DNA of 60,614 nucleotides. Source: an uncultured Eubacteriales bacterium. Its GTDB lineage: Bacteria > Actinomycetota > Coriobacteriia > Anaerosomatales > PHET01. Each line of letters starts with the position of its first letter. Within the stretch, counting starts at the first letter, position 1. Below the pieces are notes generated by a model. It was not told the origin of the DNA. It saw nothing but the letters and a program-made list of their open reading frames with translations, and searched no databases. The translations under genes and the position numbers were made by a program. Positions 1 to 60,614 of this stretch are shown here, in pieces. Location: assembly GCA_964492775.1 (NCBI GenBank), contig CAZBLH010000002.1, forward strand, positions 1 through 60,614, written 5' to 3'.

Positions 1-1
1 T

Positions 2-964
2 CTCGGCATCCTGAAGATCCATACGCGGGGGAAGCCGCTGTCCGATGACATCGATCTCGAGGTGCTTGCGCGGCGCACGCCGGGATTCACCGGCGCCGAC
101 CTCGCAAACCTGGTGAACGAGGCTGCCCTTCTGGCCGCGCGCCACGGTAAGAAGCGTATCGACATGACCGAGCTCGATGAGTCGATCGAGCGCGTCATAT
201 CCGGTCCGGAGCGCAAGAGCCGCATCATCTCCGATGAGGAGAAGCGCGTCATCGCGTACCACGAGGCTGGTCACGCGCTGGTCGGCCACGTGTTACCGCA
301 CACCGACCCCATCCACAAAATCTCAATCATCGCGCGTGGCCAGGCCCTCGGCTACACGCTCGCGCTGCCGAGCGAGGACCGATTCCTGACATCGAAGGCT
401 CAGATGTCAGACCAGATCGCCATGATGCTCGGTGGACGGGTTGCCGAGGAGGTCGCCATCGGTGACATCACCACAGGCGCCTCCAACGACATAGAGCGTG
501 CCACGAAACTCGCCAAGCAGATGGTGACCCGCTTCGGCATGAGCGAGAAGCTGGGCCCGCAGACGTTCGGCGATGCGAATCACGAGGTGTTCTTGGGCCG
601 GGACTTCTCGGCGAACGCTGACTACTCGCCTGAGATCGCCTTCGAGATCGATAAGGAGGTCAGGCGCCTGATCGACGAGGGCTACGAGAAGGCGCGGACG
701 ATCCTCACGGAGCGCAAGGAGCAGCTCGACTTGATGGTAGAAGTTCTCGTCGAGCGTGAGACCGTCGATCAGGAGGAGCTCGCCGCGCTGCTTGACAACC
801 GTTGGGAGGAGTACCTGGAGCAGGAGAAGGCTGCTGCCCAGGCGCAGACTCCTGCTGAGACGGACGAGACCGGCGATGAGCCGGTCGAGGCGGCTGAGCC
901 TGAGGTCGCCGAGCGGATCGCGTCCGAAGCGCCGCCCTCGGCACCACCCGTCCTGGGAGCGTGA
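2..964 (+). CDS. ftsH: ATP-dependent zinc metalloprotease FtsH, C-terminal part (gene begins upstream of window)
   Basis: TPGFTGADLANLVNEAAL AAA lid, zinc motif AYHEAGHA, GASNDIERAT (peptidase M41); frame is open back to position 2. Confidence 0.97.
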   Translation, partial: LGILKIHTRGKPLSDDIDLEVLARRTPGFTGADLANLVNEAALLAARHGKKRIDMTELDESIERVISGPERKSRIISDEEKRVIAYHEAGHALVGHVLPHTDPIHKISIIARGQALGYTLALPSEDRFLTSKAQMSDQIAMMLGGRVAEEVAIGDITTGASNDIERATKLAKQMVTRFGMSEKLGPQTFGDANHEVFLGRDFSANADYSPEIAFEIDKEVRRLIDEGYEKARTILTERKEQLDLMVEVLVERETVDQEELAALLDNRWEEYLEQEKAAAQAQTPAETDETGDEPVEAAEPEVAERIASEAPPSAPPVLGA

Positions 965-1043
965 GTTGCGCCCGATGGTGGCGCGAGCCTGGTGCAGGCG
1001 TGGCTGGCCACCCAGGGCGGCTGCGTTCGGCTTGTGAGACAGT

Positions 1044-1071
1044 CCTGGCCTGGCGCGTCTGCCAGGCCAGG
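1044..1071 (+). terminator. GC-rich hairpin downstream of ftsH (possible terminator/stabiliser)
   Basis: Perfect 11-bp inverted repeat CCTGGCCTGGC-N6-GCCAGGCCAGG; no clear U tract. Confidence 0.4.
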
Positions 1072-1222
1072 TGTCGTTCAAGGTGAGTACTCGGCCGTGC
1101 GGTCGGGGACGGATGCGTCGGCTCGGAGAAACGCGAGGTCAAGCCGCGCGTGGCCGGAGCCGATTTAGGAAGGTAACGACCCGAGCCAAGAATGGGCTCA
1201 GGCGCGAGAAGACGGGGGATCC

Positions 1223-2446
1223 GTGAAGCCTTCCATGCCTGCAGGAGATGGGGCCGGGCGCGGCGTCGCGCCGCGACCTCGGCGTGCGCGGAGCGAACAG
1301 CTCATCCGGCGCGTGCAGACGGTCTTCGGCCCGAAGCGCCCAGAGTCGCAGGCTGAACTCATTGAGGTCCTCAACGAGGTGGCCGACGCTATCTCAACTG
1401 CAGTGCGCGTGGGCGAAGTGCTGGACATCATTATCGAGCGCGTGAAGCGTATCAGCGGGACCGACAAGGCCGTGCTCGTGCTCACCGAGGAGCATGGTGA
1501 AGGGCTCGATGTCGGTACCATCATCGTCCGCGGCCGTCGCGATCAGCACGCGCAGCAGTGGTGGGAGACACGCATCAACGACATCGCCACGCGGCGGTTC
1601 CTCACACCCGATCCCATCGTGGAGATGCACCAGGATCACAACGCGATCCTCGTGTGCAGCCCCATCCTCGTGAAGAACGGCCCAATCGGCTTCATCGTCG
1701 CGATCAACGAGCTCGACCGCCCCTTCAACCGCCAGCAGATCGACTTCCTTGCGATCGTGTCGGCATTCGCGTCCTCGGCGATCGAAAACGCCAAGCTCAC
1801 CGAGCAGGTTCAGAACGTGCTGCTCGCCAGCGAGCGAGATCGTATCGCCCGCGCGATGCACGACGGGGTCGTGCAGTCGCTGTTTTCGATCTCATTGGGT
1901 CTCGAGGTGTGCAAGAAGCAGACGCGTACCGACCCTGACGGCGTCGCCCAGCGATTAGATGAGCTTCAGCGGCACCTGAATCTTTCGATGGCCGAGCTCC
2001 GTCGTTTCATCTACGACCTGCGGCCTGCGGGCCTGACCGAACTGGGGCTGGTTGGTGCCACGGAGTTCTGGCTTCGCGAAATCACTGTGGGCCGTCCGGT
2101 CGCCGGTCGGCTTGAGGTGAGCGGCGCACAACCGAGCCTCTCGCCTTCGGTGGAGACCTGCTTGTATCGTGTCACGAAGGAGGCAGTGAGCAACGTCGTC
2201 AAGCACGCAAGCGCTACCGAGTTCACGGTGCGTTTCCACTTCTCGGCAGACGTGGCGCGCGTAGAGATCGAGGACGACGGGGTCGGGTTCGACACCTCCA
2301 AGGTGTTCAACGGCAGCCTGGAGCAGATAGGACTGAGATCGATCAAGCAGCGCGTGGAGCATGAGAATGGCACGTTGAGGATAGAAAGCGCGCGGGGGAA
2401 GGGAACCAAGGTCACGGTGGAGTTGAGATTGAGGGGAGACCGATGA
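1223..2446 (+). CDS. Soluble GAF-domain sensor histidine kinase (HisKA_3/NarX-DosS class); start uncertain
   Basis: GAF-like N-terminus, ERDRIARAMHDGVVQSL H-box, EAVSNVVKHA N-box, DDGVGFD and GKGTKV G-boxes; no TM helix evident. Confidence 0.9.
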   Translation: MKPSMPAGDGAGRGVAPRPRRARSEQLIRRVQTVFGPKRPESQAELIEVLNEVADAISTAVRVGEVLDIIIERVKRISGTDKAVLVLTEEHGEGLDVGTIIVRGRRDQHAQQWWETRINDIATRRFLTPDPIVEMHQDHNAILVCSPILVKNGPIGFIVAINELDRPFNRQQIDFLAIVSAFASSAIENAKLTEQVQNVLLASERDRIARAMHDGVVQSLFSISLGLEVCKKQTRTDPDGVAQRLDELQRHLNLSMAELRRFIYDLRPAGLTELGLVGATEFWLREITVGRPVAGRLEVSGAQPSLSPSVETCLYRVTKEAVSNVVKHASATEFTVRFHFSADVARVEIEDDGVGFDTSKVFNGSLEQIGLRSIKQRVEHENGTLRIESARGKGTKVTVELRLRGDR

Positions 2447-3087
2447 CAAAGACCAGGATCGTCCTTGCCGACGATCATGAGCTTGTGCGCTACGCGATGC
2501 GCACGGTCATCGAGGCGGAGGAGGATCTCGAGGTTGTAGGCGAGGCGTCCAACGGCGAAGAGGCGATCGTGGCGTGTGAGCAGCTCCTGCCCGATGTCCT
2601 CGTGCTAGACCTCCGCATGCCGGGCATGGGCGGCGTTGAGGTCGCCCGCAACGTACGAGAGCGGCACAAGTCAGTCAACGTCCTCGTGCTGACGAGCTTC
2701 GACGAGGACGAGGAGCTCTTCGGGGTGCTGGCGGCGGGAGCCTGCGGGTACCTGCTCAAAGACTCGCGTCCCGAGCGCATCGTGCACGCCATCCGAGCCG
2801 TGGCTGAGGGCCAAGCGGTCTTCGACTCGGCTGTGGCGGGGCGCATCATCAAAGGTCCGACCCAGAATGGTGACGATCTTTCCGATCCGCTTTCCGAGCG
2901 CGAGATGGAGGTGCTCCAGCTGATGGCGAAGGGCATGTCCAACAAGGAGATTGGCAGGGCGCTCTGGATCAGTGAGACAACCGTGAAGACCCATGTGAGC
3001 CACATCCTGCGAAAGCTCGGCCAGTCAGACCGGACCCAGGCGGTACTCGCAGCCGTCAAGAGCGGGCTTGTTCGACTCAGCCACTGA
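2443..3087 (+). CDS. NarL/LuxR-family response regulator
   Basis: LADDH...LDLRMP receiver, LSEREMEVL...SNKEI...TVKTHV LuxR HTH; ATGA overlap with the kinase. Confidence 0.95.
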   Translation: MTKTRIVLADDHELVRYAMRTVIEAEEDLEVVGEASNGEEAIVACEQLLPDVLVLDLRMPGMGGVEVARNVRERHKSVNVLVLTSFDEDEELFGVLAAGACGYLLKDSRPERIVHAIRAVAEGQAVFDSAVAGRIIKGPTQNGDDLSDPLSEREMEVLQLMAKGMSNKEIGRALWISETTVKTHVSHILRKLGQSDRTQAVLAAVKSGLVRLSH

Positions 3088-3218
3088 GCCTGAGCGTCCG
3101 TGGGCGCCGTCGGGGCCATCCGCCGACGCTCCCAATCGCGTAGACTCATCCGCATGTGATGACTCGACTCCGTCAGCGAGGCGCGACTTCTCGCTCGTGA
3201 ACATGTGTGAGGTTTAGC

Positions 3219-3791
3219 GTGGACAGAGAGAAGATCGAATCAGGCGTACGTCTTATCCTCGAGGGAATCGGCGAGGATTCCAGCCGAGAGGGCCTGGCGA
3301 ACACGCCTGCTCGCGTGGCCGACATGTACGAGGAGGTATTTTCGGGAATCGATCAGGATCCCGCCGAGCATTTCTGCGTGCTCTTCGATGAAGGTCACCA
3401 GGAGATGGTGCTGGTTCGCGATATCCCGCTCTACTCGGTCTGCGAGCACCACCTCGTGCCGTTCATGGGCCGAGCCCACGTCGCCTACATCCCGGGAGAA
3501 TCGGGTAGGATCTGCGGCCTGTCCAAGCTTGCGCGCGTCGTCGACGTGTTCGCCAAGCGCCCGCAGGTCCAAGAGCGCATGACCTCGCAGATCGCCGACA
3601 CCATCGTCGAGCACCTGGCCCCGGCCGGAGTCGTAGTCGTCATCGAGGCCGAGCACCTGTGCATGTCCATGCGAGGGGTGCGCAAGCCCGGTACGCAGAC
3701 GGTGACCTCGGCGGTCCGCGGCATCTTCAAGTCCGACGCCCGCACGCGCGCGGAGGCCATGGCGCTCATCACGGGAGGCTCGCGCCGATGA
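3219..3791 (+). CDS. folE: GTP cyclohydrolase I
   Basis: [30 protein letters not shown]; GTG start at 3219 after GAGG. Confidence 0.97.
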
Positions 3792-4684
3792 GCGCGGCGG
3801 ACACGCGAAGCGTGAACGAACAGCGCGTCGGGCCCACCCGGCCGCGGCCCGCCACGTGGCGGTGTGGCCGCTTCGAGATTCCTCTGACCGAACCACTCGT
3901 GATGGGCGTGGTCAACGTCACACCCGACTCCTTCTCGGACGGCGGCGAGTACGACGATCCAGCCGCGGCGGTTGCGCACGCCGAGCGACTGGTGGCCCAA
4001 GGCGCTCACATACTCGATGTGGGCGGGGAGTCCACGCGCCCCGGCTCGGCGCAGGTTGCTGCGAGCGAGGAGCTGTCACGCGTCCGTCCCGTCGTCGCGC
4101 GGCTCGCAACCGACGAGGTCCCGGTGTCGATCGACACGCGGCACCCAGAGGTCGCGGCCCGCTGCGTCGAGGCCGGCGCCTCGATCATCAATGACGTTAC
4201 CGGTTTCCGTGATCCGGAGATGATCCGCGTCGCGCTGGCTACGGACGCCGGCCTGGTCGTGATGCACATGCTTGGCACTCCGGAGACGATGCAGGCCGAC
4301 CCGCGCTACGGAGACGTGGTCGCCGAGGTTGGCGGGTTCCTGCTGGCGCAGGCTGCTGTACTCGAGGCCGCCGGAGTAGCCCGCGAGCGGATCGCGATCG
4401 ACCCCGGTATTGGCTTTGGCAAGACGCTCGCGCACAATCTCGCGCTGCTCGCCGCCATCCCCGAACTCATGGGGTACGGCTACCCAGTTCTCATCGGCGC
4501 TTCGCGTAAGCGCTTCATCGGGGAGATTACCGGCGAGAGTCAGGCCAAGCTCCGGTTGGGCGGCTCGGTTGGCGCGGCCCTTGAGGCCGTGCGACTCGGC
4601 GCATCCGTCGTCCGCGTACACGATGTTGCCGAGACGGTCCAAGCGCTGAAGGTCTCCTCGGCGATTCGGGAATACCTCGATTAG
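3788..4684 (+). CDS. folP: Dihydropteroate synthase
   Basis: [37 protein letters not shown]; ATGA overlap with folE. Confidence 0.97.
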
Positions 4685-4752
4685 GCGCTCTTGCGGCGCC
4701 GTGCGCGGGCGACGCCTGCCGCATCAGGCTCGGATCGAGGAGGGCGAAGGCG

Positions 4753-5544
4753 ATGACCACCGCCTACATAGCACTGGGGAGCAATCTGGGGGACCGGCTC
4801 GGCAGTCTATCGCGGGCGGTCGACGCGATCGCGCACCTTCCGAGCACGCATGTCGATGCGGTCTCGCATGCGTACGAGTCTCTGCCTGCCTACCTGACCG
4901 AGCAGCCGCCGTACCTCAACGCGGTGATCCGCGTCGACACCTCACTTCCTGCAGACGTCCTGCTCTCGTCGTTGCAGCGGCTGGAGGACGAGATGGGACG
5001 TGTGCGCCAGGAGCCGAACGGTGCGCGCACTATCGACCTCGATATCCTGCTTTATGGCGCGGAGGAGTGGCAGACGGAGGCACTCGTCATCCCTCACCCG
5101 AGGCTGCTCGAACGCGACTTCGTGGTGACGCCGCTCTACGAGATCGCACCGGGTATCACCCTGCCCGATGGAACGCCGATAGCCAAGCGCGATGAGCTCG
5201 AGGGTCCGATCGTTCGCGACTACGGGCGTGTGCCCGACGCCGGGCTCTCCCATAACATGCCGATTGAGCCGACCGAGTGGGTCGCGGTGGCCGAGGGGAC
5301 GGGGCCGCAGACCGCGCTCGGCGGGTTCGACGCCGGGTTGATGCTCAAGCGTCAAGTGCTTGCGCAAGAAGGCATCCCGCATGCGTTCGAGCCATTCGAG
5401 CCCGGGCTGACCGTCGATTTTCTCGGCAGGCCTGAGGTCTTCCGGCTCGTGGTGCCCGAGGAGTTCGCTCAGCGCGCCGTCAAGCTCCTGGATGAGATCG
5501 AGGATGCGTCCGAGCTGGCGGAGGAAGACGCGCTGGAAACGTGA
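4753..5544 (+). CDS. folK: HPPK with an extra ~95-aa C-terminal domain
   Basis: YIALGSNLGD, RTIDLDIL, IPHPRLLERDFV. Confidence 0.95.
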   Translation: MTTAYIALGSNLGDRLGSLSRAVDAIAHLPSTHVDAVSHAYESLPAYLTEQPPYLNAVIRVDTSLPADVLLSSLQRLEDEMGRVRQEPNGARTIDLDILLYGAEEWQTEALVIPHPRLLERDFVVTPLYEIAPGITLPDGTPIAKRDELEGPIVRDYGRVPDAGLSHNMPIEPTEWVAVAEGTGPQTALGGFDAGLMLKRQVLAQEGIPHAFEPFEPGLTVDFLGRPEVFRLVVPEEFAQRAVKLLDEIEDASELAEEDALET

Positions 5545-5661
5545 TGGTCCCGGATGGGTAACACCCACGTCTAGTGGGGTATACTCGCTGCTCTGGTCGG
5601 TAGGCGCCGCGTGGACCCTCGCTTCGGGCTGCGACGGCGTACCGTGAAAAAGGAGGCTCAC

Positions 5662-6549
5662 GTGAGCGCGCCCTCATCCCAGCCCCAACCCCGTGTAACG
5701 GCCCGATCGTTTGCCGCACTCAAGGGCGAGCGACCGATCACCATGCTTACCGCCTACGACTACCCTATGGCGCGCTGTGCCGAAGCTGCGGGCGTCGATG
5801 CGGTGCTCGTCGGCGACTCGCTCGGCATGGTGGTGCTCGGGCACGATTCCACGCTTCCTGTCACCGTCGATGACATCGTGCGGCACTCCTCGGCAGTGTC
5901 ACGCGCTTGCGAGCGAGCGCTCGTGGTCGCTGATATGCCGTTCATGAGCTACCAGGCTGACTTGGCGGAAGGCATGAGGAACGCCGGTCGGCTAATCGTC
6001 GAAGGCGGTGCTCAGGCCGTCAAAGTCGAGGGAGCCTCACGCCCCGTTCTCGCGCTCGTGCGCCAGCTTGTCGACTCCGGAGTCCCCGTCATGGGGCACC
6101 TCGGGCTCACCCCGCAGTCCGTCAACGTGCTCGGCGGCTACCGGACTCAGGCCAAAGGCGTCGCAGAGGCCGCAAAGCTGCTGGCGGACGCGGTCGAGCT
6201 CACCCGCGCCGGTGTCTTCGCGATCGTGCTCGAGCTCATCGGCGCCGAGCTCGCCGAGCGCGTGAGTGCGCTTGTGGGTGTGCCCACGATCGGCATCGGA
6301 GCGGGCGCCGGATGCGACGGCCAGGTGCAGGTCGCTCACGACGTTCTCGGCTTCGGGGAGTTCGTCCCTCGCCACGCAAGGCGCTACGCCGACATTTCCG
6401 ATGACATCGCCCGTGCGTTTTCGCACTGGGTGGACGATGTGCGCGAGGGTGCGTTTCCTGCCGAAGAGAACTTCACGCACGTGGAAGCGGAGGTCGTCAC
6501 GGCCGCCGAGATCCTCTTCGCGCGTCAGGACGAGGAACCGAGCGCATGA
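5662..6549 (+). CDS. panB: 3-methyl-2-oxobutanoate hydroxymethyltransferase
   Basis: MLTAYD, LVGDSLGM, ADMPF, GHLGLTPQ, IGIGAG; GTG start after AGGAGG. Confidence 0.97.
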   Translation: MSAPSSQPQPRVTARSFAALKGERPITMLTAYDYPMARCAEAAGVDAVLVGDSLGMVVLGHDSTLPVTVDDIVRHSSAVSRACERALVVADMPFMSYQADLAEGMRNAGRLIVEGGAQAVKVEGASRPVLALVRQLVDSGVPVMGHLGLTPQSVNVLGGYRTQAKGVAEAAKLLADAVELTRAGVFAIVLELIGAELAERVSALVGVPTIGIGAGAGCDGQVQVAHDVLGFGEFVPRHARRYADISDDIARAFSHWVDDVREGAFPAEENFTHVEAEVVTAAEILFARQDEEPSA

Positions 6550-7409
6550 TCGAGCGAATCTCGAGCAAGAATGAGGTTCGGACAGCGGTCGCCGAAGCTC
6601 GCCGAGAAGGGCGGCGCATCGGGTTCGTGCCGACGATGGGAGCGCTGCACGAGGGGCACCTCTCGCTCGTGAGGGCCGCGCGCGCCCGAGCCGATTTCGT
6701 CGTGGTTTCGATCTTCGTGAACCCGCTGCAGTTCGGTGAAGGGGAAGACTTGGAGGCGTATCCGCGTAGGCTGGATGAGGACCTCTCCCTTCTGGACGCC
6801 GAGGAGGTCGAGCTCGCCTTCGCCCCCTCGGCCGAGGTCATGTACGCCCCTGACGCGCAGGTCACGGTCGAGCCGGGTGCTCTCGCTCGGCGATGGGAGG
6901 GCGAGTCACGGCCCGGGCACTTCACCGGCGTGGCAACCGTCGTCACTAAGCTCCTGAACATCGTCTCGCCCGATCTCGCGTTCTTCGGCGAGAAGGACTA
7001 CCAGCAGCTGCAGGTGATCCGTAAGGTCGTGGCCGATCTCGACATCGGCGTGGGCATCGTCGGTGTCCCAACGGTGCGAGACGCTGACGGGCTCGCGCTT
7101 TCGAGCCGCAACGCTTACCTGACTCCGGATGAGCGCGCGGACGCCCGAGCTTTGCCGCGTGCCCTCGACGCTGCAGCCGGAGCGCTTGCCGCTGGCGAGC
7201 GGGATGCGCGCGCCCTCGAGGCCGTGATGCGCAATACGATCGCCGAGGCGAGTGAGGACCGTGTCGCCCTCGACTACGCTGCCGTCACCGATTCTGCGAC
7301 GCTCGAACCGATGGAGCGAGTGGACTCTCCCGCCCGAGCGCTCCTCGCCGCGCGTGTCGGGAGCACGCGACTCATCGACAACCGCGAACTGAGGCCTGCT
7401 AATGAGTGA
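6546..7409 (+). CDS. panC: Pantoate-beta-alanine ligase
   Basis: VPTMGALHEGH, FGEKDYQQ, GLALSSRN, RLIDN. Confidence 0.97.
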   Translation: MIERISSKNEVRTAVAEARREGRRIGFVPTMGALHEGHLSLVRAARARADFVVVSIFVNPLQFGEGEDLEAYPRRLDEDLSLLDAEEVELAFAPSAEVMYAPDAQVTVEPGALARRWEGESRPGHFTGVATVVTKLLNIVSPDLAFFGEKDYQQLQVIRKVVADLDIGVGIVGVPTVRDADGLALSSRNAYLTPDERADARALPRALDAAAGALAAGERDARALEAVMRNTIAEASEDRVALDYAAVTDSATLEPMERVDSPARALLAARVGSTRLIDNRELRPANE

Positions 7410-8367
7410 GATCAACTTGGAGAAGTCAAGTCAGGGGCTGTCTGCCGAGCGGGCCGCTCGAGAGGCGGAGCTAGCCGCCGAGATACGCGCTCTCGCTGCT
7501 GAGCGGGACGCCGTGATCCTAGCGCACAACTACCAGCGCGCGGAGGTGCAGGACGTCGCCGACTTCGTGGGCGACTCCCTCGGTCTTTCTCGGCAGGCAG
7601 CCGCCACCGACGCGAGCGTGATCGTGTTCGCGGGTGTGCACTTCATGGCCGAGACAGCCAAGCTTCTTGCCCCAGACAAGCGCGTGTGGCTTCCGGAGAC
7701 CCGGGCGGGTTGCCCGATGGCCGACATGGTCACGGGCGCCGCGCTCGCCGAGTGGAAGGCCGCTCATCCCGGAGTGCCCGTCGTCACCTACGTGAACTCC
7801 TCGGCGGAGGTCAAAGCCGAATCCGATGTCTGCGTGACGAGTGCCAATGCCGTGGCGGTCGTGCGGGCTCTCGGCGAGAAGCGCATCCTCTTCGCCCCCG
7901 ACCGCAACTTGGGGTCGTGGGTCGCGCGATCACTCCCTGACGTCGAGGTCGAGCTATGGGCGGGCTGGTGCCCTACGCATGATGAGGTGACCGTGGAGCA
8001 GGTGCAGGCTGCGCGAGAGGCACACCCGGGCGCGCTCGTGATGGCGCACCCCGAGTGCCGGCCCGAGGTCGTGGACCTCGCCGACGCCGTACTCTCGACC
8101 TCCCAGATGCTGCGTTTCGCCGCCGAGTCCGCTTCGGAGGAGTTCGTGGTTGTCACTGAGTCGGGCCTGCTTCACGCGCTCGAAAACGCGGCGCCCGCCA
8201 AGCGGTTCTTCGAGCTTGCTCCCAGGATGCTCTGCCCGAACATGAAGCTGACGACACTCGCGAAGGTGCGCGATGCCCTCGCGCTCGGCCAGCACGAGAT
8301 CGACGTCCCCAGTGAGATCGCTAAGAGCGCGCGCCGAGCCGTCGAGCGCATGGTTGCGATCGGCTGA
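7402..8367 (+). CDS. nadA: Quinolinate synthase
   Basis: LAHNYQ, GVHFMAET, GCPMAD, YVNSSA, AHPEC, CPNMK. Confidence 0.96.
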   Translation: MSEINLEKSSQGLSAERAAREAELAAEIRALAAERDAVILAHNYQRAEVQDVADFVGDSLGLSRQAAATDASVIVFAGVHFMAETAKLLAPDKRVWLPETRAGCPMADMVTGAALAEWKAAHPGVPVVTYVNSSAEVKAESDVCVTSANAVAVVRALGEKRILFAPDRNLGSWVARSLPDVEVELWAGWCPTHDEVTVEQVQAAREAHPGALVMAHPECRPEVVDLADAVLSTSQMLRFAAESASEEFVVVTESGLLHALENAAPAKRFFELAPRMLCPNMKLTTLAKVRDALALGQHEIDVPSEIAKSARRAVERMVAIG

Positions 8368-8381
8368 CCCGGGTTGCCTCG

Positions 8382-10112
8382 ATGAGCGACAGTCTGGTGC
8401 CTGGTCCGGTCTTTGAGCGACGCTGGCTCACAACGGTCGACGTGTCTTTGCTTCCGGTCTCCGAGGTCGACGTGCTCGTCGTCGGCAGCGGGATCGCTGG
8501 GCTGACGGCCGCGCTCATGGCCGCCACTCGCCACAGTGTTGCCCTGGTCACCAAGGGAAGACTGACCGAGGCCAACACGTGGTACGCCCAGGGGGGTATC
8601 GCTGGCGCGGTTGGCGAGGCTGACTCGGTAGAGCTCCACCTGGCCGACACGCTTGTCGTAGGGCAGGGCATCTGCGATGAGGCCGTGGTGAGAGCGGTTG
8701 TCGCCGAGGCGCCCGAGGCCCTGGCGGATCTCGGCAGGCTCGGCATGCGTTTCGACCGGGCGGCGGACGGCGCGGTAGCGCTCGCGCGCGAGGGCGGCCA
8801 CTCGCTCCCCCGCGTCCTGCATTCGGGCGACAAGACGGGTGCGGCGGTGCAGCAGGCGCTCACGGAAACGCTCGCCTCCGACCCTTCGATCTCGGTGCTG
8901 GAGCGTGGCTTTCTCGTGGACCTCCTGACCGACGAGGGCGGAACCTGTCGAGGCGCCCTCGTCTTCAACGGCGCAACGCGGGCTCTTGCCGTGATCGCGG
9001 CCGGTGCGGTCGTGCTTGCGACCGGGGGGGCCGGACAGGTCTTCCCGGTAACCACAAACCCTCAGATCGCTACAGGGGACGGGGTGGCCGCTGCCTGGCG
9101 CGCAGGCGCGGAAGTGAGCGATTTCGAGTTCGTCCAGTTCCACCCGACCGCGCTCGACCACCACGCAGCCCCCCGGTTCCTCGTGAGCGAGGCCCTGCGA
9201 GGCGAGGGCGCGTGGCTGCTCGACTGCGATTTCGAGCGCTTCATGCCGGACGTTCACCCGCTCGCCGAGCTCGCCCCGCGCGATGTGGTCAGCCGCGAGA
9301 TAGAACGAGTGATGACGCGGTGCGGCCGCACGAACGTCTGGCTCGATGCGCGCCATCTGGGCGAGGAGTACCTGAAGTCACGCTTCCCCACGATATGGAA
9401 GTCCACTCTCGCGGCCGGCTACGACCTCTCGCGGGACCTGGTGCCGGTGGCACCGGCGGCTCACTACATGGTCGGCGGCGTCCGAGTGACCGTCGATGGC
9501 AGGACCTCGGTACCGGGCCTGTTCGCGACCGGCGAGTGCGCTGCGACCGGCTTGCACGGCGCCAACCGCCTTGCCTCGAACTCGCTGCTGGAAGGGCTCG
9601 TGTTCTCTCGGCGGATCGCCCGCGCGCTCGCTGAGGAGCCGCCGCGCCCGGACGCGGGGGCGCTGGCGCTCATGCGGACCACTGGATCGGAATCGACTGC
9701 AGGCGAGGCGGGAACGCCGCCGCGGATGTGGCCGACAGATGCCATCAGTCTGCTGCACGAGGCCACGCGCGCTCACCTCGGCATGACGAGAACGGCCGAA
9801 GGGACGGCTGCGGCGCTTGCGGGTATCACGGCTGCAGCAGAATCGCTCGGCGAGCCTGATGGGCCCGATGGGTTCGAGGCGGTGAACCTGCTCACGGTCG
9901 GCGCCCTGATCGCAGCGGCTGCGCACGAAAGAGCCGAAACACGCGGCTGCCACTCTCGGCTAGACTACCCTGAGCGCGACGACGCGCACTGGCTGGGCCA
10001 CACGCACTGGCGCGCTGGCGATTCCGTGCGGTTCGAGCCGGTCGGTTCGTCGGAGGGACGTGGACCGGAGCAGAAGCGAGACGGCGAGGAGGGGCGTGCT
10101 CGGACTTCCTGA
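8382..10112 (+). CDS. nadB: L-aspartate oxidase
   Basis: GSGIAG, YAQGGIA, REGGHS, QFHPT, GLHGANRLASNSLLEG; lies between nadA and nadC. Confidence 0.95.
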   Translation: MSDSLVPGPVFERRWLTTVDVSLLPVSEVDVLVVGSGIAGLTAALMAATRHSVALVTKGRLTEANTWYAQGGIAGAVGEADSVELHLADTLVVGQGICDEAVVRAVVAEAPEALADLGRLGMRFDRAADGAVALAREGGHSLPRVLHSGDKTGAAVQQALTETLASDPSISVLERGFLVDLLTDEGGTCRGALVFNGATRALAVIAAGAVVLATGGAGQVFPVTTNPQIATGDGVAAAWRAGAEVSDFEFVQFHPTALDHHAAPRFLVSEALRGEGAWLLDCDFERFMPDVHPLAELAPRDVVSREIERVMTRCGRTNVWLDARHLGEEYLKSRFPTIWKSTLAAGYDLSRDLVPVAPAAHYMVGGVRVTVDGRTSVPGLFATGECAATGLHGANRLASNSLLEGLVFSRRIARALAEEPPRPDAGALALMRTTGSESTAGEAGTPPRMWPTDAISLLHEATRAHLGMTRTAEGTAAALAGITAAAESLGEPDGPDGFEAVNLLTVGALIAAAAHERAETRGCHSRLDYPERDDAHWLGHTHWRAGDSVRFEPVGSSEGRGPEQKRDGEEGRARTS

Positions 10113-11058
10113 CATCAGCGGGGTCGTGGCTTCGGCGCTTGCCGAAGATCTTGGGGTCGAGGCCGGTGTGTTCTTGTCGCCGGCGGTCGCACCGTGCGAT
10201 GGACCCGACGTGCGCTGCGCGGACTTGTTGGCTCGCGACGTCACCACGAGTTCGGTCCTCGATGTCGAGGCGGCCCGATCCACTTCTACCTGGATCATCG
10301 CTCCGCGCGTCGACTGTGTGGTGTGTGGTCTGCCCGTCGCCGCCGCCGTCTTCGAGACCCTGAGCCGCTGTGCGCCCGAGCTGCCGCCCGTACGCGTCAG
10401 CCAGTCTGTTGAGGACGGGGCTTGGGTACTCGCCGGCACCGCCGTGGCCGAGATCGAGGGGCCCGCAGCGGTCGTCTTGGCCGCCGAGCGCACCGCTCTC
10501 GACTTCGTGATGGTGCTTTCCGGCATCGCTACCGAGACGCACCGCTGGGTCGAGGCAGCGGCAGGTTCCTTCGACGTCTGCGATACCCGAAAGACCGTCC
10601 CCGGGCTGCGAGCGCTTTCCAAGTACGCGGTTCGGGCCGGCGGAGGAGTCAACCACCGCATGGGCCTGTACGACATGGTGCTTATCAAGGACAACCACCT
10701 GTGCCAAACGGGGGGGATCGCCGAGGCAATCGGCCGCGCCCGTGAGCATGCGGCCCGCATACCCGTGGAGGTTGAGGCCGAGACCGCCACTCAGGCCGCG
10801 GAGGCCGCACGAGCCGGAGCCGACATCATCATGCTCGACAACCTGGCGGGAGCTCAGCTTGCTGCGGCCGTTGAGGCTGCGCGCGCTGCAGCCGCCGAGG
10901 TTGGGCACGAGGTGGTCCTCGAAGCGTCGGGCAACCTTACTTTCGCGCGCCTCCAAGAGCTTCGAGGCTCAGGGATCGACCGGGTGTCTTCGAGTGCGCT
11001 CACGATGGCCGCACCTGTGGATTTCGGGCTCGATGACGCCGTAGACGGGTGCCGCTGA
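10096..11058 (+). CDS. nadC: Quinolinate phosphoribosyltransferase
   Basis: DTRKTVPGLR, NHRMGLYD, IKDNH, IMLDN, EASGN; GTG start after GGAGG. Confidence 0.95.
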   Translation: MLGLPDISGVVASALAEDLGVEAGVFLSPAVAPCDGPDVRCADLLARDVTTSSVLDVEAARSTSTWIIAPRVDCVVCGLPVAAAVFETLSRCAPELPPVRVSQSVEDGAWVLAGTAVAEIEGPAAVVLAAERTALDFVMVLSGIATETHRWVEAAAGSFDVCDTRKTVPGLRALSKYAVRAGGGVNHRMGLYDMVLIKDNHLCQTGGIAEAIGRAREHAARIPVEVEAETATQAAEAARAGADIIMLDNLAGAQLAAAVEAARAAAAEVGHEVVLEASGNLTFARLQELRGSGIDRVSSSALTMAAPVDFGLDDAVDGCR

Positions 11059-11735
11059 TGGAGTGGACGGGTATCGCAGCGGTCGACTGGTTCCTCGGGT
11101 TGCTTGACGCATGGGGTTATCTGATCGTTGCCGGCTTCACCATCTTCGAGAACATCTTCATCGTAGGCTCGTTCACGCCCGGCGAGACGGTCGTGATAGC
11201 GGCTGCAGCCGTGTCCTCGAAGGGACACCTCCTACTCTGGGGCGTGTGGGCGTCTTCGGTGATCGGCACGATCGTGGGGAGTAATCTCAGCTACTGGGGT
11301 GGTCGTGCCGCCGGTATCGAGGGAGTCCGGGGCGTCATCGAGCGGCTTGCGGTGACGCGCACCGGCAAGATCCTGCGCATCGATCCCGCGGGTATCGAGG
11401 AGATCCGCCACCACTTCCACACCGATGGAGCGCGTACGGTGCTGATTGCGCGATTCGCCATCGGCGTCAAGAACTGGGTCCCGGCGATGGCCGGCGCGAT
11501 GCACATGCCGGTGCGGTGGTTCCAGCTGTACACGGTGATCGGCGCCGTGCTCTACACCTCGCTCATGTGCGCGATCGGCTGGTTCCTTGCCGAGAACTTC
11601 GACCGGGCACTCTCAGTCGCCTCCGGCGTCGGCTGGGCCGGGCTCGGGATCATGGCGTTGTTTGTCGGCGCAATCTGGCTTGGCCGCAAGCGCTACAAGA
11701 AGACGCACGAGGTTCATCACGATGAGCACACGTGA
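11058..11735 (+). CDS. DedA family membrane protein
   Basis: FEN..IVGSFTPGETV, G..VGSNLSYWGGR, ARFAIGVK motifs. Confidence 0.9.
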   Translation: MEWTGIAAVDWFLGLLDAWGYLIVAGFTIFENIFIVGSFTPGETVVIAAAAVSSKGHLLLWGVWASSVIGTIVGSNLSYWGGRAAGIEGVRGVIERLAVTRTGKILRIDPAGIEEIRHHFHTDGARTVLIARFAIGVKNWVPAMAGAMHMPVRWFQLYTVIGAVLYTSLMCAIGWFLAENFDRALSVASGVGWAGLGIMALFVGAIWLGRKRYKKTHEVHHDEHT

Positions 11736-12681
11736 CGATGTGCTCTCGGCGCTTCGCGACTCTGGTGACGCGGGGGTCAGCGGGCAGGTGGTCGCCGATG
11801 GGCTCGGCATCTCACGGGTGGCAGTCTCCAAGCACGTGGCGGCGCTCAGGCGCGCGGGCTACGAGATCGATGCGCATGCAGGTCACGGGTACCGCCTGAT
11901 AGCCTCCCCGGCGTTGCCCATCCCGACCGAGGTCGCACCGCTGCTGCACGATCCGTTCTGGGCGCGTGTCGAAGGCGCCGAGGTCACAGGTTCCACGAAT
12001 GATGACGCACGCACTCTTGCCGAGAAGGGTGCCCCGGAGGGGACGGTCGTCATTGCGGCACGGCAGACGGCCGGTCGCGGGCGCTTCGGACGGACCTGGG
12101 AGTCCCCGGCCGGCGGAATGTACGCTTCGGTCGTTCTGCGCCCACAGTGCGCGCTGTCCGAGCTCGCACCGGTCCCGCTTGTCATCGCGGTCGGTGTCGC
12201 CGACGGACTTGCGTCACTCGGAGCCCAGCCCCAGCTGAAATGGCCGAATGACGTGCTGCTCGGCGGGCGAAAGGTCGCGGGCGTACTGCTTGAGATGTCA
12301 GGACAGCCCGATCATGCCGAGTGGCTCGTCGCCGGCATCGGCGTGAACATCGCCTCGGAGGGTTCGGTAGTTCCCGAAGATGCGGGAGCGTTCACCGCCC
12401 AGCTTGGTGAGGTGCGTCCTGCCGAGGTCGCGGCGGTCATTCTCGACAGCATCGCCGCAGCGTACCGCCAGTGGGTAGTGAGCGGGTTCTCAGCAGCGGC
12501 GAACAGGTTCGCCGAGCTGGATGCGTTGGCAGGGAGCGAGCTTGCCGTGCGCGACCTGACCGGGGCCGTCGTGGCCACGGGCGTTGCCGCGGGCATCGAT
12601 GACGCGGGGCGCCTGCTGCTGCGCGCAGCCTCTGGTGGGGTCCAGCGCATCGCCAGCGGAGAGGTCACGCTGCGCTCGTAG
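11722..12681 (+). CDS. birA: Bifunctional biotin ligase/repressor (class II, N-terminal wHTH)
   Basis: SGQVVADGLGISRVAVSKHV HTH, STND, QTAGRGRFGRTW, KWPND, KVAGVL. Confidence 0.96.
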   Translation: MSTRDDVLSALRDSGDAGVSGQVVADGLGISRVAVSKHVAALRRAGYEIDAHAGHGYRLIASPALPIPTEVAPLLHDPFWARVEGAEVTGSTNDDARTLAEKGAPEGTVVIAARQTAGRGRFGRTWESPAGGMYASVVLRPQCALSELAPVPLVIAVGVADGLASLGAQPQLKWPNDVLLGGRKVAGVLLEMSGQPDHAEWLVAGIGVNIASEGSVVPEDAGAFTAQLGEVRPAEVAAVILDSIAAAYRQWVVSGFSAAANRFAELDALAGSELAVRDLTGAVVATGVAAGIDDAGRLLLRAASGGVQRIASGEVTLRS

Positions 12682-12711
12682 GCGCCAGCTCGGCCCGTCC
12701 GCAGTGGCACA

Positions 12712-12768
12712 TTGACTGAGCGAGGGGACCTCCCATACTGTTAACCAGCCAATTGGCACAGTTAACAG
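12712..12768 (+). promoter_or_regulatory. bioY promoter overlapped by a BirA operator
   Basis: TTGACT (12712)-N16-CATACT (12734); palindrome CTGTTAAC-N15-GTTAACAG (12738-12768) matches the BirA consensus TGTwAAC-N14/15-GTTwACA. Confidence 0.88.
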
Positions 12769-12830
12769 CGGCTCGGATCGCGCCAAGCTCGAAGAACTTG
12801 ACCCTGGTGCTCGGGCAGACGGGAGCGGGT

Positions 12831-13403
12831 ATGGTTCGTACGCGGCAGCAGACCGGCGAGATGGTGACGGCATCGCTCGTGACAGCGCTCATGGGCGCGG
12901 CCGCGTACATCACCCTTCCTGTCGGCGCGGTTCCCGTCACCCTGCAGGTCTTCGTGGTCGTTCTCGCGTCGCTGTTGTTGACCGCACCATGGGCGGGGGC
13001 GTCGATGGTGCTCTACCTCGCCCTCGGAGCAGCAGGGCTGCCCGTGTTCTCCGGTGCACAGGGGGGCGTGGGCGTGCTCGCCGGGCCGACGGGCGGCTAC
13101 CTTGTGGGCTTTGCCGTCGCGGCGCCCACAGCAGCGATGTTGCGGACGCTCGTTGCGCGTCGACGACCGGGGGGCATCGCGGATGCCATTGCGGCGACCG
13201 TAGCCATCCTGATCATCTACGCGATCGGGACGGTTCAGCTCGCGCTCGTCACCGGCATGGGGATGGGTGCTGCCGTATTGGTGGGCGCCGTGCCCTTCGT
13301 GCTGCCCGATGCGCTGAAGGCGGCCGCATCCATCGCTGTAGCGGGAGCGGTTCGGCGTGCGCGCGGACCGATTACTCGGGCAGAGCGGGCAGCGACACGG
13401 TGA
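12831..13403 (+). CDS. bioY: Biotin ECF transporter S-component
   Basis: VPVTLQ, YLALGAAGLPVFSG, GPTGGYLVGF, PFVLPD.LK; next to birA. Confidence 0.95.
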   Translation: MVRTRQQTGEMVTASLVTALMGAAAYITLPVGAVPVTLQVFVVVLASLLLTAPWAGASMVLYLALGAAGLPVFSGAQGGVGVLAGPTGGYLVGFAVAAPTAAMLRTLVARRRPGGIADAIAATVAILIIYAIGTVQLALVTGMGMGAAVLVGAVPFVLPDALKAAASIAVAGAVRRARGPITRAERAATR

Positions 13404-14421
13404 AGCAGGTGCCGCCTTCGGGCCGGTTTGCGGCCCCGATGGTGCCGCCGTGTGACGTGACGATCGCCCGCACGATGGCCAGCCCGAGACCAGCGCCGCC
13501 GCGGCTGCGCGTCCGCGCGGTGTCCGAGCGGTAGAAGCGGTCGAACAGCCGCTCGATGTCGGCGTCGGGGATGCCGGGGCCGTCGTCCTTGATCTCGATG
13601 ACGGAGTTGCCGTTCTCGGCCGCTATCCGCACCCAGATGTGTCCTCCGTCGCCGACCATGCGGCTGCCGTTGTCGATGATGTTCGCGATGACTTGCTGGA
13701 GCCTATCGGCGTCGCCGAGCACGTGGGGCGCTGTCCCGATGACCTCGACGGCGACCCCTCGGTCCTCGAGCAGCGGCTCGAGCATGGTCACCGCGCGCTG
13801 CACCACATCAGCGACATCAACGCGCCTGAACGGGAGTTCTCCGGTTGCGCCCTCGATGCGCTGAAGCTGAAGCAGGTCGTTCGCAAGCCGAGTCAGCCGC
13901 GACGCCTCGGTGGCGATGGTCGAGAGGAAGCGTTCCTGGTCCTCGGCGGCGACACCGCCGTCGAGCAGTGTCTCGGCAGCTCCGCGGATGGCGGTGAGCG
14001 GGGTCCTCAGCTCGTGGCTCACGTCTGACACGAACTGGGTCTTTCGGCGCTCCTCGCTCGTGAGCTCCTCCATCGCGGAGGAGACGTCGTCGGCCATGCG
14101 GTTGAAGGAGTCGGCAATTACGCGGACCTCTCTCGGCCCGCGGACCTCGGCGCGCCTCAGGCGGTCACCGGCCGAGAAGGACGCCGAGACGGCCGCGAGC
14201 TGCTCGAGGGGCGCCGCAGCTCGCCGAGCGAACGCTGCCGCGAACGGCCACGCGAGCACGCAGGCGGCGCCGACCGCTGTCGCCATGACCGGAAGCAGCC
14301 GCCGGATGTCGCCGCCATCGACGAGCGCCATTCCGAGCGTCACGAGCGCGCAGGCGATCGCACCGCTACCCGCCGCGACGATCACGGCACGGGTGATCCG
14401 ACCGCGCAGGCTGCCTCGCAT
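13372..14421 (-). CDS. Membrane sensor histidine kinase (2 TM, HAMP, HisKA, HATPase)
   Basis: VSHELRTPLTAI, NIIDNG, DDGPGI, GAGLGLAI; very short loop between the TM helices. Confidence 0.94.
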   Translation of the reverse strand: MRGSLRGRITRAVIVAAGSGAIACALVTLGMALVDGGDIRRLLPVMATAVGAACVLAWPFAAAFARRAAAPLEQLAAVSASFSAGDRLRRAEVRGPREVRVIADSFNRMADDVSSAMEELTSEERRKTQFVSDVSHELRTPLTAIRGAAETLLDGGVAAEDQERFLSTIATEASRLTRLANDLLQLQRIEGATGELPFRRVDVADVVQRAVTMLEPLLEDRGVAVEVIGTAPHVLGDADRLQQVIANIIDNGSRMVGDGGHIWVRIAAENGNSVIEIKDDGPGIPDADIERLFDRFYRSDTARTRSRGGAGLGLAIVRAIVTSHGGTIGAANRPEGGTCFTVSLPALPE

Positions 14422-14423
14422 AT

Positions 14424-15131
14424 CTAGCTCGCCCTGAATCGGTAGCCGTAGCCGCGGACGGTCTCGACGATCGCCGCGTCAAGCCCTGCGGCCTCCAACT
14501 TGTCGCGCAGGCGCTTGACGTGGGTATCGACGGTCTTCGTCTCCACGAGGTACTCCCAGTCCCACGCCTCCCGGAGCAGCTGGTCACGGGAGAGCACCTT
14601 GCCCGCATGGCGCATCAGGCAGGCGAGGAGTTCGAACTCGCGTGGCGTCAGGTCGATTGCCGTTCCCCGATCGGTGACGGCCTCGTGCGAGGCCTCGTCG
14701 AGCACGACCCCCGAGATCTCCATGCGCTCCGAAGGCCCCTGGACATCTCGGCCGCCTGGCTGACCTCGACGCAGCAGCGCCTTGACCCGCGCGACGAGCT
14801 CGCGCACGCCGAACGGCTTCGCAAGGTAATCGTCGCCGCCGATCTCCAGGCCGACGACCTTGTCGAGTTCGGTATCTCGCGCCGAGAGGAACAGCACCGG
14901 CACGCTTGAGAGTGAACGGAGGCGGCGGCAGACCTCGTAGCCGTCCATTCCTGGCAGCATCACGTCGAGCACGACGAGGTCGAAGTCCTTCTTGCGCGCC
15001 AGCTCGAGCGCGCTGTCGCCATCTCCCGCGACGTCGACCTCCCAGCCCTCCTTGCGCAGGTTGTAGCTCACGAACTCGGTGATGGAGGGCTCGTCGTCGA
15101 CGACGAGGATGCGGGCGGATGTCTCAGTCAT
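14424..15131 (-). CDS. OmpR/PhoB-family response regulator
   Basis: ILVVDDE, LDVMLP, DDYLAKPF, LTPREFELL, VDTHVKRLRDK, TVRGYGY; ATG at 15131 after AGGAG. Confidence 0.95.
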   Translation of the reverse strand: MTETSARILVVDDEPSITEFVSYNLRKEGWEVDVAGDGDSALELARKKDFDLVVLDVMLPGMDGYEVCRRLRSLSSVPVLFLSARDTELDKVVGLEIGGDDYLAKPFGVRELVARVKALLRRGQPGGRDVQGPSERMEISGVVLDEASHEAVTDRGTAIDLTPREFELLACLMRHAGKVLSRDQLLREAWDWEYLVETKTVDTHVKRLRDKLEAAGLDAAIVETVRGYGYRFRAS

Positions 15132-15288
15132 ATGCTGACTCCTGAAGACGTGTCGGAGGACGTCGGCCGTCGGGCCAATCGTCGCGGGCTTGTCACCCGT
15201 TTGACCGCGACCGATGATAGCATCGTTACCCGAGCGGCCCTGGTCTGCCGTCACCGTGCCGTCACCGGATCCTGTGTCAGGAGAACCA

Positions 15289-16053
15289 GTGCTTCTAGCC
15301 GTAGATGTGGGAAACACGCAGAGCGTGCTCGGCTTGTTCGACGAGGACGAACTCGTCGCAACATGGCGAATCTCGTCCAATCCCGGCCTGACAGGTGACG
15401 AGCTGCGAGTCAAGACCGCCGGGCTGTTGGCGCTCTCCGGTCGCGGGTGGGCCGAGGTGCACGAGGTCATCCTCGCCTCCGTCGTGCCGCGCCTGACGCA
15501 CGTCTGGGAGGATGCGGTACTTGAGGCGACCGGGACCTCAACGCTCGTCGTGGGGCCGGGACTCAAGACCGGGATGCCTATCCGGTACGACAATCCCCAC
15601 GAGGTCGGCGCCGATCGCATCGTCAACGGCATCGCTGCCTACCGGGACTTTGGCGGTCCCGTCATCGTCGTGGACTTTGGCACGGCGACCACGCTGGACG
15701 TGATCACGGAAGATGGGGCGTACCTCGGCGGTACGATCTCACCGGGGCTCGAGACGAGTGCTGAGGCGCTGTTCACCAAGGCGGCGCGGTTGTCCAAGGT
15801 CGATCTCGACCCGCCTGAGCGCGTGATCGGTACGAACACCCGCGCCTCGGTGCAGGCGGGTCTGCTTCTTGGCGAGGTCGAGCGGGTGGACGGTCTCGTG
15901 CGCCGTGTATGGCGCGAACTCGGGCGGGAGACGACGGTGGTGGCTACCGGTGGGCTTGCGCCCACGCTCGCCCCTCTGTGCGCGACGGTCGAACACGTCG
16001 ATGTGGACCTCACGCTCAAGGGGTTGCGCATGGTGCGTGACCTGAACCGCTAA
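15289..16053 (+). CDS. coaX: Type III pantothenate kinase
   Basis: LLAVDVGNT, ASVVP, EVGADR, VDFGTATT, VATGG. Confidence 0.96.
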   Translation: MLLAVDVGNTQSVLGLFDEDELVATWRISSNPGLTGDELRVKTAGLLALSGRGWAEVHEVILASVVPRLTHVWEDAVLEATGTSTLVVGPGLKTGMPIRYDNPHEVGADRIVNGIAAYRDFGGPVIVVDFGTATTLDVITEDGAYLGGTISPGLETSAEALFTKAARLSKVDLDPPERVIGTNTRASVQAGLLLGEVERVDGLVRRVWRELGRETTVVATGGLAPTLAPLCATVEHVDVDLTLKGLRMVRDLNR

Positions 16054-16098
16054 CCAAGGCTCGCTGCCGGCAAACATGCGTCCGGGTGCTGCCCGGCG

Positions 16099-16127
16099 TA
16101 TACTCCTGTAGACATTATTGTGTACAG
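16099..16127 (+). promoter_or_regulatory. -10 box followed by a candidate autorepressor operator
   Basis: TATACT at 16099-16104, then CTGTAGACA-TTAT-TGTGTACAG (9-bp arms, one mismatch) at 16106-16127. Confidence 0.6.
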
Positions 16128-16141
16128 CCCGGGAGCGATTC

Positions 16142-16768
16142 ATGCGACTGTTCCGCATCGGCGACAAGGTGGTGAGCCGAGAGAAGCTCTTCGATGCGGT
16201 CGAGGCCATCTTGGAGGACCGCGAGTCCGGCGCGACCCAGGAGGAGGCGGCACGCCGACACGACGTGCAGCGCTCGTTCGTCTCGTTTCTCGAAACGCTC
16301 GGCGAAGTCCGACGAGGACCCCGGGTGGCTTTGGTCGCCTTTCCTGTCGTGAATGTTGATGAGGTTCGCGCTCTGGCGTCGTCGTACTCCCTCGATTTTG
16401 TCTTGGTCCTGAGCCAGTCGGACAGGGAGTCAATCGAGTCTGGAGATGCGACCGGAATCTTCAACCAGTTGCTTGAGACGCTCGCTGCTCTGCGCGATTT
16501 CGACACGGTCATCATCGCCGCGAGCGACTGGCGAGTGGCGACCATTGAACGGATTCTCGGCACCGAGGTTGTGAGCATGCCGCTCGGCCAGTCGCCGTTG
16601 CGCGAAGACGTGAAGCTCGACCTCGGTGAGTTGGAGCGTGTCCTGTCGGCAGTGATGAGCCGGTCGCCCTCGCGGTCGCGGGGCCGGACTGGACGAGTAG
16701 GGCGCGCGATAAAGGATGTCGCGGATGTGGCCGGGAGGTGGACGCAATCAAGGAAGTCGTCGGCATAA
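16142..16768 (+). CDS. Putative HTH transcriptional regulator of an uncharacterised conserved family
   Basis: GATQEEAARRHDVQRSFVSFLE is HTH-like; RIGDK..S.EK and LGEVRRG..VAL..FP recalled from a family of hypothetical regulators. Confidence 0.65.
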   Translation: MRLFRIGDKVVSREKLFDAVEAILEDRESGATQEEAARRHDVQRSFVSFLETLGEVRRGPRVALVAFPVVNVDEVRALASSYSLDFVLVLSQSDRESIESGDATGIFNQLLETLAALRDFDTVIIAASDWRVATIERILGTEVVSMPLGQSPLREDVKLDLGELERVLSAVMSRSPSRSRGRTGRVGRAIKDVADVAGRWTQSRKSSA

Positions 16769-17721
16769 GCATTGGATCTTCTCGGCGGGACCACAGCGTG
16801 GAGGTCCAGCTGTTCGGAGAGACGTTCCGCATACGCAGGGAAGGAACGGACGGCGATCTGGATGCCGCCGCCGCGCGCATCGCTGAGCTCGATGGGAAGG
16901 TCGACGCGTTCGGGCTTGGAGGCATCGATCTGTACCTGCACGCCGCGGGGCACGACTACTACTTCCGTGAGGCGAAGCGGTTCCGTGCTGCCGCCCAGAA
17001 GACGCCCATCGTCGACGGGTCGGGGCTCAAGGGGGCGGTTGAGGGCGATGTCGTGCGCTTCCTTGCCGAGGACCTTGGACTCGAACTCGCGGGCAAGCGG
17101 GTCCTGGTGACCTCCGCGGTAGACCGCTGGGGCATGGCCATGGCCTTTGCCGACGCCGGGTGCGAGATGACCTACGCGGATCTGCTGTACGCGCTCTCGA
17201 TCCCCATGATGATCCACAAGAAGCCCACGCTCGAGCGGGTGGTGCACGCCATGGCGCCGCTTGCCGTCCAGCTGCCCTTCAAGTGGTTGTACGAGTCAGA
17301 GGCAGATGACACGACGGCAACCAAGTCGAACAGCCCTCATTCGAGTCTGTACAAGGAAGCCGACATCATCGCCGGCGACTTCAAGTACGTGCGCCGGTAC
17401 ATGCCCGATGACATGTCCGGCAAGTGGGTTGTGACCAACACCACGACGCCTGAGGACATCGAGTTCCTGCGTTCGCGGGGAGTGAGCCTGCTCGTGACCT
17501 CGACCCCGCGCCTTGCGGGCCGAAGCTTCGGGACAAACATCATCGAGGCGACGATGGTCGCTCTTGAGGGAACCAGGCAATCCTTGGCCCCGGAGCGCTA
17601 CATGGAGCTGCTGCGCGCAACCGGGTTTACGCCTGATTTCCGGTGGCTGAACGAAGGGCCGCCGATCGGTGCCAGCGAGCCTGAGGTATCTGCTGTCGCA
17701 CCACTGCCGTCCTCGGCATGA
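16738..17721 (+). CDS. Conserved uncharacterised enzyme-like protein (homologues often auto-annotated 'quinate 5-dehydrogenase')
   Basis: SIGSSRRDH, GTDGD, DAFGLGG, PIVDGSGLK, GRSFGTN; family name is from recollection, function not established. Confidence 0.6.
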   Translation: MDAIKEVVGISIGSSRRDHSVEVQLFGETFRIRREGTDGDLDAAAARIAELDGKVDAFGLGGIDLYLHAAGHDYYFREAKRFRAAAQKTPIVDGSGLKGAVEGDVVRFLAEDLGLELAGKRVLVTSAVDRWGMAMAFADAGCEMTYADLLYALSIPMMIHKKPTLERVVHAMAPLAVQLPFKWLYESEADDTTATKSNSPHSSLYKEADIIAGDFKYVRRYMPDDMSGKWVVTNTTTPEDIEFLRSRGVSLLVTSTPRLAGRSFGTNIIEATMVALEGTRQSLAPERYMELLRATGFTPDFRWLNEGPPIGASEPEVSAVAPLPSSA

Positions 17722-17787
17722 GGGTTGCTTCGAGCAGGCATGAGCAGCGCTGCGGGCGCAGGGCTATTTCCGTGACGCGCATGCTCG

Positions 17788-17839
17788 GAGATGTTAGAAT
17801 TCGGGCGTTCAGGTAAGCAGTGGTTCGGACGGTGCGTTG
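17788..17839 (+). promoter_or_regulatory. ccm operon extended -10 promoter and conserved leader start
   Basis: TGnTAGAAT at 17792-17800; GAGATG-N-TAGAAT-N6-GTTCAGG and GGTGCGTT shared with the hemA upstream region. Confidence 0.7.
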
Positions 17840-17909
17840 ACGGGTCGCTTGCGCGCGACGTCTACCACGCTGTTCTGCGGCCAGAGTGCCGCATGGTAAA
17901 GGAGCTGTC

Positions 17910-18587
17910 GTGAACAAGCGTGCACGTACGCGACTGATCGGTGTCACCGCCATCATCCTGATCGCCGTTGCGGCGATCTTCCTCGCCGGCGGGAACAAGA
18001 CCGCCGCCTACTACAAGACGGTTGAAGAAGCAGCTGCCGACGACACACTCGTCGGTGAGCGCGTCAAAGTCGGTGGGGCCGTTGTTCCCGGCTCTTGGGA
18101 CCGCAAGTCGAACCCCATGACCTTCACAATCCGCGACGAGAGCGACACGTCCGGCACGGGCGCGACCGTGCGCGTCGTCTACAACGGCTCGGTCCCCAGC
18201 ACGTTTGGTGACGGGGTCGTGGCGATCGTCACCGGCGAGCTCGACCAGTCTCGCACCATCGCCGCGGACGAGATGATCACCAAGTGTCCGTCCAAGTACG
18301 AGTCGGCCGAGGGCTCGATGCCCGTGCAGGATCTTGTCGGCAAGGGTGACTCGATGGTCGGCACGACCGTCAAGGCGTCCGGCATCATCAAGGCTGGCTC
18401 CATCGTTCCGCCGGGCGGTGAGTCCCGCTTCGTCCTCACGTCCGAGGGGTCTGGCGGTATCGAGATCCGGGTTGCCTACGATGGCGCGTTGCCCGATGGC
18501 ATGAAGGATGGTTCTGAGGTAGTTGTGACAGGCGCACTCGAAGCGGACGGTGTCTTCGTCGCCACGGGCGTGGCGCTTGCGGAGTAA
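17910..18587 (+). CDS. ccmE: Heme chaperone CcmE, CxxxY variant, with a second CcmE-like domain
   Basis: N-terminal TM, GERVKVGGAVVPGS, VVYNGSVPSTFGDG, KCPSKY (CPSKY at 18285-18299). Confidence 0.9.
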   Translation: MNKRARTRLIGVTAIILIAVAAIFLAGGNKTAAYYKTVEEAAADDTLVGERVKVGGAVVPGSWDRKSNPMTFTIRDESDTSGTGATVRVVYNGSVPSTFGDGVVAIVTGELDQSRTIAADEMITKCPSKYESAEGSMPVQDLVGKGDSMVGTTVKASGIIKAGSIVPPGGESRFVLTSEGSGGIEIRVAYDGALPDGMKDGSEVVVTGALEADGVFVATGVALAE

Positions 18588-18597
18588 GAATGTGTCA

Positions 18598-18634
18598 ACC
18601 AAGATGCCCCGTGCAGCGCGCGGGGCATCTTGGT
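18598..18634 (+). other. Intercistronic hairpin between ccmE and ccmF
   Basis: Perfect 14-bp inverted repeat ACCAAGATGCCCCG-N9-CGGGGCATCTTGGT. Confidence 0.7.
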
Positions 18635-18681
18635 GTGGGAATGCGCTTTCTCAGTACACCTTGAGCTAGACAGGAGACCAG

Positions 18682-20820
18682 ATGCTGCTCGGAACGATGA
18701 GTTTGGCTTTGGGGCTCGTCGCCACGATCGTCGCGGTGCTTGCGCTTGCGTGGGGTCATCGACTAGGGCCCAAGGCCGGCGAGTCCGTCACCAACATCGG
18801 CTACTTCGCTACGTTCGGCGGCGTCATCGCCTATACGGTTGCGGTGCTCACGATCGTGACCGCGTTCTTCGGGGACAACTTCAGCTTTCTCTACGTAGCC
18901 GAGAACCACTCGACGGACGTGTCGAGCCTGTCATGGCTCTACACGCTTTCCGGATTGTGGGCGGGCCGTGAGGGTTCGCTTCTCTTCTGGGCGTGGCTGA
19001 TCTCGGTCTTCGCGGCCTACATCGCGTACCGGCGCATGGACAAGACCGACGCGCTGTCCAACATGGGCCTGCTCGTCACGAACATCGTGCTCGGCCTGTT
19101 CTCGTCGGCCATGCTCTTCGCCGATATCAACAACCCCTTCAAGGCTACTCCCGCGAGCATGCTTGGCCCCAATGGTGAGCTTCTGGCGAACACGGCCATG
19201 AACCCGTTGCTGCAGCACTGGGCCATGATCCTGCACCCGCCGACGCTATTCATCGGCTATGCGGGTCTCACGATCCCGTTCGCGTTTGCGATGGCCGCCC
19301 TTATCGTCAATGACCCTTCCAAGAAGTGGGTCGAGATCGTCGACCGCATCACGCTGTTCTCGTGGCTGTTTCTTGGCGTCGGCATCGGCTTGGGCTCGGT
19401 CTGGGCATACGTAGTGCTCGGATGGGGCGGTTACTGGGCATGGGACCCGGTGGAGAACGCTTCGCTGTTGCCATGGCTTACCGGCGTGGGCCTCATTCAC
19501 AGCTTCACGGTCTACCGGCGGCGGGATGGTTTCAAGCGCTGGGCGATCGTCAACGCTACCGTGACGTTCTCGCTCGTCATCCTTGGCACGTTCATCACGC
19601 GCTCGGGCATCGTGCAGTCAGTGCACGCATTTCAGGCGGACTCCTTCTCGACCTACCTGTTCGGGTTCATGATCTTCGGCCCCCTCGTGGCGTTGGCCGC
19701 AGGTCTCTTTGTCCGTGGCAATTCGTTCGACGGCAATGACGATTTCGAGTCGCTTACGAGCAAGGAAGCCGCTTACTACTTCAACAACGTGCTGATGCTG
19801 ATTGCCGCTGTGATCGTGGCGTACATGACGGTCTCCTCGGCGCTGCCCTCATGGTTGCCGTTCGGTGGACAGTCGATCGGCGCGACCACCTACGACCTGC
19901 TCGCGCGGCCCGTCGGTATCCTCTACGCGTTCATTCTGGCCGTTTGCCCGATCCTGGCGTGGCGCAAGACCGACGCGGCCACGTTCTGGAACCGTGCACG
20001 CTGGCCGTTCGTGGCAGCTGCGGTGATCTTCGCGCTCCTCGTTGCCGAGTGGTACGTGAACCTGAGGCCCATCTACGACTTCATGGTCGCCCAGGGCGGG
20101 AAGGGTGCCGCAGGGTTCGTGGCGTTCGGCCCGAGCTGGGTCTACCACGGGCTCGCACTGCTGGCCTTCGCCGCCGCATCGCTCATCATCGCCAACGGAC
20201 TGTGGCTCTTCGTGGACGGCGCGCGCAAGCGTGCTGCCTCCAAAGGCGAGAACTTCTTCTCGGCGCTTTGGGAGATCATCACCAAGGCCCGCACCCAGTC
20301 GGGCGGCTACATCGCCCACCTCGGCATCGGCATCATCCTGATCGGCCTTGTCGGCTCGGCGATGTACGTCCGTGACGTCAAGGTCCTGCTGCCGGCCCAG
20401 GAGGGCTCGAGCTTCGAGGTCTCCAACTACTCGTTCACGTTCCAAGGCACCTCGACCAACGAGCTGCCGAACGGCGACGTCGAGTCGGTTGCGACCTTCG
20501 AGGTGTACCGTGACGGCCAGCGGCTCGGCACGGTGACCCCGGGCCTGACCACGTTTGCCCGTCAGAACCAGACGCGGCTGAACGCCGCCGTGTTGTCCGA
20601 GGCGCTCCGCGACATCTTCATGGTATGGGAGGGCACGCAACAGGGTGAGGGCGGCGAGGCACAGCTCTCGCTCAACGTGAAGATCAACCCGCTCATCTGG
20701 TTTGCTTGGAGCGGCTTCGGGATCCTGCTCGTAGGCTCGGCGCTTGCCACTTGGCCGCGTCGACGCCAGCTCGAGCCGGTTCCGGCGGGTAAGTCGCGCG
20801 CCAAGGGCGCAGCCAAGTAG
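18682..20820 (+). CDS. ccmF: Cytochrome c synthase subunit CcmF
   Basis: WAGREGSLLFW, MNPLLQH..MILHPP, WGGYWAWDPVENAS, TRSG..SVHAF. Confidence 0.96.
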   Translation: MLLGTMSLALGLVATIVAVLALAWGHRLGPKAGESVTNIGYFATFGGVIAYTVAVLTIVTAFFGDNFSFLYVAENHSTDVSSLSWLYTLSGLWAGREGSLLFWAWLISVFAAYIAYRRMDKTDALSNMGLLVTNIVLGLFSSAMLFADINNPFKATPASMLGPNGELLANTAMNPLLQHWAMILHPPTLFIGYAGLTIPFAFAMAALIVNDPSKKWVEIVDRITLFSWLFLGVGIGLGSVWAYVVLGWGGYWAWDPVENASLLPWLTGVGLIHSFTVYRRRDGFKRWAIVNATVTFSLVILGTFITRSGIVQSVHAFQADSFSTYLFGFMIFGPLVALAAGLFVRGNSFDGNDDFESLTSKEAAYYFNNVLMLIAAVIVAYMTVSSALPSWLPFGGQSIGATTYDLLARPVGILYAFILAVCPILAWRKTDAATFWNRARWPFVAAAVIFALLVAEWYVNLRPIYDFMVAQGGKGAAGFVAFGPSWVYHGLALLAFAAASLIIANGLWLFVDGARKRAASKGENFFSALWEIITKARTQSGGYIAHLGIGIILIGLVGSAMYVRDVKVLLPAQEGSSFEVSNYSFTFQGTSTNELPNGDVESVATFEVYRDGQRLGTVTPGLTTFARQNQTRLNAAVLSEALRDIFMVWEGTQQGEGGEAQLSLNVKINPLIWFAWSGFGILLVGSALATWPRRRQLEPVPAGKSRAKGAAK

Positions 20821-20823
20821 CGT

Positions 20824-21555
20824 ATGGCCGCATCAGACTCCACGACACTGGCACTCGAAGTCTCGGATCTCTCTCGAGTCTTCGGCGCGCGCAAGGCGCT
20901 CGACCGTGTGAGCCTTGAGCTGCCTGCGGGGTCCTTCCTCTCGATCTTCGGCCCGAACGGGGCGGGGAAGACCACATTTCTGAAGATACTCTCGACGCTC
21001 GCCGTCCCCTCATCAGGGACGGCGCGCGTGCTCGGTCTGAACACGACCGAGGACGCCGTTGAGCTGCGTGAGCGGATTGGCTTCATCAGTCACAACCCGC
21101 TGCTCTACCCTGACCTAACCGCCGAGGAGAACCTGCAGTTCTTCGCCGAGATCTACTGCATCGAGAGGCCCGCCGAGCGCATTCGCGAGCTGCTGACCGC
21201 GGTCGAGCTCGATCACCGCAGGCTGGACCTCGTGCGGACGTTCTCCCGTGGCATGCTGCAGCGGCTGTCGATCGCCCGAGCGCTTCTGCACGAGCCCGAG
21301 GTGATCTTCCTCGACGAGCCGTACTCCGGTCTCGACCCGCACGCCGCCGACATCCTCGACTCGCTGATCGCCCAGATCCGCGAACGGCATACGTTCGTGA
21401 TGGTCAGCCATGACCTCACCAAGGGGCTTGAGTTGTGCACCCACGCTCTGATCCTTGCGAAGGGTAAGGTCGTGCTCTTCGAGCCGCGTGCCGAGATCGA
21501 TGAGGCCGAGTTCGCGTCCCTGTATCGCGCGACCGTCGGGATGGGGGTGTCCTAA
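20824..21555 (+). CDS. ccmA: Heme export ABC ATPase CcmA
   Basis: GPNGAGKTT, FSRGMLQR, FLDEPYSGLD; ccm context. Confidence 0.92.
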   Translation: MAASDSTTLALEVSDLSRVFGARKALDRVSLELPAGSFLSIFGPNGAGKTTFLKILSTLAVPSSGTARVLGLNTTEDAVELRERIGFISHNPLLYPDLTAEENLQFFAEIYCIERPAERIRELLTAVELDHRRLDLVRTFSRGMLQRLSIARALLHEPEVIFLDEPYSGLDPHAADILDSLIAQIRERHTFVMVSHDLTKGLELCTHALILAKGKVVLFEPRAEIDEAEFASLYRATVGMGVS

Positions 21556-21562
21556 GGCAGCC

Positions 21563-22315
21563 ATGTCCGAGACCCTTTCGCACTCGCAGAGCGCATCAGC
21601 GCGATCGCGCCAGTTGTCCTCTCTGCGCCAGTTCAAGGCGATCCTGCGCAAGGACATCGTCATGGAGCTGCGCACCAAAGAGATGCTAACCTCGATGGGC
21701 CTGTACGCGTTGTTGGTGCTCGTCGTCTACTTCATCGCGCTCCAGAGCGCGGGTCAGAACTTCGAGGTCAGGAAGATCGCAGCGGGACTGCTCTGGCTCG
21801 TCTTCATCTTCACCTCGTTGCTGGGGCTCAACCGCTCACTCGTCCACGAGAAGGACCAGGGCTGCCTCGACGCACTCCTGATTTCGCCGATCGACCGTCC
21901 GGTCATCTTCTTCGGCAAGGCCGTGGGCAACCTCGTCTTTCTCGTCATCGTCGAGGTGCTGATCGTCCCGCTCTTCTTCTTCATCTTCATGGCCCAGACC
22001 GGGGGCGTGTCCGCTGGTCAGATCGGACTCCTCGCTCTTGCGCTTCTGGCCGGATCGATCGGCATCGCGGGTGTCGGTACGCTGCTTGCAACGATGTCGG
22101 TGAATACGAAGGGCAAGGACTTCATCCTGGCCGTACTCTTCATCCCGATCATGTTTCCGTTGCTGCTGGCGGTCGTCTCGGCAACCTCCGCCCTCCTGAT
22201 GGGAGAGGTCGGCTTCGAGGCCGTGTACTGGCAGCGGATGGCTCTGGCCGGCGGCTACAATGGCATCATGCTGTTGGCCGCGTTTGCACTGTACGAGTTC
22301 GTGCTGGGCGCCTGA
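21563..22315 (+). CDS. ccmB: Heme export permease CcmB
   Basis: KDIVMELRTKE, EKDQGCLDALL, six TM helices; follows ccmA. Confidence 0.9.
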   Translation: MSETLSHSQSASARSRQLSSLRQFKAILRKDIVMELRTKEMLTSMGLYALLVLVVYFIALQSAGQNFEVRKIAAGLLWLVFIFTSLLGLNRSLVHEKDQGCLDALLISPIDRPVIFFGKAVGNLVFLVIVEVLIVPLFFFIFMAQTGGVSAGQIGLLALALLAGSIGIAGVGTLLATMSVNTKGKDFILAVLFIPIMFPLLLAVVSATSALLMGEVGFEAVYWQRMALAGGYNGIMLLAAFALYEFVLGA

Positions 22316-22345
22316 TCAACACAGCGCCGAGAAAGGACAGTCGAG

Positions 22346-23098
22346 ATGAAACAGCTGCGAGTCGCCATCGCGCTGGTACTGGTCGGAGGGCTACTGACGA
22401 CCGCAGCGTTCCTGATGGCGTTCCTGACAGCAGAGGTGCAGTCGTTCGGTGAGGTCACGTTCGAGCAGCCCATCGAGACCGCGTTCCCTGCACGGGGACA
22501 GTCGCCGGACGGTGGCTACACCTACGGCAGACCCTGGTTCAGCCAGAAGATCTTCTACTTCCATGTGCCGGTCGCCGAGGCGTCCTTCCTCGTGCTGCTT
22601 ATCTCGGCGTTCTTCGGCATCCGCTTCTTGACGACCAAGCGCGCCGAGTACGACACCAAGTCACGCATCGCGATGGAGACGGCGCTCATCTTCGTGGTGC
22701 TCACGATGATCACCGGCGTGCTCTGGACCCGCGCGTCCTGGGGGGTGTGGTGGGAATGGGAGCCTAGGCTCACCACCTACTTCATCATGATGCTGATGAT
22801 GATTGCGTACTTTGTGCTCCGCTCTTCGGTCGAGGAGGAGGAGCGCCGAGCCGTCTATGCGGCCGTGTTCGCCGTCATCGCGGCAATCAACGCACCGATA
22901 TCCTTCATGATCACGCGCATCATCCCGTCGAGCCACCCAGTTGTGTTCCAGTCGGGTATGGCTCCCTCGAACCTGCTGCCGTTCATCGTCGGCCAGATCG
23001 GCATGCTGATGATCGGGTACGGGATCTACACGGTCCGCATGACCGAGGAGCGCCTGCGCGAGCGGGTCGAGATCGCCAAGGAAGCCTTCGAAGGCTGA
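22346..23098 (+). CDS. ccmC: Heme export protein CcmC
   Basis: KIFYFHVP, WTRASWGVWWEWEPRLTT (WWD domain), C-terminal HP. Confidence 0.93.
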   Translation: MKQLRVAIALVLVGGLLTTAAFLMAFLTAEVQSFGEVTFEQPIETAFPARGQSPDGGYTYGRPWFSQKIFYFHVPVAEASFLVLLISAFFGIRFLTTKRAEYDTKSRIAMETALIFVVLTMITGVLWTRASWGVWWEWEPRLTTYFIMMLMMIAYFVLRSSVEEEERRAVYAAVFAVIAAINAPISFMITRIIPSSHPVVFQSGMAPSNLLPFIVGQIGMLMIGYGIYTVRMTEERLRERVEIAKEAFEG

Positions 23099-23123
23099 GA
23101 ACGTCTGAGAGGAGAGCGGACCA

Positions 23124-23309
23124 ATGCATCCAACCAACGCTGAGCTCTACGAGCTGGTCCTTACCGATGCACCCTTCGTCATCGCTGCCTACACCGTGTT
23201 GTGGGTCGCACTCGTCGGCTACGTGACGATCGTGCTGCGGCGGCTGGGGCAGCTGGAGAAGGAAGTCGGCGTTCTCGAGGAGTCAGTCGCTCGGCGCAAG
23301 AACTCCTAG
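23124..23309 (+). CDS. ccmD: CcmD-like small membrane protein
   Basis: FVIAAYTVLWVALVGYV TM followed by a charged helix; directly after ccmC; GGAG RBS. Confidence 0.75.
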   Translation: MHPTNAELYELVLTDAPFVIAAYTVLWVALVGYVTIVLRRLGQLEKEVGVLEESVARRKNS

Positions 23310-23378
23310 CCCGTTTCGGTGCCCGGAGCCGTATACTCGTTTCGTGAGAGGACTCCGGCCGGCGATGGGATCTGAACT

Positions 23379-24215
23379 GTGGAGCTAGCCTCATCGGTAC
23401 TGTTCTGGTTCGCGTTTGCGCTGTTCGTTGGCGCGACTGTGCTGTACTCATACCAGTTCGTCCTTAAGCGTTCGAGGGTCGTGTGGTGGGCGCGGTTGCT
23501 CACGGGGGCCGGCTTCCTGTGCCTGACGGGCTCCATTGTGACGGCCTCGATCGCCAATGGGCGCATGCTCTTCAGCGGGCGCAACCAGCTCGTTCTCGCA
23601 GCCTGGGCGCTCGTTCTCCTGTACTTCGTCCTTGAACACATCCTGCGCATCCGGGCCTACGGCGCGTTTCTGGTGCCCATCGGAGTCATCCTGCTGGCAA
23701 TATCGGTGCTGGCGCACAGATCGGGTGCTGCGCTCACGGCTGAGCAGGAGTTCCTGATCAGCAGCGCGGGCATTGGGTTCCACGTGCTGCTGATCGCGCT
23801 TGCCAACGCGGGCTTCGTTTTCGGTGCGATCTCCTCTGCGCTCTACCTCTACCAGAGCAGCCAGCTGAGGCTTCACCGATCCAATCGTGTCAGCCGAAGG
23901 TTGCCGTCGCTTGCCACACTGCAGACCGTCGCCCGCCGGTCCGTGTCGCTGGGCTTCCCTGTCTACGCCGCCGGGCTCACTTTGGGCGTCATCCGTGCGA
24001 TCCAGACGGACGTGGGTGGCTGGTGGGCGGACCCGCGCGTGATGATGGCGGGCATCGTATGGGCAACCTTCGCGGTCTTCCTGCTCACCGTATACCGCAA
24101 CAACGTCTCGTCACGCACGGGCGCATGGATATCCATAGTCGGCCTGGTCTTCGTGGTCATACTCGCGATTCTCGCGCGTACGGTCTCGGCCGGGTTCCAC
24201 GTCTTCGGCGTGTAG
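23379..24215 (+). CDS. CcsA/HemX-like heme-handling membrane protein
   Basis: About 8 TM, FHV, RLPSLATL, WWADPR, terminal GFHVF; TATACT upstream. Confidence 0.8.
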   Translation: MELASSVLFWFAFALFVGATVLYSYQFVLKRSRVVWWARLLTGAGFLCLTGSIVTASIANGRMLFSGRNQLVLAAWALVLLYFVLEHILRIRAYGAFLVPIGVILLAISVLAHRSGAALTAEQEFLISSAGIGFHVLLIALANAGFVFGAISSALYLYQSSQLRLHRSNRVSRRLPSLATLQTVARRSVSLGFPVYAAGLTLGVIRAIQTDVGGWWADPRVMMAGIVWATFAVFLLTVYRNNVSSRTGAWISIVGLVFVVILAILARTVSAGFHVFGV

Positions 24216-24228
24216 CTGGAGGAACACC

Positions 24229-25005
24229 TTGAGTGATCGGCACAAGCGCTACCTGCCCGTGTTCTTGGACCTTGCCGGACGCCGAGCGGTACTGATCGGC
24301 GAGAGCCCCGCGATCGACCGCCGAGTCCGCCAGCTCATGCGGTACGGGGCCGAGATAACGGTCATCACCCCCAAGGCCAGCGGCGCCTTGCGAGACGCTG
24401 CGGCACAGGAGCTACTGACGCTCCACGAGCGCGCCTATGTGCGCGGTGACCTTGATGGCGCGTTCTACGTGCAGTGCATGGTGAAGGACGAGGAGGTCTG
24501 CCGAGCGGTCTTTGAGGAGGGCGACGCTGCGGGCTGTCTCGTGAACGTGAGCGGCTCGGACGAGCTGCGCAACTTCTTGTTGCCGAGCGTGATCCACCGC
24601 GAGCCGCTGCAAGTGGCGATCTCGACCGGCGGCTGCGCTCCCGAGGCGGCCAAGGCCGTGAAGCAGGGAATCGAGGCCGCTCTGGGTCAGGAGTGGGTGG
24701 ACTGGATCAACCTCCTCATCGACGTGCGCGAGGCACCTATCTCGCCGAAGGACCCGCCTGACCAGCGCGAGCGTGAGATCGCTATCGTCGCTCGGGAGCA
24801 GACGCGGGAGCGCATCTTCACTGGGGAGTACCTCACCGCCCGCGACATCCAGGGTCAGGCCAAAGCCGAACGGTTGCGCGAGGACCTGCTCGCGAAGGCG
24901 GAGGCTGTGCTCACCGGTCCCAGCACTCAGCAAACGGACGAGGGCGAGGACGAGACCGGCGCCAGCGAGGGCGCGACCGACGCGAACGGTGATTCGGAAG
25001 CGTGA
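24229..25005 (+). CDS. Precorrin-2 dehydrogenase/ferrochelatase-like protein (SirC/Met8p/CysG-N), degenerate motifs
   Basis: YLPVFLDLAGR, GAEITVITP, LQVAISTGG.AP; lacks the GGG..A nucleotide motif. Confidence 0.75.
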   Translation: MSDRHKRYLPVFLDLAGRRAVLIGESPAIDRRVRQLMRYGAEITVITPKASGALRDAAAQELLTLHERAYVRGDLDGAFYVQCMVKDEEVCRAVFEEGDAAGCLVNVSGSDELRNFLLPSVIHREPLQVAISTGGCAPEAAKAVKQGIEAALGQEWVDWINLLIDVREAPISPKDPPDQREREIAIVAREQTRERIFTGEYLTARDIQGQAKAERLREDLLAKAEAVLTGPSTQQTDEGEDETGASEGATDANGDSEA

Positions 25006-25856
25006 GACCCCCCGCCTTATCCTCAACTCAAGGCCTCGCCGTCATCACCGGCGGCTCGAGTGGAATGGGTCTCGCCACTGCGAAGCAGCTCGCTGCGCGT
25101 GGCATGCGCGTGGTGATCGTCTCTCGCGATCCCGCCAAGCTGGCCGCAGCGCACGAACAGATCGCGAATGTGGCGTCGCACGGCAGTTACGTCGCGTCCT
25201 TCTCGGCGGATCTCTCGAACTGGGAGGCGACCGAGGCCGTCTTCGGCCGCATCACCTCCGAGTTTGGCGTGCCGGACGTGCTCGTGAACTCGGCAGGAGT
25301 GATCTACCCCGGCGAGTTCGTCTCCATGCCGCTCTCTGATTTTGAGATCAACATGACGTGCGGGTACTGGAGCGTCGTGTACCCGTGCCGAGCAGCAGCG
25401 CCACTCATGGCCGAGCGGGGGAGCGGGCACATCATCAACGTCTCGTCCGTCGCAGGCTTCTTGGGCATCTACGGCTACACGGGCTACTCCTCGGCGAAGT
25501 TCGCGGTCGTCGGTTTTTCCGAGGCGCTACGCTTCGAGATGCGGCCGGCTGGCGTGCGGGTCAGCTGCATCTGCCCGCCCGACACTGAGACCCCCGCTCT
25601 CGCGCTCGAGCACACCATGCGCCCGCACGAGACCGACGTCATCGCCGGAAACATCAAGCCGATACCAGCCGAGAAGGTCGCGGAGGCGATAGTGGCATCG
25701 ATCGGCCGGGACCGGTTCATGGTGATTCCGGACGCACTCTCGGCTTTCTACTTCCGGCTGAAGGGGCTGCTCCCCGAGGTCTTCCAAGCGATCGTCGACG
25801 GGGACGTGCGCAAGGCCCGGGCGGCCCGAACGACCGATGCGCGCAAGGGCGGATGA
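25002..25856 (+). CDS. Short-chain dehydrogenase/reductase, 3-ketodihydrosphingosine reductase (KDSR)-like
   Basis: TGGSSGMG, NSAG, SSVAG, YTGYSSAKFA, PPDTETP. Confidence 0.8.
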   Translation: MRPPALSSTQGLAVITGGSSGMGLATAKQLAARGMRVVIVSRDPAKLAAAHEQIANVASHGSYVASFSADLSNWEATEAVFGRITSEFGVPDVLVNSAGVIYPGEFVSMPLSDFEINMTCGYWSVVYPCRAAAPLMAERGSGHIINVSSVAGFLGIYGYTGYSSAKFAVVGFSEALRFEMRPAGVRVSCICPPDTETPALALEHTMRPHETDVIAGNIKPIPAEKVAEAIVASIGRDRFMVIPDALSAFYFRLKGLLPEVFQAIVDGDVRKARAARTTDARKGG

Positions 25857-25950
25857 GGCACGGAATCGGCTGGTGAATAGGCTTAATGAACCTTTCGGCA
25901 GGGGGTTTGCTTGCCCTCTGACGTGCGCGGGAGCTGGTAAGAGGGCTTGT

Positions 25951-26144
25951 GAGATGGTAGAATCGCGGAGTTCAGGCGAAAAGCTGGTGCGTTCAATGAA
26001 GAAGTTATACACCGCCCTCGCCGGGCCTGCTTGCCTGAACACCAACGCACCGCTCCGGCGAGGGCGTACCTATGTCCTGACGGGCCCGTGTCTCGGCGAC
26101 GAGGCGGGCGTAGACGATTCAATCGGTGAGGCGATCAAAGCCGC
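25951..26144 (+). promoter_or_regulatory. hemA extended -10 promoter and ~175-nt structured 5' leader (candidate regulatory RNA)
   Basis: TGnTAGAAT 25955-25963; 12-bp stem 26013-26024/26055-26066; crossing helices 25970-25979/26031-26040 and 25986-25993/26044-26051; GNRA hairpin 26084-26109. Confidence 0.7.
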
Positions 26145-27518
26145 ATGCATCTGACGCTTGTGGGGCTCAGCCACAAGACCGCTCCGGTCGCCATACGCGA
26201 GAAGCTCACGTTCTCCGAGAGTGCGCAAGCTGACGCGCTCACTCGGCTGACCGGCCTCAAGAGCGTCTCCGAGGCCGTCATCCTCTCGACGTGCAACCGC
26301 ACCGAGGTATACGCGCTCACCTCGGCATCCGTCGACGGCCCTGGCGCAATCATCGAGTTCCTCGCTGAGTACCATGACCTCGATCCTGTCGAGCTGACCC
26401 GTTATCTCTACATCGAGGAGGGTGAGGCGGTCGTTCGGCATCTGTTCCGCGTCGTGGCCTCGCTCGACTCCATGGTGCTCGGCGAAGCGCAGATTCTCGG
26501 GCAGGTGAAGGACGCCTACGAGGTCGCCTTCCAGAACCAGGCATGTGGGCGGGTGTTCAACCGCCTGTTCAGGCAATCGTTCGAGGTCGGCAAGCGTGTT
26601 CGTACCGAGACCGACATCGGCGAGAACGCCGTCTCGATCAGCTACGCGGCGATCGAGCTCACCAAGCGCGTCTTCGAGAAGCTTGAAGGACGCTGTGTCT
26701 TGGTGATCGGCGCCGGCAAGATGAGCGAACTCACCGCCAAGCACCTCGTGAGCAACGGCGTGCGGCGTGTCCTTGTCGCGAACCGCACCTTCGAGCGCGC
26801 GCGCGATCTCGCCGAGAAGTTCGGCGGCGAGGCAATCGAGTACGACAAGCTCTACGAGCGCATGCGCGAGGCCGACATCGTCATCTCCTCGACGGCTGCA
26901 ACCAGCTATGTGATCACCCGCGACGAAATCGCGCGCGTCGCGCGCCGCCGCCGCGATCCGCTGTTCCTGATCGACATCGCGGTGCCGCGTGACATCGACC
27001 CCGAGTGCGCGACCGTGCCCGACGTATTCCTCTACGACATCGATGCGCTGAACAACGTCGTCTCGGCGAACCTCGAGGAGCGGATGATCGAGGCGAAGCG
27101 CGCCGAGCTCATCATCGACGATGAGATCGCGTCCTTCGAGGCGTGGCTGGACTCGATGGAGGTCGTCCCGACCATCGCCGCGATCCGCACGAAGGCAGAG
27201 CAGGTGCGCGCCGAGGAGCTCGAGAAGGCTCTGAAGTGCCTCGGCGGGTTGTCGGAGAAGGAGCTGCAGGCGGTGGAGGCGCTGTCGTGCGCCATCGTCA
27301 ACAAGATGCTCCACGGCCCCACCGCGCGCCTCAAGAAGGTGGCCGCCGAGAAACACGGCTACAACTACGTACAAGCCGCCCGGTACCTGTACGGGCTCGA
27401 CACCAATCCTGATGGCAAGAACCCGCACTTGGGGCTTCTGAGGTCGCTGCTGGCCCGGGGAGAGAACACCTCCGGCGCCACGCCCGGCAACGAGATGGGA
27501 GACACCTGTGGCTACTAG
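26145..27518 (+). CDS. hemA: Glutamyl-tRNA reductase
   Basis: GLSHKTAP, LSTCNRTE, LDSMVLGEAQILGQVK, IGAGKM, DIAVPRD. Confidence 0.98.
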   Translation: MHLTLVGLSHKTAPVAIREKLTFSESAQADALTRLTGLKSVSEAVILSTCNRTEVYALTSASVDGPGAIIEFLAEYHDLDPVELTRYLYIEEGEAVVRHLFRVVASLDSMVLGEAQILGQVKDAYEVAFQNQACGRVFNRLFRQSFEVGKRVRTETDIGENAVSISYAAIELTKRVFEKLEGRCVLVIGAGKMSELTAKHLVSNGVRRVLVANRTFERARDLAEKFGGEAIEYDKLYERMREADIVISSTAATSYVITRDEIARVARRRRDPLFLIDIAVPRDIDPECATVPDVFLYDIDALNNVVSANLEERMIEAKRAELIIDDEIASFEAWLDSMEVVPTIAAIRTKAEQVRAEELEKALKCLGGLSEKELQAVEALSCAIVNKMLHGPTARLKKVAAEKHGYNYVQAARYLYGLDTNPDGKNPHLGLLRSLLARGENTSGATPGNEMGDTCGY

Positions 27519-28467
27519 CCGCGAGAAGCTCGTCATCGGCACGCGCGGAAGCAAATTGGCGCTGTGGCAGTCGGAGTACATCCGCGGGCTGATCGAGGAG
27601 CTGACAGGAATCCCGGTTGAGCTCAAGGTCATCAAGACGACGGGTGACAAGATCCTCGACGTCCCGCTCGCGAAGGTCGGCGGCAAGGGGCTGTTCACAA
27701 AGGAGATCGAGGTGGAGCTCGCCGCTGGGACGGTAGACCTGGCGGTCCACTCGATGAAGGACGTCCCGACGGAGCTGCCTGAGGGCCTCGGCATCCGTAT
27801 GATGCCGCCGCGGGTCGACCCGCGCGACGTCATCGTCTCGGGTGCCGGCTATGACCTCACCACGCTACCCGTTGGGGCGACGCTCGGCACGAGCTCACTC
27901 AGGCGCCGCAGTCAGGTCATCGCGCTGCGGCCCGACCTCAAGATCGTCGACGTGCGTGGCAACCTCGACACCCGGATGCGCAAGGCCGAGACGGGTGAGC
28001 TCGATGCCGTCATCCTCGCCTCCGCCGGAATCACTCGGCTGGGGTGGGAGGACCGGATCACTCACTACATCGAGCCAGATCAGATGGTGTCGGCGGTCGG
28101 CCAGGGGGCGATCGGCGTCGAGATTCGCGAGGACGATGAGTTCATGGCCGAGGTGTGCGCCAAGCTCACGGATGCCGACACGTTCTGCTGCGTTTCTGCC
28201 GAACGCGTCGTGATGCGCAAGCTCGAGGGCGGATGCCAGGTCCCAATCGGCGCGTACGCCCGCATCGTGGGCGGCACGCTCGTAATGGATGCATTCGTCG
28301 GCTCTGTTGACGGGACTCGCCAGGTGCGCGAGCGGCTTGAGGGCAGCGTCGAGGACCCGATCGAGCTTGGCGAGCGCATGGTTGCGCTGCTGCTCGAGCA
28401 TGGTGCTGACGCCATTCTCTCTGAGATCCGCAATGCCGAGGACGTCGACGACCTGCTGAAGACCTGA
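27508..28467 (+). CDS. hemC: Hydroxymethylbilane synthase
   Basis: GTRGSKLALWQ, GKGLFTKE, VHSMKD, GTSSLRR, GGCQVP. Confidence 0.98.
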   Translation: MATSREKLVIGTRGSKLALWQSEYIRGLIEELTGIPVELKVIKTTGDKILDVPLAKVGGKGLFTKEIEVELAAGTVDLAVHSMKDVPTELPEGLGIRMMPPRVDPRDVIVSGAGYDLTTLPVGATLGTSSLRRRSQVIALRPDLKIVDVRGNLDTRMRKAETGELDAVILASAGITRLGWEDRITHYIEPDQMVSAVGQGAIGVEIREDDEFMAEVCAKLTDADTFCCVSAERVVMRKLEGGCQVPIGAYARIVGGTLVMDAFVGSVDGTRQVRERLEGSVEDPIELGERMVALLLEHGADAILSEIRNAEDVDDLLKT

Positions 28468-28476
28468 GGGACCGAA

Positions 28477-29313
28477 GTGTCAGCCGCAGCAGAGAGCTTT
28501 CAGCCTGCACAGGGGGCCGAAGGGCCGCTCTCAGGTCTGACTGTGGTCGTAACGCGCACCGCAGAGCAAGCTGCTGCGCTCGCCGACCCGCTGCGTGCGC
28601 TCGGAGCCGAAGTCATTGCGATGCCGGTGATCGAGATCGCCGATATGCCAGACTCGACCGAGATAGACGAGGCCATCGCCAACATCGATCGCTACGACTG
28701 GCTTGTGCTGACCTCGACGAACGCCGTCGACAGGTTCTTCGCCCGCCTGTCGACAATCGGCCCGCCTGCCGAGGTGTTGCGTGACGTGAGCGTGGCCGCT
28801 GTCGGCCCTGTGAGTGCGGCACGGGTTCAATCCTACGGTGTCGAGCCTGCGGTCGTGCCCAAGGATTTCCGCGCCGAGGGCGTTGTGGAGGCTCTTGGCG
28901 CGCGGCGCATTGGCAGCGGCAGTCGTGTACTGATCCCGCGTGCAGCCGAGGCCCGTGATGTGCTGCCCGAGCAGCTCGGAGCGCTCGGCGCGGAGGTTGA
29001 CGCAATCGACCTGTATCGGCTTGTTCCGGCCGAGCCCGACCCGGAGGCGCTCGAACGCATCGGCACGGGGCAGGTAGATGTCCTGATCTTCGCGAGCGGC
29101 GCGACCGCTCGGCATTTCGTGGGATTGTTGGAGGCCCAAGGCTTCGATGCCGCCAGTGTGTCGGCGACGACAGACATCGCGAGCATCGGTCCGGTCACGA
29201 GTGCGGCCATCCGCGAGCTGGGCTTCTCGGTAGACATCGAGGCCCAGCAGCAGACGGTGGATGCGCTGGTTGCCGAGATCGTTCGACGACTCGGGCACGA
29301 GGACAACGGGTAG
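28477..29313 (+). CDS. hemD: Uroporphyrinogen-III synthase (stand-alone)
   Basis: VVVTR, WLVLTSTNAV, AVGP, IPRA, ASIGPVTS. Confidence 0.93.
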   Translation: MSAAAESFQPAQGAEGPLSGLTVVVTRTAEQAAALADPLRALGAEVIAMPVIEIADMPDSTEIDEAIANIDRYDWLVLTSTNAVDRFFARLSTIGPPAEVLRDVSVAAVGPVSAARVQSYGVEPAVVPKDFRAEGVVEALGARRIGSGSRVLIPRAAEARDVLPEQLGALGAEVDAIDLYRLVPAEPDPEALERIGTGQVDVLIFASGATARHFVGLLEAQGFDAASVSATTDIASIGPVTSAAIRELGFSVDIEAQQQTVDALVAEIVRRLGHEDNG

Positions 29314-29425
29314 CAACACGGCAGGCCCGCAGCGTGCGAGTTGCGCGCTGCGTTGACTTCGGAGGTTCTGCTTGTCATCATATCCTTCGCTTCCGGGCCT
29401 CGGCACGGGAACCGGAGCGCAACAC

Positions 29426-29501
29426 GGGGACGTGGCTCAGTTGGGAGAGCGCTGCCTTCGCACGGCAGAGGTCGGCGGTTCGAATCCGCTCGTCTCCACC
29501 A
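29426..29501 (+). tRNA. tRNA-Ala (anticodon CGC)
   Basis: 76-nt cloverleaf GGGGACG...CGTCTCC-ACCA, G3:U70 pair, anticodon arm CTGCC-TTCGCAC-GGCAG, GGTTCGAATCC T-arm, encoded CCA. Confidence 0.98.
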
Positions 29502-29513
29502 ATGCTTCAGAGT

Positions 29514-29555
29514 CGGGGCGGCGGCGCGAGTCTTGCGCGCGCCGTCCCGTTTTTT
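29514..29555 (+). terminator. Intrinsic terminator after tRNA-Ala
   Basis: GC-rich imperfect stem CGGGGCGGCG...CGCCGTCCCG followed by T6. Confidence 0.8.
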
Positions 29556-29590
29556 CGTGACGAGACCGACACGCAGAAAGGTGTCTTGAT

Positions 29591-29887
29591 ATGGATGCGG
29601 TGCCGATCAGCATTGCCCCCAGCGGCTTCTACGGCTGGCTCCTGCAGTACGGCGGGATTCTGCAGCTGTTCGTCCAGCTCGCGTACTGGATCGGCATGCT
29701 CGTGCTGGTCTTCTACGCGGTGTTCCAGTTCAAGCGCTGGGTGAACTACCAGCTCGGAACCGGCCAGAGCGGCAAGCTGCGTCCCGACCTGGCCGAACCG
29801 TCCGCTCAGCGCTCCGCGCCTGCGCCGGTCGGTCCGCCTGTCAAGGAGCCAGAGTCCCAGGTACCGGTCGAGAAGTTCGTCGAGTAA
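29591..29887 (+). CDS. Small hypothetical membrane protein
   Basis: GAAAGG upstream, hydrophobic helix, host-like codon usage, Pro-rich tail. Confidence 0.75.
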
Positions 29888-29934
29888 CGCCGCTCAGCGG
29901 CACTGGCAGCCAGAGTCATCCAGGAGGCTATCCG

Positions 29935-30915
29935 ATGCGTTTTCCGCAGTACCGCCCCCGCCGTCTGCGCGCGAATGCGACCATCCGTTCGATGGTTCGC
30001 GAGACCGCGTTGTCGCCGTCCGACCTCATCTACCCGTTGTTCGTGAAGCCCGGTAGTGGCAAGCGAGACGAAATCTCCTCGATGCCCGGCCAGTACCAGC
30101 TGTCCGTAGACATGCTTCCCGCCGAGATCGACGAACTCAATGCGCTCGGCATTCCGGCCGTCATTCTCTTCGGCCTGCCGAGTACGAAGGATGCCTCGGG
30201 AAGTGAGGCGTACGACCCTGATGGGATTGTCCAGCAGGCTATCCGCGCGATCAAGGCGCATGACCCTGAGTTCTACGTGATCACCGACGTCTGCATGTGC
30301 GAGTACACCGACCACGGCCACTGCGGCGTCTTGGACGACTGTGGCTGCGTGATCAACGACGTCACCCTCGAGCTGCTTGCCAAAGAGGCGGTCAGCCATG
30401 CCGAGGCGGGCGCGGACATGGTCGCTCCGAGCGACATGATGGACGGTCGCGTGAGCGCGATCCGTACCGCGCTCGATGACGAGGGCTTCGAGAACGTGCC
30501 GATCATGGCGTACTCGGTGAAGTACGCGAGCGGCTACTATGGCCCGTTCCGCGAGGCCGCCGACAGCGCTCCGGCCTTCGGCGACCGTTCCCAGTACCAG
30601 ATGGACCCGGCGAACGCAGAGGAGGGCATCCGCGAGGCGGCGCTCGACATCGACGAGGGCGCCGACATCGTGATGGTCAAGCCGGCGCTTGCCTACATGG
30701 ACATGATCCGCCGGGTCAAGGACGAGTTCGGGTACCCGACCGCGGCATACAACGTGTCCGGCGAGTACGCAATGGTTAAGGCTGCCGCCGCGAACGGATG
30801 GATCGATGAGCGGCGCCTCGTGCTCGAGACCCTCACGGGGTTCAAGCGGGCTGGTGCAGACCTGATCCTGACCTATCACGCCAAGGATGCGGCTCGCTGG
30901 CTCGCTGGCCAGTAG
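29935..30915 (+). CDS. hemB: Porphobilinogen synthase (Zn type)
   Basis: [40 protein letters not shown]. Confidence 0.98.
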
Positions 30916-30943
30916 GGGCGCGTGAACACGCGCCCCTACTGGC
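30908..30943 (+). other. Long perfect hairpin overlapping the hemB stop codon
   Basis: GCCAGTAGGGGCGCGTG-AA-CACGCGCCCCTACTGGC, 17-bp arms. Confidence 0.75.
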
Positions 30944-31020
30944 GGCGCGGTTATTGCAGGTTGAGTTGAGATGTACCTCACGGGCACGGGCCCGTTCGAC
31001 CGGGTATGCGAGGAGACTTG

Positions 31021-32409
31021 ATGGCTGAGAACGTAGGCGATTCGTCGGCGCGTCCGGACCTCGATCTCGAGGCGGAGTTTGGCGAGGACGAAGGTACGAT
31101 TACCGAACAGGAGATGGCGGAAGCGCAGGCCGGCTGTGGCCAGGCCGCTGTGGGCATTCCGATGTCGGGGGGTCACCCTGCAGGCGTGCCGATGGGTCAT
31201 CCTGCGGGCGTGCCGGGAGGCCCCGGAGAGCGTCAGCGACACGGCGGCGCGCGCAGCGTGGGCTTCCGCCCCGGTGGCGGCCCAGCCGCGCTCGCGTACG
31301 AGCAGCGCACCGGCATCAAAGCGCCGCGCATCATCGCTTGGGAGATCACGCGCAGCTGCAACCTGTCGTGCGCTCACTGCCGGGCTGCCGCCGAGTTCGG
31401 GCACTACGCCGGTGAGCTGTCGCTCGGTGAGATCAAGAGCGTCATCGACGACATCGTCACAATCTCCAACCCCATCCTGATCCTCACGGGCGGCGAGCCC
31501 CTCATGCGCCCCGACATCTGGGACATCGTCGACTACGCGCACGAGAAGGGCTGCATGCCCGTCATCGGCACAAACGCGACCCTCATCACCGACGAGATCG
31601 CGGCGAAGATGGCCGAGCATCGCATCCCCCGGATCTCGGTGTCAATCGACTTCGCCACCGCCGAGGAGCACGACACCTTCCGCGGCCAGCCCGGCTGCTT
31701 CGATGCCTCCATCGAGGGCATCAAGATCGCCAAGCGCCATGGGGTCGGCGTCCAGATCAACACGACCGTCACCACCGAGAACGCGGGCCAGATCGAGGAG
31801 ATCCACGACCTGGCCGAGTCGCTTGGCGTAGACGCGTTCCACATCTTTATGCTCGTACCGACTGGCCGCGGCAGCGACCTGCTTGAGAAGGAGCTGCCGC
31901 CCGAGGAGTACGAGCGTGTGCTCACGTGGGCCTACCATCGCCAGAAGACGAGCCCGCTGCACTTCAAGCCCACTGACTCGCCGCACTACTACCGCATCAT
32001 CAGGCAGCTCGCGAAGGCCGAGGGCAAGAAGGTCACGCGTGAGGAGTACGGTCTCGACGCGATGACACGCGGCTGCTTGGGCGGCATCACCTTCAGCTTC
32101 ATCAGCCACGTCGGCGATGTGCAACCGTGTGGCTACTTCGACATGCAGCTCGGCAACGTGAAGGAGCAGCCGTACTCGGAGATCTGGACCGAGTCCAAAG
32201 TCTTCAACGACCTGCGTGACTACTCGTTGCTCAAGGGTAAGTGCGGCGCATGTGAGTACAAAGCCGTTTGCGGCGGCTGCCGAGCGCGTGCGCTCGAGCT
32301 CACCGGCGACTACCTTGAGGCCGAGCCCTACTGCGCGTACGTTCCGCCCGCATGGAAGGGCGAGTGCGATTTCGATGGCGCCGGCGCGGATACCTCGGCC
32401 GGCAACTGA
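31021..32409 (+). CDS. ahbD: Radical SAM/SPASM heme b synthase of the siroheme-dependent pathway
   Basis: [56 protein letters not shown]; heme cluster context. Confidence 0.85.
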
Positions 32410-32428
32410 CGTGACGAAAGGACGATCC

Positions 32429-33715
32429 GTGACTCTGCCAAACTCCACTGAGTTCTTCTCGGCAGCCTCGAAAGTCATCCCCGGCGGCGTCAACTCGCCG
32501 GTACGCGCGTACAAGAGCGTGGGAATCGAGCCGCGGTTCGTGAACCGGGCCAAGGGCAGCCGGATCTGGGATATCGACGGTCGGGAGTACGTCGACTTCG
32601 TCGCGAGCTGGGGGCCGATGATCCTCGGCCACGGTGACGACAACGTGCTGGACGCGGTGCGCGGGCAGCTGGAGCTCGGCACGTCGTTCGGCGCGCCGAC
32701 CCCCGCCGAGGTGCTCGCGGCCGAGGCCGTCGTTGCGGCCGTGCCCTCCATCGAGATGGTCCGCTTCGTCTCGAGCGGCACCGAGGCTACCATGAGCGCG
32801 ATCCGGCTGGCGCGCGGTTACACCGGCCGAGAGAAGTTCGTGAAGTTCGACGGCAACTACCATGGCCACTCCGACGCACTGCTTGTCGCTGCGGGAAGCG
32901 GGCTTCTGACGCTAGGCATCCCGTCCACGCCGGGCGTGACGGCGGGGGCTGCTGGGGACACGATCGTGCTGCCGTACAACGACATCGAAGCCGTGCGTGC
33001 GGCATTCGCCGAACAGGGCGAGCAGATCGCTGCAATCATCGTGGAGCCGATCGCCGGCAACATGGGCGTAGTCCCGCCAGTGCCCGGTTTCCTTGAGGGT
33101 CTTCGCGAGATCTGCGACGAGTACGGCGCGGTGCTCATCTTCGATGAGGTCATCTCCGGTTTCCGGGTCGCGCTCGGCGGTGCGCAGGAACTCTACGGCG
33201 TGACGCCGGACCTGACGACGCTCGGCAAGATCATCGGCGGGGGCTTCCCGGTCGGTGCGTTCGGCGGCACGCGCGAGATCATGGAACAGCTCGCGCCGGT
33301 CGGACCCGTGTACCAGGCGGGGACGCTCTCCGGTAACCCGGTCGCAATGGTCGCTGGGCTGGCGACGATCGCCGCGCTCTCCGCGCCGGGCGTCTACGAG
33401 GAGCTTGAGCGCAAGGGCAAGAAGCTCGCCGATGGGCTGTGCCGTGCCGCAGGCAACGCGGCGGTGCACACGAGCTGCAACCGCGTCGGCTCGATGTCGA
33501 CTATGTTCTTCACCCACCTCGACGTCATGAACTGGTCCTCAGCCTCGACCTCAGACACCGAGAAGTACGCCAAGTACTTCAGAGGCATGCTGGACCGCGG
33601 CTTCTGGCTCGCTCCGAGTCAGTTCGAGGCGTGCTTCGTCTCGCTCGCGCACACGGACGAGGAGATTGACGCGTTCATCGAGGCAGCGGGCGAGGTTCTG
33701 GCTACGCTCAGGTAG
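32429..33715 (+). CDS. hemL: Glutamate-1-semialdehyde 2,1-aminomutase
   Basis: [45 protein letters not shown]. Confidence 0.98.
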
Positions 33716-33776
33716 CGTCCATCTGTAGAGTCCTCAGCTGTTGCTTTGCTGGCCTGGCGAGTGGGCTGCGGCGTGC

Positions 33777-34193
33777 TCAGTGCCGCTTCTTCTCGGCTTG
33801 GAACTCTCGCACCATCGCGACGGCACGTTCGTCGGGGAGGACTTGGCGCGCCGCATCGAAGAGCGGTCCCTCTTCCTCCTCGATGTGGTGCTCGACGTTC
33901 TCCTTGAGTACGTTGAACTTGGCCATCCAGCGGTCGGTCCCCGGATTGTTGGCTTTCAGTTCTCGGAGGATGAGGTCGCCGACGTGATGCTCTTCGTATC
34001 CCTCGAGAACGGGCTCGTGGGCGGGCTCCGCGTCGCGCAGGGGCCGGTAGAGGACCTCCTCCTCGGCGCGCATATGCGCGGTCAGCTCGTTCGCGAGCTT
34101 CTCGAAGACGCGCGCATCGTAGCCTGATTCGAGCTTGTCCATCATCCCGGCCATCTCCCGGTGGTCCTGCTCCAGCCTCTCGTAGATGTTCAT
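33777..34193 (-). CDS. Hemerythrin-like (HHE) cation-binding protein
   Basis: DH...H...EEEVLY...EEH...HHIEEEE pattern; GAGGAGG RBS. Confidence 0.88.
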   Translation of the reverse strand: MNIYERLEQDHREMAGMMDKLESGYDARVFEKLANELTAHMRAEEEVLYRPLRDAEPAHEPVLEGYEEHHVGDLILRELKANNPGTDRWMAKFNVLKENVEHHIEEEEGPLFDAARQVLPDERAVAMVREFQAEKKRH

Positions 34194-34347
34194 GTCTGTC
34201 GGCCTCCTCAGATCAAGCCTGCGCCGTTGGATACGTGATACTGCTGTGGCGCCACTCTTGTGGCACTACCACCGTTCGGCCGAGGTTTAAACAAGCCGCG
34301 TACACGGGAAGTGACGATAGGTTTGCCGCCACGAAAAGGAGGATGCC

Positions 34348-34752
34348 ATGCGTAACCTCTTCGCCAGCTTCGCTCACTCCGTCTCCAGGCTGACCGGGAC
34401 CCCGTATGCCTTCCTCGGCGCTGCGGCCCTCGTGATCATCTGGGCGCTGTCGGGTCCGATCGTCGGCTACTCTGAGCGATGGCAGTTGATCATCAACACC
34501 GGGACGACCATCGTCACGTTCCTGATGGTGTTCATCATCCAGAGCGCCCAGAACCGTGACCAGGCGGCGGTCCAGCTCAAGCTTGACGAGCTGCTCAGGG
34601 CCGTCACTGCCGCGCGAACGGGGTTCGCTGAGATCGAGGGCCTTTCCGAGGAGGAGATCGAGGCCTTGCGCGAGCGCTTCACGCGCCTTGCCGAGCAGCA
34701 TCGTCGCGAGATTGACGATGCGGTAAACGGAACGGACTTGGAGAAAGACTGA
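34348..34752 (+). CDS. Low-affinity iron permease family small membrane protein
   Basis: WQLIINTGTTIVTFLMVFIIQ..QNRD..A.QLKLDEL signature; AGGAGG RBS. Confidence 0.9.
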   Translation: MRNLFASFAHSVSRLTGTPYAFLGAAALVIIWALSGPIVGYSERWQLIINTGTTIVTFLMVFIIQSAQNRDQAAVQLKLDELLRAVTAARTGFAEIEGLSEEEIEALRERFTRLAEQHRREIDDAVNGTDLEKD

Positions 34753-34818
34753 TATATCATCAATGGACTCCCGAACGGGAGTGGCCGCTCGTTGTTGTCT
34801 CGGAGGTGACCGCACGTA

Positions 34819-35676
34819 ATGAAGGCGATAATCCCGGCCGCCGGTCTCGGTACGCGTTTCCTGCCTGCGACGAAGTCGCAACCCAAGGAGATGCTGCCGG
34901 TGGTCGACACGCCGGTCATCCAGTACGTCGTCGAAGAGGCGGTAGGCGCGGGATCGGCCGAGATGCTGATAGTGACGGGTCGCGGTAAGCGCGCCATCGA
35001 GGACCACTTCGACCGCTCCATCGAACTTGAGGAGCTGCTCCAGGCCAACGGAAACACTGACCGCCTGCGCAAGGTCCAAGCGAGCTCGGAGCTGGCTGAG
35101 GTCTTCTACGTGCGGCAGAAGGAGCCGCGCGGCTTGGGCCATGCCGTACTGTGCGGCGCGCCTTTCGTCGCCGACGAGCCGTTCTTCGTCCTTCTCGGCG
35201 ATGTGATCGTGCCGAGCGGCTGCATCCTTCCCCGGCTTGCCGAGGTGCACGAGCGTACCGGTGCCAGCGTGATTGCAGTCATGCCGGTTCCGGACGAGTT
35301 CGTTTCACGCTACGGCGTCATCGGCGGCAGCGAGATCGAGCCGGGCGTGTGGCGCGTAGACCGCCTTGTCGAGAAGCCGCCTGCAGAAGACGCGCCGAGC
35401 AACTTGGCGATCTTCGGCCGGTACCTGCTCACCCCGCGCGTGATGGAGATTCTGCCCACCATCGCTCCGGGCCGAGGAGGGGAGATCCAGCTGACCGACG
35501 CGCTCGTCGAGCTTGTCGGCCAGGAGGAGATCTACGCGGTCGTCGTCGACCCCTCGGAGGGCTACGATACCGGTAACGTCCTCTCATGGCTGGAGGCGAA
35601 CGTAGCTCTAGCGCTGGAGTCTCCCGAGTACGGGTCGGCACTGCGCGACAGCCTGGCTCGACTTCTCGCCCGGTAA
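34819..35676 (+). CDS. galU: UTP-glucose-1-phosphate uridylyltransferase
   Basis: KAIIPAAGLGTRFLPATKSQPKEMLP, VEKP, GEIQLTDA. Confidence 0.96.
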   Translation: MKAIIPAAGLGTRFLPATKSQPKEMLPVVDTPVIQYVVEEAVGAGSAEMLIVTGRGKRAIEDHFDRSIELEELLQANGNTDRLRKVQASSELAEVFYVRQKEPRGLGHAVLCGAPFVADEPFFVLLGDVIVPSGCILPRLAEVHERTGASVIAVMPVPDEFVSRYGVIGGSEIEPGVWRVDRLVEKPPAEDAPSNLAIFGRYLLTPRVMEILPTIAPGRGGEIQLTDALVELVGQEEIYAVVVDPSEGYDTGNVLSWLEANVALALESPEYGSALRDSLARLLAR

Positions 35677-35706
35677 GAGTTCTATCTACTACGCACGGAG
35701 GCCCGC

Positions 35707-36789
35707 TTGAGACTCATCATCGTTGTAGGTGCGCGCCCGAACTTCATCAAGGTCGCACCACTGATGCCTGCACTGCTTGGCGCAGGCCATGACGCTGCAC
35801 TCGCGCACACCGGCCAGCATTACGACGCCGCGATGTCGGACGTGTTCTTCACCGACCTGGAGATCCCGGAGCCGCGCTGGTTCCTGAACGTCGGCAGCGG
35901 GACACATGCGGTGCAGACCGGCAAGGCGATGATCGCGCTCGAAGAACTCTTCGAAGCGGAGCGCCCGGATGCGGTTATGGTCGTAGGCGATGTCAACTCG
36001 ACGCTCGCAGGCGCGCTCGCGGCAAGCAAGCTCCACATCCCGGTGATTCACCTGGAGGCGGGGCTGAGAAGCTTCGACATGCTCATGCCCGAAGAGATCA
36101 ACCGTCTCGTCGCGGATCAGCTCTCCAGCCTGCATCTCACGCCCACGCTCGAGGCAAGCGAGAACCTGAGACGCGAAGGTGTCGAAGACGATCGCATCCA
36201 CTTCGTCGGTAACATCATGGCCGAGAGTGTTCTGCGCAGCGCCGACAAGGCGGCCGAACGACCTGGCCCTGCCGCATTCGGTCTGAGGCCGGGCGGTTAC
36301 GTGCTGGCGACGGTGCACCGCCCCGAGAACACCGACCACCCCGAGAGCCTGTCCGAGATCGCCGCAGCGCTCGGCGAGCTCCCCCTCCCGGTGCTGTTCC
36401 CGACGCACCCTCGCACACGCCCGAAGCTGCGCGAGTACATCGCCGAGGGCGAGAACGTGATACTCACGGACCCCGTCGGCTACCTCGACATGCTCGCGCT
36501 CCAGAGCTCGGCGGCCGCCATCGTCACCGACTCGGGCGGCATCCAGGAGGAGAGCTGCATGCTGCACACGCCTTGCGTAACAGTGCGGCGCAACACCGAG
36601 CGCGGCATTACCTGCGAGGTCGGCGCGAATGAGCTCGTGCGAGCCGACAAGGACGCGATCTTGGCTGCCTCGGCCAGGGCTCTCGTCAAGACGCGCGACT
36701 GGCAGCTCCCAGGCCGCTGGGACACAGAGGTCGGCGCGCGCATCGCGGAAGTCCTCGAGTCGGGGCTCATCCCACCGAGAGGTGCGTGA
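35707..36789 (+). CDS. Non-hydrolysing UDP-GlcNAc 2-epimerase family, WbpI/WlbD-like subtype
   Basis: GARPNFIK, HTGQHYD, GDVNST, EAGLRSFD..MPEEINR, TDSGGIQEE. Confidence 0.9.
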   Translation: MRLIIVVGARPNFIKVAPLMPALLGAGHDAALAHTGQHYDAAMSDVFFTDLEIPEPRWFLNVGSGTHAVQTGKAMIALEELFEAERPDAVMVVGDVNSTLAGALAASKLHIPVIHLEAGLRSFDMLMPEEINRLVADQLSSLHLTPTLEASENLRREGVEDDRIHFVGNIMAESVLRSADKAAERPGPAAFGLRPGGYVLATVHRPENTDHPESLSEIAAALGELPLPVLFPTHPRTRPKLREYIAEGENVILTDPVGYLDMLALQSSAAAIVTDSGGIQEESCMLHTPCVTVRRNTERGITCEVGANELVRADKDAILAASARALVKTRDWQLPGRWDTEVGARIAEVLESGLIPPRGA

Positions 36790-36796
36790 GTCCCGC

Positions 36797-38263
36797 GTGA
36801 CTGTCGTTCCGGATCTCTACGCGTGCATCCTGGCGGGAGGAAGCGGCCAGCGATTCTGGCCGCTCTCGCGTGAACTCAGCCCCAAACAGTTCCTCTCCGT
36901 GTTCGGCACCGACTCGCTGATCACGCAGGCGGTACGCCGAGTGCTTCCCTTCGTCGATGCCCGCTCAGGGCACGCGCTGGTGATCACGAACGAGCGGCTA
37001 TCCGACGAGATTCGGAATCACCTGATCTCACAGCCCGATCCTGAGTTCGGCTGCCTCCGGTACATCGTCGAGCCACACCCGAAAAACACCGCGCCGGCTA
37101 TCGCGCTGGCGGCGGCGGTGATTGCGCACGAGAACCCCGAGGGACTCATGATCACGCTGCCCTCGGACCACCTGCTTGACGCGGGGGAGGTCTGGGCCGA
37201 TGCGGTTCGTACTGCGGCCAGCCTGGCTGCAGATGGCTACCTCGTGACCATAGGGATCCAGCCGACGCGCGCTGAGACTGGCTACGGCTATATCCGTGCG
37301 GGTGAACCGCTGCAGGAGTACACCGGAGAACTCGTCCGCCCGCTCACGGCCGCGGCCTTTGTGGAGAAGCCGTCCGAGGAGCTCGCCGAGGCGTACCTCT
37401 CGACCGGTCACTACTTCTGGAACGCGGGCATCTTCGTGATGAAAGCCGCTCGTGTGCTGGAGGAGCTGCGCGCCGCAGGCGAGGACGGCGCGCTGATCGC
37501 CGGGGCCGCAGAGTGGGTCGCGGCCCACCTCGACGACTCGTCATCGGCCGACGAGGCGCGCGAGCGTTTCTCGGCAATCGAGCCAGTTTCAATCGACGTC
37601 GCCGTGATGGAGCGCTCTGAGTCGGTGGCGGTGATCCCTGCTGACATCGACTGGAACGACGTCGGGTCGCTGCTTGCGCTTGAGGATGTGGCTCCGGCTG
37701 ATGGATGCGGGATGGTGCGCGTTGGCAGGGGTGTCGACATCGGTTCGTCTGACACGGTCGTGTACTCGGCGGACCGTCTTGTCGCGACACTGGGTGTCGA
37801 CAACCTAATCGTGGCAGACACTCACGATGCCACACTAATCGCCCGGAAGGATCTCGCACAGGACGTGCGCCTCGTCTTCGAGGCACTGCGGGATGCCGGT
37901 GCCGAGGAGGTCACGCAACCCAAGGTCAGCTTGCGCCCGTGGGGCAGCTGGACGCAGCTGTTCGAGGGACCCGGGTTCAAGATCAAGATGCTCGAGGTCA
38001 AGCCCGGCACTAAGGTTTCGCTGCAGCGGCACGTTCACCGCAGCGAGCACTGGATCGTGGTGGCGGGCGCCGCGCTCGTGACGCTCGGGACCGATGAGCG
38101 GGAGGTGAACGTCAACGAAGGGGTCTTCATCCCGGCGGGGGCGGTGCACCGCCTCGAGAACCGGGGTGACGTCCAGCTCAAAGTCATCGAGGTCCAAGTG
38201 GGTGGGTATCTCGGCGAGGATGATCTCGAGCGGCTCAGCGACGACTGGAACCGCAACGAGTGA
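36797..38263 (+). CDS. manC: Mannose-1-phosphate guanylyltransferase/mannose-6-phosphate isomerase
   Basis: ILAGGSGQRFWPLSR..PKQF, ETGYGYI, FVEKP, RPWG, SLQRH.HRSEHW cupin. Confidence 0.95.
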   Translation: MTVVPDLYACILAGGSGQRFWPLSRELSPKQFLSVFGTDSLITQAVRRVLPFVDARSGHALVITNERLSDEIRNHLISQPDPEFGCLRYIVEPHPKNTAPAIALAAAVIAHENPEGLMITLPSDHLLDAGEVWADAVRTAASLAADGYLVTIGIQPTRAETGYGYIRAGEPLQEYTGELVRPLTAAAFVEKPSEELAEAYLSTGHYFWNAGIFVMKAARVLEELRAAGEDGALIAGAAEWVAAHLDDSSSADEARERFSAIEPVSIDVAVMERSESVAVIPADIDWNDVGSLLALEDVAPADGCGMVRVGRGVDIGSSDTVVYSADRLVATLGVDNLIVADTHDATLIARKDLAQDVRLVFEALRDAGAEEVTQPKVSLRPWGSWTQLFEGPGFKIKMLEVKPGTKVSLQRHVHRSEHWIVVAGAALVTLGTDEREVNVNEGVFIPAGAVHRLENRGDVQLKVIEVQVGGYLGEDDLERLSDDWNRNE

Positions 38264-38265
38264 TG

Positions 38266-38826
38266 TTACGCGGCGGGCGAACCGGCATCATGCTCGCGTC
38301 GTCTCGCAATCCAAGACGCGCCCGCTCCGATGGCCGCACCCAGGACCGCGCCCATCAGTCCCAGCGTACTGGCGAAATATGCAGACTGCGTAGCTCCTTC
38401 GACGTCTACAGAACCCGGAGCAACTGAGCGGGCGAGGAGCGAGATCGCGAGAGCTGCCAGCATACCCACTGCCGAGAAGCCCGCCATCGCCGTAGCTCCG
38501 CGTCCTCGGTCGAGCAGGACGCCGCCAAGTCCGCCGGCGACGGCCGCGGCGAGCAGCGCGCCAAGCCACGCCGGAAGCGACACTGGAGACCCGTCAGCCA
38601 GCGCCAGGAACAGCGCCAGGATGAAGACGACGGTGAACGTGAAGCCGCCGACTAGCGCAGCGAGGATTGCCGTGCGGTCTCCATACTCGGGGCGCACGAC
38701 CACGAACCACCCCAACACAGCCGGCAGCAGGATGATGAAGGGGAACTCGGTGCTGACCCAGACGTAACCGGCGGCTGCTGACGCCAGCCCGAAGACCGCC
38801 ATGCCGAGCAGAGCGTTGCGCGTCAT
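38266..38826 (-). CDS. Hypothetical multi-pass membrane protein
   Basis: About six hydrophobic Gly/Ala-rich helices; fills the gap between manC and wecB. Confidence 0.65.
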   Translation of the reverse strand: MTRNALLGMAVFGLASAAAGYVWVSTEFPFIILLPAVLGWFVVVRPEYGDRTAILAALVGGFTFTVVFILALFLALADGSPVSLPAWLGALLAAAVAGGLGGVLLDRGRGATAMAGFSAVGMLAALAISLLARSVAPGSVDVEGATQSAYFASTLGLMGAVLGAAIGAGASWIARRREHDAGSPAA

Positions 38827-38948
38827 CGCTTCTGTCGCCTTTCAAGTCGTAGACATTGAAACAAATGTTCCCTTCGGTGCATGTGCTCCGACGGCCGTGT
38901 GCGAGAATGGCCGGAGCGCGAAGGCGAGATGACTAGGGGGCGACTGCC

Positions 38949-40082
38949 GTGGCCGAGAGGGCTCCAGAACGAGTGCTGACCGTGTTCGGTACGCGCCCCG
39001 AGGCAATCAAGCTGGCGCCTGTGATCGAAGCGCTCCGGGCGCGTCCGGACGACTTCAAGCCGGTGGTTGCGGTGACCGCGCAGCACCGTGAGATGCTCGA
39101 CCAGGTGCTCTCGCTCTTTGAGATCGAACCCGAGTTCGACCTCGACATCATGACGGTCGGCCAGTCGCTCACCGACATCATCGTCAACGCCATGACCGGG
39201 CTCTCGCCGCTGATGGAGCGGGTGCGCCCGGACGCTGTGCTCGTTCAGGGTGACACCACGACCACCTTTGTGGCCGCCCTTGCGGCGTTCACTCACCGCG
39301 TGCCGGTCGGGCACATCGAGGCCGGCCTGCGTACGCACGACCTCAGTCGACCGTTTCCCGAGGAAGGCAATCGCCAGCTCACTACAAGGCTCGCCCGGTG
39401 GCACTTCGCGCCGACTGAGCTGTCTCGCGACAACCTGCTTGCCGAGGGTGTTCCGGCCCAGGCAGTACACGTGACCGGCAACACGGTGGTCGACGCGCTC
39501 CTTGCCACGCGCGACAAGGAGCACTGCTTCGGCCCGGGACCCGTGCACGAAGCCCTCATGAGCGGGCGGAGGATCGTTCTCGTGACGGCGCATCGCCGCG
39601 AGAACTGGGGGGAGCCGTTCGAGCAGATCTGTGAGGCGATCAGTCGGCTTGTTGCGGCGTTCGGCGACATCCACGTGCTCTTTGCGACGCACCGCAACCC
39701 CATTGTTGCTGATGCCGCCGCGCGCCGCCTCGGCCACCTCGACCGCGTGGACCTGATCGGTCCTCAGGAGTACCTGCCGTTCGTGAAACTGATGGATGCA
39801 GCGACGCTGATCCTCTCGGACTCCGGCGGAGTGCAGGAGGAGGCGCCGACCCTCGGCAAGCCTGCGCTCGTGCTGCGCGAGGTGACCGAGCGGCCGGAGG
39901 CGGTCGATGCGGGTGTCGTGAGGCTTGTGGGGACCGACGCCTCGCGCATCTTCGCCGAGGCGAGTCGGCTGCTCACGGACGCTCAGGCCTACGCCGAGAT
40001 GGCGAAGGCCTCGAACCCGTTCGGCGACGGAAGGGCATCGGAGCGAATCGCTAAGGTGCTCGCGGCGACGCTTTCGGAATAG
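38949..40082 (+). CDS. wecB: UDP-GlcNAc 2-epimerase (non-hydrolysing, WecB/MnaA type)
   Basis: FGTRPEAIKLAP, AQHREML, QGDTTT, PFPEEGNR, HRRENWG, NPFGDG. Confidence 0.95.
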   Translation: MAERAPERVLTVFGTRPEAIKLAPVIEALRARPDDFKPVVAVTAQHREMLDQVLSLFEIEPEFDLDIMTVGQSLTDIIVNAMTGLSPLMERVRPDAVLVQGDTTTTFVAALAAFTHRVPVGHIEAGLRTHDLSRPFPEEGNRQLTTRLARWHFAPTELSRDNLLAEGVPAQAVHVTGNTVVDALLATRDKEHCFGPGPVHEALMSGRRIVLVTAHRRENWGEPFEQICEAISRLVAAFGDIHVLFATHRNPIVADAAARRLGHLDRVDLIGPQEYLPFVKLMDAATLILSDSGGVQEEAPTLGKPALVLREVTERPEAVDAGVVRLVGTDASRIFAEASRLLTDAQAYAEMAKASNPFGDGRASERIAKVLAATLSE

Positions 40083-40197
40083 CCGAGGGCCCGCCGAGCG
40101 TAGGCCGAATTCAAGTACAGCACCCAATCCGACGATACTTAGTCAGGCGTATGTTGAGTACCGTTTCCGTAGGCGTGTCGGCGAGGGCTTAGTGACC

Positions 40198-42693
40198 ATG
40201 ACGAGAGTGCTATCAACGACGATCCTTGTGATCGAACTCGTTGTGTTCCTCGCCCTACTAGCTATGGTGCTCGGACGTCGGCTTCCTCACCGGTGGAGGG
40301 GCACGGTTGCGGCGTTCGCTCTCATTGCAGGAGTGAACCTCGGCCAGTCGCTGCTCGTGCCCACGGAGGGCGCGATTCCGCTATTCAGCCTCGATCGCCT
40401 GATGCACGCCGCCGAGGTGGTAGCGCTCGCCGTCGCGGCCATTGTCTTTCGCCGCGATATATCCCGGCCGGACCGGCTACTCGATCGCGCGGAGGAAGAG
40501 TCCTCTCTCGCGATCGATCTACACGAGGCACCCGCCATCGTGTTTGCCACCAACCGGGATGGCATGGTCCGCCGGGTGAACCGCGTTGCAGCGGAGACGC
40601 TTGGCATCGATCCCGACAAGCTGATCGGGCGTGAGGCATTCAGCCTCGTGCCTCCGGGGCCAGAGCGTGATCGCGCGAGGTCGAGCTTCCTGAAGTTCGT
40701 GGGTAGCGCAGGCGCAGTTGCCGCGGAATGCGAGTACCAGCTCCAGACGCCCGAGGGCCTGAAGCTCATGCATTGGAGACGCACAGCACAGCTGGACGAA
40801 AAGGGCGCGGTCGTGGGTGTCATCTCGTACGGAGAGGACGTGTCCGAGCGTCGCAAGGTGGAGCAGCGGCTTGCCGCAGAGTCCTACTTGCTGGACTCGG
40901 TCTTTGACGCGGTCACGGTGTGGGGGGAGCACGGGAAAAACCTGTACAACAACCGGGCGATGTACACGATGCTCGGCATGAACGAGAGCGAACTGATGGC
41001 GCTCGGGCCGATGGGGTGGATGGCTCCGGAGTCGCGTGCGATTGTCGCGCACATGGAGCGCACCGAGTTGACAGGCGACGACCTGATCGAGGTCATGGCA
41101 CTCCGCAAGGACGGGAGCCGTGTGCCCCTGGAGCTGCGGAGCCAGCGGATCGAGTTCGAAGGCCAGTCGGCCATCATGAGTGTGGGTCGAGACATCTCTG
41201 CTCGCCGTCACGCGCAACAGCTGATGATGCAGATGGCGTACACGGACCCGCTCACGGGACTGCCGAACCAGCGCACCATAAATGACTGTATTGCCAACGC
41301 ATTGATGAGACGTAGGGTGTCTGGCGAACCGACGGCCGTATTCTTCGTTGACGTGGACAATCTCAAGAACGTGAACGACACCCTCGGTCATGAGGCGGGC
41401 GACCGGCTGATCAGGATGATTGGTCACCGGCTGCGCGATGCGCTCGGGGACCAGGACATCCTCGGCCGGGTCGGTGGTGACGAGTTCGTCGTCGTTTCGC
41501 CAGGCACGAGTAGCGCGGAGGAATACGAGGAGATCGGGCAGCGCCTTCTGGAGGCGATGGCCGAACCGCTTCATCTGGACGGGCACCACATCCGCATGAC
41601 GTCGAGCATCGGAGTCGCGGAGTGCCAGGCCGGCCTGGAGGCTGACGAGGTCGTCGCCCGAGCCGACAGGGCGATGTATGCAGCGAAACGAAACGGTGGA
41701 GGAAGCGTCAGGCTGCATACACCCGAGCTTGACGAGGAGTTCCTGGAGCGCTTCACCTTGCGGAACGACTTGGCTGTCGCGTTGACTCAAGACGAGTTCA
41801 TCGTGGAGTACCAGCCCGTTGTGTGTGCCCACACCGGCTTGGCCGTAGCCGCAGAAGCATTGCTACGCTGGAACCACCCCACTCGTGGGCTGCTGCCGCC
41901 AGGGACGTTCATAGACTTGGCCGAGCTGAACGGTTCGATTCGCGAGATTGGCGCTTGGGTTCTGTCGGAGGCGTGCGAGGCGCTCAGGTACTGGCGCGAG
42001 CAGGGTCTCATGATCGAGCACGTTGCCGTCAACGTCTCGCCGGTGCAGCTGCGCACGCCGGGGTTCGCGGACGACGTGATGGCCATTCTCCGCAAGCATG
42101 GCGTCGATGCGCACAGCCTCGAGCTTGAGGTCACCGAGACACAGATGATGGACGACGCCGACGGTATCGAGGCGGTGTTCTCACGCCTGAGCGAGTACGA
42201 TCTGCGACTTGCGCTCGACGACTTCGGCACCGGCCATTCATCGCTCGAGCGCCTGCTGCGCCTGCCGATAAGGACGCTGAAGCTCGACAAGACCTTCGTG
42301 AACCATCTGTGCGAGAAGTCGACGGCACATCCCATCATCGATAGTGTGCTTGTGCTGGCGCACCAGCTTGGCCTCGACGTGATTGCCGAGGGCGTGGAAA
42401 CCCCGGCGCAAGCCGACTACCTACGCAAAGTCGGCGTGGCCAAGCTGCAGGGTTTCGCGCTCGCCATGCCTATGGGGGTCGTGAAGTTCGCCGAGGCGTG
42501 CTCGGCAGGGGCACTGGGAATTGCGGGCCAGTGGCTCAAGGTTGACTCACCACCGAAGCGAGTAAGGCAGCGCCGCTCGCTCGGATGCGATTCGTGCGAC
42601 GTCCGAGAAGGCTGCAGGCTGCGCTCTGGCACCCGGCACGCGCATCTCCAAGACGGGGCATGCGCATTAAGTCACGCGGGTGACACCGCCTGA
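40198..42693 (+). CDS. Membrane-anchored PAS-PAS-GGDEF-EAL c-di-GMP enzyme
   Basis: Three N-terminal TM, two PAS/PAC regions, DPLTGLPN, RVGGDEF, AEALLRW, DDFGTG, AEGVE. Confidence 0.93.
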   Translation: MTRVLSTTILVIELVVFLALLAMVLGRRLPHRWRGTVAAFALIAGVNLGQSLLVPTEGAIPLFSLDRLMHAAEVVALAVAAIVFRRDISRPDRLLDRAEEESSLAIDLHEAPAIVFATNRDGMVRRVNRVAAETLGIDPDKLIGREAFSLVPPGPERDRARSSFLKFVGSAGAVAAECEYQLQTPEGLKLMHWRRTAQLDEKGAVVGVISYGEDVSERRKVEQRLAAESYLLDSVFDAVTVWGEHGKNLYNNRAMYTMLGMNESELMALGPMGWMAPESRAIVAHMERTELTGDDLIEVMALRKDGSRVPLELRSQRIEFEGQSAIMSVGRDISARRHAQQLMMQMAYTDPLTGLPNQRTINDCIANALMRRRVSGEPTAVFFVDVDNLKNVNDTLGHEAGDRLIRMIGHRLRDALGDQDILGRVGGDEFVVVSPGTSSAEEYEEIGQRLLEAMAEPLHLDGHHIRMTSSIGVAECQAGLEADEVVARADRAMYAAKRNGGGSVRLHTPELDEEFLERFTLRNDLAVALTQDEFIVEYQPVVCAHTGLAVAAEALLRWNHPTRGLLPPGTFIDLAELNGSIREIGAWVLSEACEALRYWREQGLMIEHVAVNVSPVQLRTPGFADDVMAILRKHGVDAHSLELEVTETQMMDDADGIEAVFSRLSEYDLRLALDDFGTGHSSLERLLRLPIRTLKLDKTFVNHLCEKSTAHPIIDSVLVLAHQLGLDVIAEGVETPAQADYLRKVGVAKLQGFALAMPMGVVKFAEACSAGALGIAGQWLKVDSPPKRVRQRRSLGCDSCDVREGCRLRSGTRHAHLQDGACALSHAGDTA

Positions 42694-42785
42694 CGCCCGC
42701 GTGCGGGGCGGACGGGGCTGACGTGCCTTTGACTCGCGGGCATCGCGCTCGGGTATCCTTGGAACGGCTCCATAACCGACACCAG

Positions 42786-44675
42786 GTGTCCAACTTGCCT
42801 CGACGCATCCTGCACTCCATCAGCGAGTACCTACGCATCAACGCCATCCGGCGTATGTTCTCCTACGTCGATGTGCGTGCCACTGAGGTGGTAGGGCTGG
42901 TCGGCTTCGCGGTGGCGTATGCGCTCCTCGAGGGCATCGGGCTGTCGCTGCTGTTGCCGATCCTGCAGTTCGCCGAGTCGGGCCCGACAGCGATCACGGA
43001 GGGTTCGGGTGCCATCTGGGGTGGACTCGCCAGGGTGATCGACGCGTTGAGCTTGCCCGTTACGCTGCCGGTCCTGCTGGTGATGGCGTTCCTGCCGATC
43101 CTTCTGCGCCAGGTCGTCTACTACCTGAGCACGTGGTACTCGGCGATCGTGGCGGGCCGCATCGGCGTGCGCATGCGGATGACCACGCTCGATGCCGTGC
43201 TGGAGGCGGATCCGGAGTTCTTCGAGCGCCATCCGTTGGGCCGAATCGTCGGCATCGTGATCACGCAGACGCAGGCTGCCGGGCAGGCTGTGCTATCGGT
43301 GATTAAGCAGCTGTCGATCGCGCTGCTGATCGTGCTCTACATCGCGGTGCTGCTGGCCGTCTCGGTGCCGCTATCGCTCATCGTGCTCGTCTTCGCGGGC
43401 CTGATCTTCGCGGTAGTGAAGGCGAACATACGACGCATCCGGACCTCTGCGACCGAACTCGCCGAGGTCAGCCAGCGGATGACTGCCAAGATAGTCGAGC
43501 GGTTCGGCATGATCAGGCTCATCAAGCTCAGGAACATGGAGCGCCATGAATCTCGGCGGATCGCGGAGTATTCCGAGGCCATGAGGGAGCTTGGCGTTCG
43601 GCAGGCGCGGCTTGGCGCGAACATGGAGGTCACTGCCGATCCGCTCCTCATGCTTGCGGTATTCGCAACGCTTTATGTCGGCATCTCGGTGCTCGGCATG
43701 AAGCTCGCCCAGCTCGGTCTGGTCCTGTTCGTGCTCACCCGACTGAACTCCAAGGTCAAGGAGTTCAACTCTGGTCGCCAGGTGATTTCGCAGAACATGT
43801 CAGGCTTGGTGCTCGTCCGCGATATGGCCGAGGACGCGAGGCATTCGAATCGGATCCGGGGCGGAGCGCTGGAGTTCACGGGCATCGAGCGGGAGATCGT
43901 GCTAGACGGCGTGTCCTTCGAGTATCCGGATGAGCCGGGGCAGTCCTCCGATGTTCCATCGGAGGCGGTCGAGTCCAGCGGGGAAGCGGAGTCCGACGCG
44001 AGAGTGCTTCGCGATATCTCGCTGACGATTCCTGCCGGGTCGTTCCTTGCGCTCGTGGGTCGGTCGGGCGGCGGCAAGTCGACGCTCGTGGAGCTTCTCA
44101 CCAGACTGCGCGAACCGACGAGCGGTACCATCACCTACGACGGGCACGACATCGCCGAGTACGACCTGGGGTCCCTGCGCAGGGGCATCGGATACCTCAC
44201 CCAGTCAGCGATGCTCTTCAACGAATCCGTGCGCGAGAACCTCGTCTACGGCCTTGAGTACGAGCCCAGCGACGAGCAGATCCTCAGGGCATTGGAGGCC
44301 GCATACGCGTCGTTCGTCTACGAGCTGCCGCAGGGTCTGGAGACCAGGATCGGCGACCAGGGTGTGAGGCTGTCTGGTGGAGAGCGTCAGCGCATCGCCC
44401 TCGCGCGCGTGCTCCTGGAAGACTCTTCACTGCTGATTCTGGACGAGCCGACGAGTGCTCTCGACTCGGCGTCTGAGAGCTGCATCCAGCAGGCGCTTGC
44501 GCGTCTGCACGGCAGAAGAACGATCATCGTGATCGCGCACCGGCTGGCGACGGTCATCGAGGCCGACCAGATCGCGGTGATCGACGGAGGACGGATCGCC
44601 GAGCTGGGCACGCACGAAGAGCTGCTCGCTGCGGGCGGCGCCTACCGCGAACTCTTCGAAGGACAGATGCTGTGA
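42786..44675 (+). CDS. ABC exporter (fused TMD+NBD), probable lipid-linked glycan flippase (PglK/MsbA-like)
   Basis: EGIGLSLLLP N-terminus, GRSGGGKST, LSGGERQR, LDEPTSALD, IAHRL; adjacent to glycosyltransferases; start could be 42723. Confidence 0.88.
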   Translation: MSNLPRRILHSISEYLRINAIRRMFSYVDVRATEVVGLVGFAVAYALLEGIGLSLLLPILQFAESGPTAITEGSGAIWGGLARVIDALSLPVTLPVLLVMAFLPILLRQVVYYLSTWYSAIVAGRIGVRMRMTTLDAVLEADPEFFERHPLGRIVGIVITQTQAAGQAVLSVIKQLSIALLIVLYIAVLLAVSVPLSLIVLVFAGLIFAVVKANIRRIRTSATELAEVSQRMTAKIVERFGMIRLIKLRNMERHESRRIAEYSEAMRELGVRQARLGANMEVTADPLLMLAVFATLYVGISVLGMKLAQLGLVLFVLTRLNSKVKEFNSGRQVISQNMSGLVLVRDMAEDARHSNRIRGGALEFTGIEREIVLDGVSFEYPDEPGQSSDVPSEAVESSGEAESDARVLRDISLTIPAGSFLALVGRSGGGKSTLVELLTRLREPTSGTITYDGHDIAEYDLGSLRRGIGYLTQSAMLFNESVRENLVYGLEYEPSDEQILRALEAAYASFVYELPQGLETRIGDQGVRLSGGERQRIALARVLLEDSSLLILDEPTSALDSASESCIQQALARLHGRRTIIVIAHRLATVIEADQIAVIDGGRIAELGTHEELLAAGGAYRELFEGQML

Positions 44676-44724
44676 GTGCCGTTCGGTCACGGCGACTGCA
44701 AGACTCAAGACGGATCGCGAGACC

Positions 44725-45987
44725 GTGAATCCTAGTCGGGCTGAAGGCGGGGACACACCTCGGGCTGGTGCGCCTTTGAGAGGAGTCCGGGTCTGCATGC
44801 TTCGCGCCACCGATCTGTCGCACGATGCGCGTGTCGTCAAGCAGGCCACCGCCCTGAGAGATGCTGGGGCAGAGGTCGTTCTGGTCGGCGTCGGCGACTC
44901 GGCACCGGACGATCTGGTGGCGATGGGCTTCGATGTGCGCATGGTCCCGCCGAAGCTAAGAGGCCCGCGGCTCGGCAGGGAAGACGTATGGTGGGCGCTG
45001 CGCGTGGCCGTCAATCTCACCTACACCCGGGCCTTGCAGTACTGGCGTGAGACCCGGCCCGCCTCACGCACCTACCTGTTCGGCAATGCGCTGCTCGAAG
45101 CGGCGCGGGACGTGAAACCGGATGTGGTCCACGCCTACAACATCCATACACTGCCGGCAGCCGTCGAGTTGAAGCGGCAGGGTGCGGTTGCGCGCATCGT
45201 CTACGACGTGCGAGACCTGTTCTCGGACGAGTCGACCCCGGGGCCGGAGTTCAGGCGGCGGCTCAGAATCGTCGAGACCAAGCTGATCGGGGAGGTGGAC
45301 TCGACCATCACCGTTTGTGAGACGTTCGCAGATGTCTTGGCGCAGCGCTACGGCATCTCTCGCCCGACGGTCGTCTACAACGGTCCCATCGAGGTGAAGC
45401 ATGAGACGAACGAGGTCAGCACGCCGATCCGGCTGCTGTTTCAGGGGATACTCAGGAGCGACCGCAGGGTCGGCTGGTTCGTAGATGCGATGACCGCCCT
45501 GCGAAACCGCGCGGTCTTAACCATTCAGGGGTTCGGCGGAGTAGAACAGGAGTTGCGAAAGCAGGTGGAGCGACTGGACCTTGAGGACGTCGTGCTGTTC
45601 GTCCCACCCGCTCCAGCTGCCGAGGTCGTAGATGCAGCGGCTCGTCATGATATCGGCGTTGTCTACTCAACACCAGAATCCCTGAACATTAGACTGTCCG
45701 TCCCTAACAAGCTGATGGACTATCTGGGAGCGGGCCTGGCGATAGTCGCGAGTGACACGCCCGGCCATCGCAGTGTGCTGGAGGGCACGGGTGCTGCGGT
45801 CTTCATCGACCCCTCATCGCCTTCCGCTGTGGCTGAAGGAGTCAGTCGTTTGCTGGACGACCCCGAACTCGTCAGTAACATGAAGGTCGCTGCGCTGAAA
45901 GCCGCCGAGAAGTACGTTTGGGACGTTCAGGCCGAGAAGTTGCTCGGCGTTTATGAGGCGGTCATCGGGCGCAGCCCGTCGAGATGA
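44725..45987 (+). CDS. GT4-family glycosyltransferase
   Basis: DARVVKQA, VYD, PNKLMDYLGAGLAIVASD. Confidence 0.88.
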   Translation: MNPSRAEGGDTPRAGAPLRGVRVCMLRATDLSHDARVVKQATALRDAGAEVVLVGVGDSAPDDLVAMGFDVRMVPPKLRGPRLGREDVWWALRVAVNLTYTRALQYWRETRPASRTYLFGNALLEAARDVKPDVVHAYNIHTLPAAVELKRQGAVARIVYDVRDLFSDESTPGPEFRRRLRIVETKLIGEVDSTITVCETFADVLAQRYGISRPTVVYNGPIEVKHETNEVSTPIRLLFQGILRSDRRVGWFVDAMTALRNRAVLTIQGFGGVEQELRKQVERLDLEDVVLFVPPAPAAEVVDAAARHDIGVVYSTPESLNIRLSVPNKLMDYLGAGLAIVASDTPGHRSVLEGTGAAVFIDPSSPSAVAEGVSRLLDDPELVSNMKVAALKAAEKYVWDVQAEKLLGVYEAVIGRSPSR

Positions 45988-46055
45988 TTTCGTTGCGATA
46001 GCGGTCGTGCAGGGGATCGGCGGTCAGCCGCGACTCGCTGTACCTCTCCGGACCG

Positions 46056-47279
46056 GTGCTGCCAGAAAGGATGGCGTTGGGCGCACTCTCCACAGATAGG
46101 GTTTCCCTTCCGCTTGATGGAGTCCGGGTGTGCGAGCTCTACATCGGACCGTATCCGGCACACAACGCACACCTCATGAAGGTCACAAAGGCCCTCTCGG
46201 AAGCAGGGGCGGAAGTAACGCTGATCCACTCTTGTCCGCCTGACGACAGGCTGGATGACGAGGGGTTCAAGGCGGTCTGGGTCGCACCGTTCGTGGCAAG
46301 TCACCATCCCGTCTGGGCGATACGGGTAGCGACCAACCTGTTCAGGGAACACATCGGTTTTCCGCTTCGCTATCGTCTTGCCGCTCTCCGCTCGCGTGCG
46401 GACGTGTACCATGCCCACTTCTTGGATTCGATGGCAGCTGCAGCGTTCGCTGCGAGGCTGCGCCGTGCGCGGCTTGTCTTCGACGTGCTGGATCTGTTCG
46501 TGGACGAGGGCGTTCACATCTGGCCACCGCGCACGCTGCGGCACTTCAAGCGGCTCGAGAAGAAGCTCACGCCAAGAGCCGACGTGGTTCTGTCGGTCAG
46601 CGAGCCGATGGCGGACCTCCTTGAATCGCGATACAGGATCCGCAGAAGCGAGGTCCTGATGAACGGTGCGATCGAGTGTCTACCGCCGACGCCGGTGGCC
46701 GAGGGCCGCGTGCGCCTACTGTTCCAGGGCATATTCGCGCACAACAGAAACCTGGCCAATCTGATCCGCGCCATGACGATGCTCCGGGACGAAGCGACGT
46801 TGACACTTCAGGGCTGGGGCGGTGTGGAGGCCGAGCTCCGAGTACTCGTCGAAGAGCTGGGCCTTCAGGACACGGTTGAGTTCCTCGACCGATGCCCGGC
46901 CGAGCAGGTGGTTCAGTCCGCGAACCGGTTCGACATCGGAGTGATCGCGTACAAGGGCGAATCTCCGAATCTCACAGTGGCCGTGCCGAACAAGCTTCAC
47001 GACTATCTCGGCGCAGGGCTGGCCATAGCAGCCTCCGATCTGCCCGGCCACAGAAGTGTGCTTGAGTCGACAGGCTGCGCGGTCTTCATCGACCCCACCA
47101 CCCCCGAGACCATCGCGTACGGCCTTCGCGATCTCGTGCGAGATCGGCAGCGCATCGCCAAGATGAAGCAGGCGGCGCACGAGCTGTGTCGGAAGCTCTG
47201 CTGGGCGCAACAATCTGAGCATCTGGTCGACATCTACGCCGAGTTGGTCGGCGGGAAGGCGGCGAACGGTGCCGACTGA
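46056..47279 (+). CDS. GT4-family glycosyltransferase (start uncertain)
   Basis: DVYHAH, PNKLHDYLGAGLAIAASDLPG. Confidence 0.88.
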   Translation: MLPERMALGALSTDRVSLPLDGVRVCELYIGPYPAHNAHLMKVTKALSEAGAEVTLIHSCPPDDRLDDEGFKAVWVAPFVASHHPVWAIRVATNLFREHIGFPLRYRLAALRSRADVYHAHFLDSMAAAAFAARLRRARLVFDVLDLFVDEGVHIWPPRTLRHFKRLEKKLTPRADVVLSVSEPMADLLESRYRIRRSEVLMNGAIECLPPTPVAEGRVRLLFQGIFAHNRNLANLIRAMTMLRDEATLTLQGWGGVEAELRVLVEELGLQDTVEFLDRCPAEQVVQSANRFDIGVIAYKGESPNLTVAVPNKLHDYLGAGLAIAASDLPGHRSVLESTGCAVFIDPTTPETIAYGLRDLVRDRQRIAKMKQAAHELCRKLCWAQQSEHLVDIYAELVGGKAANGAD

Positions 47280-48522
47280 AAGCCCTTCGAAGGTGGCCAC
47301 CTCATCGAGTGACTCGCCACTGGTCGTGATCGCATCCCGAAACGACATGACCCGGGACAACCGCTGTCGGAAGATGGCGCGGTCACTCCAAGATGCCGGG
47401 TGGACGGTGATTCGCTTGGGGCTACTCACCAGCTCTGCCCAGCCGCAGTCGGAGAGCGACGTGGCCGGCGCGATCTATCGAGTTCGCACTACCGAGCGGT
47501 TCGCCGCCGATCGCATTGAGGCAGGCGATCTGCCTGCTCCCGATCCGGGTGCTGTCGCCCCGGCGCGTGCCAGCACCAAGGGTGCCATTCGAGATGCGCT
47601 CGGTAGGTATCGTGACTGTGTGCTGTTCGCGCAAGAGATCGAGAAGCGAGCACCATCGGTCGTCATCGTGCAGAATCCCGACCTCGGGCCGCTGGTTCCT
47701 ATGCTTCGTCGCAGGGGCGTCCCTGTCGTGTGGGAGGCCCTGGAGATCTGGACGGAGATGGAGCCAAGGGCGCACCGCATGTACAAGCTGCTCTTCGGGC
47801 GTTTCGAGCGCATGGCATGGCGCTCTGCGAGCGAGCGAACGGCGGTCAACGAGTATGTCGGCAAGGAGCTGGCGCGGCGCCATGGGGAGCTGCCCTTCTC
47901 GGCCATACACAACGGTTCGGACCGCTGTCGCGAGGCTGTGAGCGCACCATCACAGCCGGTACGTCTCTTCTTCCAGGGAGCGTTCGAGGCAAACAGGGAC
48001 CTCGACATTCTCGTGCAGGCTATGGTCGGCCTGCGGGGGAAGGCTACGCTGACGCTGCAGGGCTTCGGCGTGATGGAGCGCGCTCTACGCGATCTGGTTG
48101 ACGAGTTGGCACTTCAGGAGACTGTGCGGTTCATCGAGCCGTGCGCGCCGTCGGATGTCGTCGAGAGTGCGGCAGGCTACGACGTGGGGATCGTCTCGTA
48201 CCGGGCGACCTCCATGAACCTGCTCTACTCGTCACCTAACAAGTTCTTCGACTACCTCGGCGGCAGCCTGGCGTTGGCAGTAGGCGAGATCCCGTTCATG
48301 GCCGATGCTGTGCGTAGGTTCGAGTGCGGTGTCGTACTCGACACTTCTTCACCGGAGTCGCTCGGCGCGGGGCTTGCCGAGATGATTTCTGACCGCGAAA
48401 GCCTGTCTCGTATGAAACGAGGCGCCCTCGCTGCATGTCGAGAGTACGCATGGGATCGGCAGGCGGAGACTCTCATCAAGATGTGTGAGCGTCTCGTCGC
48501 TGCGCAGGGAGTCCCGAAGTGA
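47269..48522 (+). CDS. GT4-family glycosyltransferase
   Basis: DNRCRKMA, SPNKFFDYL; paralogous C-domain. Confidence 0.86.
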   Translation: MPTESPSKVATSSSDSPLVVIASRNDMTRDNRCRKMARSLQDAGWTVIRLGLLTSSAQPQSESDVAGAIYRVRTTERFAADRIEAGDLPAPDPGAVAPARASTKGAIRDALGRYRDCVLFAQEIEKRAPSVVIVQNPDLGPLVPMLRRRGVPVVWEALEIWTEMEPRAHRMYKLLFGRFERMAWRSASERTAVNEYVGKELARRHGELPFSAIHNGSDRCREAVSAPSQPVRLFFQGAFEANRDLDILVQAMVGLRGKATLTLQGFGVMERALRDLVDELALQETVRFIEPCAPSDVVESAAGYDVGIVSYRATSMNLLYSSPNKFFDYLGGSLALAVGEIPFMADAVRRFECGVVLDTSSPESLGAGLAEMISDRESLSRMKRGALAACREYAWDRQAETLIKMCERLVAAQGVPK

Positions 48523-49685
48523 ACGTTGTCATCCTCGTCCTGAACGATATGGCTTCGGATGCGCGCACGTGGCGTGAAGCTGCTGCGCTGGCGGAGGCAG
48601 GGCACAGTGTCACCGTCGTAGCCCTAGCGGGAGAGGGCCTTCTCATGAGGGAGGACGCTGATGGCTTCACCATCACGCGGTCGCTATCGTCGACTACGGC
48701 GACGGCCCGTCAGCCTCTACGGAAGCTCCGCCAGTCTCGCGAGCGCGAGGAGAGTGCAGTTCAGGCTGCGTTAGCCGCACGACCCGACATCGTCCACGCG
48801 CACGACACCGACACGCTGTCCGCCGGCGCGCGCATCAAGCGCCTGACCGGTGCCACACTCGTGTACGGCGCCGACGAGCTCTATCCGGAGATGCTCATTG
48901 CAAACAGGGCGAACGTTCCGGCGCCGATTCTTGCGTATTGGCGCTCGGTAGAGCGTCGACTTGTGCCGCAGGCGGACGCAGTCGTGACGGTCGGAGACGC
49001 GGTCGCTGAGGAGCTCCGCCGTCGGTTCGGCATCGAACCCGTGGTCGTGCGGAGTGTGCCGCAGCTGCGGCCGCTCGGCGATCGCTCTCGGCTGCGGCAG
49101 AGGCTGGGAGTAAGCGAAGGCGCTGTCGTGCTGCTGTATCAGGGACTGGTCAATCACGGCCGGGGACTCTCGCAGATGATCGAGGCGGTGTCGCACGTCC
49201 CTGAGGTGCACTTCGCTGTGCAGGGCATGGGGCCGACCGTCGACGCGTTTCTGGATAGGGTAGCGGCATCGCCCGCGCGCGGCCGCATTCACTATCTCGG
49301 CAAGGCGCCGCAGGAAGAGCTGCACGACTGGGCGTCCGGCGCAGACATCGGCGACCTTGTGATCGAGAACACGTCACTCAACAACTATCTCGCCGCGCCA
49401 AACAAGCTGTTCGGCTACATGATGGCCGGAGTCCCGACGCTGGCGAGCGACTTCCCAGAGATGGCATCGATTCTCGGAGAGGGTCCTGCGGGCATCACCG
49501 TGGATCCGGCATCAACCGGAAGCATCGTTGAGGGCCTGCGTAGCCTCGCGGTAGACCGCGACCTGCGTGAGCGCATGGGCGCGAACGCTCGGCGGTTGGC
49601 GGAGACGCGCTACAACTGGGACATCGAGAAGCAGAAGCTGCTCGAGCTCTACGCGCGCCTCTCGGCGGCCCGCTCTACCTCGTAG
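48519..49685 (+). CDS. GT4-family glycosyltransferase
   Basis: DARTWREA, DIVHAHD, PNKLFGYMMAGVP..ASDFP. Confidence 0.88.
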   Translation: MNVVILVLNDMASDARTWREAAALAEAGHSVTVVALAGEGLLMREDADGFTITRSLSSTTATARQPLRKLRQSREREESAVQAALAARPDIVHAHDTDTLSAGARIKRLTGATLVYGADELYPEMLIANRANVPAPILAYWRSVERRLVPQADAVVTVGDAVAEELRRRFGIEPVVVRSVPQLRPLGDRSRLRQRLGVSEGAVVLLYQGLVNHGRGLSQMIEAVSHVPEVHFAVQGMGPTVDAFLDRVAASPARGRIHYLGKAPQEELHDWASGADIGDLVIENTSLNNYLAAPNKLFGYMMAGVPTLASDFPEMASILGEGPAGITVDPASTGSIVEGLRSLAVDRDLRERMGANARRLAETRYNWDIEKQKLLELYARLSAARSTS

Positions 49686-50596
49686 GCGAGACGAACGGCG
49701 TTCACGCCGTCGCGGCCGGTGACAAGCGGGTCGCGGTCCTCGACGATAGCCTCGATGAAGTTGCGTAGTTCGCGTGCGAGCGGCTCTCCCGATCGATCCA
49801 GGTAGGGCACCTCAACGACGTTCGCCTGCCGATAGACGCCGTTCGCTTCGAACTCCACCGTGGTCTCGCGCTTGATCGAGATGTCCTGGCGAACGGTGTC
49901 GGCAAGTATGAAGCGCTCGCGTTCGGCGACGGCGATGCGGCGTACCTTGTCCTGAGTCGCGCGGGAGGTCTGGAGCGATGCGATGCAGCCGTTCTCGAAC
50001 TCAAGGACCGCGCTCGCGACGTCCAAGGTCTCCGAGAAGACCTTCGCCCCAACCGCCTCAACCTTGATCGGGTAGCCGCCAGCGATCCAGCACGCCAGAT
50101 CGAGGTCGTGGACCATGAGGTCGAACACCACGCTGTCGGCGATCCGCGGCGTGTAGGGCGAAAGGCGCTCGAGAGACAGCATGACCGGATCGGTCGCAAG
50201 CCCGGCGAGTACCGATACAGCCGCGTTGAATCGCTCAACGTGGCCGACGGCCAGCTTGACGCCTGCGCGCTCGGCGGCATCGACGAGGTCTTGAGCCTTC
50301 TCAGGGGTCGGAGCGAGCGGCTTCTCGATGAGCACGTGGACGCCCCGCTCGATCAGGGACAGGGCCGTCTCCACGTGGTACGCGGTGGGGGTGGCGACTA
50401 CTGCGAAGTCGACATCGCCAAGCTCCGCGCAGGAGGCGCACACGCCGGTACCGGCGGCGCGGGCGTGAGGAGTGGCGCGCTCGGTGTCGGGATCGACTAC
50501 TGCCACAAGCTCGACGTCGTCCATCGAGCCGAGTATGCGAACGTGATGGCGCCCCATGTTGCCCGCGCCGATGACGGCGGCCTTGAGTCTGCTCAC
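49649..50596 (-). CDS. Gfo/Idh/MocA oxidoreductase, WbpB/WlbA-like
   Basis: AVIGAGNMGRHH, LIEKP, VGHVERFN, DLMVHDLD; GTG start at 50596 (longer ORF call is a shadow extension). Confidence 0.88.
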   Translation of the reverse strand: MSRLKAAVIGAGNMGRHHVRILGSMDDVELVAVVDPDTERATPHARAAGTGVCASCAELGDVDFAVVATPTAYHVETALSLIERGVHVLIEKPLAPTPEKAQDLVDAAERAGVKLAVGHVERFNAAVSVLAGLATDPVMLSLERLSPYTPRIADSVVFDLMVHDLDLACWIAGGYPIKVEAVGAKVFSETLDVASAVLEFENGCIASLQTSRATQDKVRRIAVAERERFILADTVRQDISIKRETTVEFEANGVYRQANVVEVPYLDRSGEPLARELRNFIEAIVEDRDPLVTGRDGVNAVRLAYEVERAAERRA

Positions 50597-50827
50597 GTGT
50601 GTCCCGTCCCTTTGGCTCTTCTCGGCCAGTCTCGGTTGCTTCGTGCTCCGGACAGAGTATAGACGTTGCGGAACAGGCGACGCAGCGGTGAGCGAGGGAG
50701 TGGCGCCACGCTGGGGTCGGTATACTTGCACTGTCGTGTGGACCGCTGCGGCGGGTTCGCGAGCCATGCGACGCCGGCGTGTCGGTCGCCGGCCGGCAAC
50801 TGCGAGGAGGCTCGAGGTGTGGGACCG

Positions 50828-51709
50828 GTGAGTGACGACAGGCCGCTCTTCTCGGTCGCCGTTCCGGCCTACAACGCGGCTGAGACGATTTCTCGCGCCA
50901 TCGACTCGGTGCTTTCCCAGGAATGCGATGACTGGGAGCTCGTGATCACCGACGATGGTTCCACCGACGACACTCGCGCCATTATTGACTCCTACGCGGT
51001 GAGCGACGGGCGCATCACCGTCGAGTCGCAGCCTAACCGGGGGACCGGTGCTGCCCTGAACGCTGCTGTCGTTCGTTCGCGTGGCGTCTACATCGTCCAA
51101 CTCGGCGCTGATGACATGCTCGATCCGGAGTACACCAGCGTGATGAGTGGGTTCATCCATTGCAACCCGGGGTTTGATATCTACGCATCGAACGCGTACC
51201 GAGAACTCCCGGACGGGACGCGTGAGCTGTACCACACGGATCCGCGGTTCACCCAGGTTTTCTCGCTTACGCTTGAAGACCTGCTCGAGGCCAACCAGAT
51301 CTACGGCTCGGCGGCGTTTCGGCGCGAGGTCTTCGACCACCTCGGCGGCTTCCGGCCCGAGTACCACAGCGAGGACTACGACTTCTGGCTGCGGGCGATG
51401 ATGGCGGGGGCGACTCACATCTACAACCCGCGGCCGCTCGCGGTCTACCGCGTGACCCAGGGGCAGAAGACCGAGTCCGCAGAGCTCATGCGCCGAGAAG
51501 ATATCCGCATCCTGCGCGACGCGATCGAAAGCGGCCTCCTCAACGCTGAGCAGGTCGCGCACGCCGAGCGCACGATCGCGCGTCACGAGCGCAACATCGC
51601 ATTTCGGGAAGGCGTGCGTTCGCGGCTCAGCCCCGAAGCTGCCGAGAAGTTCCTCGGCGTGGCCAAGGGTATCGTCACGAAGCTCCGACGGCGCGGGTAT
51701 TCCGAGTGA
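50828..51709 (+). CDS. GT2-family glycosyltransferase
   Basis: FSVAVPAYN, DDGSTD, LGADD, EDYDFWLR. Confidence 0.93.
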   Translation: MSDDRPLFSVAVPAYNAAETISRAIDSVLSQECDDWELVITDDGSTDDTRAIIDSYAVSDGRITVESQPNRGTGAALNAAVVRSRGVYIVQLGADDMLDPEYTSVMSGFIHCNPGFDIYASNAYRELPDGTRELYHTDPRFTQVFSLTLEDLLEANQIYGSAAFRREVFDHLGGFRPEYHSEDYDFWLRAMMAGATHIYNPRPLAVYRVTQGQKTESAELMRREDIRILRDAIESGLLNAEQVAHAERTIARHERNIAFREGVRSRLSPEAAEKFLGVAKGIVTKLRRRGYSE

Positions 51710-52830
51710 GCGCGCCGCGCGTTCTTTTGGTGGCTGCGGCAAACGCCACCACGGGTGGGGGAGAGAAGCACGTCGCCGACCTGCTCCGAGGGCTGATCGA
51801 GCGCGGCTTCACATGCTCGCTCGCGGCTCCTCCCGGCGGCGACCTTGGGGAAATCGCCCGCTCACTCGGAGTGATGAGCTATTCCGTCGCGCTGGCATCG
51901 GGTCTATCGGCCACGCGAGTCGCCGAGTTGCGGCGTGCCATCGCTTCGGCCGCGCCGGACATCGTTCACGCCCACGGGTCGCGAGCAGCGTTCTTCACGC
52001 GGCTCGCGGACCCGATAGCGAGTACTCGCGTCGTCTACACGGTTCACGGGATTCACGTCGATCGATCCGGCTCGCCCGTTCGGCGGGTCGCCCTGCGCGT
52101 GGCGGAGCGGTTCCTGCGGCCGCGGACCGCCCGGTTCATCACGGTTTGCAAGGCGGACCTCGAGCGTGGTGCGACCCTGGGCATCGTGGATCGCGCGAAG
52201 GCGCACGTCGTCTACAACGGCATCGAGCTTCCGCAGCAGCCTGGCGACGCCGATGCGTTCCGCTCTGAGCTCAGGCTGGGCGCCGAGCGGCCCTTGGCCG
52301 TCTGCGTGGCCCGTTTCGAGAAGGAGAAAGACCACGAAATGCTTGTCGACGCCTTCGCCCTCGTGCACGAGATGCGGCCTGACGCCGTGCTTGCCCTGAT
52401 CGGCGCAGGGGCTCTTGAAGGTCGGATACGCGAGAGGGTCATGTCGCTGCGGCTCGGCGAGGCGGTAAGGATCTTGAGACCACGCCCCTCGGTCGCTAAT
52501 GCATACGCGGCGGCGACGGCCGTCGTGCTCTCTTCGCGTTGGGAGGGTCTTCCTTACACGGTGGTCGAGGCCATGGCCTATGCGAAGCCGGTCATCGCCA
52601 CCCGCGTCGACGGTATCCCCGAGGCGGTCGAGGATGGCATCACCGGCCTGCTGGTGGAGCCGGGCGACGCGCGGATGCTCGCCGAGGCGCTCGGCGCTGT
52701 CTTCGGCGAACCTGATCGCGCTCGGCGGATGGGTGAAGCAGGCGCTTCGCGAGTGCCGGAACGCTTCACGCTTGAGCGAATGCTCGACGGAGTCGAGGCC
52801 GTCTACGGTGAGGTCATTCGAGGTCGTTGA
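51706..52830 (+). CDS. GT4-family glycosyltransferase
   Basis: GGGE, DIVHAHG, SRWEGLPYTVVEAMA (EX7E). Confidence 0.93.
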   Translation: MSAPRVLLVAAANATTGGGEKHVADLLRGLIERGFTCSLAAPPGGDLGEIARSLGVMSYSVALASGLSATRVAELRRAIASAAPDIVHAHGSRAAFFTRLADPIASTRVVYTVHGIHVDRSGSPVRRVALRVAERFLRPRTARFITVCKADLERGATLGIVDRAKAHVVYNGIELPQQPGDADAFRSELRLGAERPLAVCVARFEKEKDHEMLVDAFALVHEMRPDAVLALIGAGALEGRIRERVMSLRLGEAVRILRPRPSVANAYAAATAVVLSSRWEGLPYTVVEAMAYAKPVIATRVDGIPEAVEDGITGLLVEPGDARMLAEALGAVFGEPDRARRMGEAGASRVPERFTLERMLDGVEAVYGEVIRGR

Positions 52831-52929
52831 GACGGTACGCGGTAGTGTCGCCGATCGGGTGTTGTGAGATTCGGATAATCCGGTCAACTCCGTAGCGGCG
52901 TCGAGCGCAAAGCACTAGGATGAGTCCTG

Positions 52930-52947
52930 TTGTGAGGGGTGTCACAA
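52930..52947. promoter_or_regulatory. CRP/FNR-family (or Rex-like) operator upstream of the first CWB2 gene
   Basis: TTGTGA-GGGGTG-TCACAA contains a perfect TGTGA-N6-TCACA. Confidence 0.55.
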
Positions 52948-52979
52948 GGTCGGGGGCCATCGATCGAGGGAGGACAAGA

Positions 52980-54683
52980 ATGAGGTTCAGGAACGGAGGA
53001 GGCCGGATCGGGCTCATGGCGCTCGTGTGCGCTCTGGTGCTCGCTCTGGCGGTGCCGAGTGTTTCTCTCGGCCTCGAGAACGCGATCTCGGGCAAGGTGA
53101 CGGAAGGAACCGATGAGGTCGAGGGTGCCTCGGTAGAGCTGCACAAGTACCTGTCGGCGACGGATTCGTACGAACGGATCTCGACGGTCACCACCGATAA
53201 GTATGGCGAGTACTCGTTCAACGTGAACGATGCTGGGACCTATGTGATCGATGTCTACCCCGACCCGCAGTCGGCTCTGGAGGACTATTCCTCGGCCAAG
53301 TTTTCGTTCGACGGGACGACTCCCGTTACCCACAACGTGGCGCTTGTATCAGTGTTCGAGCCTGACCAGTTCGAGCCGGACAATGTGCCGGCCCAGGCGA
53401 AGACCATTAGCAAGGACGGCACCCGGCAGGACCATAGCCTTCCGGCAGGCGATATCGACTGGGTGAAGTTCGAGGCGGTACAGGGCAAGACGTACGTGAT
53501 AGAGACGTTCGGGCGCCCGGGGATTGCGACGGACACAGTAATCGAGCTGCGCGACTCGGTGGCCGCAGTTGCGGATAACGACGACAAACTCTATCCAAGT
53601 GACTTGTTCTCGAAGATCACATGGACCGCGCCTACGACGGGGACCATGTATCTGGGAATTGCAGATGTAAACAGCATGCGGGGCGCATACAGCGTGAGCG
53701 TTACCGAGAGCGGCGGCACGACTCCTCCGCCTCCGCCCCCACCTCCCGTTGGGACCACGCTCGTTGCCGTCGAGGGTTCGAACCGCTACCAGACCTCTGT
53801 CGCAGCCTCTAAGCGCGCCTTCCCGGGCCAGGCTCCAGCGGTCGTCATAGCTACCGGTGAGAACTTCGCAGACGCCCTTGGCGGAGCCAGCCTGGCTGGC
53901 GCAGTTGGCGGCCCGCTCCTGCTCACTCAGAAGGGCAGCCTGCCCGCTGACGTGATCAAGGAAGTCCAGAGCCTGAGCCCGGCAAAGGCCTATGTGCTCG
54001 GCGGCACGGGTGCTGTAGGCGCGAACGTCATCGCGGATATCAAGAACAAGTGCGGTGTCTCCACGGTGATTCGCATCGAGGGGTCGAGCCGCTACGAGAC
54101 CGCGAGCAAGGCTGCGGCCGAGACCATCAAGCTCCTCGGTGGCGCCTATGAGGGCAAGGCGTTTGTTGCCACCGGCGCGAACTTCCCTGACGCCCTCGGC
54201 GCATCGCCGCTGTCTGCGGCGAAGGGTATCCCCGTGGTGCTCGCGAACCCAAAAGAAGCCGGTGTCACTCTGCCTGCAGGCGTCACGAGCGCGATCATCC
54301 TTGGTGGCGACGGAGCGGTCTCGTCCAAGATCGAGGCGTCGCTGAAGTCGAAGCTGGGCTCCACCAAGGTCAGTCGCATCGCCGGTGGCGACCGCTTCGG
54401 GACCGCGGCTGAGGTCGCGAAGTTCGGCGTCAGCCAGCTCGGGCTCACGTTCGACGGCGTAGGAATCGCTACAGGCATGAACTTCCCCGACGCGCTCGGC
54501 GCGGGCCCGGCTCTCGGCGAGATGGGCACGGTGCTCCTGCTTGCCAAGCCCGCCGGATTGCCTTCGTCAACGAGGACCGTGCTCCAGGCCAATCGTGATT
54601 CGATCTCTAAGGTGCACTTCTTCGGAGGTACTGGGGCCATCCCGACTTCCGTTCGCAATGAGGTCAAGGGGCTGCTCAAGTAG
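52980..54683 (+). CDS. Secreted surface protein with three cell wall binding repeat 2 (CWB2) domains
   Basis: Signal peptide; beta-sandwich and PPC-like (DQFEPDN, DIDW, DNDD) regions; P8 linker; three G..RY.T / ATG.NF.DAL / PLLL repeats. Confidence 0.92.
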   Translation: MRFRNGGGRIGLMALVCALVLALAVPSVSLGLENAISGKVTEGTDEVEGASVELHKYLSATDSYERISTVTTDKYGEYSFNVNDAGTYVIDVYPDPQSALEDYSSAKFSFDGTTPVTHNVALVSVFEPDQFEPDNVPAQAKTISKDGTRQDHSLPAGDIDWVKFEAVQGKTYVIETFGRPGIATDTVIELRDSVAAVADNDDKLYPSDLFSKITWTAPTTGTMYLGIADVNSMRGAYSVSVTESGGTTPPPPPPPPVGTTLVAVEGSNRYQTSVAASKRAFPGQAPAVVIATGENFADALGGASLAGAVGGPLLLTQKGSLPADVIKEVQSLSPAKAYVLGGTGAVGANVIADIKNKCGVSTVIRIEGSSRYETASKAAAETIKLLGGAYEGKAFVATGANFPDALGASPLSAAKGIPVVLANPKEAGVTLPAGVTSAIILGGDGAVSSKIEASLKSKLGSTKVSRIAGGDRFGTAAEVAKFGVSQLGLTFDGVGIATGMNFPDALGAGPALGEMGTVLLLAKPAGLPSSTRTVLQANRDSISKVHFFGGTGAIPTSVRNEVKGLLK

Positions 54684-54743
54684 AAGCACGTGATCACGAC
54701 CGCTCGCCCGTGCATGGGTGATGCGGCTCTGAGGACTGTCGGC

Positions 54744-54780
54744 CACGGCGGCGGGTATCTCCCCGCCGCCGTGTGCTGTT
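54744..54780 (+). terminator. Probable terminator hairpin after the first CWB2 gene
   Basis: Perfect 12-bp stem CACGGCGGCGGG-N6-CCCGCCGCCGTG, weak U-rich tail. Confidence 0.5.
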
Positions 54781-54926
54781 CCTCGGGATCCTCAGTTCCT
54801 GCCGTGTCCTCGGTGTGTGATTCGGGAAGGCTTGAGCAGGGAATGCATTGCTCCTAGCATTAGCCATCAACCGAGTTCCGGCGAGCATCCTCGGCAGTCC
54901 GTGGCTGTGTCTGCGAATGGGGGAGC

Positions 54927-56624
54927 ATGAACAAGCTGCTCAGCGTCCATAGATTTGTCTCGATCGCGCTCGTCTGCGTGCTCTTGCTCGCGTTGTGCGC
55001 GCCGAGCTTGGCTGTGGGGGCCGTCCCGGCCAACGGGTCGCTGTTCGGATACGTCACCGATGGCGACGGGCAGCCTGTCGAAGGGGCGCAGATAGAGCTA
55101 TTCCGGGCAAGCGACGGCAAGTACGTCACAACCGGCTGGAGTCGAACTGCGGGTTACTACCAGTTCAGCTCCGATCCGGACGATCAGCCGACGCAGTACC
55201 GGATGAAGGTCTCGGTTGCCCCCTCCTACGGCCTCAGGGTCTATGAGTCTCCATCCTTCACGATTGGGGCGAACGTGCCCTCCGTGGAAATGAATGTTCA
55301 GCTGTCATGGGGAGCCGAGCTTGCCGCTGACAGCTATGAGAACGACGAGTTCAATCCGCAGCACATCACGGTAGGCGGTGCGGCGCAGCAGCGAACGCTC
55401 TATCCCGCCGCCGACGTCGACCGGGCCGTCATTGATGTTATCGCCGGGCGAACGTATCTGATCGAGACGTCGCCTCGCGAGTACTACACCGACACGGAGT
55501 TGTCCCTGTACGATTCCAGCGAAGCCGAGTACGAGATCAAGTACAACGACGACAAGGACTACCCGAACCGAGATTTGTACTCAAGGGTGAAGTGGACTGC
55601 TATTGAGAGTGGGCAGCTCTACATCGAGGTCAGGGAACGCAACGAAGAGGCAATCGGCGACTATCAGCTCCGTGTTGTCGAGTTCCGGCCGCCTGCGACT
55701 CAGCTCCAAACTTTGGCAGGCGCGGATCGATATGCCACCGCGCTGAAAGCATCACATGCGGCGTTCGAGGCGGCAGACTCAGTGGTGGTCGCGACAGGTG
55801 AGTCCTTCGCCGATGCGCTCGGCGGGGCCAGCCTTGCCGGGGTAGTCGAAGGTCCGATGTTGCTAACCAGGAAGGACCGCCTTCCGGATGGCCTTGCAGG
55901 TGAGATACAGCGGCTCGGCGCAGAGAAGGTCTACATCCTCGGCGGAACCGGTGCCGTCTCCCCGGCAGCAGAGGCTGCGCTGCGCAAGGTGCCGGGCGTG
56001 GTGCAGATCGAGCGACTGGCCGGGCGAAGCAGGTACGACACCGCGCTGGTGATCGCCCAGAAGGTCATAGCTCTCCAAGGCCAAGCCTACGGCGGGGGAG
56101 TCTTCGTTGCGACGGGGGCCAACTTCCCTGATGCGCTCGGAGCGTCGCCTCTTGCAGCAAGAACCGGCTTCCCGATCTTGCTCGCCAACCCAAACTCATC
56201 GACGATCGCCCTGCCTCCTCAGGCTGACGTGGCAATCGTCTGCGGAGGCGAGGGCGCCGTGTCGAGGTCGATCGAGCGGACGCTGGAGCAGAGACTCGGT
56301 GTAGACAACGTTATGCGCTTCGATGGGGAGGACCGCTTCGAAACGGCCGCTTATGTTGCCGAGATGGGCGTGCTCATGTTCGGCATGACGTGGGACGGCG
56401 TCGGCGTCACCACGGGGATGAACTACCCCGATGCGCTGAGTGCCGGACCGGCGCTGAGCGCGATGAACACGGTCATGCTCCTGACGAGGCCCTACCAGTT
56501 GCCGTTGGTCTCGGCGATCTGCCTGTCCTACTACCGTGACGACATCGAGCGGATCCACATCTTCGGCGGCGCCACCGCAGTGAGTTCACCGGTGGCAGTC
56601 AGCATGCGCAGCCTCCTGCACTAG
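54927..56624 (+). CDS. Second CWB2 surface protein, paralogous architecture
   Basis: Signal peptide, GYVTDGDGQPVEGA carboxypeptidase-regulatory-like domain, DSYEND/YNDD PPC-like domain, three CWB2 repeats. Confidence 0.92.
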   Translation: MNKLLSVHRFVSIALVCVLLLALCAPSLAVGAVPANGSLFGYVTDGDGQPVEGAQIELFRASDGKYVTTGWSRTAGYYQFSSDPDDQPTQYRMKVSVAPSYGLRVYESPSFTIGANVPSVEMNVQLSWGAELAADSYENDEFNPQHITVGGAAQQRTLYPAADVDRAVIDVIAGRTYLIETSPREYYTDTELSLYDSSEAEYEIKYNDDKDYPNRDLYSRVKWTAIESGQLYIEVRERNEEAIGDYQLRVVEFRPPATQLQTLAGADRYATALKASHAAFEAADSVVVATGESFADALGGASLAGVVEGPMLLTRKDRLPDGLAGEIQRLGAEKVYILGGTGAVSPAAEAALRKVPGVVQIERLAGRSRYDTALVIAQKVIALQGQAYGGGVFVATGANFPDALGASPLAARTGFPILLANPNSSTIALPPQADVAIVCGGEGAVSRSIERTLEQRLGVDNVMRFDGEDRFETAAYVAEMGVLMFGMTWDGVGVTTGMNYPDALSAGPALSAMNTVMLLTRPYQLPLVSAICLSYYRDDIERIHIFGGATAVSSPVAVSMRSLLH

Positions 56625-56652
56625 CGGTGGCTCGTCAGCGACGCGAGCGGGT

Positions 56653-57858
56653 CTATAGCGGTGCGCGTGTGATGTAGCGCAGCGTGAGGTCGGGCTCGCC
56701 CTCGATGCACACCTCGAGAGTGTCGCCGGGCAGTAGCAGTTGCGGGCGCTCGGGGTAGACCTCGTCTGCCCAGAGCCCGAGCGGCAGCTTCTTGACCTCG
56801 GCCTGATGCTCGCCCCCGTCTGGGCGCGTGAGAAGCTCGCTCACCGTTCCCGCAGAGGCCTCGAGTAGCGTGCCGGTCCGAGCGTCGAAGGCAGCACCCC
56901 ACGCCTGCACGCCGAGGCCACGTGCCTGCGCCTGAGCTTCGTCGGTGAGTGCCCGATTGAGGCTGCCGAGCCACTCGGCCGGTGAGCCTGAAAGGCCGAT
57001 GGCCGCCGACGCAAGCATGCACGCCGATGTCGGCACCTCGTCTGCCCCTGGTGTTGGGGCGAGGACCAGAAGTCGCACCGGCGTCTCATCGGGCTCCGAG
57101 TGCTCGAAGACGAAAGCGGCGCTCCCCGACACCTCAATATCAGCGACGAGCACGCTCTCTGCATCGCGGCCGCCTTCCTCACGGCTTGCACCAAGCGCGC
57201 GGATGCAGAGCGCTTCTCGACGGCTTGCCGTGTCGGTCTCGGCAGCGTCATCGCGGTCGGAAGCGGCATTGCGCTCGTCGCGCTCGGTCGCAAGCGCGAC
57301 AGCAATCACGGTAGCGATAGAGGTGAGGGCGGCGCGGTCCGCTGGGTCGAAGCGCACCGGCGCCGACCACTGCAGCGTGAGCACTCCGATCGGCTCACCC
57401 GCATAGATCAGAGGCAAGGTCGCGTAGGAATGCGCGGCGATCTGGTCGCGCCAGCGCGAGGTCGAGCCGGTACGGCTGTTGGAGTCAGGAGCGTGGATCG
57501 CACCGACGAAATGCGGCTTGCGCTCCGAGAAGACCTGCGCCGCCTCCAGCGATGAGTCGAGCTCGATCGGCGGCATGTCTCGGACGAGTGCGTCGTAGCG
57601 GCCACTGCTTGCGTGCGGCACGAGCGCAACCGCTCCGCCGTCGAGGGTCTGGACCGCGTGGACGTTGGCTCCGCTGGTGTCCAGCTCCTGGGCAAGCAGC
57701 TCGAGTAGCCGAGCCACCGATTCAGGGCCTGGAATCGCCTCGGCTAGGTGCTCGAGCACGGCGTGAAGGGCATGAGTGAATCCGTCACCAGAAGACCTCA
57801 CAACAGTGAGGCCTTCACCCTGACGCTTGCACGCGCTGTCCTCGGGGTACGTGACCAT
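56653..57858 (-). CDS. GAF domain protein with a degenerate SpoIIE/PP2C-like C-terminus
   Basis: GAF (LPLIYAGEPIGVLTL...F...DRAAL); LNRAL, D..TG.L..ASAG, LPLG, LLPGD; catalytic Asp motifs missing. Confidence 0.75.
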   Translation of the reverse strand: MVTYPEDSACKRQGEGLTVVRSSGDGFTHALHAVLEHLAEAIPGPESVARLLELLAQELDTSGANVHAVQTLDGGAVALVPHASSGRYDALVRDMPPIELDSSLEAAQVFSERKPHFVGAIHAPDSNSRTGSTSRWRDQIAAHSYATLPLIYAGEPIGVLTLQWSAPVRFDPADRAALTSIATVIAVALATERDERNAASDRDDAAETDTASRREALCIRALGASREEGGRDAESVLVADIEVSGSAAFVFEHSEPDETPVRLLVLAPTPGADEVPTSACMLASAAIGLSGSPAEWLGSLNRALTDEAQAQARGLGVQAWGAAFDARTGTLLEASAGTVSELLTRPDGGEHQAEVKKLPLGLWADEVYPERPQLLLPGDTLEVCIEGEPDLTLRYITRAPL

Positions 57859-57990
57859 TCGAGCTCTCTGCTGTCGGCTGACGGTCTACGTTCACAATGC
57901 ACCATTATTACACGGGTCTATAGCGTGAAGCGCACGGGCGTGTGGGAGAATCGAAGAGAAGCGAAGACGCGGAGCGGAGGAGGAACAGTG

Positions 57991-59406
57991 ATGCCGAGAC
58001 AGGCTGACATCCGGTTCGGTACGGACGGGTGGCGTGCCGTCATCGCCGATGACTTCACGTACGAGAATCTCCGCCGCGTGGCGGATGCCACCGCCAGGGT
58101 CTTCGCCACCGACCACCCCGGTGGCACCGTGCTCGTAGGGCACGATACGCGTTTCGAGGCGCCCGCGTTCGCTCGCGCTGCTGCCGAGGTGCTAGCGGTC
58201 CACGGTCTGCGCGTAAAGGTCACCGATCGCCACATCCCGACTCCTGGGCTCTGTTGGTCTGTGGCGCAGGACGATGCCGCTATCGGTGGAGTCGTTCTGA
58301 CCGCAAGCCACAACCCTGCGCCCTACCTCGGCTTCAAGATCAGGATGGCTGATGGTGGCGCTTCGCCCGTCGCTTTCACAGACCGCGTGGAGGCCGAGAT
58401 CCGTGCTGAGGTGCCGGCGCCGGCGGGAGACGCTGGGTACGAGGTCGTCGATCTTGTCGGCCCGTATCTCGCAAGCCTTCGGGGACTTGTGGACGCCGAA
58501 GCAATCGCCTCGGCCGGCATGCGCGTGGTCGTCGATCCGCTGCACGGCGCGGGTCGCGAGTACCTTGCCGACGTGCTGCGCGAGTTCGGCATCGAGGTCA
58601 CCGAGATCCACGGCGAGGCGAACCCGGGCTTCGGCGGGCTGCATCCCGAGCCCATACCGCCGCATATCGACAGGGCGGCGGCCGCGGTCGTATCTGGCGC
58701 GTACGATGCTGGCTTCGTCACCGACGGCGATGCCGACCGCATCGGCGCGATCGACTCCGCCGGCAGGTTCGTGAACCCGCACAGGATCATCTGTCTGGTG
58801 GCGCGACACCTCGTCGAGGACAAGGGGATGACGGGTCGCATCGTGAAGACCGTCTCGACGTCGGTGCTAGTGGACCGACTCGCCACTCACCTGGGCGTCG
58901 AGGTCGTGACGACTCCGATTGGCTTCAAGTGGATCTACGACGAGATGCTCGTTGGCGACGTCCTGATCGGCGGCGAAGAGTCCGGCGGGATTGGAATCCC
59001 CGCTCACGTGCGAGAGCGTGACGCACTGCTGATGGCGCTCATGCTTGCCGAGATGATGGGGCAGCGCAAGAAGTCCCTCGGCGAGCTGGTTGATGAGTTG
59101 CTCGCCGTGACGGGTCCGATGGAGTACAGCCGCTACGACATGCGGCTGGCTCCCGGTGTCGATATGGCGGCGCTCAAGGCCGCGCTCCCAAGTATCAGGC
59201 GCGAGGAGGTCGCAGGGCTGCCGGTGCTCGCACATGTGACCCTCGATGGAATCCGCTTCAACCTACCCGACGATGCGTGGCTCCTGTTGCGCGCCTCAGG
59301 CACCGAGCCGCTCGTGCGCGTGTACGCGGAAGCTCCCTCGGCCGGCGTAGTTGACGACCTGCTCGCGGCAGGCCGCGCCATTGTCGACGCGCTGGCCGCA
59401 GAGTAG
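57991..59406 (+). CDS. Phosphoglucomutase/phosphomannomutase
   Basis: FGTDGWR, TASHNP, DGDADR, GGEESGG, RASGTEP; GGAGG RBS. Confidence 0.96.
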   Translation: MPRQADIRFGTDGWRAVIADDFTYENLRRVADATARVFATDHPGGTVLVGHDTRFEAPAFARAAAEVLAVHGLRVKVTDRHIPTPGLCWSVAQDDAAIGGVVLTASHNPAPYLGFKIRMADGGASPVAFTDRVEAEIRAEVPAPAGDAGYEVVDLVGPYLASLRGLVDAEAIASAGMRVVVDPLHGAGREYLADVLREFGIEVTEIHGEANPGFGGLHPEPIPPHIDRAAAAVVSGAYDAGFVTDGDADRIGAIDSAGRFVNPHRIICLVARHLVEDKGMTGRIVKTVSTSVLVDRLATHLGVEVVTTPIGFKWIYDEMLVGDVLIGGEESGGIGIPAHVRERDALLMALMLAEMMGQRKKSLGELVDELLAVTGPMEYSRYDMRLAPGVDMAALKAALPSIRREEVAGLPVLAHVTLDGIRFNLPDDAWLLLRASGTEPLVRVYAEAPSAGVVDDLLAAGRAIVDALAAE

Positions 59407-59412
59407 CCGCGC

Positions 59413-60534
59413 ATGCGCATCACCATGATCAGCAAGCACTACCCGCCTCATCTCGGCGGCATCGAGTTTCACGCTCGCGATCTCGCCGAGGCGCTTGTGG
59501 CGCGGGGTGAGCAGGTGCGCGTGATCGTGGCGAACGAGTCGCCCGAGCGCGTTGACGAGACGATCGAGGGCGTAGAGGTCATCAGGTTGCCTCGGCAGTT
59601 CGGTGTCTCATCCGCACCAGTGGCCTTCAGCACGGCGGCCGAGATCCGCCGGGCCTCGGCCGACACCGACGTCTTTCACCTGCACTTCCCGAACCCTTGG
59701 GGAGAACTCTCGTGGCTCCGAGCGAACACCGGCGTCCCGACCGTGGTCACGTACCACAGCGATATCGTGCGGCAGCGCGCGGGACTTGCAGCCTACCGGC
59801 CATTCGCCGAGCGTATGCTCGACCGCGTGGATGCGATTATCGCCTCCTCTCCCGACATGGTGGAGCACTCGGAGTTTCTTGCTCCGCGTGCCGAGAAGTG
59901 CCGAGTGGTCCCGTTCGGCATCCATGTCGAGCGCTACGCGGCAACGCCCGAGGTCGAGGCCCGCGCGGCTGCACTCAGGGCAGAGCACTCGAATCGCAAG
60001 ATAGTGCTCTTCGTTGGGCGACTCATCTACTACAAGGGCGCCGACGTCCTAGTGCGCGCTATGGCCACCGTGGACGCCGATCTGGTTGTGATCGGCAGAG
60101 GACCGCTGGATTTCGAACTCCGCCGGCTCGCGTCAGACAACGGAGCCCTTGAGCGCATCCGGTTTCTGGGACCGCAGTCGGACGATGAGCTTGTCGCCTG
60201 GTACCACGCCGCCGACGTGTTCTGCCTGCCGAGCGTGGCACGGACCGAGGCGTTCGGGCTCGTGCAGCTCGAGGCGCACGCATCCGGCACGCCGGTCGTC
60301 TCCACGCGGCTCACCACGGGGGTCCCGTTCGTGAACCAGGATGGGGTGTCGGGGCTGACCGTTCCTCCGTCGGATGTCGCCGCTCTGGCGGCTGCGCTCA
60401 ACCGGCTGCTCATCGACGACGAGCTTCGCCTTCGCTTGGGCGCGCAAGCGCGCGAACGGGCTGTGCGCGACTTTTCAATCGAGCGGATGGTCACAGACAC
60501 GCTCGGCATCTACCGAGAGGTGACCGGGGACTAG
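59413..60534 (+). CDS. GT4-family glycosyltransferase, probable mannosyltransferase
   Basis: GGIE, HLHFPNP, TYHSDIVRQ, VGRLIYYKG, RTEAFGLVQLEA. Confidence 0.9.
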   Translation: MRITMISKHYPPHLGGIEFHARDLAEALVARGEQVRVIVANESPERVDETIEGVEVIRLPRQFGVSSAPVAFSTAAEIRRASADTDVFHLHFPNPWGELSWLRANTGVPTVVTYHSDIVRQRAGLAAYRPFAERMLDRVDAIIASSPDMVEHSEFLAPRAEKCRVVPFGIHVERYAATPEVEARAAALRAEHSNRKIVLFVGRLIYYKGADVLVRAMATVDADLVVIGRGPLDFELRRLASDNGALERIRFLGPQSDDELVAWYHAADVFCLPSVARTEAFGLVQLEAHASGTPVVSTRLTTGVPFVNQDGVSGLTVPPSDVAALAAALNRLLIDDELRLRLGAQARERAVRDFSIERMVTDTLGIYREVTGD

Positions 60535-60535
60535 G

Positions 60536-60614
60536 ATGCCGAAGTCACGCTTCATAATCCTGTCGATCATCCTTGACGCCGTGCTGGTGAACGCGGGTTT
60601 CGTTCTGGCGTTCG
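60536..60614 (+). CDS. 5' fragment of a membrane protein, possibly the initiating sugar-phosphate transferase (truncated by window end)
   Basis: MPKSRFIILSIILDAVLVNAGFVLAF resembles the N-terminal TM of WcaJ/CpsE-type transferases; only 26 codons visible. Confidence 0.5.
   Translation, partial: MPKSRFIILSIILDAVLVNAGFVLAF

Follow-up and report, generated by a model that had tools for sequence, protein, structure and literature searches.

Pairing between a free RNA end and a closed loop is described for IS10, in which the target, RNA-IN, uses its free 5′ end to nucleate pairing in the loop of the stable hairpin of the regulator RNA-OUT; a free RNA end also removes the topological obstacle to forming a duplex longer than one helical turn within a closed loop. 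In Listeria, the leader- or riboswitch-derived RNAs SreA and SreB act in trans on the 5′ UTR of another gene, prfA. The iron-sparing small RNAs RyhB, PrrF/PrrH, IsaR1 and MrsI have heme and cytochrome genes among their targets. Two further cases involve pairing to the extreme 5′ end of an mRNA. In Bacillus subtilis, the small RNA RoxS pairs with yflS mRNA and blocks the 5′–3′ exonuclease RNase J1, and expression goes up (Durand et al. 2017, PMC5419742); in Listeria monocytogenes, the hly 3′ UTR pairs with the prsA2 5′ UTR and stabilises it, which couples a toxin to a chaperone (Ignatov et al. 2020, PMC8722363).

Here, we analysed a 60,614-nt stretch of DNA (in the following called the window), in which the 5′ leader of hemA probably houses a new base-pairing riboregulator module that targets the 5′ end of the ccm mRNA. 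Our literature search found no paper describing an element of this kind. The first-pass annotation of the window had recommended a scan against Rfam. With Rfam 15, no family reached its gathering score in the window, and no known riboswitch or other cis-regulatory family was matched there. When the two leaders and a free-standing copy of the element (see below) were compared with Rfam, only spurious matches with E-values above 0.1 were obtained.

Complementary elements in the ccm and hemA leaders

All features named here lie on the forward strand. The ccmEFABC operon is led by ccmE (17910–18587; Pfam CcmE, 7e-37). Its predicted promoter carries the extended −10 element TGtTAGAAT (17792–17800), followed at the predicted +1 by the sequence GTTCAGGTAAGCAG (17807–17820), called the A-box below, and further downstream by the B-box CGGTGCGTTG (17830–17839). 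The leader of hemA, the gene for glutamyl-tRNA reductase (26145–27518; Pfam GlutR_N, 1e-56, plus two more GlutR domains), is preceded by the extended −10 element TGgTAGAAT (25955–25963), recognised from the sequence and from relatives. In both cases the distance from the −10 element (TGnTAGAAT) to the leader start is 6 nt. The hemA leader begins with boxes of its own (25970–25993), consisting of GTTCAGGC (25970–25977), a 3-nt bulge, AAGC (25981–25984) and GGTGCGTT (25986–25993). Downstream follows a GC-rich hairpin, P1, with the 5′ strand CGCCCTCGCCGG (26013–26024) and the 3′ strand CCGGCGAGGGCG (26055–26066), assigned from the fold and from covariation. The 30-nt loop (26025–26054) contains the anti-A segment CCTGCTTGCCTGAAC (26026–26040), the linker ACC and the anti-B segment AACGCACCGC (26044–26053); in shorter notation, anti-A is CCUGCUUGCCUGAAC and anti-B is ..CGCACCGC.

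The first-pass annotation had claimed that this loop is a two-part antisense match to the ccm leader. Both ccm boxes and their proposed partners CTGCTTGCCTGAAC (26027–26040) and CAACGCACCG (26043–26052) were found at these positions, and the 12-bp stem with its 30-nt loop is part of the minimum-energy fold. The first match comprises 14 bp including one G·U pair, the second 10 perfect bp. The order of the two segments along the loop is that of their targets, which makes the pairing non-colinear. The ccm match also exceeds that of hemA's own 5′ end, as had been proposed: in the window the longest helix is 14 versus 10 bp and the predicted energy −25.7 versus −22.4 kcal/mol, and across genomes the ccm box outpairs the bulged hemA box in 53 of 54 cases (median −29.5 versus −23.4 kcal/mol).

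The 3′ strand of P1 is followed by a pyrimidine-rich tail, whose first 12 nt contain no T run longer than 1. We rejected P1 as an intrinsic terminator or attenuator in the window because no U-run directly follows the hairpin; for the same reason, a short terminated RNA species is not predicted here. Among 60 distinct leaders, T runs of at least 3 within 12 nt after P1 occur in 16, and of at least 4 in 6. Metatranscriptome data consisted of assembled contigs only; one of them ends at 17814, 7 nt past the predicted ccm +1, a weak hint at the start site, and none spans the hemA leader (25970–26066).

Covariation within the hemA leader

The hemA leader was found in 14 of 14 close relatives. For the alignment we used 60 distinct leader sequences, chosen via the loop motif with at most one mismatch. 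All cells of the 12-bp P1 stem are paired, and four of its pairs changed on both sides (C:G to U:A and vice versa, 32/28). Pairing of the leader's own B-box with the loop shows two pairs with G:C replaced by A:U. In this structural comparison, 96.7% of cells are paired compared with 35–46% in slid controls, where relatedness of the genomes makes the number of cells larger than that of independent events. The anti-A segment is unchanged in 59 of the 60 leaders (the exception, L008, has one C>T), a count biased toward invariant loops by the choice of genomes through the loop 14-mer. The A-box of hemA itself is split by an insertion of 2–5 nt in 60 of 60 leaders.

At the level of sequence, this comparison establishes P1 as an RNA helix and shows that the bulged A-box and the B-box at the leader's own 5′ end form a predicted pseudoknot with the loop. 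Together with the conserved bulge, such a pseudoknot could make a pocket. The own-end and the ccm pairings are mutually exclusive because both use the same loop nucleotides.

The ccm 5′ end is kept complementary to the loop

From loci of close relatives we recovered the regions upstream of ccmE, and ten of ten begin with the box after a −10 element; among the relatives' ccm leaders displayed, all have a TAnnnT hexamer, with the box mostly 6 nt (up to 7) downstream. We then compared 59 distinct pairs of ccm leader and cognate loop, 53 of them without insertions. The A-box sits at the leader 5′ end in 59/59 pairs, and its 12-nt core is pairable in 59/59 if G·U pairs and bulges are allowed. Over positions 1–13 of the insertion-free pairs, 40 of the 41 substituted cells still pair and one is disruptive. 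The substitutions that keep the pairing are C8>U (5), A9>G (2), A10>G (10), C12>U (3) and A13>G (20), all yielding G·U pairs. The six G or U positions of the ccm box show no substitution, and G>A or U>C was never seen. Six ccm leaders have insertions of 1–6 nt, which we read as bulges, with both halves remaining complementary.

Two loops that had diverged are met by corresponding changes in the ccm box. Loop GCCACGC.. stands opposite ccm ..GCG-AAA-UGGC in genome G149 and loop GCAUCGC.. opposite ccm ..GCAUG in G193, and in G213 two C>U changes in the loop each face a G. The fully compensated cases of loop and ccm all come from one genus, and their alignment needs a bulge. With anti-A and the A-box core nearly invariant, the evidence consists mostly of wobble changes and few full compensations. 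For the B-box, a helix of at least 7 bp between the region from +16 to +45 and the 3′ portion of its cognate loop is present in 50 of 59 leaders, compared with 10% of shuffles. Its register varies among ccm leaders and differs from that of hemA's own B-box, both being complementary to the loop; a CACUGC variant of the loop is met by ccm GCAGUG in two families (G163, G089). The covariation between the two loci suggested by the first-pass annotation thus takes the form of wobble, bulge-type and compensatory changes that keep the pairing, among related sequences. These data support selection on the complementarity of loop and ccm 5′ end at the RNA level. By comparison, the ccm mRNA is predicted to start with an uninterrupted A-box at +1, followed after about 10 nt by a B-box, and both are kept complementary to the loop.

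An unlikely alternative is that the loop has no partner other than hemA's own 5′ end and that the resulting pseudoknot acts as an attenuator or riboswitch-like element, perhaps with the bulge as ligand pocket, while the ccm boxes are a paralogous 5′ module for a common trans factor. The clean covariation does belong to the own-end pairing, the 2–5-nt bulge is universal among hemA leaders, and hemA leaders of a distant clade keep the A-box at +1 though their hairpin loop is different. A purely cis-acting leader would, however, leave the ccm box with its wobble-only substitutions, bulge-type insertions and changes matching diverged loops unaccounted for, as well as the different registers in which the ccm and hemA B-boxes complement one loop. 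Moreover, no Rfam riboswitch is matched, and free-standing hairpins that lack an A-box of their own indicate that the loop functions without a cis partner.

It is far less probable that GTTCAGGCAAGCAGG is a repressor site over the +1 of ccm, hemA and other promoters, with the loop copy as a second, inverted operator. The overlap of the box with the predicted starts of two operons at constant −10 spacing, its invariance across about 13 bp, and an additional sequence resembling the box, which four leaders (L004, L019, L166 and L169) carry about 45 nt ahead of the ccm promoter, would fit such a site. The substitution spectrum is strand-asymmetric: read in the direction of transcription, it comprises solely A>G and C>U, which favours the RNA-level reading over a DNA operator. 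An operator is also hard to reconcile with the tolerance of 1–6-nt insertions, the invariably split box of hemA and the non-palindromic site, and its supposed inverted copy lies in a covarying RNA hairpin that elsewhere is the terminator of a free-standing gene.

Free-standing copies and further targets

Hairpins with the same loop, covarying stems and U-runs occur free-standing in genomes G401, G403 and G404, and also in G040, G004, G031, G034 and G028; one of the same kind is present in G492, which belongs to a different class. The free-standing copies have −35 and −10 hexamers and terminator runs of U6–U7, and none has its own A-box. Comparison thus identifies hairpin and loop in distant lineages as a predicted free-standing small RNA gene ended by a U-run terminator. 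In these lineages, several mRNAs, that of hemA among them, carry the A-box at their 5′ end or close to it.

The same 5′ box also precedes a gene for a small membrane protein in six genomes, and cspA and others in distant relatives, so that the system appears broader than heme and ccm. Neither the membrane protein nor cspA is evidently connected with heme, which weakens the case for a 'heme regulon'.

The distribution of the copies bears on the first-pass suggestion that pairing might occur in cis on a single read-through transcript of about 8 kb from ccm to hemA. All intervening genes in the window are co-oriented, and a spacing of 7–8.3 kb is kept in many genomes. We nevertheless regard this reading as very doubtful, since a conserved hemA promoter lies directly upstream of the leader, the boxes of the membrane-protein gene are on other contigs or 483 kb distant (G147), and free-standing small RNA genes must work in trans. 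Cis pairing over this distance is unnecessary in view of the free-standing copies in relatives and the remote target boxes.

Distribution and chance expectation

Of the 145 genomes sampled from the window's order, 129 contain the loop 14-mer; for the class, the count is 139 of 401. Across the order, a genome usually has one 14-mer as the hemA hairpin loop and, at a distance of about 8 kb, an inverted one that forms the ccm 5′ end. As many assemblies are incomplete MAGs, another RNA sharing the loop sequence may exist. In the window, the composite motif GTTCAGG-N(1-30)-GGTGCGTT occurs twice, compared with none in 100 shuffles, and a scan for it, likewise advised by the first-pass annotation, located it in the 1.9-Mb genome exclusively in the ccm and hemA leaders. 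The ccm 5′ end is the sole intergenic complement of the loop genome-wide. The predicted duplex energy is unexceptional in this GC-rich context (−25.7 kcal/mol versus a shuffle mean of −24.7; 762 of 2000 shuffles equal or better), and the significance of the match therefore rests on its contiguity, its position and, above all, its conservation. Chance complementarity of two GC-rich leaders would agree with this energy, but it is already refuted by conservation, with the motif at both loci in these 129 genomes and 0 matches of a control pattern in the 145, and a helix of at least 14 contiguous pairs (Watson–Crick and G·U) between the first 44 nt of ccm and the loop arose in just 11 of 5000 dinucleotide shuffles.

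A possible mechanism

In the trans-acting reading that we prefer, a free-standing small RNA would have been captured into the hemA leader in the window's order. Whether as part of the hemA mRNA or as a short RNA of its own, the leader would act in trans by pairing with the 5′ end of ccm mRNA. The mutual exclusion of cis and trans pairing would allow the hemA and ccm transcripts to affect each other. A device with two competing 5′ ends, as envisaged by the first-pass annotation, gains partial support in its trans form from RNA-level selection, own-end covariation and the better ccm pairing, and its read-through variant can be dispensed with.

The genome of the window encodes both RNase J and RNase E/G. 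By analogy with RoxS–yflS and hly–prsA2, the likeliest outcome, held with somewhat less than even confidence, is that terminal pairing would guard the ccm mRNA from 5′-end-dependent decay; ccm expression would then be licensed by the abundance of the hemA leader. Repression by a translation block or by cleavage of the duplex is the alternative outcome. More speculatively, the pair may constitute a reciprocal mRNA–mRNA switch, in which the ccm 5′ end acts as a 'ligand' that ousts the weaker, bulged hemA box and matches heme synthesis to the capacity for cytochrome c maturation, the fate of either transcript hinging on how abundant the other is, and the regulator being a class-wide free-standing small RNA captured into the 5′ UTR of one of its targets.

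To our knowledge, hardly any post-transcriptional regulators have been described from Coriobacteriia, and few from Hfq-less Actinobacteria. The element has a seed of about 25 nt that hardly varies, occurs in about nine out of ten genomes sampled from an uncultured order, appears in neighbouring lineages as a free-standing small RNA gene and has clearly assignable predicted targets, the ccm and hemA mRNA 5′ ends. If our reading is true, it would represent a new family of bacterial regulatory RNAs, a natural case of a small RNA captured into the leader of a target with a built-in cis decoy, and a post-transcriptional tie of tetrapyrrole synthesis to the biogenesis of cytochrome c. The hemA/ccm pair would also offer a clean test system for 5′-end-to-loop pairing and for protection from RNase J or RNase E.

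Comparison with known systems

The first-pass annotation knew of no described system like this one. Pairing to the extreme 5′ end of an mRNA has precedents in RoxS–yflS and hly–prsA2. IS10 is cis-encoded and perfectly complementary, whereas hemA and ccm are separate genes matched by two short non-colinear segments. As with SreA and SreB, an element in one gene's 5′ leader is predicted to pair with the 5′ UTR of another mRNA; unlike them, the hemA element has no evident ligand-binding aptamer and belongs to no known riboswitch class. With the iron-sparing RNAs it shares predicted targets that include hemA and cytochrome-related mRNAs. In contrast to those RNAs, the regulator in the window shares the hemA promoter, a poor fit to simple iron-sparing repression, and is not related to them in sequence.

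The likeness to RoxS–yflS lies in pairing at the extreme 5′ end of the target mRNA, and the genome here encodes RNase J. Sequence and fold are different, RoxS employing C-rich regions, and in the hemA case a 30-nt hairpin loop serves as the seed; its two segments are non-colinear, and it is placed inside an mRNA leader and accompanied by a cis decoy. We rejected membership in the RoxS/RsaE family as there was no Rfam match; the mode of action may nonetheless resemble RoxS–yflS. With hly–prsA2, the system would share the coupling of a product to its helper, here heme synthesis to the heme chaperone and ligation system. It differs from hly–prsA2 in that the hemA regulator lies in a 5′ leader, appears related to or descended from a free-standing small RNA, and is predicted to pair also with the 5′ end of its own transcript.

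Two leaders complementary to one hairpin loop

The gene names ccm and hemA given in the first-pass annotation were confirmed by Pfam, and the four complementary stretches lie at the positions reported there. In the window, ccmE, ccmF, ccmA, ccmB and ccmC are followed by a CcsA-like, a sirohaem-synthase-like and a short-chain dehydrogenase gene and then by hemA (Pfam). Both leaders start with GTTCAGG, located 6 nt past an extended -10 element (TGnTAGAAT), and further into both lies GGTGCGTT (hemA 25970-25993, ccm 17807-17838). In the hemA leader follows a GC-rich 12-bp hairpin (P1; 26013-24 with 26055-66), which is part of the minimum-energy fold. Its 30-nt loop contains CCTGCTTGCCTGAAC (anti-A) and AACGCACCGC (anti-B), complementary to the A-box (17807-17820) and B-box (17830-17839) of the ccm 5′ end, respectively.

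The ccm 5′ end forms 14 contiguous bp (one G.U) with anti-A and 10 bp with anti-B, whereas hemA's own 5′ end matches the loop by only 8 + 4 bp interrupted by a 3-nt bulge and a further 8 bp. A helix of at least 14 bp between the ccm 5′ end and the loop was reached in 11 of 5000 shuffles. The predicted duplex energy of this pair was not above that of dinucleotide shuffles (762 of 2000 equally good); contiguous-helix length was chosen as the statistic because GC-rich sequences with G.U pairs and interior loops score high on energy anyway. Throughout the genome, the ccm 5′ end is the sole intergenic site able to pair with the loop 14-mer, and a scan of the 1.9-Mb assembly for other leaders with the composite box yielded the ccm and hemA leaders only. 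An Rfam search of the window and the leaders, at gathering score or E up to 10, returned no relevant family, including no T-box match for the idea that GAA/UUC in the box mimics tRNA-Glu or a T-box.

P1 lacks a U-run in the window, hence read-through into hemA is expected. Its 3′ strand ends in a Shine-Dalgarno-like GAGGG, followed ~7 nt on by ATG TCC TGA (26072-26080; site 26061-26080), and many relatives have NTG (ATG, GTG or TTG) plus YCC at the equivalent place. This may be a tiny upstream ORF, of two residues only in the window's copy, or a further RNA motif. A tRNA gene (29426-29498; Rfam tRNA, 66.7 bits) lies downstream of the hem genes, and a 327-aa ORF without Pfam match (16738-17721) directly upstream of the ccm promoter.

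Several partial matches elsewhere in the window's own genome were set aside. On contig C43 (position 10711), TAGAAT-N4-GTTCAGGC upstream of an alanyl-tRNA-synthetase-like ORF (by eye) comprises the first 8 nt of the box only, and G.U-rich matches on C19 and C23 fall within ORFs. On C34 (1428-1530), a -10-like TACGCT is followed after 6 nt by GTTCAGGCAAGCG (site 1442) and ~60 nt downstream by a T-run preceded by a terminator-like hairpin. A short RNA carrying the box as target, decoy or sponge would be expected to look like this; the site lies within an oppositely oriented 209-aa ORF, beside arsR-like and heavy-metal ATPase-like genes (by eye), and was set aside as a possible chance match.

Transcript data came from one compost metatranscriptome study, kept as assembled contigs only, which contained five perfect pieces of the region. 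One perfect contig stops at 17814, 7 nt into the predicted ccm transcript, which hints weakly at the ccm start site. None of the contigs covers the hemA leader, an absence that is no evidence against a short leader RNA.

Distribution of the leader and loop

The same leader was found in all 14 metagenome-assembled genomes encoding HemA relatives with 63-80% identity, labelled mostly Coriobacteriia, the others Actinomycetes, Actinomycetota, actinobacterium and, once, Eubacteriales. All ten ccmE upstream regions in the loci of HemA relatives start with GTTCAGG(C/T)A(A/G)GC after a -10 element. The loop 14-mer occurs in 139 of 401 sampled genomes of the class; by order, with family rows summed, it is present in 129 of 145 genomes of the window's order and in 9 of 255 elsewhere. 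The backwards control pattern had no match in genomes of the window's order. Many genomes have one 14-mer match per strand, 7-8.3 kb apart, corresponding to the ccm 5′ end and the hemA loop. Chance 11-mer or 14-mer matches in Walker-A GSGKT codons, a recA-like gene (L055, by eye), an AT-rich stretch (L058) and three coding-like contexts (L216-L218) were set aside.

Covariation in the hemA leader

We aligned 60 distinct hemA leaders and counted pairs for the pseudoknotted structure. Across the whole structure 96.7% of cells pair, compared to 35-46% with partners slid. In P1, 100% of cells are paired and four pairs changed on both sides, one of which varies between C:G and U:A in 32 versus 28 sequences. 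Where the leader's own B-box pairs with anti-B, GC>AU changes occur at two pairs (5 sequences each) and G.U pairs are numerous, and the 8-bp helix A1, formed by the own A-box with anti-A, shows no variation. In every leader a 2-5-nt insertion of sliding position splits the own A-box (GTTCAGGC-nnn-AAGCAG or GTTCAGGCAA-nnn-GCAG), behaviour that is explained by a pairing partner and not by a protein site.

The ccm box follows its cognate loop

For the ccm box, leaders from the same genome were compared as 60 distinct ccm-hemA pairs, leaving out one (L114), for which the wrong stretch had been extracted, as well as the “ccm” leader of L112, a spurious pattern match. Among the 53 insertion-free pairs, 40 of 41 non-consensus cells at box positions 1-13 still pair with the loop (C8>U 5, A9>G 2, A10>G 10, C12>U 3, A13>G 20), the single disruptive change being A13>C; these counts stem from related sequences, not independent events, in a sample drawn via the loop motif, both of which weaken formal statistics. 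The six G or U positions, where any change costs the pair, had zero changes, and positions 14-15 fray freely. Six further ccm leaders carry insertions of 1-6 nt, with both halves remaining complementary.

Diverged loops are matched as well. In genome G149, the loop GCCACGCUUGCC.. is matched by ccm ..AAGCG-AAA-UGGC; in G193, GCAUCGCUUGCC.. is matched by ccm ..GGCAUG, requiring a 1-nt loop bulge; and in G213 two C>U changes in the loop are both opposite G of the ccm box. A second helix, of at least 7 uninterrupted bp between +16..+45 and the 3′ portion of the loop, can form in 50 of 59 ccm leaders, compared to 10% of shuffles. Its register is variable, which means that complementarity is conserved and not one particular word. 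The loop variant CACUGC is answered by G.U pairs in four genomes; in two genomes, each of a different family, GCAGUG compensates for it. Set against the own box in 54 genomes, the ccm box makes the longer helix with the loop in 50 (equal in 2, shorter in 2) and has the higher predicted duplex stability in 53, leaving out five genomes (L072, L145, L146, L147, L151) in which the parser missed the own box or the -10.

The inter-locus changes thus preserve pairing, and together with the covariation of P1 and the own box they support the earlier proposal that the two leaders pair as RNA. A DNA operator at the boxes would not give this picture, leaving unexplained the strand-asymmetric substitution spectrum of the ccm box and its tolerance of insertions. 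Some relatives (L004, at about 2136; L019/L163, L166 and L169) have another box-like copy, GTTCAGGCTAGCG preceded by ATTAAG-N4-5, ~45 nt upstream of the box at the main ccm promoter; it is absent from the window. This copy might reflect a tandem promoter yielding an identical 5′ end, or else speak for recognition at the DNA level.

Free-standing hairpins and further box-bearing genes

In a distant clade (G401-G404; HemA ~54% identical), each genome has 3-6 copies of the 11-mer box (control 0), and a hairpin with the same loop is free-standing, in G401 between moaC-like and mog-like genes and in G403 with a moaC-like gene on one side (gene identities by eye from the translations). Plausible -35/-10 hexamers lie 85-95 nt upstream of these hairpins, whose stems are followed by U6-U7 runs and vary from genome to genome by compensatory changes. 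The hemA leaders of this clade still start with the box and have their own terminator hairpin with another loop. Its stems (L208, L201, L209, L212) resemble the free-standing P1 (CCCCTGC../..GGTAGGGG) and its loop is unrelated, which suggests from sequence likeness that the two hairpins are paralogous. The box also occurs at or near the 5′ ends of cspA and other genes in this clade; in L205 and L211 (G402, G403) it lies ~40 nt upstream of the start codon of a cold-shock protein gene (starting MVQGTVKWFN). Anti-A hairpins, free-standing in appearance, were present in 5 of 5 genomes examined from two other families of the class. Among 149 sampled genomes of other classes of the phylum, one (G492) has the element, which there is accompanied by a 5′ box of its own, as in hemA leaders, and is not free-standing.

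A conserved membrane-anchored protein of ~170-180 aa is encoded in genomes of the window's order (L076 3900-4439 and L075 4130-4462, both on the minus strand). In 6 genomes of four families its gene is preceded by the box, located a few nt before the ribosome-binding site and after a small 5′ hairpin. The protein's best Pfam match, DUF7567, falls below the cut-off (E 0.047) and is not significant, and in two genomes its gene lies upstream of a DinG-like helicase/exonuclease gene. The homologue in the window's own genome (C25:4486-5012) has lost the box. In one genome (G233) the box stands ahead of another operon: on the minus strand of L161 (245-433), a leader has the A-box at +1 and a CGGTGC hairpin; downstream come a hydrophobic ORF of 30 codons and, at a greater distance, a flavodiiron-like gene (by eye). 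The leader may represent a further kind of target or derive from a ccm leader by rearrangement.

Proposed mechanism

Sequence comparison demonstrates that the hairpin and the cis pseudoknot exist as RNA structures and that selection keeps the ccm 5′ end complementary to the loop. A coupling of heme synthesis to cytochrome c maturation would be plausible. We infer that the hemA leader, or a processed or terminated part of it, pairs in trans with the 5′ end of the ccm mRNA. The trans and cis pairings would be mutually exclusive because the same loop bases are used. The two helices, in non-colinear order, would create a three-way arrangement with P1 in which the target linker (6-10 nt) crosses the end of the stem. 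A free 5′ end would make winding into the loop feasible, and the need for it may be the reason why the box lies exactly at +1.

As the outcome of pairing we favour protection of the mRNA from 5′-end-dependent decay, because hemA and ccm transcripts both carry the box at their very end, the genome encodes RNase J and RNase E/G, and fusing hemA to a protective partner makes evolutionary sense while a destructive partner does not. At the membrane-protein gene, the position of the box beside the ribosome-binding site suggests translational control instead.

A search of the literature, outside the supplementary motif lists of structured-RNA surveys, found nothing on this element, and PMC8040213 held nothing relevant on hemA, heme, Coriobacter or Eggerthella. 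By its comparative signature, we consider the element a new regulatory RNA family built on a known principle. RoxS-yflS and hly-prsA2 are precedents for a protective outcome; the architecture is unusual in that the seed would lie in the loop of a leader hairpin with a built-in cis decoy and two non-colinear helices.

Follow-up and report, generated by a model that had tools for sequence, protein, structure and literature searches.

The 5′ leader of hemA, the gene for glutamyl-tRNA reductase, contains three mutually crossing helices in the genome considered here. These are real RNA helices, and the leader belongs to an undescribed RNA module of Actinomycetota. The loop of one of its hairpins is complementary both to strands of the leader itself and to strands at the start of the ccmE leader, and the explanation preferred here, to which we give about an even chance of being right on the basis of sequence comparison, is that RNA-RNA pairing through this module couples the hem operon to the ccm operon and would thereby coordinate the making of haem with its use. 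How haem production is adjusted to what cytochrome c maturation requires is poorly understood in bacteria, and the element provides a conserved handle on this question.

The window, that is, the whole stretch of 60,614 nucleotides that was analysed, has the gene order ccmE-F-A-B-C-D, CcsA/HemX-like, SirC-like, SDR, leader, hemA, hemC, hemD, tRNA, hemB, as assigned by Pfam and, for the tRNA, by Rfam. The ccm string matches the Pfam families CcmE, CcmF_C, ABC_tran, CcmB, Cytochrom_C_asm, and CcmD, the last of these weakly. The features on which the argument rests are the following.

17792..17800, + strand: TGTTAGAAT, the ccm operon's extended -10 box, 6 nt upstream of a*
17807..17820, + strand: a*, GUUCAGGUAAGCAG, the putative ccmE mRNA 5′ end, complementary to loop positions 26027-26040
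17830..17839, + strand: b*, CGGUGCGUUG, complementary to 26043-26052 over 10 bp
17910..18587, + strand: ccmE, heading the ccmEFABCD string that reaches up to the hemA leader
25955..25963, + strand: extended -10 box TGGTAGAAT, 6 nt upstream of helix a
25970..25979, + strand: 5′ strand of helix a, GUUCAGGCGA, the putative hemA mRNA 5′ end
25983..25984, + strand: remnant of helix a2, of which only G25983-C26030 and C25984-G26029 pair in the window
25986..25993, + strand: 5′ strand of helix b, GGUGCGUU, pairing with b′
25994..26012, + strand: variable linker from b to c, non-alignable among relatives and holding a non-conserved ATG at 25996
26013..26025, + strand: 5′ strand of helix c, 13 bp
26026..26053, + strand: loop of hairpin c, called the receptor, 28 nt, carrying a2′, a′, an AC-rich linker, and b′
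26054..26066, + strand: 3′ strand of helix c, identified by pairing and covariation
26067..26077, + strand: conserved pyrimidine-rich tail UACCUAUGUCC, with no U-tract
26084..26109, + strand: downstream hairpin, present in the nested MFE fold and in the alignment, its position kept and its sequence variable
26125..26131, + strand: SD-like GGUGAGG, 13 nt upstream of the hemA ATG at 26145
26145..27518, + strand: hemA (glutamyl-tRNA reductase; Pfam GlutR_N, E 1e-56), followed by hemC, hemD, the tRNA, and hemB

Direct reading of the sequence and an independent repeat finder both recover the helices at the positions, and in the order a-b-c-a′-b′-c′, that had been given in the initial annotation. 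Helix a joins 25970-25979 to 26031-26040 by 10 bp including one G.U, helix b joins 25986-25993 to 26044-26051 by eight Watson-Crick pairs out of eight, and helix c joins 26013-26024 to 26055-26066 by 12 pairs out of 12, to which G26025.U26054 adds a 13th. Within the receptor loop, a2′ occupies 26027-26030, a′ 26031-26040, and b′ 26044-26051 (extendable to 26053), and the loop sequence TGCTTGCCTGAAC is invariant across the order. Helix a2 reads GCAG:CUGC in most relatives, with its third and fourth pairs standard in 28 and 27 of 30 leaders, respectively; the window and its genus-mate do not have the AG. The hairpin at about 26084-26109 and the GGTGAGG motif at 26125-26131, both pointed out in the same annotation, were likewise recovered, the former in the nested MFE fold. 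The alignment places a hairpin of differing sequence at 26084-26109 in most relatives and retains a GUGAGGCGAG-like SD box in most of the 30 related hemA leaders. The spacing of this SD-like box (window 26125-26144) to the hemA ATG is unusually long and constant, at 13-14 nt.

The way in which the helices are connected bears on whether they can coexist. In the alignment, their inner ends are joined by 1-2 nt from a/a2 to b, 2-3 nt from b′ to c′, and 1-2 nt from c to a2′/a′; it is at the distal ends alone that strands cross over, with AAC(A) leading from a′ to b′ and the variable linker from b to c. Since inner linkers of 1-3 nt are the connectivity of an ordinary three-way junction, the three helices can coexist, and from the alignment we think that a, b, and c form together as a pseudoknotted three-way junction. 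The initial annotation had considered it unlikely that all three would form at once and had proposed alternative folds, a/b versus c; this proposal is not borne out by the linkers, and no conserved competing or alternative helix that would make a/b and c mutually exclusive was found. By nested MFE, the leader does not exceed shuffled sequences in stability (z -0.68), as is to be expected because the fold program cannot see pseudoknots. The fold, with three mutually crossing helices closing a three-way junction, is an unusual one, and we know of no riboswitch architecture that has been described in this way.

Among the 41 genomes searched (the own genome and 40 relatives), hemA was found in 39, and 30 loci were fetched for a first alignment. 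In all of these the leader core is nearly invariant and much better conserved than its flanks, and the same three pairings are present in 30/30 leaders, with 97.7% of cells paired as against 37-43% when the partners are slid by 1-3 columns. Double changes occur in this set at seven pairs, all within helices b and c. A wider set of 54 full-type leaders, which includes more distant members, also displays compensatory changes in helix a, which pairs with a′ in 96% of cells and is changed on both sides at 3 of its 10 pairs (UA to CG in 1 sequence, CG to UA in 12, and GC to AU in 4), while helix c is compensated at 10 of its 13 pairs. None of 500 shuffles reaches the observed covariation values of helices a and c, a control that is inflated by relatedness and beside which the slid-partner controls fail too; as the genomes are related and so not independent, all these counts overstate the support. 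Helix b is retained at 5 bp or more in 52 of the 54 leaders with at least six different sequences, such as AGUGCAU:AUGCACU, GAGCGUGU:ACGCGCUU, and UUGUGUAUUUU:AAAAUGCACAA, and distant lineages build helix c from wholly different sequence, as in GUCUGUGCUGGC:GCCAGCACAGAC. In a second actinobacterial class, helix a reads GUUUAGGCAAGC:GCUUGCCUAAAC or GUUUAGACAAGC:GCUUGUCUAAAC, and in one genome it reads GUCCAGGC:GCCUGGAC; the loop of this class is altered from GCCUGAAC to GCCUAAAC or GUCUAAAC, with GUUUAGGC or GUUUAGAC opposite, and it changes only together with helix a. The view that the hemA leader is structured and conserved is thus upheld by the alignment of 30 leaders, and covariation across hemA leaders, which had been suggested as a check, is present in the set of 54.

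The element corresponds to no established family. A cmscan of the whole window against Rfam 15 at gathering thresholds matched only one tRNA, and over 25700-26400 at E<=10 the best scores were 11-16 bits against thresholds of 38-100, with no family found, cobalamin, T-box, Moco, SAM, and ZTP included, in agreement with the earlier statement that the leader matches no riboswitch class. A literature search for a haem riboswitch or a hemA leader motif found none. PMC9971707 describes haem riboswitches as 'conspicuously absent' and reports no known RNA sensor or RNA link for haem.

Several familiar modes of leader control were considered and set aside. A T-box is disfavoured by the lack of any Rfam T-box match at E<=10, and pairing with tRNA-Glu by a loop duplex of -14.8 kcal/mol, which is weaker than the mean of 45 tRNAs/tmRNA (-19.7, sd 3.0). 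The + strand of the window has no intrinsic terminator, the tail after c′ being UACCUAUGUC, without a U-tract. A 52-codon ORF in the leader (window 25996-26154) ends at a TGA overlapping the hemA start (ATGCATCTGA); attenuation through a leader peptide encoded by this uORF was rejected, as its ATG at 25996 lies in the non-alignable linker and the frame has no Pfam match and is not conserved. Strand b could also pair with the hemA start (AUGCAYC), which was set aside as an unsupported coincidence.

The covariance model finds a single copy in the own genome and one per genome in 66 of the 68 sampled genomes of the same Coriobacteriia order. Weaker matches occur in three other families of the class (2/2, 6/10, and 3/3 genomes), and the model found none in three large families (0/24, 0/13, and 0/30). 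A sample of the phylum yielded the element in 5 of 151 genomes, the window's own counted, and the class to which the outliers of this sample belong, the second actinobacterial class mentioned above, yielded it in 22 of 48. A scan of species representatives with the exact a...a′ pattern gave 116 loci, almost all of them in records labelled as Coriobacteriia or Actinomycetota MAGs, and approximately 110 species-level genomes carry the canonical form. Six matches in odd taxa (Lachnospiraceae, Pyrinomonadaceae, Pseudomonadota, Leuconostocaceae, Ktedonobacteraceae, and Halioglobus) were checked and attributed to chance, having less than 16 bits or no model score. One carrier record, Coriobacteriaceae bacterium EMTCatB1, is not labelled as a MAG, and if this organism is in culture, experiments in a native host would be possible.

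In every case the element adjoins genes of haem synthesis or of cytochrome c maturation (ccm), so that the link to tetrapyrrole genes drawn in the initial annotation extends to hemA/hem or ccm operons across lineages. Four contexts were distinguished: the element upstream of hemA; a hem operon headed by a mog-like gene (mog-like, CcsA-like, SirC, hemA, hemC, cobA-hemD, hemB, or in a variant mog-like, ResB, CcsA, hemA); a ccm operon (membrane protein, CcmE, CcmF, CcmA, CcmB, CcmC); and, for a weaker-scoring variant, FtrD-like, CcmE, CcmE, CcmF, CcmH. The first gene after the RNA in the hem operons of the second class is MogA/MoaB-like (MoCF_biosynth), an odd companion for haem genes. In one family of this class, hemA lies some 7 kb further along the same string and lacks its own leader, and many genomes of the class have a single cis copy that heads one long ccm-hem string, with no separate partner. 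A U-rich tail follows c′ in 11 of 23 leaders of the second class and in 1 of 38 of the own order, and in one genome c′ itself holds the hemA SD.

The second RNA with which the hemA leader is associated is the ccmE leader. A BLAST search with the ccm leader of the window against 40 relatives matched only the 5′ ends of hemA leaders, and ccm leaders were located through ccmE. Positions 17807-17820 of the window read GTTCAGGTAAGCAG, 6 nt after the TGTTAGAAT box, and the duplex of this strand (a*) with the loop has 14 uninterrupted bp with one U.G; positions 17830-17839 (b*) read CGGTGCGTTG. Strands a* and b* extend 4 nt and 2-3 nt past the cis helices, and their duplex energies in the window are -23.3 and -18.4 kcal/mol, as compared with -16.2 and -14.0 for the cis helices. 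In 27/27 genomes the a*-loop duplex has 14 uninterrupted bp and is stronger than its cis counterpart (mean -26.7 vs -21.4 kcal/mol). The ccm leader RNA had been mentioned in the initial annotation only as a side remark, which through this complementarity turned out to be central.

In 29 of 30 relatives, GTTCAGG opens the ccmE leader 6-7 nt downstream of a -10 box, and only a*, b*, and the SD are conserved within this leader; RNAalifold on 26 ccm leaders gave no consensus structure (-1.96 kcal/mol). The departures of a* from the perfect complement are G.U-compatible transitions in 28 of 30 cases, and the 2 disruptive ones are both at the helix end. In two genomes b* covaries with b′ (GCGGUGCAU:AUGCACCGC and GCAGUGCGU:ACGCACUGC). 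The loop and a* are jointly absent in 6/6 loop-less genomes checked, a result obtained with strict filters that may have missed weak loops, as is the case for the wide searches in general. In these comparisons, extended complementarity between two separately encoded transcripts is thus maintained in evolution, and it predicts direct cross-talk between hem and ccm messages.

The 5′ ends assumed in this comparison are suggested by promoter motifs. A TGnTAnnnT or TAnnnT box stands 6-7 nt before GTTCAGG in 30/30 hemA leaders, and a fixed spacing of the -10 box is found in 29/29 ccmE leaders as well. Going by the -10 consensus, we infer that the hemA transcript starts at or next to G25970, and the ccmE mRNA would begin at a* (17807). 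If the -10 spacing holds, with +1 as the first paired base, the pairing reaches the extreme 5′ end; longer transcripts of sigma-54 type are also possible. Elements of sigma-54 type (GGCA-N6-TTGCT) are present at window 25897-25911 and 17715-17729, the genome encodes sigma-54, rpoN (Sigma54_DBD, 193 bits), and 15 of 30 hemA and 25 of 29 ccmE leaders have a -24/-12 element of this type located 73-98 nt before the GTTCAGG strands. On account of these upstream elements, a and a* may be internal rather than 5′-terminal in some transcripts, and both operons may have tandem promoters and two leader isoforms. Metatranscriptome data contain a single exact contig of 194 nt, from one run, over 26106-26299, and 25970-26105 is uncovered by RNA contigs, which cannot show transcript ends.

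Hairpin-only forms of the element, in which hairpin c and the conserved loop have no complementary strand within 90 nt, were identified at 15 loci in five families; their cis-partner z values range from -1.0 to +1.1, whereas those of 5 full-type controls with proper anchoring range from -1.6 to -6.3. The lineages concerned still carry a* at the start of the ccmE mRNA, and in one such genome a* reads GGUAGG, matching the loop variant CUUACC through a compensatory U-A pair. A split form occurs in a family for which no hemA was found (3 genomes, 77-90% complete), and in which the ccm operon has GUUCAGGCAA (a*) at its 5′ end and the hairpin at its 3′ end, 5 kb away, directly after ccmC-ccmD and before a terminator.

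Genome G321 combines a hairpin-only copy before the hem operon with three a*-headed mRNAs of cytochrome c biogenesis type, namely those of the ccm operon, of a membrane-anchored thioredoxin-like protein (ResA/CcmG-type), and of a 93-aa Met-rich secreted protein. The latter two begin with a* right after a -10 box, which suggests a small regulon of a*-headed messages. Seven extra matches to a wobble pattern were obtained in five genomes of the second class, and of 6 that were fetched, 4 lie in coding sequence and 2 in real 5′ leaders. A search of hairpin-only genomes for trans partners with a 14-nt pattern allowing up to 2 mismatches gave counts at the control level, and the three 1-mismatch matches fetched lie inside unrelated coding regions; a composite a+b pattern gave nothing above control in these genomes.

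According to the explanation preferred here, the core of the module would be hairpin c, with its 28-nt loop acting as a receptor for the transcript-start strands GUUCAGGCA..GCAG and GGUGCGU. In the window, a and b would be supplied in cis; together with c they would form the pseudoknotted three-way junction, and the 5′ end of the mRNA itself would be tied up in it. The ccm mRNA would begin with better-matched copies, a* and b*, whose overhangs past the cis helices could serve as toeholds for strand invasion, so that the receptor loop may alternatively capture the 5′ end of the ccm mRNA. Which 5′ end is shielded would depend on what fills the loop, the cis strands or the start of the ccm mRNA, and the pairing would couple the fates of the hem and ccm messages, with haem synthesis and the haem-attaching machinery expressed in step. 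The most likely route would be the shielding of a paired 5′ end from 5′-end-dependent decay, and an RNase J homologue is present in the genome (575 bits against a cut-off of 400). Where c precedes U's, as in low-GC relatives, read-through of a terminator at hairpin c may also be modulated. Pairing in trans within cells, together with its sign and mechanism, is put forward here as an interpretation, and the direction of regulation is a guess. Because many genomes of the second class have only the cis copy, trans pairing cannot be universal, and some function must belong to the cis fold by itself. The resemblance of a/b to a*/b* could in part stem from duplication of a 5′ half to which a common factor binds.

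A metabolite riboswitch, in which the a/b/c junction is an aptamer for haem, for a precursor (coproporphyrin, coprohaem, protoporphyrin, or ALA), or for iron, is possible but rather doubtful. The ligand would stabilize hairpin c, which is the terminator stem in low-GC relatives and elsewhere would hide an SD-like sequence; the U-rich tail in 11/23 loci of the second class and the genome whose c′ holds the hemA SD agree with such an arrangement. So do the complex covarying pseudoknot with its near-invariant junction and loop nucleotides, the position of this conserved structured domain in a 5′ UTR, and the single theme of the associated genes (hemA; mog-like/CcsA/SirC/hemA; CcmE-F-A-B-C; FtrD-like/CcmE), which together give the two generic signs of a riboswitch, structure and genes of one pathway, and haem riboswitches are described as 'conspicuously absent' in PMC9971707. 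Against this, the hairpin-only variants cannot build the junction yet retain the loop sequence, the partner strands can be carried by a different mRNA or lie at a distance of 5 kb, an uncommon arrangement for an aptamer, and the window has neither a conserved mutually exclusive helix nor a U-tract. The hairpin-only and split forms fit a base-pairing mechanism at least as well as ligand sensing. A further, improbable reading is a junction that acts as an aptamer for haem (or coprohaem/porphyrin) and is assembled either in cis or in trans from the hairpin-c loop and the ccm mRNA 5′ end. If true, no natural riboswitch responsive to haem, and no natural split one, would precede it, and it would sense the haem supply and wire this supply to synthesis as well as to cytochrome c maturation.

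That the leader is instead a binding site for a haem- or redox-responsive RNA-binding protein, which would recognize the loop and/or the 5′ strands of both mRNAs while the helices present or mask the site, is likewise improbable. The retention of the loop sequence even without a cis partner and the sharing of one 5′ sequence by two or more co-regulated mRNAs would be accounted for, but the loop of the second class changes together with helix a, the substitutions in a* are nearly all wobble-compatible, and no candidate protein accompanies the element across lineages. The co-change of loop and helix a and the wobble-compatible substitutions argue for base pairing, rather than a fixed protein motif, as the constraint. 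A feature at the level of DNA, with GTTCAGGCAAGCAG serving as a +1 operator in both the hemA and the ccm promoter and its inverted leader copy as a second operator, is highly improbable: the sequence does stand right after the -10 box of two operons that share sigma-54-type elements, but the differences between strands are G.U-type transitions that are sensible only in RNA, helices b and c covary independently, and a covarying hairpin, which can belong to a 3′ UTR at 5 kb from the promoter, always presents the inverted copy in its loop. Base pairing of the hairpin-c loop with the transcript-start strands is taken as the constraint because it explains the full, the hairpin-only, and the split forms. 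The natural split and hairpin-only variants amount to ready-made mutants for the dissection of the element.

The module can be compared with several known types of RNA regulation. With pseudoknotted riboswitch aptamers it has in common the position in a 5′ leader, the covarying pseudoknotted junction, and the single-theme genes, and it differs from them in that no ligand is known, Rfam gives no match, and hairpin-only and split versions exist. The leader of the SAM riboswitch SreA reportedly also acts in trans on prfA; like riboswitch leaders with such a trans role, the module has a possible terminator-type platform in some lineages and possibly a second role in trans. In the attenuation of plasmid replication genes by kissing-loop antisense RNAs (pT181/pIP501 type) and in the pairing of the 5′ and 3′ UTRs of icaR mRNA, a hairpin loop pairs with a strand elsewhere and decides termination or decay, as is proposed here, and the family without hemA, with its operon 5′ end and 3′ UTR, resembles icaR. 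The partners in those systems are antisense RNAs of the same locus, or the SD is targeted, whereas here sense leaders of two distinct operons are involved and the extreme 5′ end would be the target.

A close parallel is also offered by Listeria monocytogenes, in which, according to PMC8722363, the hly 3′UTR pairs with the prsA2 5′UTR and blocks RNase J1, protecting the target mRNA and coupling a chaperone to its substrate. In both systems one mRNA pairs, or here would pair, with the 5′ end of a functionally linked mRNA, and an RNase J homologue is present here too; in the present case the receptor loop is located within the hemA leader or at the 3′ end of the ccm operon, and its partner would be the ccm mRNA 5′ end. 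There is no sequence relationship to the hly-prsA2 pair, and, unlike it, the receptor here is a hairpin loop that takes up two strands in a three-helix junction, has a built-in competitor in cis, and is conserved across two classes; an effect on stability is a proposal here.

Some further observations concern the surroundings of the element. A histidine kinase is encoded at window 13372-15632 (- strand), immediately before the coaX-ccm-hem string, along with a response regulator of OmpR type whose N-terminal extension is long, and two ORFs (216 and 327 aa; window 16118-17721) between coaX and the ccm promoter match no Pfam family at E<=0.001. In genome G160, two leader and hemA copies with identical scores lie in inverted orientation 14 kb apart (contig C2:13948-14060 and 27965-28077), representing either a real inverted duplication or an assembly artefact. 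The own genome has a third a*-like site, GTTCAGGCAAGCGT, after a TAnnnT box on contig C34:1442, with a terminator-like hairpin about 45 nt further on and no ORF; the site has a DNA match in 1 of 40 relatives searched, and it could represent a small RNA carrying the a* strand.
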